A stretch of 64,000 nucleotides of DNA from Malacoraja senta (Eukaryota). A program made the position numbers and the translations under genes. The notes beneath the pieces were generated by a model. It had not been told where the DNA came from, did no database searches, and saw nothing but the letters and a program-made list of their open reading frames with translations. The stretch covers positions 12,960,001-13,024,000 of the forward strand of contig CM075990.1 in the NCBI GenBank assembly GCA_038087875.1, written 5' to 3'. Every line of letters starts with the position of its first letter. Within the stretch, counting starts at the first letter, position 1. Shown here piece after piece: positions 1 to 64,000 of this stretch.

Positions 1-531
1 CACTAATGAGCCTCGGTGTGTTTTCTGTGGACAGAAAGGTGCCAGTAGACACGTCAATTAAAAATGAAGCCACATTGATCACAATGTATGTTCCCCGATA
101 TTAATAAATTTAAGTTTGTGGCCAATCTACTTTTAATTTAATAAGCGTATAACGGTATAAAATCAAATTAAAATTCTAAAACATTGAAAATCTGGTTTTT
201 GTTAACTTATTTGAGATGCTGGTACACTGCACCAGTGTATACTGTCACACCAAGGCAATGATGAACTCATGCACAAACCTCTAGTGAACAATCCAGTACG
301 TGCTTCCCTGAAACAACTCCTTCTATGACAGAAGCACGTCTTTAATTATGTCATTATGGAAATGTAGTCATTAATGTTTGGATGATGTGCATGTGTGTGC
401 TGTACATGTTTATTCACACATGTGTCCTGTCACTGAAGGTTGTGTGTGTGTCGTTAGTAAACTGTATCATTATCAGGATGAGCATCATTATCAATTGTAA
501 TGTCATGATTAAGATGTGTTTTATTGTCACC

Positions 532-562
532 TGTGTGTGTATGTGTGTGTATGTGTGTGTGT

Positions 563-621
<59 letters not shown>

Positions 622-636
622 TGTGTCTGTGTGTGT

Positions 637-667
<31 letters not shown>

Positions 668-711
668 CGCGTGTGTGTGTGTGTGGTGTGTGTGTGTGTG
701 TGGTGTGTGGA

Positions 712-753
<42 letters not shown>

Positions 754-874
754 CGTGTGTGTGTCTGTGTCTGTGTGTGCGCGCGTGTGCGCGTGTGCGT
801 GTGTCTGTGTGTGTGTGTGTGTGTGCGCGCGTGTGCGTGTGTGTGTGTGTGTGGATGTGCGTGTGTGTGTGTGT

Positions 875-907
<33 letters not shown>

Positions 908-1198
908 ATGTGCGTGTGCGTGTGTCTGTGTGTGTGTGTGTGTGTGTGTGCGTGTGTGTGTCTGTGTCTGTGTGTGCGCGCGTGTGCGCGTGTGCGTGTG
1001 TCTGTGTGTGCGCGCGTGCGCGTGTGCGTGTGTGTGTGCGTGTGTGTGTCTGTGTCTGTGTGTGTGCGCGCGCGTGTGTGTGTGTGTGCGTGTGTGTGTG
1101 TGTGTGGTGTGTGTGTGTGTGTGTGTGTGTGTGGATGTGCGTGTGTGTGTGTGTGTTTGTGTGTGTGTGCGTGCGTGTGTGTGTCTGTGTCTGTGCGT

Positions 1199-1243
<45 letters not shown>

Positions 1244-1250
1244 TGTGCGT

Positions 1251-1297
<47 letters not shown>

Positions 1298-1388
1298 CGT
1301 GTGTGTGTCTGTGTCTGTGCGTGTGTCTGTGTGTGTGTGTGTGTGTGTGCGTGCGTGCGTGCGTGTGTGTGTGTGTGTGTGCGTGTGA
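532..1388. repeat. Compound (TG)n microsatellite with CG/TC/GG interruptions
   Basis: About 850 bp of mostly alternating TG; it is the source of the CV-rich ORFs. Confidence 0.97.
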
Positions 1389-1530
1389 TTAGCTACAATG
1401 TATAATTATTTATACCTGGGCCATAATTCTGGTTTTTTAAATGAGAACAGGTTTGTACACATGCTACCTGTGTTCAGTGAAAAAAAAACTGCAGATGCTG
1501 GAAATTTAAAACAATCCACAACAAAAGTTA

Positions 1531-1845
1531 AGGCGTCACGGTGGCGTAGCGGTATAGTTACGCCCCGAGAGCGCCAGAGACCGGGGTTCGATCCTGACTA
1601 ATGATGCTGTCTGTACGGAGTTTACACGTTCTCCCCGTGACCTGCGTGGGTTTTTTTACCTGAGATCTTCAGTTTCCTCCCACTCCAAAGACGTACAGGT
1701 TTGTAGGTTAATTGGCTTGGTGTAAGTGTAAAAATTGTCCCGAGTGTGCGTAGGATAGTGTTAGTGTGCGTGGATCGTTGGTCGGCGCGGACTCGGTGGG
1801 CCGAAGGGCCAGTTTGCGCGCTGTATCTCTGAACTAAACTAAAAA
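1531..1845 (+). mobile_element. tRNA-derived V-SINE (HE1-like)
   Basis: A box ggtggcgtagcggta, B box ggttcgatcc, V-core (gtctgtacggagttt...ttcctcccactccaaagacgtacagg) and (taaac)n tail. Confidence 0.85.
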
Positions 1846-2067
1846 ACAGAAAACGCCGGAAGTACTCAGCTGGTCACATTACGTCTTTGGGAAGAGAAAC
1901 AGAGTTCACCTTTCATCAGAAAGTGTGGCGAAAAGTCTCTGACCTGAAACCTGATCTCCGTTTCTCTTCGCACAGATGTGGCCTGACCTGCTGAGCATTT
2001 CCAGCATTCGTTGGCTTTTTGCTTCTTGCATTGTGTGGCTGGGTTGGTGTGTGACACCATGACTGAC

Positions 2068-2182
2068 CTGTGCTGTAGCTTCTTGCGGCTGATGCACATG
2101 GCCTTCCTCTGGCCCTGGGAGATGCACACCTTGTGTCGACTGCACTTCACCTTCTGACACGGGTCCTTGGTGGGATCCAATG
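2068..2182 (-). CDS. SPOCK2: SPOCK2-like 115-nt exon, follistatin-like N-terminal domain
   Basis: ttctccccgcag|CA TTG GAT CCC... gives (A)LDPTKDPCQKVKCSRHKVCISQGQRKAMCISRKKLQH-R, then donor gtcagt. Nearly identical to SPOCK2 ALDTTKDPCQKVKCSRHKVCIAQGYQRAMCISRKKLEHR as I recall it. Confidence 0.95.
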
Positions 2183-2429
2183 CTGCGGGGAGAATCGCAC
2201 AACAGCTACTTCCATATTACAGCAAAATGGCGTAGATCAATCCTGGCATTTCTCTCCTTTTCAGAAGTTGATACCATGATGCAAACACCCAGGCCCAGTG
2301 CTCTTCCATCATTCAGCCAGCCTGCTCTCCACCTCCTATTCATTCTAACCAAGGACTCATAGCCAGCTTCTTGCCCCCAGTCCTAATCTCAGGGCGGGCA
2401 TGAGCTGACATCAAGTGGCTGACAATAGG

Positions 2430-2850
2430 AAAACATAGAAAACATAGAAAATAGGTGCAGGAGTAGGCCATTCGGCCCTTCGAGCCTGCACCGCCATTCA
2501 ATATGCTCATGGCTGATCATCCAACTCAGTATCCCGTATCTGCCTTCTCTCCATACCCCCTGATCCCTTTAGCCACAAGGGCCACATCTAACTCCCTCTT
2601 AAATATAGCCAATGAACTGGCGTCAACTACCCTCTGTGGCAGAGAGTTCCAGAGATTCACCACTCTCTGTGTGAAAAAGTTTTTCCTCATCTCGGTCTTA
2701 AAGGATTTCCCCCTTATCCTTAAGCTGTGACCCCTTGTCCTGGACTTCCCCAACATCGGGAACAATCTTCCTGCATCTAGCCTGTCCAACCCCATAAGAA
2801 TTTTGTACGTTTCTATAAGAATTTTGTACGTTTCTATAAGATCCCCTCTC
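2430..2850 (-). mobile_element. CR1 LINE 3' fragment
   Basis: Encodes GDLIETYKI...KNFFTQRVVNLWNSLP and has a (catagaaaa)n tail. Contains an internal 21-bp tandem duplication (LIETYKI twice). Confidence 0.9.
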
Positions 2851-2944
2851 AATCCCCTCTCAAGAAATATGGCCTATGTAGCAACGTGAGCTGAGTGTGT
2901 GGGCAGCAGGAGATGGGTTCCAGCCTGGTCACCGACATTAAAAG

Positions 2945-3345
2945 CAAAGATCCCATAGCGAGCAAGATAGACCACTCGCAGAAAAAGACGTAGTACGGTC
3001 ATGGGTAGATTCATGGGTAGTTTTCGGCCCCATTTCCATAAAACCGGCTTCCATCTCCGCAACAAAGATCCCATAGCGGAGCAAAGATACTAGTGCGGAG
3101 ACGGAAGCCGGTTACGGAAACATCCTTGTAAAAATAAAAGTTCTTTGGTAAAAATCTTCTCCTCATTTTCAGAATTATAATGAATTAACACAAACTGTTC
3201 CCCCGCAACGTTGATTACACTGCGAGTCGGGTCGGGTCGGGTTACTGAAATGGATGAAAAAAAGGCCCACGTTCTGTTGCGTACTACACGTCAGCCCATT
3301 GCATATAGAAACAGTGGTCTATCTTGCTCTGCTATAGGATCTTTG
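2945..3345. mobile_element. Non-autonomous DNA transposon (MITE) with CAAAGATCC.. TIRs and 8-bp TSD (P- or hAT-like)
   Basis: caaagatcccatagcgagcaagatagaccact ... agtggtctatcttgctctgctataggatctttg. attaaaag is duplicated at 2937-2944 and 3346-3353. Confidence 0.85.
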
Positions 3346-4576
3346 ATTAAAAGCATGTGTGGGTGACACCAACTATTCATAGCCACCGCCTACTGAAGTC
3401 AACCTGTGTAAATGAGTGCATTTCAGGATTGGTGCTACTTGTATCGAACACCAGTCAGGAACCTCTCCCTTCCATTGCCCTTGCCTTTGCCCTTGCCCTC
3501 CAGGTTCAATTTAATTCCAATTAATATAATTATTAATGAATATAATATAATTTTAATATAATTGTAGTGTATAATGTAACATTATTAACAGTTAATATAT
3601 TTCACGTGCCATCTTATATTTTAACCTCTGAGACCCGCCGTAGTCATCTCTCAAAACAAGACTTCAAGTATTATTATCTACTAGACTAAGTGGGACCTGT
3701 GTGTTGGGGGCGGGAGGGGGGGGGGGGGAGGGGGCGTTGGGTGGAGTGTGTGGGTGAAGCGAGCACCACTCTCTCGCACACTCTCCTGTCCCCTCCACAT
3801 CCTCCTAGTCCTCTCCTCCCACCTTATTTTGATCAAGCTTCCACCCCCCTGCTCCCACACCCCATCCCAATCTCCTGGTCCGCTCCTGATGTCAGTAAGT
3901 GGTGGCAGAGGGCAGGGTGGAGGGTAGCTGGAGTGGTGGAGAAGGGATCCCAGCCCTGCCACCGGGGGAATTGTTTGCACATGGCTCCCATTTGAACAAC
4001 AGGATTTATGCTGGCCAGGCAGTATCTCCGGAGAAAAAGGCTGGTTGACGTTTCGGGTCGGAACCCTTCCTTCAGATTTTCCTTAGACCTCAAACGTCAC
4101 CCATCCTTTCTCTCGGGAGATGCTGCCTGACCCGCTGAGTAGCTCAGGCTTTTTGTGTTTATCCTCTCTCTTCTGTCCCTCTCTTCCTCCTCTAGCCTCT
4201 GTAAACTCTCTTTTCACTGGCTTCACCCTCAATGACTCCCTTCGACATTAACTGCGGGTACATTTCAAGCCGTGGTTACCCACTTGGAGCTTTGAGGTCT
4301 GTCCGTGGGTGAGTGCTGTGGTATCATTGACAGAAACCTTGCAACTGAAGCATTGACCGCTAATTATTCCAGCTTTAGTTCTGTAGCAGGCAATATATTT
4401 TCCAGGGTCTGGCTCCCTCTAGGGGATCTAACTCTTCGACAGATGAGAAAATGGACAAAGTGGTTTTTATACCCGCATTTGATCCTACAAAGACACAGAT
4501 CAATACTTACATAGGCACGCCTTTCTGAGATTGTATTACGAATCTACAAAGAGCTTAGCATTATACCAGAGCAGTA

Positions 4577-4890
4577 GGGTGGCACGGTGGCGCAGCAGTA
4601 GAGTTACTGCCTTACAGCGCCAGAGACCCAGGTTCGATCCTGACCATGGGTGTCGTCTGTACAGAGTTCGCACGTTCTCCCCTTGACCTGCGTGGGTTTT
4701 TCCCGGGTGCTCCGGTTTCCTCCCACCCTCCAAAGACGGACATGTTTGTAGGTAAATTGGCTTCTGTAATAATTGTAAATTGTTCCAAGTGTGTAGGATA
4801 GTGCTCGTGTACGTGGATCGTTGGTTGGTGCGGACTCGATGGGCTGAAGGGCCTGTTTCTGCTCTGTATCTCTAAACTAAACTAAAACCA
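4577..4890 (+). mobile_element. tRNA-derived V-SINE (HE1-like)
   Basis: A and B boxes, V-core and taaac tail. Confidence 0.85.
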
Positions 4891-5862
4891 AACTTGAAGG
4901 AATGTTCTGTAATGGGCCTTAACTTTAAACTCTGGCAACATTCCACAAAGAACTCATGATATTCACAGTATGAAACGTAATCATCTCACAATGACTGCCT
5001 TCTAGAAGGTTCTGAGCCCTTGGCTTTCTGCCAGGGTTCAAGTATAAGTGTGTCTGAGGCATGCCTTGTGATGCCTGAGTCACATTCTGGTCAGGAGAGC
5101 AGTACAAGATGTTACAAGCTCTTGCTGTTGGCAACAGCTCCAAGAGGCAGATTAATATTTTCACACAGTGAATTTATGGAATGAAAGGGCAGTGGAACTA
5201 GATTCGGGTTTGGACGAATACCTTGAGGGGGAGGATAGTAAAGGTCATAAAAGTTACGGGGTGAGGGGGGGGAGGATAGACACAAAACTGGAGTAACTCA
5301 GTGAGACAGCCAGCGTCTCTGGATAGAAGGAATGGGTGATGTTTCTGGTCTAGCCCCTTCTTCGGGGGAGTTTTTTTTTTTAAGGAGCTGAGGAGAGCGA
5401 CCGTTTGAAAACCTTTTCCAAAGATCCTGCATGGACGCAATGGGCAAGATTTTAAAGATAGACACAAAATGCTGGAGTAACTCAGCAGGTCAGGCAGCAT
5501 CTCTGGAGGAAAGGGATAGGTGACGTTTCGGGTCGGGACCCTGCAAGATTCTATGACTGTTCATAAGGTCAAGAGAGACAAAAATGCTGGAGTAACTCAG
5601 CAGGACAGGCAGCGTCTCTGGAGAGAAGGAATGGGCGACGTTTCGGGTCGAGACCCTTCTCGCTGAGCTTCTCCAGCATTTTTGTCTACGTTCGATTTTC
5701 CCAGCATCTGCAGTTCTTTCTTAAATATAAGATCAAGTGACATTGGAGCAGAATTAGGCCAATTGGCCCATTGAGTCTGCTCTGCCATTCAAAACTGGCT
5801 AATCTATTTTCCCCTCCCAACCCCATTCTCCTGTCTCTCCCCATAACCTTTTGACACCCTTA

Positions 5863-6455
5863 CGGGCCTGTCCCACTTGGCTGTCTTTCAAGTGGCATTT
5901 ACGCGACCTGCTACCGTGCTGGTAGCGCGTGGGTACCGTGTGGGTAGCACGTGGTTAGCGCGGGACGGGCACATGGAGTGGTGTGGAGTGTGGAGTGGCG
6001 TGAAGGAGTGTAGATTTCGTCTAGCACGAAATCTTCGCACGCCACCAGCCTGTCGCGTAACTGGCGGTCAAAGTGGGACAGGCCCAAGACCCTGGAGCGA
6101 CGCAACGTCTCACCTCCAACAGCAGCAGAAGCAGGCAAAAGATCGCCGAACTCAGCCTGGGGCTCACGGCCGTTGCGGTCCGGATCCGCCCCCACTTCTA
6201 CTCCCAGAGCGGGGCCAAGAAAATTGAAGACAGACACAAAATGCTGGAGTAACTCAGCGGGACCGGCAGCATCTCTGGAGAGAAGGAATGGGTGATGTTT
6301 CGGGTCGAGACTCTTCTTCAGTCTATCTTCAAATGACGTCACGCGCTCCAGACGGCTGTGCGGACGCATGATGACGTGAGCGACTCTCGCGGGACCGTCG
6401 CACGTCCGTCACTACCGGCCTGTCGCGGAAGTGACGGCCAAGTGGGACAGGCCCT
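5863..6455. mobile_element. PIF/Harbinger-like MITE (GGGCCTGTCCCACT TIR, TTA TSD) inserted in a CR1 tail; contains a second right TIR and a Penelope-derived piece
   Basis: tta|cgggcctgtcccacttgg ... ccaagtgggacaggccct|tta. Removing it restores the CR1 tail gacaccctta-ctaatcaa. Confidence 0.82.
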
Positions 6456-7882
6456 TTACTAATCAAAAGCCTATCGAGCTCCAGAGGTCAACACGCGTTG
6501 CCATAGCAACAGGTTTAACTTGGTTAATCATGTCACGTGTATTCCTCACCTTGCTAACCAGATCACCCATTGCCCCAGGGATAAATACTAATCATATCCC
6601 TGCCTGGCTCAACATTCTCTGGGTTGACTGAAGACGCTACTATAACAGGGGGTGGGGGTGGAGTCAAGGTCCTTTGAGGAACGCCAAGTATTGCGGCCCT
6701 CATTCTAAGATCTTCGGTTGCTGGATACAAAGCAGCCACTGACAAAGATTCTCAACCAGTAAAAATTCTGTGACTGTGGATGTACAAGCACCCCCCATCC
6801 CCTCAACAATCCCTTTAACAAAACAGAGACCGCACTGTATTCTGACACAGAAATAGACCTTTCAGCCCATCTAGCCCATACCAATGACAGAGCTCCATAT
6901 GACTCTACCTGCTCTGATATTTTATTTAAAGGGAGACACAATACGCTGGAGTAACTCAGCGGGACAGGCAGCATCTCTGGAGAGAAGGACCGGGCGACCT
7001 TTCGGGTCGAGACCCCTCTTCAGACTGAGAGTCAGGGGAGAGGGAGACGCAGAAATATGGAAGGGTAAGGTGTGAAAACATCAAAGGAAGAGGACAAGGA
7101 AAATGTAGAATAGATCATTGTTCGCCGGGGAAGGTGACAATGAGGCTTACAAAGATAAAATTTAATCAGAGGATCGTCATTCCGTCTCCCTCTCATGTCC
7201 TGCCCCTTCAAACGCACCGATGCACACATCTCCCATGTTCATGATTTCCACATTCTCACCACTTCTTGGATAAATAAGTTCCACCTAAGCTTCTTTATGG
7301 ATTTGTCTTACGCTCTGAGCTGTTCATTCTCACTTTCCTCGTGTTGTTTTACACCTCTGAGTGTCACTGCGTAGCTGCAAGGGACAAAACGCCTTACCCC
7401 ACGGACAATTTCACACACTTGACTGTGTGATGCGTCAAGTCATGGCTTAACCCCCCTGAGAGAGTGAGCAGTTTTTTTTCTTAAGGTCAACCTTGTTTTG
7501 CAGTGAAACCACTGGTGCGTAAAGGGAATTGCCAATACCCCAGGGGTGAGCCGGGAGTTGTCAGTATTACACACAGTATTACCACAGTATTACACGTGGC
7601 TGTTGAGATCCAACCCAGGAGAAAACGCTGGAGTAGATTACAGAAGTCTGGTTCATCAGGTCACAGACAAGTAAGACGTGAAGACCTTGTAAGGAAGCTA
7701 CCAAGAGACGCAGATTGGTTAAGTAACTGAGCAAAGATGCGGTGAATGGAGCGTAATATGGTGAACGTGACATTGTACATTACAGCAGGGAAAATAAAAC
7801 ACATGTTGAGAGAATGCAGAGGACTGAGGTGCGGTGTGACCTGGGTATCCAAGTATATGATTCAATGAAGGCTAGTGTACGT

Positions 7883-8092
7883 AGGGTGGCATGGTGGCGT
7901 AGCGGTAGAGCTGCTACCCTACAGCGCCAGAGACACGGGTTCGATCCTGACTCGGGGTGCCTGTCTGTACGGAGTTTGTACCTTCTCCCTGTGACCTGCG
8001 TGGGTTTTGTCCGAGATCTTCGGTTTCCTCCCACACTCCACAGACGTACAGGTTTGTAGGTTAATTGGCTTGGTATAAATGTAAAATTGTCC

Positions 8093-8159
<67 letters not shown>

Positions 8160-8245
8160 GCTTGTGTTAATGTGTGGGGATCGCTGGCTGGCGCGGACTC
8201 AATGGGCCTAAGGGGCTGTTTCCGTGCTGTATCTCTAAACTAAAA
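7883..8245 (+). mobile_element. V-SINE with an internal (TG)~30 expansion
   Basis: SINE head, core and tail; the TG run is at 8097-8157. Confidence 0.85.
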
Positions 8246-10479
8246 GTCCACGGTTTTGTATTTCCGACGATAGGAGGCCATTCAGCCCATTGAGAACCTG
8301 CCAGCTCTCAGGGCAATCTCATCATTTCTCCTTCTCTACTTATTTCCATGTAACATATTCCCTCGCAAATGCTCATTAACCCCCCCCCCCTCCCTTGATT
8401 TTCTCAACATCTACATCTACAATTTGGGGGGTACTCACGAGCCAATTGCGACGGTATGTCAATACAGTGCGGCATAACTCTATTGGGCTCTTTGTAAGAA
8501 GAAGAATTTCACTGTGTTAGCACTTGGCACGTGGCCATGAGAGCATCATTGACCCATTGAACCTTGCATGCCTTTAGGATGTGGGAGGAACCCATGCAGT
8601 CACAGGGAAAACTTGCTAAATGCACACAGACACCAGCGGAGGTCAGGGTTCAACCCTAGTCACTGGAGCTGTGAAGCAGTGGCACTACCTGCTTCACCGC
8701 TGCAGGGCCCAAGGTAATTAGGAACGCTAACAAAATGTTGCTTCTTCCTACAAGAATTGAATGCAATAGAAAGGGGGAGGGATTTACCCATTACTTTGTG
8801 TAGGAAGGAACTGCAGATACTGGTTTATACCGAAGAGACACAAAAAGCTGGAATAACTCAGCAGGACAGGCAGCATCTCTGGAGAGAAACATTAATTTTG
8901 TGCTCACTTCCATCAACACTGTTACGGACACCTGTCACTACCACAGGCAGTCAGTCTGAAGACAAGGTGAAGACAGGTTTATCCCTGATCCCTACTTGCT
9001 CTGGACCTGGTCTGGTAACTATATCCTTCAATGAGTTGGATGATCAGCCATGATCATATTGAATGGCGGTGCAGGCTCGAAGGGCCGAATGGCCTACTCC
9101 TGCACCTATTTTCCATGTTTCTATGTTTCTAATGAGATACATGGAACTGCAAAAGCTGAAATCTTGAGCTAAATCTCTCCATCTTTCTCCTTACTACTTC
9201 AAACCTATCCTCCTGACCAAATTGTTAGTCTTAACACCTCGTTCTTTGTCCATCCATGGTCAGTTTTTCCCTGACCCATTTTCATGCCTATTAAGTGGCT
9301 GAAGGAACTTGTTATTAAACTCCCCTGGATAGTCTATCACCGCAGTGTATTTTCCTAAAGCGCATTAGCTCTCCGACTCTAGCCAAGTTGGACTGTTGCT
9401 AGTCTAAAAAGCATTACACTAAACATAGAAGCTGTCTAAAAGCCAGAGAGAAACCGTAGTCTAAAACCTTTAATGATTTCATTAAATAATCATTAAATGC
9501 TCACTAATGGCAGAGTTGCTGGGAATATATTTCCCATCCGAGATATTATAGATATTTAATGCATCTTTTCATATCCCTGTGCTGTCTGAAGAAATATATT
9601 CCTCTGCACGTCAGAAACTGAAGACCATTTCTGGTCCTCAGCAGTGTTAATATCTGGTAGCCACTCAAGTGACTGAGACACGATGGAGTTGACTCCTATT
9701 CCAGGGACCCCCGTCACAAAATCCAGTCCGTTGCTCCCACTGCATTACCGAGGAAATACTACATAGCAGGGTGTGAACTCATTTGGATAAAACACTAGTT
9801 GAGTCACATACCCTCACCACAACACTATTAAAAAAAAAGAACAGGGAGTTCTTCTCCAATATCTTGGCTATTATTTATCCTTTTTATTAAAAGTTGGCTG
9901 GTCCTCACCACACAAATTGGCTGCTGTGTTTGCCATATTACAACTACACGAGTCAACCGCCTCTCTTCTCTAAGTTTTCTAAACGTCTGGGCTCACAGAG
10001 GGCGGTGGGTTTGTGGATCGAGCTGCCAGAGGAGGTAGTAGAGGCAGATAGTATAATAACACTTGAAAGACCCTTGGACAGATACTTAGATAGGGAAGGT
10101 TTGGAGGGATAAAGGCAAAACGCAGGCAAATGGGACTAGCTTAAACAGGGCATCTTGGTCGGCATGGACGGGTTGGGCTGAAGGGCCTGTTTCCGTATTA
10201 GGGCCGAAGGGCTGTATGACTGTGACTCAGAAAGGCGAAGCTTCATTTGGCAGTACCGCTTCAGTGACTCTGGTTCCCATCTTGACCTCTGGTGCTCTCT
10301 CTGCGGAGTTTGCATGTCCTCCCTGTGACTGTGTGGGTTTTTGAAGTAGGGTTTGTCTAGATACTGCCTGACCTGCAGAGTCCATGCAAGATTGCAGCAT
10401 CTGCAGTTCCTGTGTCTTCCACTGTCTGGATTTGGGCTAAGACACTTCCATATTCAGAAAGATTTCTGTTCTTGGGAAA

Positions 10480-11215
10480 AACAATGAACTGCAGATACTG
10501 GTTTCCGAAATAAAAGACCCAAAGTGCTGGAGTAAATCAATGGCAAAGGCAGCATCTCTGGAGAACATGGATAGGTGTTGTTTTGGGATGGGACCCTTCT
10601 TCAGACTGATTATAAGGGGGGGGGGGAGAAGAAAGTTGGAAGGGTGTAGAGGTAAGACAAAGCCTGGCAGGCTTTGTCTTACAGGTGGTTGGACAAGGTG
10701 AGGGGGATATTTGATAGCCAGGTGGTTGGACAAATGCCAGAGATGAAAAGACAGAAGGTGTGAAACAAAAGGTTTGAAGAGTTGTGAATTGTGAATTGAG
10801 AGGAAAGGAAGTAGGTGGGAAGGGGAGAAATAGATGCAAGTCCAGGAGGGGTCCAGGGGAGATGGGAAGAGAATGGAATGAGGGGGGTTGTAATTACCTA
10901 AAATTGGAGAATTCAGTGTTCAGTTATAAACTATCCATGCGGAATATGAGGTGCTGTTCCTCCAGTTTGCAAGTGGCCTCACTCTGGCAATGGAGGAGGC
11001 CCAGGACAGAAAGGTCAGTATGTGAATGGGAAGAGGAGTTCAAATGATTAGCAACTGGGAGATTCAGAAACCCTTGCCTTCGCGATGCTAATGTTCAGCA
11101 GAATGGTCACCGAGTCTACGCTTGGTCTCCCGATGTGGAGGAGGACACATCGCGAACACCGGATGCAGTAGATGAGGTTAGAGGAGGTGCACGTGAACCT
11201 GTGTCTCACCTGGAA
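10480..11215 (-). mobile_element. Penelope-like element 3' part: decayed GIY-YIG endonuclease and pLTR
   Basis: Minus strand ~11205-11095 reads FTCTSSNLIYCIRCSRCVLLHIG.TKRRLGD. It is followed by the family terminus with CTGAAGAAGGGTCC..AAAAC. Confidence 0.8.
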
Positions 11216-11699
11216 GATCTACTGAGTACTTCCAGCATTTCTGTTTTTGTTTCATATTAATCAGCATCTGCAGGGTTTAAATAAAAAGTCTGGTTATCCC
11301 AGTCAGCATTTATCTCAAAATCAGTGTACTGGATGCAGACAGTCTGGTCTTCACCATGTTGTTCAGTGTGGGAGCTTGCTGGCCTGCAAACATCCTGCTG
11401 TAATTCTGGCTGCACGAGTCTCTGCATCTCAAAAGTATTTAATTGCCTTCAAAGTGCTCTGGGATATCCCAAAGTCACAAAGTGCATTGAGCAATGCAAC
11501 TTTGCTTTTACAAATTCACACTAATTTTACAAAAGTTCGATTTTCAAAAGTGCCAGAGCACTCTTAATACTTTCATGGAACATATTACTGTCAGGGTCAG
11601 ATAATAATTCAATGTTCACCCTGGCTAAACTGGCAATTAGGAGTCTTTCTTATTGATGTGGGCCTGTTGTTGATGAAGGTCTTGCAGGATTGAAGTCAT

Positions 11700-12455
11700 G
11701 GAAACAGAAAATAGGTGGAGTAGGCCATTCGGCCCTTCGAGCCAGCACTGCCATTCGATATGATCATGGCTGATCATCCAAAATCAGTACCCCGTTCCTG
11801 CTTTCCCACCATATCCCTCGATTCCGTTAGCCCTACGAGCTAAATCTAACGTTGTTCAAGAAGGAACTGCAGATGCTGGAAAATCGAAGGTAGACAAAAG
11901 TGCTGGAGAAACTCAGCGGGTGCGGCAGCATCTATGGAGCGAAGGAAATAGGCAACGTTTCGGCTCGAAACCCTTCTTCAGACAGATTCAGAGAGCTAAA
12001 TCTCTCTTGAAAACATCAAATGAATTGGCCTACACTGCCTTCTGTGGCAGTGAATTCCACAGATTCACAACTCTCTGGGTGAAAAGGATTTTCCTCATCT
12101 CAGTCCTAAATGGCCTATTCCTTATATTTAAACTGTGACCCCTGGTTCTGGACTCATCCAACATGGGGAACATTTATCCTGCATCTAGCCTGCCCAATCC
12201 TTTAAGAATTTTATATGTTTCTATAAGATTCCCGCTCATCCTTCTAAATTCCAGTGAATACAAGACCTGTCGACCCATTCTTTCATCATATGTCATTCCC
12301 ACCATCCCGGGAATTAACCTGGTGAACCTACGCTGCACTCCCTCAATAGCAATAATGTCCTTCCTCAAATTAGGAGACCAAAACTGCACACAATACTCCA
12401 GGTGTGGTCTCACCAGGACAACTGCAGTAGGACCTCCTTGCTCCTAAACTCAAAT
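11700..12455 (-). mobile_element. CR1 LINE 3' fragment interrupted by a Penelope terminus (~11850-11990)
   Basis: Encodes RPHLEYCVQFWSPNLRKDI..VQRRFTRLIPG. gagctaaatct is repeated on both sides of the insert. Confidence 0.88.
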
Positions 12456-13707
12456 CCTGTATCAACTTTGTATCAAAATCCAGAAGACTCTCTCTTGGAA
12501 CACATTGAGTTTGCATTTCCATAGCGCCTTTCATATTCAGTGCACTCTACTTCTGCATTGAGGTCATGGGAGACATCGGACAATTTGTAACTAGAGGAGT
12601 AGACCGTGATAACTGGTTTCACTGCTGTTCCTTGGAGGATAATTATCAGCCAGGACAACAGTGAACAGAGCCTGGCTTTCTCTTTTCAAAACTGTGCCGT
12701 GGGAATTTTTATGACGCATAAGAAAACAGAAATGGACAGAAAGAACTGCAGATGTTGGAATCTTGAGCAAAACACAAAGTGCTGGAGGAACAGTGCCAGT
12801 CACCGAGTTTCTTCAGCACAGAGAACAGGTTGGGGGTGGATTTAACACCAAAACATAACGTGCTGGAGGACACAAAATGCTGGAGTAACTCAGCGGGACA
12901 GGAAGCATCTCTGGAGAGAAGGAATGCGTGACGTTTCGGGTCGAGTCCCTTCTTCAGATTGATGTCAGGGGAGTGGGCGGGACAGAGATAGAATGTAGTC
13001 GGAGACAGTAAGACTGGTGGGAGAACTGGGAAGAGGGAGGGGATGGAGAGAGAGGAAAAACGTGCTGGAAGAACTGAGCAGGCAGGGCAGCATCTGTGGA
13101 AGGGACAAGCAGACCTACACAGATGTTGCCTGACCCACTGAGTTCCTCCAGCACCTTGCTTCTTGTTCAAGATTCCTGCACCGGCAGTCTCTGTGGTTTA
13201 ACACCTTGTCTGAGTGACTGAATCACTAACATTGCAGCACTCCCTCTAAACCTCGCTGAGATGTAGGCCTGGATCATCACAAGGTTCTCCAATCAACAAG
13301 CTTCTGCCCCAGAGGCACACAGGCTATCGAATTTCATACCTCTAGTTTCCCTCTCCCCTGACTCGGAGTCTGGAGGAAGGTTTCACCTAACGTCACCTAT
13401 TCCTTCTCTCCGGAGATGCCGCCAGGCCCACTGAGTTACTCCAGCATTTTGTGTCTATCCTCGGCACAGACTATGATCTATAGGATCCGTGGCACCGAGA
13501 CAATGAGGTGGAATCAAAAGGTTTCGGTCAGAGAGAGGAAAAGAGACTGGTAGATAGATTATTAATAAGTAAATGATCTTCTAAGATAATCAATGCTTGC
13601 CGCTGGGTCTGTCCATAATTCTTCCCAAGAACGTCAGTGAAGATCTGTGCATGGAGCAGCAACTTGTCCTGCAGCGCCCATTTGGATTTCATCGATTAAT
13701 TTATTGG

Positions 13708-13860
13708 AGATAGACACAAAAAGCTGGAGTAACTCAGCGGGACAGACTGTATCTCTGGAGAAAAGGAATCTTCTTGGGATCCTGCCTGCCCCGCTGAGTT
13801 ACTCCAGCTTTTTGTGTCTATCTTCGGTTCAAACCAACATCTGCAGTTCCTTCCTACACA
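13708..13860. mobile_element. Penelope-derived fold-back mini-element with 13-bp TSD
   Basis: Inverted arms agatagacacaaaaagctggagtaactcagcgg / ccgctgagttactccagctttttgtgtctatct. attaatttattgg at 13695-13707 and 13861-13873. Confidence 0.8.
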
Positions 13861-14763
13861 ATTAATTTATTGGGCTGCAGGCCCTACGATCAGTGGCAAT
13901 AAAGAACAAAGCACTTTCTTATCTGCCTTGTTGCCAACATGCATACTCACAGAACCTGGCAGCAAATAAAATCACTGTGGGACTTAACAGCTCATATCAC
14001 TGTTTTTGCCCAGTGCGCACAACCATATCTATTTAATTACATCAGAAATCTTTTGTGTGTTGGACTTGCACGCAAGAAGCAAGGTAGCATATTATTGATG
14101 TCTGCCTCGGACTGTTCTTGCCACAGGGATTCTCAAATCCACTGGTTAAAGTCAGATAAAAATGAACAGTTTACCACCACGAGTTACTGGCTGGGTCACG
14201 TATACCAACTGTTAACTGTTTTGCTTGTGCAATCCACACACGTCTTCTTAAAGCCTGTCAGTGGGAGGGATTCACCCTTATCTCATCTCATCGATCATCT
14301 CCCCTACAACTTTCAAGTGCAGAGACTCCTGGACGCACAAATTGGTTTCTAAGCCCAGGACTGCAAGAGTGCTAAAGAGAGACACAAAATGCTGGAGTAA
14401 CTCAGTAGGGACAGGCAGCATCTCTGGATAGAAGGAATGGGTGATGTTTCGGATCGAGGCCCTTCTTCAAATACTCTTGCACTATTTTCAATTTAAAGAG
14501 ATTAGTCATGTTTACCATCTCCCTTGTGATCAAGTGGTTAAATCCAAACTGTCCAGTTACTGGGTGTAGGTTAACCAGAAAGCAGAAGTAACACACTATC
14601 CCTACAACGCGAGTTGGGTTTAGCAGTGTGAATGACCCAAAACGTCACCCATTCCCGCTCTCCAGAGATGGTGCCTGTCCCGCTGAGTTGCTCCTGCATT
14701 TTGTGTCTATCTTCGGTTTAAACCAGCATCTGCAGTTCCTTCCTACAACTGAGAGAGTGCTAT

Positions 14764-15101
14764 GACAGATGGCGCAATGGGCTAAGTGTTCGGCTGGCAA
14801 CCGGAAGGTAGCCGGTTCGAATCCCGCTTGGAGTGCATACTGTCGTTGTGTCCTTGGGCAAGACACTTCACCCACCTTTGCCTGCGTGTGAATGTGTGTG
14901 AGTGATTGGTGGTGGTCGGAGGGGCCATAGGCGCAAATTAGCAGCCACGCCTCCGTCAGTCTGCCCCAGGGCAGCTGTGGCTACAGAAGTAGCTCACCAC
15001 CACCGAGTGTGACTGAGGAGTGAATGAATAATGCGATGTAAAGCGCCTTGAGTATTAGAAAGGCGCTATATAAATCCCATCCATTATTATTATTATTATT
15101 A
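14764..15101 (+). mobile_element. tRNA-derived SINE with CORE-like block and L2-type 3' stem-loop/(ATT)n tail (copy 1)
   Basis: tggcgcaatgg A box, ggttcgaatcc B box, gtgtccttgggcaagacactt, hairpin agcgcctt...aaggcgct and (att)n. Confidence 0.8.
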
Positions 15102-15974
15102 TGTTTGGTGTCCTTGAGGAGAGCAACAATTAGGCTCAAGGCTGCCTGATTATCAAAGGCTCAGGGCTGTGCTGCATTGGGTGACGCAGAAGGAGGTCCT
15201 TCAACTAACCTAAAGAACATAGGACACTACAACACAGGAACAGGCCCACAATGTCTGTGCCGAACATGAAGCCAAGATAAACTAATCCTCTCTGCCTCTA
15301 TTCACTGCATGTCCTGGTGCCTATCTAAAAACCTCTTCAATACCACTCTTATCAGCCTCTTATCAGCCTCCATCACCACCGTATTCCAGATACTCACTAC
15401 TCTCCTTATCAAAACTTGCTCTGCAAAGCTCCTTTAAACTTTCTCCCTCTTCCCTTAATCTTTGACATTTCCACTCTGAGAAAAAGGTTCTGACGAAGGT
15501 CTCGACCCGAAACGTCACCCATTCCTTCCCTCCAGAGATGCTGTCTGACCCACTGAGTTATTCCAGTTTTTTGTGTCTATCTTCGGATTAAACCAGCATC
15601 TGCAGTTCCTTCCTGCACATTCTGACTATCTACGTTTTATATTTCTGAAGTCTCTCTCAACCTCCTACGCCCCAGAAAAAACAATCCAAGTTTGTCCCAC
15701 ATCTCCGAATAGCTATTAGCTTTATTACTTATTACATTCTTTGTTATGTTATCAAATTCACCTGGGTTTGAAACTGATTTTATTCATTTGAATAATCATA
15801 GCCTAGCAATTGCATCAACTCTTCATTAGGTGGTGTTACAGAGCAAAATAATATAATGCAAGAGGATCTGTGAATCGTGAGTAAAGCACAAAGTGGGTCA
15901 GGCAACATCTCTGGAGGGCAGGGAAAGAGACATTTTGGGTCAGAACCCTTCTTCAGAAGATGATACAAAATTGA

Positions 15975-16272
15975 AGGTGTGGCACTGTGGTGCAGCGGAC
16001 GAGTTGCTGGCTTACAGCACCCGGTTGCGATCCCGACTACGGGTGCTGTTTGTATGGAGTTTGTACGTTCTCCCTGTGACCGCGTGGGTTTTCTCCGGGT
16101 GCTTCCTCTCGCACTCCAAAGACGTACACATTTGTAGGTTAATTGGGTTCTGTAAAATTGAAAATTGTCTCTAGTGTGTAGCATAGTGCTAGTGCATGGG
16201 GTGATCGCTGGTTGGCGCAGACTCGTTGGGCCAAAAGGACAGTTTCCGCACTGTATCTCTAAACTAAACAAA
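15975..16272 (+). mobile_element. V-SINE (HE1-like)
   Basis: Decayed tRNA head, V-core and taaac tail. Confidence 0.8.
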
Positions 16273-16837
16273 ATAATAATAATTAAAGTCTACTCTGGCA
16301 TCTGCTTACTGGCGGATCCTTGTTTCAACTGTACTGGAGTTATTGGCCAGTCACAGCAAATAATCCCTTCCCCTGAGCTAACAGCACACCCAACCCAGGA
16401 TAGGAAAGCAAGAAGGGGCTCGACCCGAAACGTCACCCATTCCTTCTATCCACAGATGCTGTCTGTCCTGCTGAGTTACTCCGGCATTTTGTATCTCACT
16501 TGGGAGAGCACCCAGTGGTTGAGAGCTCGGTGAGACTCAAATCAATAGCTACACATTGCTGGTGAGTGTGCAACATAGACTGCACTTCTTGGCTCACATT
16601 GTTCAGAAACTGCAAACCAATGTGCATTTCCTCAAGGAAATCTATTTAATTTGCATCGGTCTTTGCAATATACCATAGTATTTTATGAGCTTTCTTAATT
16701 ACTTGCTATACTCGCCTTATAACCCTGCACTAGGATTGTTAGATCTCTTTGTACCTCTGTGGTATCCAGTCTTTCACCCTTCGCAAAATGTGCTTCTTTT
16801 TGCTACCCAAATGGGCAATTTCACAGGTTCCACTTTA

Positions 16838-17064
16838 AGGGCCTGTCCCACTTGGGCGACATTTGCGCGCCACACAGATGGCGCGCGAAGATTTTGTACA
16901 TCACAAAATCCTGGGGCTCCGCGCGCGACCCTTCCTAGGTCACCACGCACCATGCGCGCGTAATGTGCACCATGCGCGCATCATGTGTGTGGCACGACGC
17001 GTGCGTCGTGCGTCGTGACGCGTAAATGATGACGTGTAAATGACGCCCAAGTGGGACAGGCCCT
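16838..17064. mobile_element. PIF/Harbinger-like MITE
   Basis: About 27-bp TIR agggcctgtcccacttgggcg(a/t)cattt with TTA on both sides; CpG-rich interior. Confidence 0.88.
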
Positions 17065-17132
17065 TTAATCTCCATTTGCCTGATCTTTGGCCACTCAACT
17101 AACGTTCCTTTAATTGTTCTTTGGCTTCCGTA

Positions 17133-17384
17133 TGGGCCTGTCCCACTTGGCGATTTTTTAGGCAACTGCCGGTGACTGTCATAGTCGAAGCAGGTTGCCG
17201 AAAAACCGGCAACAACCTTCGACAGCACCTACGTCAAACCCACTGTCGCCGAATTTATTTTAACATGTTGAAAATTTAGCGGTGACCAGAAAGACGCTAC
17301 GACTTTTTGCATGACTGAGATTATTCTCGGCGACCACCGGTGAACATATGGCGACAAACTAGTCGCCTGGATGGGACAGGCCCA
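17133..17384. mobile_element. PIF/Harbinger-like MITE (different interior)
   Basis: tgggcctgtcccacttggcga ... tcgcctggatgggacaggccca, with gta/tta flanks. Confidence 0.8.
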
Positions 17385-17639
17385 TTAAGATATCAACACA
17401 ACTTGCTCTCCTACCTACATTTGCGTTGTCAACAAATTTAGCAAACAAACAGTATATCCATGGTCTCTCCATTCAGTCACTAATATAAATGCATAACCTG
17501 ATCCCTGTGGTATTTCACTTGCTATCTCTTGCCAACCAGAAACAGATTCATTTGTGTCGACTTTGATTCCGGTTAACCAGCCAATCTTCTATCTTCTAAG
17601 TGCAGCCTCTCCATCCACTAGGGGATGCTAGTTGCTTCA

Positions 17640-18050
17640 ATGACTTGTTCTGGGCCCAGCACGTAGGTGTAATCATGAAGAAGGTGTGTCAGCACCTCTT
17701 CATTCTCAGAAATGTAAAGAGATTTGACATGTCACCAAATACTCTGAACAAATTTCTGCAGATGTACTGTGGGAAGTATCCTCATTGGTCGTATCATGGC
17801 CTGGGACGGCAATTCCAATGCACAGAGGCTGCAGAGTGGTGGACTCAGCCCGTTCCAACCTTCCCACCATCGAAAGCATCTACACGAGGTGCTGCCTCAA
17901 GACGACTAGCATCTCTCATACAGAATCCCCACCCTTCGGGCCGTTCCTCTTCTCACTGCTACCATCGCGCAGGAGGTACAGAAACCTGAAGTCCCACACC
18001 GCCAGGTTCAAGAGCAGCTACTTTTCTCCAACCATCAAGTTTTTGAACTG
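17640..18050 (+). mobile_element. Decayed Rex1/Babar-like LINE ORF 3' fragment
   Basis: WAQHVGVIMKKVCQHLFILRNVKRFDMSPNTL, then in another frame LFSLLPSRRRYRNLKSHTARFKSSYF, typical of Rex1-type C-termini. A related piece lies at ~27945-28070. Confidence 0.7.
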
Positions 18051-18760
18051 ACCTGCACAACCCGAAGCAAAACACAAAGTGCTGGAGTAACTCAGTGGGT
18101 CAGGCAGCATCTGCGGAGGGAATGTGCATTCACTTCTTCCGCAGATGCTGCCGGATCCGCCGAGATCCTCCAGCACTTTGTGTTTTGCTCAAGGTTGCAG
18201 CATCAGCAGTTCCTTGTGTCTCCATTTTACTGCACAACCCTAATCCTACCTCCGCAACCGAGCATTATGGACCACCTTTGCATCACCATGGACTTGTTTT
18301 CTAATTGCACTTTGCACTTCTGAATGTCTTGTTTTTGCACAGTCTTTTTCTTTTCACTGCCTTGTAGAATTTATAGATAATTCATAATTTATGTTTTGCG
18401 TGCTGGTTGAGTCTACTTGCCTGTGATGCTGCTGCAAGCAAGATGTTCATTGTATCTACACTTCACTGTACCCATGCATATAATGATAAACTCAACTTGA
18501 TTTGCCCCATTCTGTATTATTTCAATGTCTCTTTAGAGGCAGTGACCCGACATGTTCACTTTATACTGGTTGACATTGCCACATAGCTGAAACGCTGATG
18601 TGTTGAGTGGCGTTATTAGCAAACTACAACCAACAATAAAAATAGCACCAAGGCGCTTTTTATAATATGTTAAACATGCAGGGTCCCCACAGTTCATTAT
18701 CAGATATGTAGAAAATTCATAGCGCTCAGGAAGACTGACTCCTGGTATGCGGTCTATAGT

Positions 18761-19010
18761 GTAGGAAGGAACTGCAGATGCTGGTTTAAACCGAAGATAG
18801 ACACAAAAAGCTGGAGTAACTCAGCGAGTCAGACAGCATCTCTGGAGAATGGAGAAAAGGAATATTGACATTTTGGGTCGGAACCCTTCTTCAGACTGTT
18901 TTCAGTAGTTAGTCTGAAGAAGGGTCCCGATCCGAAACGTCACCTATTCATTTTCTCCAGAGATGCTGCCTGACCCACTGAGTTACTCCAGCTTTTTTTT
19001 GTCTATAAGT
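18761..19010. mobile_element. Penelope-derived fold-back element with two opposed hammerhead-like cores
   Basis: Inverted arms. Core CTGAAGA-A-GGGTCCCGATCC-GAAAC-GTC at 18914-18941. ggtctatagt is duplicated at 18751-18760 and 19011-19020. Confidence 0.78.
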
Positions 19011-19062
19011 GGTCTATAGTTATGGAATCACAGCCTGGTTAAACCAGCATTGATAAAGCCTA

Positions 19063-19500
19063 GGTGGACACAAAATGCTGGAGTAACTCAGCGGGACAGG
19101 CAGCATCTCTGGAGAGAAGGAATGGGTGACGTTTCGGGTTGAGACCCATCTTCAGACTGATGTCAGGGGAGGGGGCAGGTCAAAGATAGAATGGAGGCGG
19201 AGACAGTAAGACTGGTGGGAGAACTGGGAAGGGGGAGGGGATGGAGAGAGAAAGCAAGGGCTGTCTGAAGTTAGAGAGGTCAATGTTCATACTGCTGGGG
19301 TGTAAACTACCCAAGCAAAATATGAGGTGCTGATCCTCCAATTTGTGCTGGACCTCACTCTGACAACGGAGGAGGCCCAGGACAGAAAGGTCAGATTGGG
19401 AATGAGAGGGGGAGTTGAAGAGCTGAGCCACCAGGAGATCAGGTAGGTTAAGATGGAGTGAGCGGAGGTGTTTAGTGAAACGATCGCCGAGCCTGCGCTG
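19063..19500 (-). mobile_element. Penelope-like element 3' fragment (GIY-YIG C-terminus and pLTR)
   Basis: RRLGDRFTKHLRS...VAQLFNSPSHSQSDLSVLGL...KLEDQHLIFCLGSLHPSSMN. Confidence 0.82.
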
Positions 19501-20112
19501 CGTCAGTCTGCGTCTCTGCAACAAATTCAACGCATGCTTCAGCTGCTCTGTCTATGTGCTGCCTTCAATGTTCCCAGGGGCTCCACCACTCTGGCATCAT
19601 CTCCCATCTCTGGCAGCTCAGCTGATGGATTTCACACCTGCTTACAGCTGATGGCTGACAGCTGAGGACAAGCTGCACCAACACCAGGCTACATGACACG
19701 GCCCAGTAGCCAGCTGACACCACTGATTCACCTCACACCGCCAACTGTTTGTTCTCCGTTAATCTCTGTTGAGCCAAGAAGCAGCCTACTGACAGAGGAA
19801 GGACACAGTGGCCTGCTCTCTCCCTGCCTATGTTCAAGGTTATTCTTCAGTCTCTGCCATTCTCTCCACCCCCTTGATTCTTGGAAACAATAGACAATAG
19901 GTGCAGGAGTAGGCCATTCGGCCCTTCGAGCCAGCACCGCCATTCAATGTGATCATGGCTGATCATCCACAATCAGTACCCCGTTCCTGCCTTCTCCCCA
20001 TATGATTAATACACAAAAATCTGGAGTAATTCAGCGGGTCAGGCAGCATCTGTGGAGAGAAGGAATAGGTGACCTTTCCGGTCGAGACCTGAAACGTCAC
20101 CTGAAACGTGGA

Positions 20113-20460
20113 CGACAGATGGCGCAATGGGCTAAGTGTTCGGCTGGCAACCGGAAGGTAGCCGGTTCGAATCCCGCTTGGAGTGTATACTGTCGTTGTG
20201 TCCTTGGGCAAGACACTTCACCCACCTTTGCCTGCGTGTGAATGTGTGTGAATGTGTGTGAATGATTGGTGGTGGTCGGAGGGGCCGTAGGCGCGGATTA
20301 GCAGCCACGCTTCCGTCAGTCTGCCCCAGGGCAGCTGTGGCTACAGAAGTAGCTCACCACCATCGAGTGTGACTGAGGAGTGAATGAATAATGCGATTTA
20401 AAGCGCCTTGAGTATTAGAAAGGCACTATATAAATCCCATCCATTATTATTATTATTGTT
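20113..20460 (+). mobile_element. tRNA/CORE-like SINE with L2-type tail (copy 2), inserted in a Penelope fold-back
   Basis: Near-identical to 14764-15101. Confidence 0.8.
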
Positions 20461-22717
20461 ATTCATTTTCTCCAGAGATGCTGCCCCACCCGCTGAGTTA
20501 CTCCAGCTTTTTGAGTCTAACTTCGGTGTAAACCAGCATCTGCAATTCCTGCCCACACAACCTTTAATCAATGCCGGCCCACACAAGAATAAAACACCAA
20601 CCTCTAACCTCTTTCACAAACTATGTTCCAGCTCCTTTGGGTGGCAGAGTGACGCAACGGTAGAGTTGCTGCCTTACAGCACCAGAAACTTGGATTTGAT
20701 CCCGACTACAGGTGCTGTCTGTATGGACTTTATACGTTCTCCCTGTGATCATGAGGGTTTCCTCCAGGTGCTCCGGTTTCCTCCCACACTCCAGAGACGT
20801 GCAGGTTTGTAACTGGCGTCTGAAAATGGATTTTTAGTGTGTAGGATAGAAATAGAGTACGGGTGAGATGGGCTGAAGGGCCTGTTTCCGCGCTGTATTC
20901 CTAAACTAAACTGAGCTGGGAAATGCCCATGCTTCCCTCATTTGTCTTACCTTTTGTTCCTTCCATTTGCGGGATTACTGATCAGGTTCCGCCCCCACCA
21001 CATCCAACCTGACTGAATCAGATTGCCTGGTCGTGGCCGTTTGTGCCAGCTGGTAAACACTGGAACCTTTCCACCGAAATTACGCTGGGACCACTCAAGC
21101 CACAGATTGCAGGCTCCAATCAAGCCACAGAATTGCATCCGCCAATTTGAACTGACCACATAAAAAAAGCTGGGGTAGACAAAAATGCTGGAAACGTCGC
21201 CTATTCCTTCGCTCCATAGATGCTGCCTCACCCGCTGAGTTTCTCCAGCATTTTTGTCTACCTTCGATTTTTCCAGCATCTGCAGTTCTATCTTAAACAT
21301 AAAAAACCTGCACATGGTCACATTCCTTCTCTCCCCAGATGCTGCCTGTCCCGCTGAGTTACTGCAGCATTTTGTGTCTATCTTCGGTGTAAACCAGCAT
21401 CTACACATTAAGTCACGTTGAGCTCGCAATGCCCTGGTAATATTTGTGTCTCAGAGACTCCAGGTCCACATCTGGAGTCACTGAGGCCATATTTGGAGTT
21501 TGCACGTTCTCCCTGTGACCTTTGGGTTTCCTTTGGGTGCTCCCGTTTCCTCCCACATCCCAACGACGTGTGGGTTCGTATGTTAATTAGTCTCTGTGAA
21601 TTATCCCCCCTTCTATCCAGGGAGTGTCAGTAAATGATTAGTAAGGGTGTCAAAGATTATGGGGAGAAGGCAGGAGAATGGGGTTGAGAGGGAAGGACAG
21701 ATCAGCCATGATTCAACGGTGGGGTAGACTCGATGGGCCAAACGGCCTACTTCTGCTTCTGTGACTTATAAACAGATGCGAAAGTGTGGCAACATACAAA
21801 TAGTACGAACAGGTGATCAATGGTTACTTGGTGGGCCAAAGGGCCTGTTTCCATGTTGTATCTTTCCATCAATTCAATATAAAAACTTACTGCATGGAGA
21901 CTGATTGCTATGTTGTTCTGCAGACTACATCTCAATAGTATTTAGCTGGTTTGCCCCTCCCTGGTCAAAGGTGAAAAATGCAGCACAAATGCACTTTAAG
22001 TCTTTATTTACACATATCCCCCAGTGACATATTTTGTTTGCGCTGTGAGGCAAACACTACAGTGACAGGTGAACGGTGGGGTCAGTATTAGTCACTTCCC
22101 AAAGCAGCATGCCACTGAGGAAGTTTTACACAACTAGTTAATGGAAAACTTTTTTTTCTCCTAATGTTCTTTGTTCTTATTTATTGAACATGTTAAAAAA
22201 TACAAACACAAATAAACTGATAAGCAATAAAAAAGAAAATAAAACACAAAGGAAAACAAACAAATAAGTAACTCAAATAATACAAATAATATCGTTCATG
22301 TTCAAAAGGGGTAAGAAGAAGTTCGAAAACTTTTCTGGTCCTAATGTTCACGGCACTATTGACAATAAACTAGTACCTCAGGACACTCCATCTCCAGAAA
22401 GGTAAAGGGTTAAAGATTTACATTTTTGTAGCACCTATTCCACCCCTTGCTGGAGTACTTTCCAGTCAATGACGTACTTTCAAAGTGCAGTCACTGTTAT
22501 AATGTAAGAATAACATGCAATTTGCACAACAAGTTCCTGCAAACTGCATTGTGTTAATTGTGACAATCTGTTTGTTAGTAATGATGAGCGAGGCTTGTTT
22601 ATTGAAGATAATCTTACTGTTGCTTGAAATTGGGCCTTGAAATCAGAGCGAGGTGGAGGAGGAGGTTAAGATCACCAAAGGGTGGGACGGTGACGCAGCG
22701 TTAAAGTCGCTGCCTCA

Positions 22718-23379
22718 AAGCAGAATGGATTATCTTCGGAATGACGGAAGATGGTCCAGAACTAAATGTGTTTCAAAAGAAACTAATAGACTACGGGTTA
22801 ATAACCGGAAAAAAGCTAATCCTAAAATTTTGGAAGAAGGCTCCAATACCAACTATAAACATGTGGATTTCAAATATGTTCGAAACATTACACCTAGAAG
22901 AGATAAGACTTCTCCTGGCAGGTAAACCAGATCACTTCCACCTGACGTGGTCTGTATTTATAGAATTATTACAAAAATAGGGTGCAAAGGTACTTTAAAA
23001 AAAAAACCTGAGGTCAGGTAAGGGGGGGATGAAAGTTGGAGAGTTGGTATGTCCCATTTGCGTAATGCTCATAAAAACTATTTGTTTTTCTCTTTTCCCT
23101 CTTTCTCTTTCTCCTTCTTTTCTAGGGTCTATTTCTTAACTCTTTTTCTTTTGTTTTTAATTTTGTTCTTATAGGATCTTCGTTCTTTCTTGTTGTCACA
23201 TTTTCTACACTTTCACTTTTTCCTTCACGTTCTTCTTTCTCTCAATCTCATCCTTTCCCTTTACTAGTGTGTAAAACAAACGGAGTACATTAATTGTAAG
23301 AAGATATAAGTGACGAGTACTAATGTATGTGGTTGTAATGTAATGTACTTCTAATAAATAAAAAATTTAAAAAAGAAAA
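22718..23379 (+). mobile_element. 5'-truncated L1-clade LINE (ORF2 C-terminus, 3' UTR, polyA)
   Basis: IIFGMTED...GKKLILKFWKKAPIPTINMWISNMFETLHLEEIR...FHLTWSVFI*, then a pyrimidine-rich UTR, AATAAA and an A-rich tail. Confidence 0.8.
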
Positions 23380-23436
23380 GAAATTGGGCCTTGAAATCAG
23401 AGCGAGGTGGAGGAGGAGGTTAAGATCACCAAAGGG

Positions 23437-23732
23437 TGGGACGGTGACGCAGCATTAAAGTCGCTGCCTCACAGCGCCGGAGTCCCGGGTTCAATCCCAA
23501 CTACGGGTGCTGTCTGTACGGAGTTTATACCTTCTCCCCATGACTGCGTGGGTTTTCTCCGAGATCTTCGGTTTCCTCCCACACTCCACAGACGTACAGG
23601 TTTATAAGTTAAATGGCTTGGTATACAGTAAGTGTCAAATGTCCCTAGTGTGTGTAGAATAGAGTTAATGTGTGGGGGTCGCTGGTCGGTGCGGGCTCAG
23701 TGGGTCGAAGGGCTTCTTTCCGCTAAACTAAA
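23437..23732 (+). mobile_element. V-SINE (HE1-like)
   Basis: tRNA head, V-core and tail. Confidence 0.8.
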
Positions 23733-24204
23733 ACACCTTTTCCAAGAGATAGCACTTCCAACAGTGTCTCCCCCTCACAGATTAACAGCCCATATATAAA
23801 TATAAATATATACCTATATTTTTGGTGAGGGACTGGACCTCACATCCTTCTGAGGTGAGTTTGGTACCTACTGACCCCAGGCTAACAATGACCTTTGCTT
23901 TGTTCACTATCACCTTGGTATTAAATGAGATCTGAATTGCAAGCAGAAGGCTCAAGTCCTGCTGGAAAAAACAAAACTAATTTCATTTAGAAAGCTCACT
24001 GATATAAAGGAGGGCGAGAAAGGGAAATAAAAGGAGAGGGAAGTAAATAGGAAGAGAGAGAAAATGGGAAGGAAATAGAGACAACGTGCGTGTCCACGGA
24101 TGGAATTGAGACAGAGTTACAGAAACACTAAATCATCTCATGAAGCAACTCAGTTTGAAACTCCCAGTCTCACAAAAAAGAAAAGCCTCGACGGAAAAAC
24201 TCAC

Positions 24205-24250
24205 CCTCATCGAAGGCCTGATGCTGATCCCATGTCCGGATGTAATCATC
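24205..24250 (-). CDS. SPOCK2: SPOCK2-like 46-nt coding exon (DDYIRTWDQHQAFDE + G)
   Basis: ttttcttctcttctgtag|GATGATTACATCCGGACATGGGATCAGCATCAGGCCTTCGATGAGG|gtgagt. Resembles SPOCK2 DDYIKSWEDNQQGDE. Ends in phase 1, matching the next exon. Not present in the ORF track. Confidence 0.92.
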
Positions 24251-24839
24251 CTACAGAAGAGAAGAAAACTACTATAACACAAACAAACAAAATCATCATC
24301 GTTTAAACAGAACGTCGCTCCTCAAGTTCCCACCTGGAGCTCTGAAAGGATGAAAGATGGGATGGGATGAGAGCATTAGGTCTCAGCAATAATGAGTTAT
24401 TTTTGGACTGTTGTTATGTGGAGGTTTGCAGGCGGCTGCCCTGTCTATTCATGGAGTTAGTTATAAAATTAATTTCCCCTGACTCGTGCCAATAAAGCAC
24501 TGACAATGACTCTGCGTCTTGCGCTGTCTCTTGAACATCCTGATATGCTGCAATTATCTGAATAACTTTCTACCCATTTCATGTGAACACTGAAACAGCT
24601 CAAAAATAGGTTTTGTTTAAGAAGGTGCTGGAAAATCGAATGCTGGAAAATGCTGGTGCAGATGCTGGAAAATCGAAGGTAGACAAAAATGCTGGAGAAA
24701 CTCAGCGGGTGCGGCAGCATCTATGGAGCGAAGGAAATAGGCAACGTTTTGGGTCGAGACCCTTCTTCAGAAATAGGAGTAGGCTCAAAAATAGGCTCAA
24801 AAATAGGAGTAGGAAGAAAGACGTGGGTACATCTCAAAT

Positions 24840-25950
24840 GCACAGGGATGTAATGCTGAGGATCTATAAGGCGCTGGTAAGGCCGCACTTGGAACATTGC
24901 GAGCCACTTTGGGCACCATATCTGAGGGAGGACGTGCTGGCTCTGGAGAGGGTCCAGAGGAGGTTTACAAGAATGATCCCAGGAATGAGTAGGTTAACCT
25001 GTAATGAGCGTTTGTCGGCACTGGGCCTGTACTCGCTGGAACATAGAAGAATGAGGAGGGACCTCATTGAAACAAATAGAATAGATCTACAAATCGCCTG
25101 ATCTACATCGGTGAGACCAAGTGGAGGCTTGGCGATCGTTTCGCCGAACACCTCCGGTCGGTCCGCAATAACCAACCTGAGCTCCCGGTGGCTCAGCACT
25201 TCAACTCCCCCTCCCATTCCGTATCTGACCTCTCTGTCCTGGGTCTCCTCCATGGCCACAGCAAGCAACACCGTAAATTGGAGGAAATGCACCTTATATT
25301 CCGCTTGGGCAGTCTACATCCTGGGGGCTTGAACATTGAATTCTCCCAATTCTGCTAGCCCTTGCTGTCCCCTCCCCTTCATCAGCCCTCTGGTTGTCTC
25401 CTCCCCTCCCCCAGCCCTCGGGCTCCTCCTCCGCCTTTTTCCTTTTTTCCATTCTTCCCCCCACCCCCTATCAGTTTGAAGAAGGGTTTCGGCCCGAAAC
25501 GTTGCCTATTTCCTTCGCTCCATAGATGCTGCTGCACCCGCTGAGTTTCTCCAGCATTTTTGTGTACCTTCGATTTTCCAGCATCTGCAGTTCCTTCTTT
25601 AACAGAATAGTGAAAGGCTTGGATAGAGTGGATGTGGAGAGGATGTTTCCACTAGTGGGAGAGTATAGGACTAGAAGAATCAAAATTAAAGGACGTTCTT
25701 TTAGGAAGGAGATGAGGAGCAATTTCTTTAGTCAGAGGGTGGTAAATCTGTGGAATTCTTTGCCAAGTCAGTGGATATTTTTAAGGTAGAGATAGATAGA
25801 TTCTTGATTAGTACAGGTGTCAGAGGTTGTGGGGAGAGGCTGGAGAATGGAGTTAGGAAGGAGAGATAGATCAGCCACGATTGAATGGCGGAGTAGACTT
25901 GATAGGCAGAATGGTCTAATTATACTCCTATTCCTTATGACCTTATGACA
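24840..25950 (+). mobile_element. CR1 LINE 3' fragment split by a Penelope insertion
   Basis: DVMLRIYKALVRPHLEHC...RRDLIETNRI resumes after the insert as RIVKGLDRVDVERMFPL...FFSQRVVNLWNSLP. Confidence 0.88.
25085..25604 (+). mobile_element. Penelope-like element, 5'-truncated: GIY-YIG endonuclease C-terminal half and pLTR
   Basis: From 25098: LIYIGETKWRLGDRFAEHLRSVRNNQPELPVAQHFNSPSHSVSDLSVLGLLHGHSKQHRKLEEMHLIFRLGSLHPGGLNIEFSQFC*. (a)gaatag is repeated at both junctions. Confidence 0.88.
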
Positions 25951-28900
25951 GATCTTAGGGAGTGGTTGTCAACACATGTTCCCAACTCCCAGAGTCACTC
26001 CCATCTACAATGGCGACTCTATCTCTGCCGTTGGTTCTGAATCATGAGGCAGTGTGGAGTCAGGGGACTTTAGGTGGAGGAGAGGGAGCTGAGGGCTGAG
26101 ATAGCAAAGGCAATGGCCGTGTGGGCCAGAGATTGGAGATAACCTCTTGGGCATTCGGCACAAAACGGCTAATTAAATGGGTGGAAAGGTGAAGCAGAGA
26201 ACCGGTCCCAGGTGATACCGGCAACTGAAAGGTTAAACCATGCTTTGTCGATAAGTCCACAACACTTCATCGATGTTGCACCTGAAACCATGTTGTGTCA
26301 ATAGCAACAGGTAAATGCTTCAGCAAACTTCAACAGAGTGCTGATTGGCCTCAAGTAAACCAATTCACTCTGTTAAACTAACCGGCTGGGCGGAATTGAA
26401 ATGAACAGGGTCAAGCATTCATTGAGCTATTATTTGCGCAGCATAATTTGAGGCCGAAGGTTAATTTACTTTTAAGTGCAATAAATGTAGTCAGAGTCTA
26501 TTTACAATGAGCTTCAGCGCTGCAGTGCAAGGAGAAACAAATGTGTACGACAGCCAGCTAAATGGGCTCAATCAAGCTTTGTGAAGAACATCAATGATTG
26601 GGCCTGCACCGTGTTTGGATATTTTTGAAATTTAAAAAAATATGATTGGGCTCTTAATAACCAACTAAAAAATATAAAGTTACAAATCACCTTGCAGCTG
26701 TTGAGAGCTACCTGGCTGTTCCTATTGTGATGTGTAAGGAAACTAAGCATGTTTACAGCAAGGACCTGCATTTATAAAAAGTATCTTTAGTTTAGTTTAG
26801 TTAACAGCAATCCCTGCACACTAACGTTTTCCTACACATACCAGAGACAACTTACAATTATACCAAGCCAATTCGCCTACAAACCCGTGTGTCTTTGGAA
26901 TGTGGGAGGAAACCGGAGATCCCGGAGAAAAATCACACAGGTTACAGGGAGAACGTACAAACAAATAGTAGTCAGGATGGAACCCGCGTCTTTGACGATG
27001 TAGGCAACAACTCTACTGCTGTGCCCTTACCATCTTTACCATCAAAGTGTACACAAAAGTAATTGAAAATCTGGGCACAAAACGGCTAATCAAATGGGTG
27101 GAAAGGTGAAGCAGAGAACCAGTCCCAGGAGATAATTTTTGATAAACATTTCTTTAATTCATGGCTGGAGTCAAACAAAAACTGTCCCTGCCTTCATGGT
27201 AGGGGGCAAAACAGGTCTGGGGAACCATATTGAATATGAGGTACAGGGAGTGGAGGAAGGAACTTCAGATGCTGGTTTACACCGAAGATATGCTGGAGTA
27301 ACCCAGCGGGACAGGCAGCATCTCTGGAGAGAAGGAATGGGTGATGTTTCGGGCCAAGACCTTTCGGACTTTATTAGATATTTTTTAATTTAAATACTTT
27401 AACTTAATTAAAATAATTTAAATCAAATTCTTGAAATAGTGGGTGCGTTACCCTGTTCAAATGGCAGAACCCAAAAAAATCTCTTGTGTGCAAGCCAATA
27501 TTGCCGCATAATATTTCCAAGCAGTGGTACTTGGCAGTGTTTCATTCTTCAATATTATTGACTCTGCTTCTGAGAACCAGCGCTGCTGGTGGGCTGGAGT
27601 GCTTGCATTGTTCTTCAGTGGGCCTCCAGGTCAAGACAACTCTTTGGAAAAGTGTGTTTATTGATCCCAGTCCTGTCTGTAGAGAACCCGCCAGGCACCG
27701 CAGAGCTGATAACTGAGGCGTTTTGGTGCAGTTACTCAGTGAACGCTTACTGATAAAGCTATCGTCAGCAGGAACTCACAGAGTAATCCCCTGAATGAGG
27801 ACACATTAAGTAAGTCTTGAGACAAGATCATGACTTCCTCTTTAAATACACTTTGGTTTCGGAAAGTGGTTCACTGCGGCCTTCTCCAGGGCTGCGTGGA
27901 TGGAAATAAATACCCTGTCCAGATCCCATGCCTGAATAACACAGCTATGAATGCACTGCAGAACGTACCCTGACCGGTTGCATCATGGCCTGTTATGGCA
28001 ATTCCAACGCACAGGAAAGTAAGAGGCTGCAGAGAGCGATGGACTCAGCCCGGTCCATCACGGGCACAGCCGTCTGGTGGTAGAAGTTTGGACACAAGTT
28101 ACAGCTGGAGTAACTCAGCAGGACAGGCAGCAGCTCCGGAGAGAAGGAAGGAGTGACGTTTGGTTCGAGACGAAACGCCAGCCATTCCTTCTCTCCAGAG
28201 AAGCTGTCTGTCCCACTGAGTTACTCCAGCTTTGGTTTAAACCAGCATCTGCAGTTCCTTCCTACGCAGTAGATGTTTGGTACTGGATTCCCTGAATGGC
28301 AATTGTGGATTTTAAAACCAAGATCAAATGATGAAGAGATGATGGGTAAACGGCAGGTGTACAGATCAGATCACACACCAGCCATAACTTCAACAAAGTG
28401 GTCTCAAGTTAAATAGTCTATTCCGGTTTCCAGAATCCTACATTACACCACCTGTTCTTAAGTTTGGTATCAATTTGCATTATTGATATAGCTCCTTTTT
28501 TAATCTGCATGAGACATTGCAGCTACAGACTGCAGGCTTGTTAAATAATGGGACTGGGAGAAGTAGCTGAGGGCATCTTTGCAGTGGGTTGGCAAACCCT
28601 TCAAGAGGTACCTGGGAGGAAGGCACCAGCGGAATGCATGAAGACAGCAAGACAATGCCTAGAGTGAGTGGGGAACACAGGACTGCAGCGATGTGGAGAC
28701 ATCAGTGACTGGGAAATAGGATACAGGAGGCAAGGAACATAAGTAGCCAGGTTGAACTTTGCCACTTCAATAGCAACAGGATAACACAAAGCTCCACTCG
28801 GCTAATTCCCCCAGCTTTACCGCAGAATATTACCACATATTGCACTATGAGCTCCTGCAAGGAGCAAGGTCCAGGAAAGAGCGTTCACGTCACGGCCCTG

Positions 28901-30595
28901 TTTCCACCAATCTTTCCACCACCACGCATAAGAAGCACAGGAAGCGCAAGACAGACACCACTGTATGCAGATGCCGAGACGCGTGTTCAGCTCTGGCTGA
29001 ACAACTTCTAATCTTGTGCGTGGACTCAATAAGAAGAAGCTCCTGCACCAGAAATCTTTTAATCTCGGCTCCATGTTCTGGAAGTCCTTTCTTTAACCTC
29101 TCAGCAACCCAAGTCTCTCTGGGAAATTCATCTCAAGAGTCAAGTCAAGAGTCAAGAGAGTTTATTGTCATATGGACAATGAAATTCTTGCTTTCTCTCC
29201 AAACACCATCTAAACGTGATAAGGGTTTCTGCTTCTACCGCCTGATCAGAGGTGAGTTCCAGACTCTTATATCATCTCCCAAGTGAAATGACTTCCTTAT
29301 CTCCTCTCGAATCCTTCAACCAGCTGCTTCAAAGCTATAACCATAGTTTTTATGCTACTGCGTAGGGAAATGGGTCATTTCTATTTACTCTTTTGAAGTC
29401 CCGTGTACACGCAAAGAAAATGACACGAGCATATCCAAGCTGGCGTGGACAGTGGGTGAAGAGCCTGTTTCCATGCTCTATCTCTAACCAGTATCTTCCC
29501 ATTTATTATGTGTTTCTTTTTTCTTTTTTTTAAAATATGGAACGCTTCACGAATTTGCGTGTCATCCAATTTTAGTATATGTGCTGCCGAAACGTGATTC
29601 TTTGGTTTCAATCATCTCCCCATCTCAATACTCTGCACGTCTATGGGTTACATATGATTCACCACTTTTTTGCCCCACTTGGATGAATACTATTTTCTTA
29701 CAGTGCTTTCCTTTTCCTCGTCAATCACCACTGCCTAGTTTCCCTCTTGCCTGCAGATTTTGACATAATCTCCCCAATGTACAAGTTCACTTTCCTGCCT
29801 CTCCACAGCAACAGTTCACCCATTTGTTCATCTATGTCTTAAATATAGAACATAAGGTTTAGGTTCAGATTTATCATTATCACATGCACCAATGCACAGT
29901 GGAAAGCTGTAAATCAGATAGTTCCATACAGAAATGCAATCAGGCCAAACGTCAGTGCAAGAGTTAGAGCAACTGGGAAGATACAGTGTGCAAAGTATAA
30001 TTCTCAGCATTGTAGTGCGCCAGTTCCAGAGACACAACAGCACAAGAAACCATAGGCATTTCAGCTCACCATGTCTGTGCCAACTATAGTGGCAATTTAA
30101 GTAACCCAATCTGCCTGCTCATCATTTACGTACCTCCATTGCCTGCCGGTTCTTGTCCCTGTCTAATGCCACTTAAATGCTGATATCACATCAGCTTCTA
30201 CCACCCGCCCGGCAGCATTTTCCAGGAACCTACCATTCTCTGTGACATGTGGGCTGTTAAGTGTCATAGAGTCATACAGCGTGAAAACAGGCCCTTCGGC
30301 CCAACTTTCCCACACCGACAAACATGTCCCATCTACTCTAGTCCCACCTGCCTGCATTTGGCCCATATCCCTCCAAACCTGTCCTATCCATATACCTGTC
30401 TAAATGTTTCTTAAACGTTACGATAGTATCTGCCTCAACTATCTCCTCCGGCAGCTCGTTCCATACATCCACTACCCTTTTTACAAAATGGTTCCTAATA
30501 AATCTTTGCCTCCTCACCTGAAAGTGAATCGGCAATTGTAAATTGCCCAGAGTGTCGGTGGGTGGTCGGAGAATCGGTAAGGGTGTGTTGTTAAA

Positions 30596-32612
30596 ACACA
30601 TGAAAAGTTTCTTTAGGTTCGTGAAAAGGAAAACATGAGTTAAGACCAATGTGGGTCCCTTGAAGACAGAAACAGGTGAATTTATTATGGGGAACAAGGA
30701 AATAGCAGACGAATTGAACAGGTACTTTGGTTCTGTCTTCACCAAGGAAGACACAAACAATCTCCCAGATGTACTAGGGGACAGAGGACCTAGGGTGACA
30801 GAGGAACTGAAGGAAATTCACATTAGTCAGGAAATGGTGTTGGGTAGACCGATGGGACTGAAGGCTGATAAGAGATTAGAGATTCCTTTATTTGTCATTC
30901 AGACCTTTCGGTCTGAACGAAATTTCGTTTCCTGCAGTCATACATATAATAATAAATAACAAAACACATAATAAACACAAATTAACATCCACCACAGTGA
31001 GTTCACCAGGCACCTCCTCACTGTGATGGAGGCAAAAGTCTTAAAGTCTCTGTCTCTTCCCTCCTTGTTCTCCCTCTGCGCTGAGGTGATCCAGGCTTTA
31101 CCTCAGGCCCTGCGGTAAATCCCCAGGGCCTGATGGTCTGCATCCCAGGGTACTCAAGGAGGTGGCTCTAGAAATCGTGGACGCATAGTTAATGTTATCC
31201 CACTTTTTAAGAAAGGAGGGAGAGAGAAAGCAGGGAATTATAGACCAGTTAGCCTGACATCGGTGGTGGGGAAGATGCTGGAGTCAATTATTGAAGATAT
31301 AATAGCAGCACATTTGGATAGTAGTAACAGGATCGGTCCAAGTCAGCATGGATTTACGAAGGGGAAATCTTGCTTGACTAATCATCCAGAATTTTTTGAG
31401 GATGTGACAAGTAAAATGGATAAGGGAGAGCCAGTGGATGTAGTGTATCTGGACTTTCAGAAAGCCTTTGATAAGGTCCCAGACAGGAGATTAGTGGGCA
31501 AAATTAGAGCACATGGTATTGGGGGTAGGGTGTTGACATGGATAGAAAATTGGTTGGCAGACAGGAAACGAAGAGTAGGAATTAACGGGTCCCTTTCAGA
31601 ACGGCAGATAGTGACTAGTGGTGTGCTGCAAGGCTTGTTGCTGGGACCGCAGCTATTTGCAATATATATTTATGATTTAGATGAAGGAATTAAAAGTAAC
31701 ATTAGTAAATTTGTAGATGACACAAAGCTGGGTGGCAGTGTGAAATGCAAAGAGGATGCTATGAGGATGCAGGGTGACTTGGATAGGTTGGGTGAGTGGG
31801 CAGATGCATGGAAGATGCAGTATAATGTGGATAAATGTGAGATTATCCACCTTGGTGGCAAGAAAAAGGCAGATTATTATCTGAATGGTGTCAGATTAGG
31901 AAAAGGGGAAGTGCAACTAGACCTGGGTGTCCTTGTACATCAGTCACTGAAAGTAAGCATGCAGGGACAGCAGGCAGTGAAGAAAACTAATGGCACGTTG
32001 GCCTTCATAACGAGAGGATTTGAGTATAGGAGCAAAGCGGTCCTTCTGCAGTTGTACAGGGCCCTGGTGAGGCTGCACCTGGAGTATTGTGTGCAGTTTT
32101 AGTCTCCTAATTTGAGGAAGGACATTCATGCTATTGAGGGAGTGCAGTGTAGGTTCACGAGGTTAATTCCAGGGATGGCGGGACTGTCATATGCTGAAAG
32201 AATGGAATGACTGAGCTTGTATTCACTGGAATTTAGAAGGGAGGGGATCTTATAGAAACATATAAAATTATGAAGGGATTGGACACGCTAGATGCAGGAA
32301 ACATGTACCCAATGTTGGGGAAGTCCAGAACCAGGGGCCACAGTTTAAGAATAAGGCCATTTAGAACTGAGATGAGGAAAAACCTTTTCACCCAGAGAGT
32401 TGTGAATTTGTGGAATTCTCTGCCTCAGAAGGCAGTGGAGGCCGATTCACTGGATGCATTCAAAAGAGTTAGATAGAGCTCTTAGGGCTAGCAGAATCAA
32501 AGGATGTGGGGAGAAGGCAGGAACGGGGTACTGATCATAGATGATTAGCCATGATCACATTGAATGGCCGAAGGGCCGAATGGTCTACTCCTGCACCTGT
32601 TTTCCATGTATC
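30596..32612 (+). mobile_element. Degenerate CR1 LINE ORF2 (RT) with a nested insertion at ~30871-31116
   Basis: NYRPVSLTSVVGKMLE..., YLDFQKAFDKV and SKFVDDTKL motifs, with stops and frameshifts, ending in a CR1 3' tail. Confidence 0.92.
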
Positions 32613-32913
32613 TGTGAGAAAGGATAGATTACAGGAAAAAGATGGTGGAATTATACTGATGGAATTTCTCTGCGACGATGGGCTAAATGACCTGCTTTTA
32701 TGAAAATATTAAATATGCAATCGAAACATTCTTTCAAATGTCTCCATTTTGATTTTAAATCTAAATCAGGTACCATTTCTCCCTTCTACTACATTATATT
32801 TAGTTTTTCTAATGGAACGAATAATCAAAATAATAGGTAATCAAAATAAATAACAGATAATCTAAATAAAACATGACCCATAACTCTATGATAAATGAAC
32901 CGGCAAGGTACCG

Positions 32914-33230
32914 GGCGGTCACGGTGGCGCTGCGATAGGGTTGCTGCCTTACAGCGAATGCAGCGCCGGAGACACGGGATCGAACCCGACTACAGGTGCT
33001 GCTTGTACGGAGTTTGTACGTTCTCCTCGTGACCTGCGTGGGTTTTCTCCGAGATCTTCGGTTTCCTCCCACACTCCAAAGACGTACATGTATGTAGGTT
33101 AATTGGCTTGATAAAAGTAAAAATTGTCCCTAGTGGGTGTAGGATAGTGTTAATGTGCGGGGATCGCTGGTTGGCGCGGACCCGGTGGGCCGAAGGGCCT
33201 GTTTCCGTGCTGTATCTCTAAAACTAAACA
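32914..33230 (+). mobile_element. V-SINE (HE1-like), about 70 bp from the microexon donor
   Basis: tRNA head, V-core and tail. Confidence 0.85.
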
Positions 33231-33302
33231 TTTATAATAAACATCAATGAGTCAATGGTAACCCCAAATTCAACTATGTAGCAAAATAAAACTGCTACTA
33301 AC

Positions 33303-33311
33303 CTCCACTTC
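33303..33311 (-). CDS. SPOCK2: SPOCK2-like 9-nt microexon (GAAGTGGAG = EVE)
   Basis: Minus strand reads ...gttgctcatcag|GAAGTGGAG|gttagt, with a long pyrimidine tract and CACTAAC/TACTAAT upstream. It supplies the EVE found between NRFRD and DDY in SPOCK2, and is phase 0/0. Confidence 0.88.
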
Positions 33312-36300
33312 CTGATGAGCAACCCGAGATGGAGAGAGAGAGAGCACGGGAAAGAAAAATGGAAAAAAATGCAATTAGTATGTTAGTGTGAAATAAATTG
33401 ACACTAAACCAAACACCGTATCAGTAATCCATTCAATGCAAACCAGGACCAGAGCCCAATCTCATCAGAAATTATCCCTTTAAAGCACGAAGCCCACACT
33501 TGTGCCACTTGAGAGTGAAGTGCCCATGAGAGTGGAGGACCAAACTGCAGCCTGACCTTCAACAGGTCAAGGTCTAGACTTGGCTCTGCAGCAAGCAATC
33601 CTCCCAGCAGTGGACACACGAGCACAGGCCACCATTAAACAACACCCTTTTGCCGAGGAGGTGCCTGGACCACATGAGAGGAGACCATCCACTCCTCTGT
33701 CAAGGACGCGAGACTGTACCGTGCTGCAGCTGGTCGAGCTGCCGCCTCACAGCAATAGTGACCCCGGTTCAATCCTGACCTCCGCTGCCGTCTGTACAGA
33801 ATTGGTTAAGTTCTCGCTGTGACAGCATGGGCTTCCCCTGGGTGTTCCAGACTCCTCCCACTTCTCACATATGTGCAGGTTGGTGGATTAACCGGCTGAA
33901 GTGTGCATGTGCCTGGCAGAGTCTGGAGGGATGTCGGAGAGAATGAAACTATGATTTGCATGAAGGGGTGCTGGCTGGCTGGTATGGATTAGATGGGGGA
34001 ATGGCCTGCCTCCCTGACTGTGTGTGTGACTAGAACAAGGAGCCGGGCAGATGAGTAGCTCTCTCGCCTTCAGTCAGGAGCCCTGTGGTGGCAAGTTCAG
34101 GGCCTGCAGTAGCTGGCCAGGGTTGGTTTAATAGACGGGGGGAACGGAACAAAATAAGGTAAAGTTTCAACGAGACAATAATGATTTCATCGGTCTGCAT
34201 GTGGTAAAAAAATATAACAATGTCATCCATACAAAAAAAAAGACACATAGTTTGCTGTGGGTGGAATTTGTCCTCTGGAATTACATTTAAGAAATCTATT
34301 TAATTCGATTCATGTGAATCAGACTACATGCCATCATCATGCTTGTTACCAGGGCCTCGATCAGAATATGAATCAGGAGGCCATTCAGTCCCTACTGCTA
34401 GCCCTTCTCCACCATTCAATTCTATCCCAACTAATCCACTAATGGCAAAAACCTACCTACTCACTCTTCAGTGCCCCAGCAATCCCAGGAAACCTTTTAG
34501 GGAGAGAATCCATCTCTTCCTGGCTTCATTCTGAAGTAGGTTAGATCTAATATTGCGATGGCTCTTCAAGTTAGTTTAGTTTACTATTGTCACATGTACT
34601 GAGGTACAGTGAAAAAGCTTTTTTTAATGTTGCGTGCTATCCAGTCAGTGAGTAGGCCATTCTGCCCCTCATACCTGTCCCGCCATTTACTTTGAAGCAG
34701 ATCATGACTCCTCCTAATCAGGACTTGATAATCTTGACAATTATAGTCACTTCCTTATGCAGCTTCAGGTTCTCTGGGTCCGCAAACCCCCCGCATGAGA
34801 GAACAACCTTCCTCATTTCACACTCGAGGTGCCCAGACCATTAAAAATAAATGCATCTCCTTCCACAACAGAAGGCTGGAGTGTTCCCGCCTGATGTGGC
34901 TTGATGTCACTGCTCTGTGCATCGGCAGGGAGCCACAAGAAATAGACTTCAGAAATTAATCTTTGATGAAGAAGCCAGGTCTCGTTCTGTTTTAAACTAG
35001 AGTTGCTTTCACCTTGAGCTGGGAACCATACAATCAAGCAGAGCGAGCGTTCCTCTTGAGCATAACCAAGGTCAAGCAGATCTTAAATTATTAAAATAGA
35101 AACGCTGACGAAATCGCCAATAAACTGACCATTAAAGTAATGGTTGAACAGCAGCCTCCAACCATAAAAAGAGCGATGGTTATTTCATTTATGTCTTATC
35201 GGTCTGATAATTGCCATTGTCCAACTTTGAACTCTCACAGGAGTTTAACTAGTGGTGATAAAAGGAACTGCAGAGGCTGGAATCTTGAGCACAACACAAA
35301 GTGTTGGAGGAACTCAGTGGTCAGGCTGCATCTGCGGAGGGAATGGACAGGTGACGTTTCGGGACGGGACACTTCTTCTGATTGATTGACTGACTAGGAT
35401 CTTGACCACCCGTCTGAAGAAGATCCCTCAAGCCGAACATCGCCTGTTCACTCCCTCCACAGATGCTGCCTGATCCACTGAGTTTCTCCACCACTTTGTT
35501 TCATTTCTTCTCACTTCTTGAGGGTCACCATTGCACGGACAATCAAGTCCACAAAAAGTAGCCTAACTGACCACTCCTCTGCTTATTTATTCTAGGTTCT
35601 AGCTGTGGCCAGAATGGCTGCAGTGATTGCCCAAAGCTGAAGGCATTGCACCTTACAGTGACTCATTGGATGTGGTGTGCATTGAGATATCGAGTAATGT
35701 GTGCCTATGACATTTAACACTGGTCATTCGACTTAGAACTGTCAAGAGGTGGAATAATGTCCTGTTTAATTTCTCAAGGGAATGAGCAACAAGTATCTTA
35801 TTTTGTCTTAAAAAATTGATTCTCCCTTAAATTACTAGGGTCGTTTCTCAAACTAAAAAAACGTGGAAACATTCAGCAGGTCAGGCAGCATCTGCGGAAG
35901 GAGAAATAGTTCAATGGTTAAATAGTCTGAGACCCTTCATCATCAACCTGAAATGTTAACTTTGTTTCTCTTTCCACAGATGCTGTCTGATCTGCTGAGT
36001 GTTTCCAGCATTGTTGGTTTTATTTCAGATTTCCAGTATTTAAAACAAAACCATTCTTTCCCCAATAGGTTTGGTCAACAGTAACAAAGTGTGGTGTCAC
36101 CAAGAATTGAAGGGAGATTTCACACTCTGGACATTCTTTGGCTCAGTTTCATCCACTGGTTGTGGAGGAATAGCTCACAGGGGCTCGACAAAGAGAAGGC
36201 ACGTCGAAAGTTAAAGGGAATTTGAAGATTCTGATGAGACCAACTTCCACACTTTGAGAGAAATGGCAATTCCGCCCAGGATTACACAAATGTGAATCCC

Positions 36301-37059
36301 AAGACAGCAGTGAGAGCTGGGCGTTTGTTTTCACTTGATCTGGTATCATCTCTCTATAGTGTAGATGCATGTTGCAATGCATTTCCATCCAAGGTAGAAG
36401 ACAAATGTGGAGTATGGCCATTAACATTGAGATGTCGCCAATCTTAGCCGCCAGGCACCTCGCGAACCCCAGGGAGAAGTTCCTCACAAGCATTAATGAA
36501 GGTGGTATGGGGGTCCCTTCGTTGTTGCTAGACGTGTACCAGCCATCTGAAGATAGACACACTGGAGTAACTCAGTGGGTCAGGCAGCATCTCAGGAGAA
36601 AAGGAATAGGTGACCTTTCGGGTCGAGAACCTTCTTCAGACTATCTGATCTCTCTTCGCCTCTCCACCTCTTGCTTGGCTTGCTGCACCTTTAATCCTAC
36701 TTGCTGCCATGCCAAATCTCCATTTTCTGGAGACAAGGGTGGGATTTTAACCGCGGTTGTTTTATTAGCGAGTTAATCAGAGTGTCAGCATCTGGATCTA
36801 AGCCTTGGCTCACCGCGTAATCAATCACTTGTGAACTGGAAGGGCAGAATTCAATGGATTTCTGACAGTGATTGAGGGTGAAACTCCGCCACGCTATTGG
36901 AAAAGAGACTTGCACATTCATAGCAACTTTCCAAACTGTATCACAGCCAATGAGCTAATTAAATCTCCTGTGGCAAGGTTTCAGACAATTAGTAATGGGG
37001 AGAGCTCATCACAACAATTTATGCACAAATAAAAGTGTAATAATAATTAAACATCGTCT

Positions 37060-37290
37060 TGGTGATGTTGATTAATGGATAGCATTCATCGCTACACTCC
37101 TCTGCTCTTTCCTGAAATGTTGGCATGGGGATTTTTATAGCCACTCGTGTTGGTAAATAATATCTCACCCAGACGGTAACGCCTCCAGCAGTGCAGCACA
37201 CCTTCAGTACAGCACTGGAGGCCTGACCTCTATCCTCAAGTCTTGGAGTGGGTCTTGAACTCACAACCTTCAGAGAAGCCAATGCCAAGA
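37060..37290 (-). mobile_element. Old Deu-domain SINE (AmnSINE1/SacSINE1-like) fragment
   Basis: cagtgcagcacaccttcagtacagcactgg...caagtcttggagtgggtcttgaactcacaaccttc resembles the DeuSINE core/head as I recall it. Similar remnants at ~13200-13320, 23740-23890 and 57870-57960. Confidence 0.55.
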
Positions 37291-40200
37291 TGTGATGAAG
37301 AGTCAGAGGTAAAGACTTCCAAATGAGTCTTCAAATGAGACTCTTGTCTCAAAGCCTTATCTCCCTTCACCAATGAATGCAACAGTTTCCATTGGGGAAA
37401 AAAACGGGATGGAACTATCAAGATTGCTTTACAAAGGGCAAGTACAGACTCAATGAGCCAAACGATGTAAATCAATCGCTAGTTTAGTTTCGAGATACAG
37501 CGCAGAAACAGGCCCTTCGGCCCACCGGGTATGCGCCAACCAGCGAATCCCGCACACTAACACTATCCTACTCACACACACTAGGTTCAATGGTGCCATA
37601 AGAGTGTGGGAATACTTGCTAATATTCTGAACTACTGATAGCTCAGCCAACCTCACTACATTACCTGATGAGAGACACAAGAAACTGCAGACATTGGAAT
37701 TTAGACACAGAGTGCTGGAGGAACTCAGCGGATGAGGCAGCATCGGTGGGAAGAATGGACTGGTGGCGTTTCGGGTCAGGACCCCTAGTAATTATCTGAC
37801 TTCTTACTGAGAGAGCTTCCTACGCATAAATTATTGGCTCCATTTCCTACAGGACAGCATTGATTACACTTCAAAAAGTACTGTGGGATATGTTGGAACT
37901 TTCCTTCCGTCAAGTGCAGTGAAAACATCATTAGATTAGATTAGAGATTAGAGTTTGGGAAGGAACTGCAGATGCTGGCTCATACCGAAGACAGGCACAC
38001 AGTGCTAGAGTAACTCAGCGGGTCAGGCAGCATCTCCGGAGTAAAAGGAATAGGTGACTTTTTGGGTCGGAATCCTTCTTCAGACGTCTGACGAAGGGTG
38101 GCGACACAAAACGTCACCTATTCCTTTCTCCCCAGAGATGCTGCCTGACCTGCTGGGTTACTCCAGCATGTCTGTCTATCTGTGAAAACATCAAGGTCTG
38201 TTAGCGTGAGGTGTGTGAGATACACAGGAATTAACGCAAACACAGATTTAATAATCAAATATGGCCCTCCGGCTCCTTGGTAAGCACCATGTGCCACATG
38301 AAAGCAAATGATTAGATAGCTGTGGCCTGTGGGAGAGTACATTGTTCAAAAACAATTTAACTCAATGATATTGAAAATTGCAAATTTATGCAGGTGAAAG
38401 ACAATTTAATTAAATCTCCTGCAGCAGTATTACAGACAATTAGGTGCAGACACTAATGTGGTTGAAGAAAAGTAATTAGCTGCTGTGTGCAACGCTGTTG
38501 CTGCACGCGGATTGTCACAGGGGCCCGGATCAATGGGAGATACCGGCCACGTCAGCCGCCTCTGGAACTGCAACGCCGGCTTCGAGGAGCACTCACCGGC
38601 CCACCAAGGCTCGCTCTGACGCAAGATAAATTCTGGAGGAGGCGGAGGTGTGTCATAGTCATAGAGTCATGAGAGTGATACAGTGTGGAAACAGACCCTT
38701 CAGTCCAACTTGCCCACACATGTCCCAGCTGCACTAGTCCCACCTGCCTGCGTTTGGTCCATATCCCTCCAAACTTGTCCTATCCATGTACCTGTCTAAC
38801 TGTTTCTTAAACGTTGGGATAATCCCAGCCTCAACTACCTCCTCTGGCAACTACCTCCTCTGTGCTTGAAAATACCCACTGTTGCTACCATCTGAAGAGG
38901 TTTCTGAGTTCTTCTTGCCTATGTAAAGCTCTTGTTTTAGTCATCGGTGCAGGTTTACCTCCCGGGCTCCTTACATTCCTTTCAGGAAATCCCGGAGCAC
39001 TTTACAATCAATGAAGTACCGCTGGTATATATTGAATCATAGAGTTATACAACACGGAATCAGGCCCTTTGGCTGACATCCATGAACAAGATGCGTCATC
39101 TACACTAGTCCCACCTGCCCACCATATCCCTCTAAACCTTCCTTATCCATGTACCTGTCCAGGTGACTTTTAAATGCTGTTATAGTACCAGCCTCAACTA
39201 CCTCCTCTGGCAGTTCATTCCGTGTACTCAAGAATCAAGAGTGTTCTATTGTCGTACGTCCCAGATAGGACAATTAAATTCTTACTTGCTGCAGCACAAC
39301 AGCCTCCCTCTGAGTGAAAATGTTGCCCCTTAGCTTCCTATTAAATCTTGCCCCTCTCATCTTAAACCCTTGTCACTTGATTCCCCTCCCCTGGGTAAAA
39401 CTCTCTGTGCATCCAACCCTGTCTATCCGCCCATGATTGAATCATTAAATCATTGAGAGATGCAACAAGGAAACAGGCCCTTCGGCCCACTGAGTCCATG
39501 CCGACCACCAATCCCCCATTCACACCAGTTCTATGTTATCCCTCCTTTTCTCATCCACTCCCGACACACTAGGGACAATTTACAGAGGCCAATTAATTTA
39601 CAAACCCGCCCATATTTGGGATGTGGGAGGAAACTGGAGGTAACCCACTAGCTCACAGGGAGAATGTGAAGACTCCACAGAGAAAGCTCGCAAAACCAGG
39701 ATCGAACCCGAGTCCCTGTCATGTGAGGTGTAAGAGTATAGAAGAGATGCTCGCACAAACACCAAAATGATAACATTGTGATTATTGTGATTGGAGGGAT
39801 AAATATTGGCCAGGATACCCGAGATAATTGACCTGTAATAAGAGCAGAAAATGCTGGAGGCACTCAGCAGGTCGGGCAGCATCTGTGGAGAGAGAAACGG
39901 AGAATGTTTCAGGTGCAACTGATGAAGGGTCTGTACCTGAAATGAGACCTGCTTTTCTTTCACAAACTCTGCGTGACCTCGTTGAGTCACCGAGCTAAAG
40001 GACGCAGCACTGAACTAACCCGTTGTCCACAATCACCATCCAGCACCCAATGGCACTGAGTCTCCCATAGTCTCATCAACTCCCACATCAAATCCTACCA
40101 TTCATAAAACATAGAACAGTACAGCATGGGAACAGACCCTTCCGCCCACAATGTCTGTGTCCAACGTGATACAGTGAATGCAGCGCCAGGGACCCGGGTT

Positions 40201-42770
40201 CGATCCCGACTACGGGTGCTGTCTGTACGGAGTTTGTTTGTATGTCCTTCCCGTGACCTGCGTGGGTTTTCTCTGGGATCTTCGGTTTCCTCCCACACTC
40301 CAAAGACACACAGGTTTGTAGGTTAATTGGCTTGGTAAATGTTAAAAATTGTTCCTAGTGGTTGTAGGATAGTGTTAATGTGCGGGGTGATCGCTGGTCG
40401 GCACGGACCCGGTGGGCCGAAGGGCCTGTTTCCGTGATGTATCTCTAAACTACATGATCTATGCCCCCCAATTTCCTGCTTATCCGTGTGTCTCTCTAAA
40501 AGCCTCTGAAACACCACTATTGCATCTACCATCACCACCACCCCCCCCCCCCCATGGCAGTGCGTTTGAGGCACCCACCACCCTCTGTGTCAAAAACTAG
40601 CCCGACATCTCCAGCACCTTCTGTCCTTATTTCAAGTTTCCAGCATCTGTATGATTTTATTCTTCACCTGTAGTATTTTGCAGATGAGTCAGAAGGAGGG
40701 GAGAAGGGTGGAGATAGAATCTGACAAGACAATGGCGGAATCTGAGAAAAAGTCTTTATCTGCGCATTTAGCCCGTTCTTGCTTATGGGGAGCTTGCTGT
40801 GAATTGGTTGCAGCGTTTCCTACATCACACTTCTGAACTGTTTGCAAGGCTCCTTGGAACCATCGTCTCGTCTTTTCCATTGGGATTGAGGATGACTCGC
40901 TTCCACTGAAGGAGCCTGCATACATGTGTTTTAACGTGGGGTAGCTGTCGTATTTCAGTCACTGTATTTATGGTGCTGACAACTGCAATGAAGATCCACG
41001 CATGTTGCCGTGTGAATAACGCCTGGCACAGCATTGCGAATGGCAACTGGCGGTCACCATTTTAGATGCGTCGCTGAAAATGGTGTTCATTCTCAGGACA
41101 GCAGATTGTGAAAACACCAATGTGTTGTCCGTTCCTTGGTCTGAGTTCTGGGAGTCGCTCGCTGCAGCTTCTGCTAAGATAGAGACTCTGCTTGTGGCAT
41201 TGAGCCTGCACAACCCGTTGCTATGGAAGTGGCTGAGACAATGGGGGCGGTAACAACAGTCACAGCTGCTTGCCTGCGGCACATTTCCAAAACATCAGAC
41301 CCGGGTGGCAGTGGGGAACAAAGCACTGCTGTGCCCTTAGCGCATGTTATTTTAAGAAATCCACAGGTTTTCTTCACGTTGGTGTAGAGGGACTCCTGAT
41401 CCATTGGTGCAGAGGCAGCAAATCGCGGGTGACCTTGGAGGATCAGCTCCACAAATGATAGAGACCAAGAATAATACGACATGGATTTGCACCGAAAGCT
41501 AATGAGTACTCCTGGCTGCCCAACTCATGAAGATGAGAACAACCAAAGGGACCTGACAGCATAGTGTGCTGATGCCCAACAGGGAAGGACAATTACAGAA
41601 GGATAAATTCACTGGCAGAATTCCCTTCCCTTTCCAAATATATTGGCTCTTAAATTACCTTGACATACACACTGGGGAAGTGCCAGGTTCAATTGCATGA
41701 CTGCCGGTTTGCCACTGATAATAGTGATAGCAGCAAACTGGTCACATCTTCTGAGGTTAAGATGGAGGGTTTCTCTCAAGGTATTTGCAATTCTAATCCA
41801 ACAATCCATAATCAGAGACAGCATCAGGGGAGGGCTAGTTGAAGAATCATTGTATTTAGAAACCAAGAGCCAACAGAGCTATACAAGTGCAAATATTTTT
41901 GTTTCTGAGGATCGGCAGCCAACTTGTGGGAGGGGAGAAGGAAGCTCACATTTGTCAGAGTTTTCCCAAATCAATCCCATTTCCCTAAATGAAGACACAA
42001 AGTGCTGGAGTGACTCAGTGGGTCAGACAGCATCTCCGGAGAAGGTACACAAAAATGCTGGAGAAACTCAGCGGGTGCAGCAGCATCTATGGAGCGAAGG
42101 AAATAGGCAATGTTTCGGGCCGAAGAGAATATGGGCAGGTGATGTTTCGGGTTGGGACCCTTCCCCAATCTGAAGAAGGGGTCCGACTCGAAACATCATC
42201 TGTCTATATTCTCCAGCGATGCTGCCTGACCCACAGAGTTACTCCAGCACTTTGTGTATTTTTTTTGGTAAACCAGCATTGGCATGTATCTCCAACAGTC
42301 CCAATACTTAGATCTTTCCTCATAGCTCAACAACATTCTAAAATATTTCTCCCCTTGTCTCTTGACAAATGGATCTGCTTCCATTGACATCTCAGGTCAA
42401 ACATTTCGATTCACAATGACTTGCTATTTAAAATGTCCTATACGCCTCTAGTATTTCTGCCAGTTCTCAGCAAGAAATGAATTATCTACATTCTCTGGAG
42501 ACATCGTCCAAGATGAGATATTACAGCAAACTCCTGCCTTATGCTAAATATCCTGCCACACCATGTAGACCAAGCAGGGACTATATCATGTGGACCAACC
42601 ATGGTACACCTGAGAAGATTGGTTTAACTTGGCATCATGTTCGGCATGGGGACCTGTTCTATGTTCAATGTAACCAACATTCCCCTACTCAACTGGAAAC
42701 AAATCTCACGTTGAAGCAGAATCAGTTACATAAATGTATTGGTTTTCCCTGCATTATAAAAAATGGCTGA

Positions 42771-43445
42771 AGGGGTGAGAGGGGGGAGAGAGGGGGGTGG
42801 TAGGGGGGAGAGAGAGGAGGGGGAGGGGGGGAGAGGAGGGGGAGGGGGGAGAGAGAAGGGGAGGGGGGAGAGAGGAGGGGGAAGAGAGGAGGGGGGGGGA
42901 GAGAGGAGGAGGAGGGGGAGAGAGAGGAGGAGGGGGAGGGTCAAGAGAGAAGAGGGGGAGGGGGGAGAGAGGAGGGGGAGGGGAGAGAGAGGAGGGGGAG
43001 GGTCAAGAGAGAAGAGGGGGAGGGGGGAGAGAGGAGGGGGAGGGGGAGAGAGAGGAGGGGGAGGGGAGAGAGAGGAGGGGGAGGGGGGGGGAGAGAGGAG
43101 GGGAGGGGGAGAGAGAGGAGGGGGAGGGGGAGAGAGAGGAGGGGGAGGGGGAGAGAGAGGAGGGGGAGGGGAAGAGAGAGGAGGGGGAGGGGGAGAGAGA
43201 GGAGGGGGAGGGGGAGAGAGAGGAGGGGGAGGGGGAGAGAGAGGAGGGGAGAGAGGAAGGGGTGAGAGGGGGGTAGGGAGAGTAGAGGGGGGAGGGAGAG
43301 TAGAGGGGGGGAGGGAGAGTAGAGGGGAGAGAGGAGTGGGGAGAGAGGAGGTGCGGAGGAGGGTAGTGGGAGAGGGACACCGAGAGGGGCAGAGGGAGAG
43401 GGGCAGAGAGAGGGGCGGAGGGAGAGGGGCAGAGGGAGAGGGGCA
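42771..43445. repeat. Polypurine (G/A) minisatellite, ~18-bp unit ggagagagaggaggggga
   Basis: About 670 bp that is almost purely G and A on the + strand. Confidence 0.95.
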
Positions 43446-44067
43446 GACTTTACCTATCCAACCACAATCACTGTGACTGAACAGAACTCACACTGAAGAA
43501 GGGTCTCGATCAGAAACATCACCCATTCCTTTTCTCCAGAGATGCTACCTGTCCCGACTGAGTTACTCCAGCATTTTGTGCCTATCTTCACCACAGGTGA
43601 TACTTCACACAGACAATGCAAGTATTTCCGTTCCTCTAAGTGGATATTGGAAATAACATTGACATTTACTGTAAAGTAGGCTTTTTAAAATATTTCTACA
43701 TGGGATATGGGCTTCGCTGCAAGCTTGGCCACCCCTTTGAGAAAGTGGTGCTGAAGCAACTTCATGAATTCTGCGGTCCATATGATGAAGTTGCCTCAAG
43801 ATGCTGTTACATGCTGAGCTCCAGTCTAATGAATGAATGACAATATATTTCCAAATCAGGGCGGTTTGTGATGCCTGTTATTGATGGTATTCCCGTGTGC
43901 CTGCTGTCCTGTTAGTTTGGTTTGGAGATACGGCATGGACACAAGTCCCTCAGCCCACTCCGACCATCCATCACCCGTTCACACTTGTTCCATGACATCC
44001 CCACTTCCTCATCTACATGCTAGGGACAATTTACAGAGGCCAATTAACCCACAAACCCTCATGGGTT

Positions 44068-44198
44068 GCTTCTTCTTCTTCTTTCGTGTGGCGTGCACAT
44101 GCTAAAGTTGTTGGACAACTTGTTCTATTTGATCTTCCGTTTGTGCACGTCGAGTTGATTGCATTAGTCGAAACAGTGAAGGTTGCAATCTTCCACCC
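44068..44198 (-). mobile_element. Short retroposed element with (GAA)n tail and 12-bp TSD
   Basis: ccctcatgggtt at 44056-44067 and 44199-44210. The minus strand ends ...cacacgaaagaagaagaagaag. Confidence 0.65.
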
Positions 44199-46299
44199 CC
44201 CTCATGGGTTTAGAAAGTGCTTTCTCTTAAACATTGCTCTTAATTGGAACCATCTTCACTTCTTCTTCTAAGCGACGACTTGCTTCCACTGAGGAGCGGA
44301 AGAGGCCTGGATGCGTTTTAACGTGGGGTAGCTGTCGTGTACCAGCTACTGTATGGTGCTGAAATAAAGTGAAAATTGCAATCGAGAGCCATGTATTCCT
44401 TGCAGTTAGTGGACTGTTGCCAGGTGAATAATGCCTGGCACAATATTATGGATGACAACAGGAGGGCACCATTTTAGATTTGTTGCCGAAATTGCGTTCA
44501 TTTTTCATGAGAAAACCCGATGCGACTGAACTGGCACTGTAATGTTTTTCAACATTACACAAGTTTAAACGAACCCCCTCACTCTCTCACGCACTCGTGG
44601 GATCCTCGAGGATCTTGCACAGCTCTGTGCTGCTACAACCAAAGGGCTCAGTAAATTTAATGAAAGTCACATTTACTGTGAAGACTCCTCAGAGACATCT
44701 GTGACCTGAAACGTTGATTGGTTTCTCCTTCAACAAATGCTGCTTGCCTGGCTGAGTTCTTCCAGCTTTTCTGTTATTATTCCATTTTTACTGTTATTGT
44801 TCAGTATTATTTGCTTCATGGGAGCAGCAAATAATGCTACTTGTGGTATACAGAGTCATTTGCCATCCACTATTTTAATTAATAAAAACTCCACATTAAA
44901 CATGGCACCACTGGTGATCTGAGGATGACCCAGAATATGTTATAGCCCGAGGAACTATCAATGTGTCAATGGAACACCTCACCTCATTTAAATACTGCAA
45001 GATTCATAGAATCAGTCACACATGAAAACAGGCTTTCCACCCCGTTAAATCCAAGCTGATTGTCAAACACCCATTTATGCCGATTCGACACTAACCTATA
45101 TTATTTTCTCAGATTCTCATCATCTCCCCCAGACTTTACCCCTCACCTACATACTCAGGGCAATGTACGGTGTCTTGCTTAGTTACAAACCTGCGTGTCA
45201 TTGAGATACGTGAAGAGACGGGTCGGTCTGAAGAAGGGTCTCGACCCGAAACGCCACCCATTCCTTCTCTCCAGAGATGCTGCCTGACCCGCTGAGTAAC
45301 TCCAGCGTTTTGTGTCTACCCAAGAAACTGCAGCACCCAATTTCATAAAGAGCAACTTGAAAGTGGCCAGGACACCTATTTTACTGCTGATGGTACAGAT
45401 CCATCCATCTACCCGAGAGGACAGCCGGGACTCCAGTTAAATATTCTGTCGATAGGAAGCATCTCTGGCAGGGCAGCATGGCAGATGTACTGGATCATGA
45501 GGCAAAATAATATGCTCATGTCTTCTGGAGCAGAACCTGACCCCCAATGCTGCCCCATGAACCACAGATGACAAGCAGTGGAACCTCTTCATATTTACAA
45601 TGTGCTTCCCATTAAGCTAGCAAGTGGGAGATTGCCACACAAATGAGTTAAGTGTTCTTCTATTAACATCGGCCTCAGTAATTTCCAGGGTTGTGTCAGA
45701 ACGGTGGAGCACTGGGAATAGCTCTTGTCACAAAGATTTGTAAGTTAAGCGCTTGCAGCCAAGCCACACTCACCCAGTATCGCATCTCGAACGCAACTAA
45801 TTGCATGCAGGAGATGTAGGTCGCAGTTCTCTGTCTGCTGAGAGGTGCTTGGAGGCAGAGACTTGGCAGTTGTGCGGGGAGCAGACTTGAGAGTTTAGTT
45901 TAGAGATACTGACTCGTGCTGGCATGGATGCTGATTCACGCTGGTATACAATGGCACAGATGAAGACTTGCATTGAGGTAGCGTTACATTGGTGCTGATT
46001 CATGCTGTGGTAACTTTCATGGGCATTGGGTTACACTGCTGCACAGCTGAAAGATTCTGATCTTAGAGTCACAAACTCAAAAAAACTCTGAAATGTTTTT
46101 AAAAAGATACATTGATCAGAAATGAGTACCATTGGCTTTATGTTTTATATTTAAATATTATCCAGTCTGCTGTGGAGGACTGCACATAATTAGACCGTGT
46201 CCTGGACAATATATTATCCAGAAGCAGTTAAAGTTGTGTATTATCAGGCTCATGTCACACGTTATTGGAGTAAGGAGGTCTGAAAATAAAATGTTTAAT

Positions 46300-46600
46300 T
46301 TGGTTTAGTTTAGAGATACAGCGCGGAAATAGGCCCTTCGGCCCAACGAATCTGCGCCAACCAGCGGTCCCTGTACTATCCGACACACACTAGGGACAAT
46401 TTACAATTAGACCAAGCCAATTAGCTTACAAACCTGCAGGTCTTTGGAGTGTGGGAGAAAACCGGAGATCCTGCAGAAAACCCACGCAGGTCACGGGGAG
46501 AACGTACAAACTCCGTACAGACAAGCACCCGTAGTCAGGATCGAACCGGGGTCTCTGGTGCTGTAAGGCAGCAACTCAACCGTTGCGCCACCATGCCACG
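46300..46600 (-). mobile_element. V-SINE (HE1-like), full length
   Basis: Reverse complement of the head, core and tail. Confidence 0.85.
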
Positions 46601-47652
46601 CCAATCTTCCGATCTGTAGTTAGACGCGTTATCCATTGCGTCACTGGCCAAGCCATTGAGAGTCTGAGGGGATGAGGAAAAAAAACCTCATCCTTGGTCT
46701 CCATGATCCATCGCACCAGGTACAGGCGGCTTGCCTTGTCAAGCTGCATTTACATGAGTAGTAAATTGTACTGAGATGCTGAGGTCATGAGCAGCACCTC
46801 TATAACAAAGATCTCTGCATCTGCTCCGCAATAATGGACCAGTGATGAGACATCTTCAACCACTAACTTGTGTATAAACAAGGTTTGGAGGTTAAAGGAT
46901 GTTGGTGTAAGAAGCTTTTAACACAATGAACATTTAAGTAAAAATCTATTGTAATTTTAAGCTTGAGCCTTGTTGCAATACTGCAGTTTAAATGAAAGGG
47001 TAGAAGGTATCCCTAAAAACTCACAAAGTTCTGGAATAACTCAGCAGGTTGGGCAGCATCTCTGGAGGACATGGATAGGTGATGTTTCCTGGCCCGAAAT
47101 GTCGCCTATCCATGTCCTCCAGAGACGCTGCCCGACTTGCTGAATTACTCCAGCACTTTGTGGCGTGGACCGGCATCTGCAGTTCCTCGTGTCTCGAGGT
47201 ACTATCCCTGCTGGGCAACTAGACGGTCGCGTTCCTCCATCTTCGATTGAGGAGCCAGCAGTTTCACTGCCTCTGTAACTCTGCTGTGCCTGGGCAGTAA
47301 AGGCAATGAGCATGTGCTGAGTAACGAGGCGAGTCGCACTGATCCAACCCACCGAGCAGCACTGATAGCGAGTCAGAACTTGCAATGGTGTCTTGTGTAT
47401 CCACATGGAACACCATAGACTGCCCATCACACCACCGAGTATGAAGTTGAGCAGAACTGCATGTCTTAACTTCACACCCCGCTGGTGCCAGTGGACCTTT
47501 GCACTGTAATAATTACTTAGAAGAAGGGTTCTGACCCAAAACATCACCCTTTCCTTTTCTCCAGACCCGCTGAGTCTTTGTGTCTATGTCTATCTTCAGT
47601 ATAAACCAGCGTCAGTAGGGCCTTCCTACACATGGTTGGTTACTTAGTATGA

Positions 47653-47975
47653 AAGCCCTGTCCCACTGTACGAGTCCATTCAAGAGTCCATTCTCCCGAG
47701 TGTCCCCTAATTCGAACTCGGAGATTTACAGTAATGGCCGCTCGCAGGTACTCGGGGCTGTCGTGGACATTTTTCAACATGTTGACAAATCTTCACGAGC
47801 CTTCCCGAGCTTACCGCGTTTCCCGAGAACCTGCCGTTAGCGTTACGAGCCGCTAAGAGACGTCCCCGAGCTCCGACGTTCCCGCGACGTTCATTCTCCG
47901 TGCTTACCACGAGTTTGATTTTTTTTTTAAACTCGGAAGAGCTCTTGAATGAACTCGTACAGTGGGACAGGCCTA
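47653..47975. mobile_element. PIF/Harbinger-like MITE
   Basis: aagccctgtcccactgtacgagt ... actcgtacagtgggacaggccta, with tga/tta flanks. Confidence 0.8.
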
Positions 47976-50684
47976 TTATTGTTATTAGGTTCCTGCGTTT
48001 TTGATTATTATATATTATCTGTGTATGTTTGTGTTTACATGCTTGTTAAGCTGCAGCAACTAAAAATCTCATTGTTCTATGTTGTGACAATTATACATTC
48101 CTCACTATTGATCTTTCCCAGTGGTTACCTTGGCAACTGAAGATCAGTCAGAATGTAAACCACACTGAGAAGAGGCTTTGGCCCGTTAAATAAGTCCCTT
48201 CAATAGTCCGTGCAAAAACAACATAACATTTTCCCTACCCCAATCCAAAATATTTGAATTGCATTCCTAATCATTAAGTGAATCAATGTTGAAGTTGGAA
48301 AATTGACCCTGAATTAGCAACACATCCACTATCTGTTGTTTCTAGTCCCTAACTTTTCCTATCATGTAGGAACTGCAGCTTAAACTAAATAGACACAAAA
48401 AGCTGGAGTAACTCAGCGGGTCAGGCAGCATCTCTGGAGAAAAGGAATAGGTGACGTTTCAGGTCGAGACCCTTCCTCAGACTGAGAGTCGGGAATGGGA
48501 AACGGGAGATACAGATGGTGATACAGGAATATATAGATCAAATGATTGAGAGCAGGTGGAATCACAGAGGGGGAGCATCGAGAGAGGATGTTGCAGAGCT
48601 TGTCGGAGAGAGGAGGAGGAGAACATCTTCAGAGTAGGAATACCTTGTGGAGATTTGCAGTGGAGCAGACAAAATGAGTAGGAAGGAATAGCAAATGCGG
48701 GTTTAAACCGAAGATAGACATGTTGGTTTCAAGATAAAGGGGAAGAGACATCATTGTCACAACAACACTCCGCAGTCCAAACCATATTGTTATTTGAAGG
48801 AACTTCCTTTGTTCACATTGAGAGCATATTACAACAATGACTGCACTTCAAAGACATCCCATTGGTTTCAAGCTCCCTGCAATGTCCTGAGCTCATGAAA
48901 ACCACTTTACAAAATGCAATACTTTTTAAAGCTATGCTTACCTCTTTCCAGTTAGGTAGCTATCAAACGCAGCCAGTGTGCAAAAAAAAAACGCTGGCGA
49001 TACACTGCGGAGCAGTCACCATTTCTAAAGGCAATGGGCAGGGTCTCATGTCCCAATGAACCAAGCAAGGTACTGGTGATAACTGAACCATTGTTTACTT
49101 TCAGCAGTTTTGTTTAGTAATGCCCTCAGAAAGGAAGAAACGCCCGTAGGAAACCCATGAAACTGCAGATGCTGGAACCTTGATCAAGAATCAAAGTACA
49201 GGATGAATTCAGCAGATCAGGCAGCATCTGCGGAAGGAATGGACAGATGGCGTTTTAGGTCAGCAATTCTGTTATGAGGTTTGGGTTGGTTGAGGCCCAA
49301 ATCATTGGCTTGGGATGAAGCCTGATTTCCAGAACTGTCTGTGTGAAGTAACTGTTCTCCTCGTAACTGCATGGAATTTACCGGATGCTCCGTTTCCTCC
49401 CACAACCTGAAGACTGGCGATTGACAAGTTAATTGTTGGCAATAAGTTACCTCAGGAGAGGGTGGACAGTGGGAGGAACAGGGGAAGTGGAGAGAGAATA
49501 GGTTACTGAGAAGATAAGTGTGGTTGTGGAACTGATGGGACTTACTCCCAGACCCAACATAGACTTGATGGGCCAAACGGTCTCTTACAATGTAAGGAGA
49601 TATGTGAAAAAATGTATGCCCTTGGGGTCAGGCTGGGATGGGCCAGGCTGGCTCTATAAATAAATGCACTGGTTGGGTGCAGTGCGGCAGGTCTGACTGT
49701 CCACATCCCAGGCAGGAAGGGGCTCTTGTCTTTCAACGTGTGACCCACCACTGAGGCCGAACCCACCCGAACACCACAGACACAAGTTGGGGTTAGCTCT
49801 GGGTGGTCAACAAAATCATCACAAGTCCTCAGGCGTGGGTCGGAATCGATTGACTGTGGACGGCACAATCCTCCAAGTGGTGCTTCAATCAATGCTTTCA
49901 TGGTATTTTATTGTCACGTGTACCAACAGTAGGCAGTGTGAAATTATTTGTTTCTACAGATATAACAGCACAAGAACAGGCCCTTCGGCCCACAATGTCT
50001 GTGCCGAACATGATGCCATGACCATCTCTTATCTGCCTGCACATAATCCATATCCTTCCATTCCCTGTATATTCATGTGCCTATCCGAAGGCCTCTTCAA
50101 TGTCGTTCCAGGCACTCGCGTTCCAGGCACTCACCACCCTCTGTGTAAATAAGTTGCCCACCACACATTATCCATATCCCTCCATTCCCTGCATATCTAT
50201 ATACCTATCCAGAAGTTCAGTGCAATACAGTTCTGTAACAGTCTTACTATGCATCAGACACAATCATAAGCAAGGACAAGATTGTAAGATAGTGGTTTGC
50301 ACCGAGGCAGTACACATGTGTCACCACATTTCCAGTACCATCTCAAGTTCAGAGTTGTTCAAAATGTTAGTCTTGCTTCCCAGGAGCCTCGTTGAACAAA
50401 AGACCCTGATCCCCATCTGCATAAAGGACTGATGGCCAAGGCCTTGTCCAAAGATGGAGATTTAATGCAGCCTCCCCAAGAAGAAACAGGTTGGATGGGT
50501 GGGCATCAAATTAAGGGGCCATGCTGGTGAAAGCACAGCTGTAAATGGTAGAGCAAAGATTATGTGCCTCCGCAGATGCTGCCTGACCCCTATCTTTCTC
50601 CAGCACCTTGTGTTCAAGATTTTCATCATCTGCAGTTCCTAGTGTCTTCAAAAAATACACATGTTTGTTTCCATGTGATCATTG

Positions 50685-50930
<246 letters not shown>

Positions 50931-51574
50931 TATGTATCCACATGACATATGCCTTCTGAGCTCTGGTCTTCAATCATCTTGGACCTCCTTGCCAATGGAC
51001 CAAGACCACACTCTGTTGAGTCCACCCCATGTTGATTCACCCACAGGCATCCTCAAAACTGGTGCTTGGGATTGAGCTGCAGATGTTGGTTTATACCGAA
51101 CATAGACACAAAATGCTGGAGAAACTCAGCGGGTCAGGCGGCATCTCTGGAGAAAAGGAATAGGTGACGAACTGTCAAATATTCCCTCCCCCCCTCCCCA
51201 AGGAGATGCTGCCTAACCCACTGAGTTACTCCAGCCTTTTGTGTCTATCCTCAAAACCAGAGGGGACTCGAATCAACCACAATCCTGAGGTACTACCAGG
51301 ATAAAGATTCAAATTCTGGGAACATTTGCTTCTGTCATTCAGCCTCTCTGCAGCCCGACTCAACCCAGTCCTGGCCAATAATTAATGTTGGATTTGGGGG
51401 TGGGGTTGGGGGGGGGAAGAGGAATAAAAATATACGGATTGGGCCCATGATGAGCTTTGAGTGGTGGACCATCCATTGACGCAGATTAGTAAGGAATTCC
51501 TGGTTGCCAGAATCCTTTCAGTGCCCCTCCCTCTGTGAATGCTCTTTCTTGTCCACCGTTCCTGCTCTCCATCC

Positions 51575-51940
51575 CTCTCTGTCTCTCTGTCTGTCTCTCT
51601 CTCTCTCTGTCTGTCTCTCTCTGTCTGGTTCTCTCTGTCTCCCTGTCTCTCTCTGTCTGTCTTTCTCTCACTGTCTCTGTCTGTCTCTCTCTCTATCCCT
51701 CTCTGTCCCTGTCTCTCTCTGTCTGTCTCACTATCCCTCTCTCTGTCTCTCTCTCTCTGTCTATCTCTGTCTGTCTGTCTGTCTGCCCCTCTCTCTCTCT
51801 GTCTATTTCTCTCTCTCTGTCTCTCGCTCTCTCTGTCTCTCTCTGTCTCTCCCTCTCTCTGTCTATCTCTGTCTGTCTGTCTGTCTGCCTCTCTCTCTCT
51901 CTCTGTCTGTTTCTCTCGCTCTCTCTCTCTGTCTCTCTCT
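51575..51940. repeat. (CT)n/(CTGT)n pyrimidine-rich microsatellite
   Basis: Directly visible. Confidence 0.95.
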
Positions 51941-52316
51941 GCAGGGATCAGTTATTCATCCCCAGAACCCACGCATTTCGGGGGAAATAAATATCACCAT
52001 ACAAAATATGCAGAACATTTTACTGCCGCAGGAGGTGGGACATACGTTTTCACAACTAACTGCTAATCTGACAGAATTGATCACCAAATCGATTATAATC
52101 GATCAGCAATGTACCCCCGTCGGAAGCCCAGGGTAAACTGTGGTGCAGTGTCTTCACTGAGACGACAGGTGTAGAAAAGCAAATACAAATATCATTTTAG
52201 TTGCCCCCCCCCCCCCCTACACTATGCCCAGCCCACACATCGCCAGTCATTTGGTATTTTTCCTCCCCTCTGCAGTATTTTAAAATTGCAACAATTCGGC
52301 TTCTGCGAAAACTCAC

Positions 52317-52463
52317 GTCTCGGAATCGGTTCCAGTTTCTGATCTGCTGGCTGTACGGGGAGACACTTGCCAGCCATTCCTCATCCTCCAAGAAATTCCC
52401 CTTCTTGCCCCCTTTCTCCGGACTCTCCTTGTCCTCCACCTCCACCTCCGCCTCCGCCTCCGC

Positions 52464-52498
<35 letters not shown>

Positions 52499-52529
52499 GG
52501 GTCAGCAGCAAGTTTACTGCCCGCAACAT
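52317..52529 (-). CDS. SPOCK2: Testican-2 (SPOCK2-like) first coding exon: signal peptide and N-terminal testican region, 71 codons
   Basis: Translates MLRAVNLLLTPLLLLLLLLLLAAEAEAEVEVEDKESPEKGGKKGNFLEDEEWLASVSPYSQQIRNWNRFRD, which resembles the SPOCK2 motif GNFMEDEQWLSSISQYSGKIKHWNRFRD as I recall it. ATG has A at -3. Phase-0 donor GTGAGT at 52316-52311. Confidence 0.93.
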
Positions 52530-52690
52530 GCTCCCAGCCAGGCCGCACTGATGCGACTTATCCCGCAGGTTGGCTGCTGTGAAATGCGAAGACTGATTAT
52601 GTTTCCAATCACACTCCCCACCCCCTCTCCTTCATCTGAGGCGCTGCGAGTCTGCGCCACAAGCCCATCCGCACATCGCCAGCTCACTTG

Positions 52691-53168
52691 ACACACACTC
52701 ACTCACACACACACTCACACACACACACAGACACACACACTCAGACACACACACACTCAGACACACACACACTCAGACACACACACACACTCAGACACAC
52801 ACACACACACTCACACTCACACACACTCAGACACACACACACACTCACACACACTCAGACACACACACTCAGACACACACACAGACACACACACTCACAC
52901 ACACACACACTCAGACACACACACACTCAGACACACACACACTCAGACACACACACACACACAGACACACACACACTCACACACACAGACACACGCAGTC
53001 AGACACACACACACTCAGAGACACACACACTCAGAGACACACACACTCACACAGACACTCAGACACACACACTCAGACACACACACTCAGACACACACAC
53101 ACACTCAGACACACACACACAGACACACACACTCACACACACACACTCAGACACACACACACACACAA
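52691..53168. repeat. (CA)n microsatellite punctuated by ACTCAG
   Basis: Directly visible, just upstream of the SPOCK2 ATG exon. Confidence 0.95.
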
Positions 53169-53235
53169 ACCCAGAAAGCTCTAATATATACACATGCATC
53201 CCCACGTATTTATCACCAATACATAGAAACACAGT

Positions 53236-53547
53236 TGTTTAAGAAGGAACTGCAGATGCTGGAAAATCGAAGGTAGACAAAAATGCTGGAGAAACTCAGC
53301 GGGTGAGGCAGCATCTATGGAGCGAAGGAAATAGGCAACGTTTCGGGACGAAACCCTTAAGGGTTTCGGCCCGAAACGTTGCCTATTTCCTTAAGGGTTT
53401 CGGCCCGAAACGTTGCCTATTTCCTTAAGGGTTTCGGCCCGAAACGTTGCCTATTTCCTTAAGGGTTTCGGCCCGAAACGTTGCCTATTTCCTTCGCTCC
53501 ATAGATGCTGCTGCACCCGCTGAGTTTCTCCAGCATTTTGTGTGTAC
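53236..53547. mobile_element. Penelope-derived fold-back element with an internal 4 x 34-bp tandem array and 14-bp TSD
   Basis: catagaaacacagt at 53222-53235 and 53548-53561. The unit aagggtttcggcccgaaacgttgcctatttcctt starts at 53359, 53393, 53427 and 53461. Confidence 0.88.
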
Positions 53548-54303
53548 CATAGAAACACAGTCATTGGTCATATACCTATACACACACACACACACACATT
53601 GTCAATGTGCATATTATGAAACTACACATATACCTTGCATATACACGCATTTACATACATATTAACAATGATCAATTCTACATTATCCTTGATCTCCATC
53701 CCCTTTGATGTCTCGTTTTCACACCCTTCCATATCTCTGTGTCTTCCTCTCCCCTGACTCTCAGTCTGAAGAAGGGTCTCGCCCCACAACGTCACCCATT
53801 CCTTCTATCCAGGGACGCTGCCTGCCCCGCTGAGTTACTCCAGCATTTTGTGTCTGTCTCCAGTGTAAACCAGCATCTGCAGTTTTCCTACATACACTAT
53901 TCAGTCACATATATTTATACATACAGATTATGAAAGCAGTTACACGCACATACACACAATCACAAATGCTTAGACACACATACATGTACACACACACATA
54001 CACATGTATTTCGACATGTATGTGATAACACCCCATCTCTCCCTGTCAGACATCTTGGTTGGCATGGACAAGCTGGGGCGTGGGACCTGTTTCCATGCTG
54101 GATGGCTCTATGACTCTTATAACTCTAAATATATACACATGACATGTACATAGAGCCATAGATCTGTACAGAACAGAAACAGGCTCTTCAGCCCATCATG
54201 TTCGTACTGATGAAGTTAGTGGTTTGGTTCCATTTGCCTGCCTTTGGCCCATAGCCCTGTAAACCCTTTTGTTGAGACATAATCTTTGCGCACATACACA
54301 TGC

Positions 54304-54442
54304 AACACACACACACACACGCACGCAACACACACGCACGCAACACGCACGCACGCAACACGCACGCACCACACACGCACGCACCACACACGCGCACCAC
54401 ACACGCGCACCACACACGCGCCACACACGCGCCACACACGCG

Positions 54443-54514
<72 letters not shown>
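54304..54514. repeat. (CA)n/(CG)-interrupted microsatellite
   Basis: Directly visible. Confidence 0.95.
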
Positions 54515-54519
<5 letters not shown>

Positions 54520-54719
54520 TGTCACCCAGCATAAGCCAGGCCCTACACCATTATATTCCAGGACTGTGACTGAGTCCAGCATAGGTCAGAACAATGCAAC
54601 ATTTTCAGCATCATGAACAGCAGGATGACTCAACACCCACCAAAGTTACCACAGCATGAATCAGTTGCCAAATAATGGTACCTCAGTGCGAGTCGAATTC
54701 TGTGCCATTGTACACCAGC

Positions 54720-54763
54720 ATGAGTCAGCACCTTATGCCATTACATGCCAGCATGAGTCAGCA
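54720..54763. promoter_or_regulatory. Two perfect ATGAGTCAGCA (ARE / NF-E2 / MARE, AP-1-containing) motifs
   Basis: Motifs at 54720-54730 and 54753-54763, about 2.2 kb upstream of the SPOCK2 ATG. Function is untested. Confidence 0.4.
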
Positions 54764-56852
54764 GAAAACACAAACAGAACGGACAAGTACAAATTTTAGG
54801 ACACACTCTCCAATATCCATGTAACACAAAAAAAAATCTAAATTATATCCTAAATATTGCAATGGTTCTTTTTATTTCGACTATCTTAGAGAGATACAGC
54901 ATAGAAACAGGCCCTTTGGCCCATTGAGTCCATACTGACCATCAACCACCCGATGCTGCCTGTCCTGCTGAGTTACTCCAGGTTTTTTGTGTCTATCTTC
55001 GTCCTTCACTAATCTATCTCAACTTTATTCTCTCCATTATTGTCATCGGTTCCCCACAGTTTTGCCACACACGAGTGGGCAATTTGCAGCAGTCAACTAA
55101 CCTGCAAACCTGCAGGCCTTTGGGTTGTGGGGGGGAAACCAGAGCACCCGGAGGAAACCCACATGGTCACAGGGAGAATGTGCAAACCACACACAGATAG
55201 CACCCAAGGTCAGGATTGAACCCAGGTCTCTGGCGCTGTGAAGCAGCAGTTCCACAAGCAGTGCCACGATGCCTCCACAGTGTATAATCATATGATGTTA
55301 TATGATATTACATATCATGTAATGTTGATTGTGAATCACTCCTCTGAATGGTGAGCAATTAATTCTTATAATATATCTTTGAAAGCTATTTACATCACGG
55401 TTAAGACCATAACAACAGCAGAATTAGGCCATGGAGTCTGCTCCACCATTCAATCATGGCTGATCTATCTTTCCCTCTTAATCCCATTCTTCTGCCTTCT
55501 CCTCGTAACCTTTGACGCCCTTACCAATCAAGAACCTATCTATCTCCACTGCTGTCTATGGCAATGGACATGCTCGCCACTCTTATTGAAACACTCCAGC
55601 TAAGTCAGGAATATGTAAATATGGAGAGAGAGGATCTAAATAATTGATATTGTGTCAATGTGTAGCTTGGCTGACTAGAGCCGCTGGAACAAGACTTTCC
55701 TCTTCTCACCAGCCTACAGAGGTGACGACGGGAGGAATGGGCTCAACCACTTGCAAAGTGCTCACTCTGTGGCATCTGGAGGCAAAATGGCGGGTGGTGA
55801 GACCAGGAGGTGATATTCCAACTAAAACGCTTGCAATTTTTAGAATCTCGTTATAATATGTTTAATATTACATGGATATGCTTGGAGATTTTGTCCAGCA
55901 AATGGTACTTCAGTGTTTTAGGTGCTGACTCGTGCTGGCATGGATGCTGATTCATGCTGGTATACAATGGCACAGATGAAGCCTTGATTTAAGGTAGCGT
56001 TACATTGATGTTGATTCATGCTGTGGTAACTTTCATGGGCATTGGGTTACACTGCTGCACAGCTGAAAGATTCTGATCTTAGAGTCACTAACTCAAAAAC
56101 TCTAAAATGTTTTAAAAACGGGACATTGATCAGAAATGAGTATCATTGGCTTTATGTTTTATATTTAAATATTATCCAGTCTGCTGTGGAGGACTGCACA
56201 TATTTAGACCATGTCCTGGACAATATATTATCCAGAAGCAGTTAGAGTTGTACATTATCAGGCTCGGCTCTTTCATGTCACTGGGTTATTGGATTAAGGA
56301 GGTCTGAAAATAAAATGTTTAATATCATTTAGTTTAGAGATATAGCACAGACACATGCCCTTCGGCCCACCGAGTCCGCGTCGACCAGCGATCCCCGCAC
56401 ATTAACACTATCCTACACACACTAGGGACAATTTACACATACACCAAGCCAATTAACCTACAAACCTGTAGGTCTTTGGAGTGAAAATGTGTAATTTTCT
56501 TCCATTGGAAAAGTAACTGCACTACAACCAGTACTCAATTAGCTGTGAAGCACTTTAGAAAGTATTAAGGTGTCAAAAGCCACTGAATTTACTCTAATCT
56601 GATGATAGCCACGCAGGAATGTGCTTATTATGTCATTGCAATTTGTGAATGTTTGCTGTGTACAAAATGGCAGCAATATTTCCCATGTGGCTATAATGTA
56701 TACAAAGCATTGTGTGACTTTATAGTCTAAGCTCTGAAAATGCACTCGAAACAATATTGAACCATAAGCAACAAGCCATATAAGCCAATAACCCTTATGT
56801 ACAGTATAATATATAAAATAATAACATATAGATATTTATTTATATATATACA

Positions 56853-56854
<2 letters not shown>

Positions 56855-56927
<73 letters not shown>
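56855..56927. repeat. (TC)n(TA)n microsatellite
   Basis: Directly visible. Confidence 0.95.
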
Positions 56928-56931
<4 letters not shown>

Positions 56932-58583
56932 CATAATACAAGACAAGGGGGCTTATTGTTAAATTTTGTTTGGAAATCATTTCTGGAGTTAATGCACACC
57001 AGAAATGTTTAAACAAGTTTTAGGATGCTATATAGATGCTACGTAAATATGAGATGTTGTATGAGCACCTCAAAAACAAGTTCTTCCACCACCTAGCCTT
57101 AACACGCTTCTAAACCACCAGCCGAGCATAGTAGATCTATGAATATCAGATTTGTTTTTTGAATTGCAGAAGGACTCCACATCAAACTATTCCTGGGAAT
57201 TTGCCACATTGTTTGGGGAACAAAGTACTCACATCTCGGCACAGCCCAAGGGCGGTGAATCTGGTGATTGCATTGTCAATCTTTGTTCTCAGGCTGAACA
57301 ATTTCCTTGTCTTGAATTCACATTGACTGTCCATTGTTACAGAGCTTGCAAGCCACAGCAACAATGAAGCCCAAGGTTATCCAAGCTTATTCCTTGTTGA
57401 ATCGTATTTGCCACTGTTCTCTGGGCGCTTTACAACGAACAGCTGATCACGTAAGCTCTACTGACTGGGGACTCTGTGCAATACTCGCAGTCGAAAAACC
57501 GGTGGCTGTCAAGTTGTGAGGGTGGACGTTGTCCTTCTGCAGGGCGCTGTGATTTAGAGATAGGTCGAGCTACAACATTTCCAAAAAAAGCCTTCTTTCT
57601 GCTTGTGATTTGTGACTGGAATAAAATAATATATTTGTGGGCTTGGAGCTAATAACGATTAGGACTTGACTGTGTACCTTCCACTGTCATAAATTGCTGA
57701 CTGGCTATTCAGGCTCAGTCACAAAGCATGGCCACTTTGAAAAAATGTAGGAGATGCCTGTGTTATATAGCTTAACACAAATGAATGCTTTCAGGGCAAG
57801 GCGAGCAGTAAAAGATCACAACTTAATCGCCTTCATGATTGCTTCTTGCATCTTGTATATTTCAGTGCATTCACCGAGGAGGCTCTGTAGTGATGGAGGT
57901 GCCACCGTTTCAATGAGACATTAAACTGAGGCCCCATCTTGTAAAAAATTCCATGGGCAAATAACTCTATAGTCAGTGGGAGTTAGAGGAGGAAATATGT
58001 GTAGATGGCTGCAAGAGTAATAGAGCTGCAATAGTAGGGGATTTTCATGTTCATAAGTGATGGGAGTAGAATTAGGCCATTCGGCCCATCAAGTCTACTC
58101 TGCCATTCCATCATGGCTGATCTATTTCTCCCTCCTAACCCTACTCTCCTATCTTCTCCCCATAACCCCTGACCCTTGTACTAATCAAGAATCTATCTCT
58201 GATTGCCTTAAAAGTATCCATTGACTTGGCCTCCAGTCTTCTGTGACAATGAATTCCAGAGATTCACCACCCTCTGACTAAAGAAATTCCTCCTCATCTC
58301 CTTCCTAAAGGAACATCCTTTAAATCTGAGGCTATGACCTCTGGCCCTAGACTCTCCCAATAACTTTCCAAATATTGACTGAGTTGCCATTTTCTAATTT
58401 TACTCTGGATTTCACTTTTCTCTGCAGCTTACCATCTTGCATCCATGTTACAGTTGCCAGCTCTCAGGGGGTAGATAGTGCAACCTTATTCAGTCTTCCC
58501 TCGAGTCTGAATCCTCTGAGACTGAGAATCAGTCTTGTAAGTTTTGGCAGGGCTGTTGCCTCACCACGCCAGAGGCCCAGTTT

Positions 58584-59760
58584 CATAGAAACATAGAAAC
58601 ATAGAAAATAGGTGCAGGAGGCCATTCGGCCCTTCGAGCCAGCACCGCCATTCATTGTGATCATGGCTGATCATCCCCTATCAATAACCCGTGTCTGCCT
58701 TCTCCCCATATCCCTTGACTCCACTAGCCCCTAGAGCTCTATCTAACTCTCTCTTAAATCCATCCAGTGATTTGGCCTCCACTGCCCTCTGTGGCAGGGA
58801 ATTCCATAAATTCACAACTCTCTGGGTGAAAAAGTTTTTTCTCACCTCAGTCTTAAATGACCTCCCCTTTATTCTAAGACTGTGGCCCCTGGTTCTGGAC
58901 TCGCCCAACATTGGGAACATTTTTCCTGCATCTAGCTTGTCCAGTCCTTTTATAATTTTATATGTTTCTATAAGATAGCCCCTCATCCTTCTAAACTCCA
59001 GTGAATACAAGCCTAGTCTTTTCAATCTTTCCTCATATGACAGTCCCGCCATCCCAGGGATCAATCTCGTGAACCTACGCTGCACTGCCTCAATCACAAG
59101 GATGTCCTTCCTCAAATTAGCAGACCAAAACTGTACACAATACTCCAGATGTGGTCTCACCAGAGCCCTATACAACTGCAGAAGAACCTCTTTACTCCTA
59201 TACTGAAATCCTCTTGTTATGAAGGCCAACATTCCATTAGCTTTCTTCACTGCCTGCTGTATCTGCACGCCAACTTTCAGTGACCGGTGTACAAGGACAC
59301 CCAGGTCTCGCTGCACCTCCCCCTTACCTACCCTAACCCCATTGAGATAATAATCTGCCCCCTTGTTTTTGCCGCCAAAGTGGATAACCTCACATTTATC
59401 TATATTATACTGCATCTGCCACGCATCTGCCCACTCACTCAACCTGTCCAGGTCACCCTGCAACCTCCTAACATCCTCTTCACAGTTCACACTGCCACCC
59501 AGCTTTGTGTCATCCGCAAACTTGCTAGTGTTGCTCCTAATTCCCTCTTCCAAATCATTAATATATATGGTAAACAGTTGCGGCCCCAACACCGAGCCTT
59601 GCGGCACTCCACTCGCCACTGCCTGCCATTCTGAAAAGGACCCGTTCACTCCTACTCTTTGCTTCCGGTCTGCCAACCAATTTTCTATCCATGTCAACAC
59701 CCTACCAATACCATGTGCTCTAATTTTAGTCACCAGTCTCCCGTGCGGGACCTTATCAAT
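58584..59760 (-). mobile_element. Young 5'-truncated CR1 LINE with an uninterrupted RT/C-terminal frame (~360 aa)
   Basis: DKVPHGRL...GVPQGSVLGP...SKFADDTKL...RVVNLWNSLP with no stop, and a (catagaaa)n tail at 58584-58608. Confidence 0.95.
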
Positions 59761-60782
59761 TTCGTTTCTGATCTTGGCTGCTGACTGTGCGGAGTTGGCA
59801 CGCTCTCCCCGTGACACCTCCCGAAGACATGCAGCTTTGTAGGTTAATTGGCCCTCTGTAAAATTGCCTTTGGTGTTCAGGGAGTGAATGGGAAGGTGGG
59901 ATAGCATAGAGCAAGTGTGAAACGGGTGATCAATGGTCAGTGTGACTGTTTCTATACTGTCTCTCTACACGAATCTGTACATTGCCCCCATGGCTTACAT
60001 GATGCTCCAGTATATTAGTGCTACACAATGGATACAACACTCATGGCGTAGCCTGATCAGAGTACTGTATAATTTAATATATTATCCTACAGGAAGGCAG
60101 AGCTGATCTTTTACCTGCCTAATGACAGCAGCAGCAATTGTTAGACCACATAACTTTGTCCTTGCAAAACCAATTTCCTGCCTTTACTTAGAGCTTAAAA
60201 GGAGCTCGAAAAGCTTGTAAAGGAAGCTTGAAAATGGTGTTGTCTTGATTTAAGATTTAAAAGCATGGCAAAAATCCCAAGACTGAGCAGAGTTTCCGAT
60301 TGTTATACAAATTATGATCATGTTGTTGAACACATAGCCTTTTTGCCAAGAAATGCAATGTGCTCTTGGCACTGAACGACTTTGGATCGGAATTTCTATA
60401 AACTTCAACTGAAATTGATCAATTAGTGAATCTTCGCACGGCAAATCTCTTAACATTCATTTAAAAATCCACGCTATACAAAAACAACAGATAACACCCA
60501 ACAAAAACATATACTTTGCATTAAGAGATTAGTGTTCTTGTTGTGCAGTTGCTTCTGGGAGGATGTTGGCAATGGAAATGAATGTATTTAGAGCTTTTGA
60601 CAAGGAAGATGGTGCAGGAATAGGTGGAGGAAAAATGGCTGGGAAGAGAATCGTAGGAATCTTTTTTTTTAATGTGGCCATTGGAGCCATCATGTCTATG
60701 ACAGCTGAATAGTGCAATTGAGGCTAATCCCAATTTCAGATACACAGCTCTAGGCTTGCAGAAATGACAGGTACAAAACGTT

Positions 60783-60974
60783 AGACAGACACAAAATGCT
60801 GGAGTAACTCAGCGGGGCAGGCAGCATCTCTGGATAGAAGGAATGGGTGACGTTTCTGGTCGAGACCCTTCTTCAGACTTCTTCTATCCAGAGATGTTGC
60901 CTGCCCCACTGAGTTACTCCAGCAGTTTTGTGTCTGTCTTCGGTTTAAACCAGCATCTGCAGTTCTTTCATACC
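60783..60974. mobile_element. Penelope-derived fold-back element with 16-bp TSD
   Basis: acaggtacaaaacgtt at 60767-60782 and 60975-60990, enclosing inverted arms. Confidence 0.82.
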
Positions 60975-61315
60975 ACAGGTACAAAACGTTGCTTGGACTG
61001 CACTTGGAATGTTGTGTACAGTTCTGGTCCCCAAGATAAAGGATGTGGAAGCAATAATGCAGAAGAGACTCACCTTGTAATGGAGCGCTGTGGTTATTAG
61101 GAGAAATTGGATTAGCTGGTTTTATTCTTACAGGAACATAAGAGGCTGCAGTGTGGCCTTATAGAGATTTATAACACCATGAGGAGCATAGATCGTATGG
61201 ATAGCCAGATTTTTCTCTCCAGAGCAGGGGAGTTTTGAAGTAGAGGGTGCGGGTTTAATGTGAGAAGAGAGAAAATTGAAGAGGATCTAAGGAGCAAGTT
61301 TCTCACACAGAGTCA

Positions 61316-61562
61316 AGGGCCTGTCCCACTTTCATGAGTTATTCACGAATTCTCCCGCGTTTTCCCCTTGATTCAAATTCGCAGAATGTTGGTAACTGGT
61401 CCGTAGGAGTCCGTGGATATATCGTAGCGGCTCGTTACGCCAGCCGTAGGTACACGTGGCATCAGGTAAGTCGGGACGTTTTTCCCAGCCCGATAAAAAA
61501 TGTCCACGAGTAAAAAAATGGTCGGGATGAAAGAATTAAGTCGTGAAAGTGGGACAGGCCCT
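61316..61562. mobile_element. PIF/Harbinger-like MITE inserted in an old CR1
   Basis: agggcctgtcccactttca ... tgaaagtgggacaggccct, with tca/taa flanks. Confidence 0.82.
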
Positions 61563-63732
61563 TAAGGTGGTAACCTGCATTAAGCTGCCAAAAGTGGTAG
61601 TGGAAGCAGACACTTTGAGATGAAATGTGCAGAGAGATATGAGCCTAATTTGTGGAAGATGGGATTAGAATAGATTGGCATCACAGTCTTCTTCATCTTT
61701 CGTGCCATCTTCCATTGATTCAAATGTTCACATCGCTGTCATCGTCCGTCTTGAAAAGGACGCAAGCTTCCGGCGACAATCAGTGGGAGCCATCACTTGT
61801 CGCAATAGATGATGGTGGTGGCAGAATTAGCTCGGGATACTTCCAGTTTCCAGCCCCGCGACGTGGACACTTCTGCTGTGGGGCAGGCATCAGTCAGCAT
61901 GGATGAAGTGGGCTGAATGAGTGGGGAGGAACTGCAGATGCTGGTATAAACCGAAGACGGACACAAGAAGCTGGAGTAACTCAATGGGTCAAGCAACATC
62001 GCTGGAGAAAGGGAATAGGTGATGTTTCGGGTCGAGACCCTTTCATCGGGCTGAATGGGCCTGTACCTGTGCTGTACATTTCTAAGATTCGATAAAATGT
62101 TCTTTGTAAATGTGATGAAGTTCCAGCTTTTCAGATTTATAAATAAAAATTCCTCAAATCCTTCCAATACTTCTTCTCATAGCCTTAATTATTTTCTGTC
62201 TGTTTATTGAGCTCTTTCCTCCATCTGAGCATCCCAGATCCTGAAATCCGCAGCTCCCACACTAGACAGGGTTGTACTGTCAGAGAGTAATCTTTAATTG
62301 AGGTCTCTCCTGTAGAGCCCTGGAAACAAATATATAATCCAATTTTCGTTCGACAGAAGCACTTTGTCAATGTCAGTGATATTAGACAGACTGATCCATG
62401 CAGAGCAGATCAACTACCTTGTGCCTATTGCCATGGGGTTGGTCCTTTTACAGAACAAAAGTTGCTATTAACTTTACTTGTAAAAGCCAAATGACAACAG
62501 ATGGCTCAGTGCCAAGGTTTGTCTAATTAACACTCCTATGAAGCACCTTGGGACATTTTAACATGTGCAAGTACAATCGTGAGGTTTCAGAAAGTTCTGT
62601 GCTTGCCTACAGTGTACAAGGATATGGAGAAACGGCAGGTAAATGGCACTGTGAAAAATATACATCTTTTAGATGCGCTGGGACGCATCCTCAGTGATGT
62701 GATCTGGGTCATCGGGTGTTTGGGGTCTCACAACATCAGACACCCTCGCCCAGGCGACCCAGCTGGGGTTGATCAGGCCCCGACTTGCGTCCCAGCAGCA
62801 TCCGCCCACGGATCAGCCATCTTAACAATTACTCTGCAGGGGTTGGAAGGGACTGGAGGGACTGGGCTCTGTGGGGTGAGTCCTGGCCGGGCTCCTCCTG
62901 CGTCTCACCAGGTTCAAGGCCTGTATGTGCGTTGCACCTCTTTCTCCTTCTCCGAGCATTTCATTCTCGCCTGATGGATTTTTAGGCCACGGTGGTTCAT
63001 TAGTCCTTTCCGTAGCTTTATTGGGTGTCTTTCTCACGAAAGACACAGACTGGGGTGCTAACCCAGCCTGTCCCGGGTGCCGTCTTTCCGTGCCGTCAAC
63101 TGTCTCTCCAGTAGTCACCAAACTATTCTTGGTTGTCACCCAGTCTATTCCTAGGTGCCACTGGCTGAGCCAGACTTCAGTGTGAAGTAAGACAGACACA
63201 AAACGCTGGAGTAACTCAGTGGGACAGGCAGCATCTCTGGAGAGAAGGAATGGATGTCAAGACCCGTCTTCAAGCTGAGTCAAGAGAGAGAGAGAGAGGA
63301 AGGCCTTGGAGATCAAGTTCATGGATATTTTTTAAAGCAGGGACAGATAGATTCTAGATTAGCACGGGTGTCAGAGTTTATGGGAAGAAGGCAGGAGATT
63401 AGGGTTAGGACGGAGAGATAGATCAGTCATGATTGAATGGTGGAGTAGACTTGATGGGCTGAATGGCCTAATTCGGCTCCTATTACTTATGACCTTATGA
63501 CTAGAGATATGATTAGATAAATCAATATTCGTACCGCTGGGTTGTAAGCTGCCCAAGCGAAATATGAGGTGCTGTTCCTCCAATTGGCTTTGGGCCTCAC
63601 TCTGACAGTAAGACAACCAGGATCTGTCTCTATAACAAAATCAGGGTTGTAGGGGTGGAAATGGATTCATAATTTTCCAAAGAATTTAATGCCTCACTTG
63701 AAGTGCGACCCTGTCATAGTGTGGAGCTCTCA

Positions 63733-64000
63733 GTCATAGCGTCATAGGCCCTTCAGCCCAACTTGCCCACACTGGCCAACATGTCCCAGCTACACTAGTC
63801 TCACCTGCCTGTGTTTGGTCCATATCCCTCCAAACTTGTCCTATCCATGTACCTGTCTAACTGTTTCTTAAATGTTGGAATAGTCCCAGCCTCAACTACC
63901 TCCTCTGGCAGCTTGTTCCATACACCCATCATCCTTTGTGTGAAAAAGTTACCCCTCAGATTCCTATTAAATCTTTTCCCTCCCACATCTGTCCTCTGGT
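63733..64000 (-). mobile_element. CR1-clade (HER1-like) LINE 3' end
   Basis: Encodes RGNFFTQRMMGVWNKLPEEVVEAGTI. The same family occurs at ~30263-30490 and 38653-38850. Confidence 0.85.

Follow-up and report, generated by a model that had tools for sequence, protein, structure and literature searches.

Testicans carry a known microexon: the 9-nt EVE exon, and the class to which it belongs, already appear in RefSeq models and in VastDB-derived tables. The closest described counterpart of the exon considered here is the zebrafish spock2 event DreEX0074881, which is 9 nt long, is classified as MIC_Neural, and is listed with a neural dPSI of 71.62 and an srrm3/4-mutant dPSI of −46.1, the lowest among three comparisons (PMC12626424). 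The table gives no peptide, and we infer that the event encodes EVE from its length, its gene, and a pair of Danio proteins of 419 and 422 residues; the zebrafish spock2 proteins P0045 and P0068 differ by EVE. Unlike the zebrafish event, the human SPOCK2 orthologue HsaEX0061496 is listed without neural regulation (NO_REG, neural dPSI of 0.05; PMC12626424), so that orthology is no guarantee of regulation.

Exons at the same protein site in the paralogues are neural and SRRM3/4 dependent (DreEX0074887 and HsaEX0061500 in spock3; MmuEX0044774 in mouse Spock1). DreEX0074887 is listed with a neural dPSI of 85.37 and an eMIC-mutant dPSI of −68.26, with a human value of 63.34 (PMC12626424), and at 5 days the eyes of srrm3 mutants include it 62 points less (PMC9303857); the 9-nt MmuEX0044774 is down by 16.29 points in the Srrm4 knockout (PMC4387716). 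A 9-bp microexon of human SPOCK3 has been reported as skipped in pancreatic stellate cells by a paper that cites Hartmann 2013 for mouse (PMC5122892), and deletion of the zebrafish spock3 microexon failed via cryptic splicing (PMC12626424). A literature search found no paper with both SPOCK2 and a microexon in its main text, and the word "spock" does not occur in the 8 supplementary files of PMC7821500 or in 12 of the 13 that accompany PMC12626420. The cartilaginous-fish literature that was sampled mentions neither microexons nor SPOCK, and a partial literature search found no chondrichthyan tissue study of the SPOCK2 EVE exon.

The window analyzed here is a 64,000-nt stretch of the genome of the skate Malacoraja senta, and all positions below refer to it unless another contig is named. 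Judged by phylogeny and exon identity, its gene is the SPOCK2 (testican-2) orthologue, as originally proposed, and not SPOCK1 or SPOCK3. In a tree of 27 proteins and 411 columns, it groups with the testican-2 proteins of Leucoraja and Rhinoraja (support of 0.99) inside a chondrichthyan SPOCK2 clade (support of 1.0), and its EC exon is 91 to 93% identical to SPOCK2 versus 52 to 53% to SPOCK3 and SPOCK1. The first coding exon is 97% identical over 39 residues to that of Amblyraja radiata XP_032868439.1. All regions of the proteins P0003 and P0004 map to exons in the window or in the neighboring genome stretches L042 and L043, which hold the later exons beyond the left end of the window. Kazal/follistatin, SPARC calcium-binding, and thyroglobulin domains and an acidic tail were found, on the basis of a PF10591 match at L010 and a Pfam scan of the shark relative P0252.

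The gene lies on the minus strand. Its first coding exon (52317 to 52529) contains the ATG and the signal peptide, ends in NRFRD, and is followed by the donor GTGAGT; the 46-nt DDY exon lies at 24205 to 24250, and a 115-nt exon (ALDPTKDPC..., 2068 to 2182) starts the follistatin-like region. In the signal peptide and the N terminus, positions 52500 to 52431 of the first coding exon encode leucines from a CTG repeat and AEAEAEVEVE from a GAGGCG/GAGGTG run; in Amblyraja these runs are shorter. The microexon lies between the NRFRD exon and the DDY exon, in frame with both and separated from them by introns of 19,005 nt upstream and 9,052 nt downstream, in agreement with the 19 and 9 kb originally given, and the first four coding exons are free of stop codons whether or not the 9 nt are included. 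The zebrafish and human SPOCK2 exons share with this one the gene, the length of 9 nt, and the position after a long first coding intron; the downstream intron of zebrafish spock2 is 356 nt, a different architecture from that seen here. The zebrafish spock3 event also differs, in that its listed length is 6 nt and a 9-nt alternative acceptor is given for it.

The splice signals were confirmed base for base as CAG|GAAGTGGAG|GTTAGT on the minus strand. The exon itself (33303 to 33311) encodes Glu-Val-Glu in phase 0-0. Its 5' splice site (33297 to 33302) matches the donor consensus at seven of nine positions including the exon end, as a simple match count rather than a MaxEnt score, and its 3' splice site (33312 to 33314) is preceded by a 90-nt AG-free zone, the nearest upstream AG being at −94. 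The UGC that had been noted 8 to 10 nt before the exon is found at −10 to −8 (33319 to 33321) and is likely an SRRM3/4 (eMIC) element by comparison with described SRRM3/4 targets (bioRxiv 2024.09.17.613571); two further TGC triplets are at −35 and −62. Upstream lies a 52-nt, 83% pyrimidine tract (33322 to 33373), set back from the AG, and then the tandem branch-point/QKI-type motifs ACUAAC at −76 and ACUAAU at −68 (33374 to 33388), in the form of CACTAAC at 33388 to 33382 and TACTAAT at 33380 to 33374. The original prediction gave the tandem motifs at these coordinates and put the tract at about 45 nt. The same prediction did not name a (UC)n run at −32 to −21 (33332 to 33343), with four overlapping UCUCUC starts from −32 to −26, which would form the upstream half of a UCUCUC..UGC enhancer.

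This arrangement can be set against what is described for the class. Microexons range from 3 to 27 nt (PMC12626424), and targets of SRRM3/4 are described as having a UCUCUC..UGC enhancer and a strong branch point and pyrimidine tract that are set back from the exon (bioRxiv 2024.09.17.613571). The 9-nt length falls within that range, a UCUCUC[N1-50]UGC arrangement is present between the branch point and the AG (UCUCUC at −32 to −26, UGC at −10), and the set-back branch motifs at −76 and −68 are joined by a pyrimidine tract and a good donor. Predicted RNA structure around the exon is unremarkable (z of −1.06; 29 of 200 shuffles fold equally well). The genome also encodes candidate regulators: SRRM_C has two strong matches, which lie on C6 and C4 (E values of 1.6e-13 and 1.5e-11). 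Two weaker SRRM_C matches on C2 (L072, 146.93 Mb; L073, 145.85 Mb) resemble each other and lie just over the Pfam cutoff; they are possibly repeat-derived or decayed copies. A STAR_dimer exon is present as well, which we take to be that of QKI.

Individually, several of these signals are common. Genome-wide, the core pattern occurs at chance level (38 matches versus 45 for a reversed control), and a UGC at −20 to −5 accompanies 5,695 of 21,684 YAG sites (26%), so that neither proves anything by itself. The chance-level pattern, together with the fact that most batoid gene models lack EVE, is what could be said for regarding the site as a relic or coincidence that is left unspliced in M. senta, a reading that we consider very improbable. 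The 28-kb SPOCK2 intron contains 1,249 candidates of the form YAG-(3-27 nt)-GT, and the site is the sole one that codes for EVE, no second copy of the microexon having been found there; it has the best acceptor in that intron, and the intron is exactly the right one. In combination the signals are informative: the site is also the only one of the 1,249 to pass five filters (donor, pyrimidine, AG-free zone, UGC, and branch motif), whose thresholds were chosen by the analyst after the EVE site had been seen. The first four filters were passed by none of the control candidates in the next intron (0/1,137) or on the opposite strand (0/1,227 and 0/1,027), and by 4 of 8,563 in a 199-kb stretch on the upstream side of the DDY exon of SPOCK3. 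Of these four, one is the SPOCK3 EVE exon and three are probably noise, so the four filters are imperfectly specific. In the 30 of 37 other genome pattern matches that were examined, the pyrimidine fraction was at most 0.61, compared with 0.84 here. The site further lies in a repeat-free island (33257 to 33717) of a repeat-rich intron, and the close skate relative A. radiata has EVE in its model. For the last exon and the 3' UTR, 15 presumed RNA contig sets gave shares of 0.05 to 0.12, with one full match of unspecified type; of 16 such runs, four compared with exon 1 and four others compared with the DDY exon yielded no contig, which counts neither for nor against splicing. We conclude that the EVE 9-mer is almost certainly a real cassette exon.

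Two observations concern the rest of the downstream intron (33302 to 24251). In a comparison with 394 kb of other loci, 50% of it matches sequence that is repeated there, and a repeat starts about 46 nt past the microexon donor. In addition, an 8-nt AG/GT-bounded site, AGCTCCAG, lies at 24341 to 24334 on the minus strand, upstream of the DDY exon by 83 nt. It has a CTAAT motif and a pyrimidine tract and lacks a nearby UGC. We set it aside: its inclusion would shift the frame and lead to a stop at codon 101 or 104, and sites of this type occur at background rate, with three similar ones in the next intron. It is probably cryptic, but it could be a poison exon.

The exon was predicted to be conserved back to cartilaginous fish, and annotations of Amblyraja, sharks, and chimaera bear this out. 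The RefSeq testican-2 of A. radiata (XP_032868439.1) reads RFRD-EVE-DDY, and X1/X2 pairs with and without EVE are annotated in Carcharodon, Scyliorhinus canicula, Chiloscyllium plagiosum, and Callorhinchus; the RFRD-EVE-DDY annotations of these groups are computational models. Among the chondrichthyans listed, to which one protein cluster contributed 15 of its 18 members, EVE appears in the testican-2 models of one batoid genus out of eight and of 6 out of 13 species of sharks and chimaera. The expectation that automated annotation would miss the exon thus fits seven of the eight batoid genera listed but not RefSeq, which has it for A. radiata and several sharks. Across 121 testican-2 proteins, 35 have EVE, 74 lack it, 9 have another insert, and 3 are not scoreable; seven of the nine other inserts have VS as their first residues, which is how the donor GTGAGT translates, and look like aligner run-through. 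All nine testican-2 proteins of this set that are found only in Logan have EVE, and their contigs are shorter than 4 kb and hence spliced. Two bacterial 51-residue proteins (P0397 and P0398) inside a carp testican-2 cluster are a clustering artifact.

EVE is also found outside SPOCK2. Among 120 SPOCK1 and SPOCK3 proteins, 17 have EVE, 3 have EAE, 39 have neither, 3 have another insert, and 58 are not scoreable. In M. senta itself, a SPOCK3 EVE microexon, GAGGTTGAG, is located at C1:275804706 to 275804714 on the plus strand (L050:8706 to 8714). It precedes the DDY exon of that gene by 122 nt, and near its acceptor UGC occurs at −14, −10, and −5. The first coding exon of SPOCK3 and the exons of SPOCK1 were not found in the assembly, though they are present in other skates, and the SPOCK3 microexon is therefore placed by its neighbor exon only. 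From this copy and the EVE-containing SPOCK1 and SPOCK3 proteins, the EVE exon is likely to predate the vertebrate duplications. In the distant, invertebrate-like homologues that were inspected, the NRFRD-DDY motif is entirely absent. Two divergent testicans, P0453 and P0451, form a separate branch within the vertebrate-type SPOCKs. The first retains FHD-EVE-DDSF, and the two could represent a gene of jawless fish or else a fourth paralogue.

Considering its splice signals, we hypothesize that the EVE exon is an alternatively spliced SPOCK2 microexon that is probably switched on by SRRM3/4 mainly in neurons. The default state would be skipping, owing to the very small size of the exon and to a branch point and pyrimidine tract that are far from the AG. 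With help from the UCUCUC run, SRRM3/4 would then act through the UGC at −10 to recruit the early spliceosome and bring about inclusion in neurons. By analogy with zebrafish spock2 and the paralogous exons, we likewise expect that inclusion in M. senta is neural and SRRM3/4 dependent. The original claim of conserved neural regulation accordingly holds for the zebrafish orthologue and the paralogues, and likely here, but not for human HsaEX0061496. Its proposal that insensitivity to mutation of the UGC would refute regulation was too strict, since high SRRM4 levels can override loss of the UGC, which is described as neither necessary nor tied to sensitivity (bioRxiv 2024.09.17.613571).

The human exon provides the model for another reading, in which the skate exon is real but broadly included, independent of SRRM3/4, and free of neural bias. 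Beyond the near-zero human neural dPSI, it draws on the human TICN2 reference protein, which contains EVE, and on protein clusters: EVE occurs in 23 of 29 scoreable members of three mammal-led clusters (absent in 2; 16 of 45 not scoreable), while two teleost clusters give 9 of 27; these counts are biased by representative grouping and annotation method. We infer from the reference protein and the mammalian clusters that inclusion of the human exon is ubiquitous and not rare. Broad inclusion would also suit the skate exon, given its good donor, its long tract of pyrimidines, and the perfect match of both branch motifs. However, the absence of EVE from the models of seven of eight batoid genera and 7 of 13 shark and chimaera species listed is unlike a constitutive exon, and eMIC dependence has been seen somewhere in all three paralogues. 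We therefore regard broad inclusion as unlikely, and SRRM3/4-driven neuronal inclusion remains our preferred reading.

The tandem ACUAAY motifs raise the possibility of a second gate, in which QKI would occupy them and block SF1. A precedent is RAI14 intron 10, where QKI binds dual ACUAAC motifs, blocks SF1, and represses exon 11 (PMC13004596). If QKI were the main gate, the EVE exon would be blocked in glia and other QKI-rich cells and included where QKI is low, which is compatible with the SRRM3/4 model. The two motifs here, 8 nt apart, resemble the RAI14 pair, 9 nt apart, in the branch region (PMC13004596), and such an arrangement is rare: a tandem ACTAAY within 15 nt accompanies 9 of 21,684 YAG sites and 1 of 171 acceptor-like sites. 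The STAR_dimer exon in the genome adds to this case. Against it, the second motif here is ACUAAU whereas both are ACUAAC in RAI14, and the RAI14 pair is nearer the AG, at −43/−34 versus −76/−68 (PMC13004596); the available portion of that source does not present the RAI14 exon as an SRRM3/4 microexon. Further, the SPOCK3 microexon of the same genome, unlike that of SPOCK2, has no ACUAA within 100 nt upstream. The pair is therefore not shared across the family and may be just a strong branch point. We consider QKI as the main gate improbable, slightly more so than broad inclusion, and continue to favor SRRM3/4 as the switch.

As to what the exon does, EVE splits the motif W-N-x-F-R-D/D-D-Y, in which every named residue is invariant across 75 aligned testicans. 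The testican N-terminal domain is disordered by SAXS (PMC7763218), and residues 33 to 84 of testican-3/N-Tes, inside which the EVE site aligns, are credited with MT1-MMP inhibition (review PMC11487499). In AlphaFold2 models of a shark testican-2 with and without EVE, residues 1 to 78 have a pLDDT below 50, which agrees with the SAXS result, and with a pTM of 0.29 the models cannot show an effect of EVE; the best stretch of each of 33 PDB matches falls outside the testican N-terminal domain. The three inserted residues, two of them acidic, would shift two arginines away from the DDY tyrosine and would tune binding of the N-terminal segment rather than its folding. An effect on partner binding is thus a tentative suggestion, to which we give somewhat less than even chances. 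The eleven residues around the tyrosine include five acidic and one basic with EVE and four acidic and two basic without it. Tyrosine sulfation favors sites with several acidic residues and one basic residue at most. From the charge count and this rule, we hypothesize that EVE could switch sulfation of the DDY tyrosine; the term "sulfotyrosine" was not found in the portion of the literature searched.

For gene-model repair, the exon matters in that it is missing from most of the batoid annotations listed. For the history of the family, the skate serves as an outgroup for the ancestral state, as the exon is neural in zebrafish spock2 and not in human SPOCK2, and the skate signature together with the paralogue data point to neural control that is old and was lost on the human line. 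A more speculative extension, which we consider doubtful, is that the skate retains the ancestral double gate of a testican switch older than the duplications, with SRRM3/4 turning the exon on in neurons and QKI turning it off in glia, that mammalian SPOCK2 became constitutive, and that EVE, acting through charge, licenses sulfation at DDY. If that were true, neurons would make a chemically different matrix proteoglycan.
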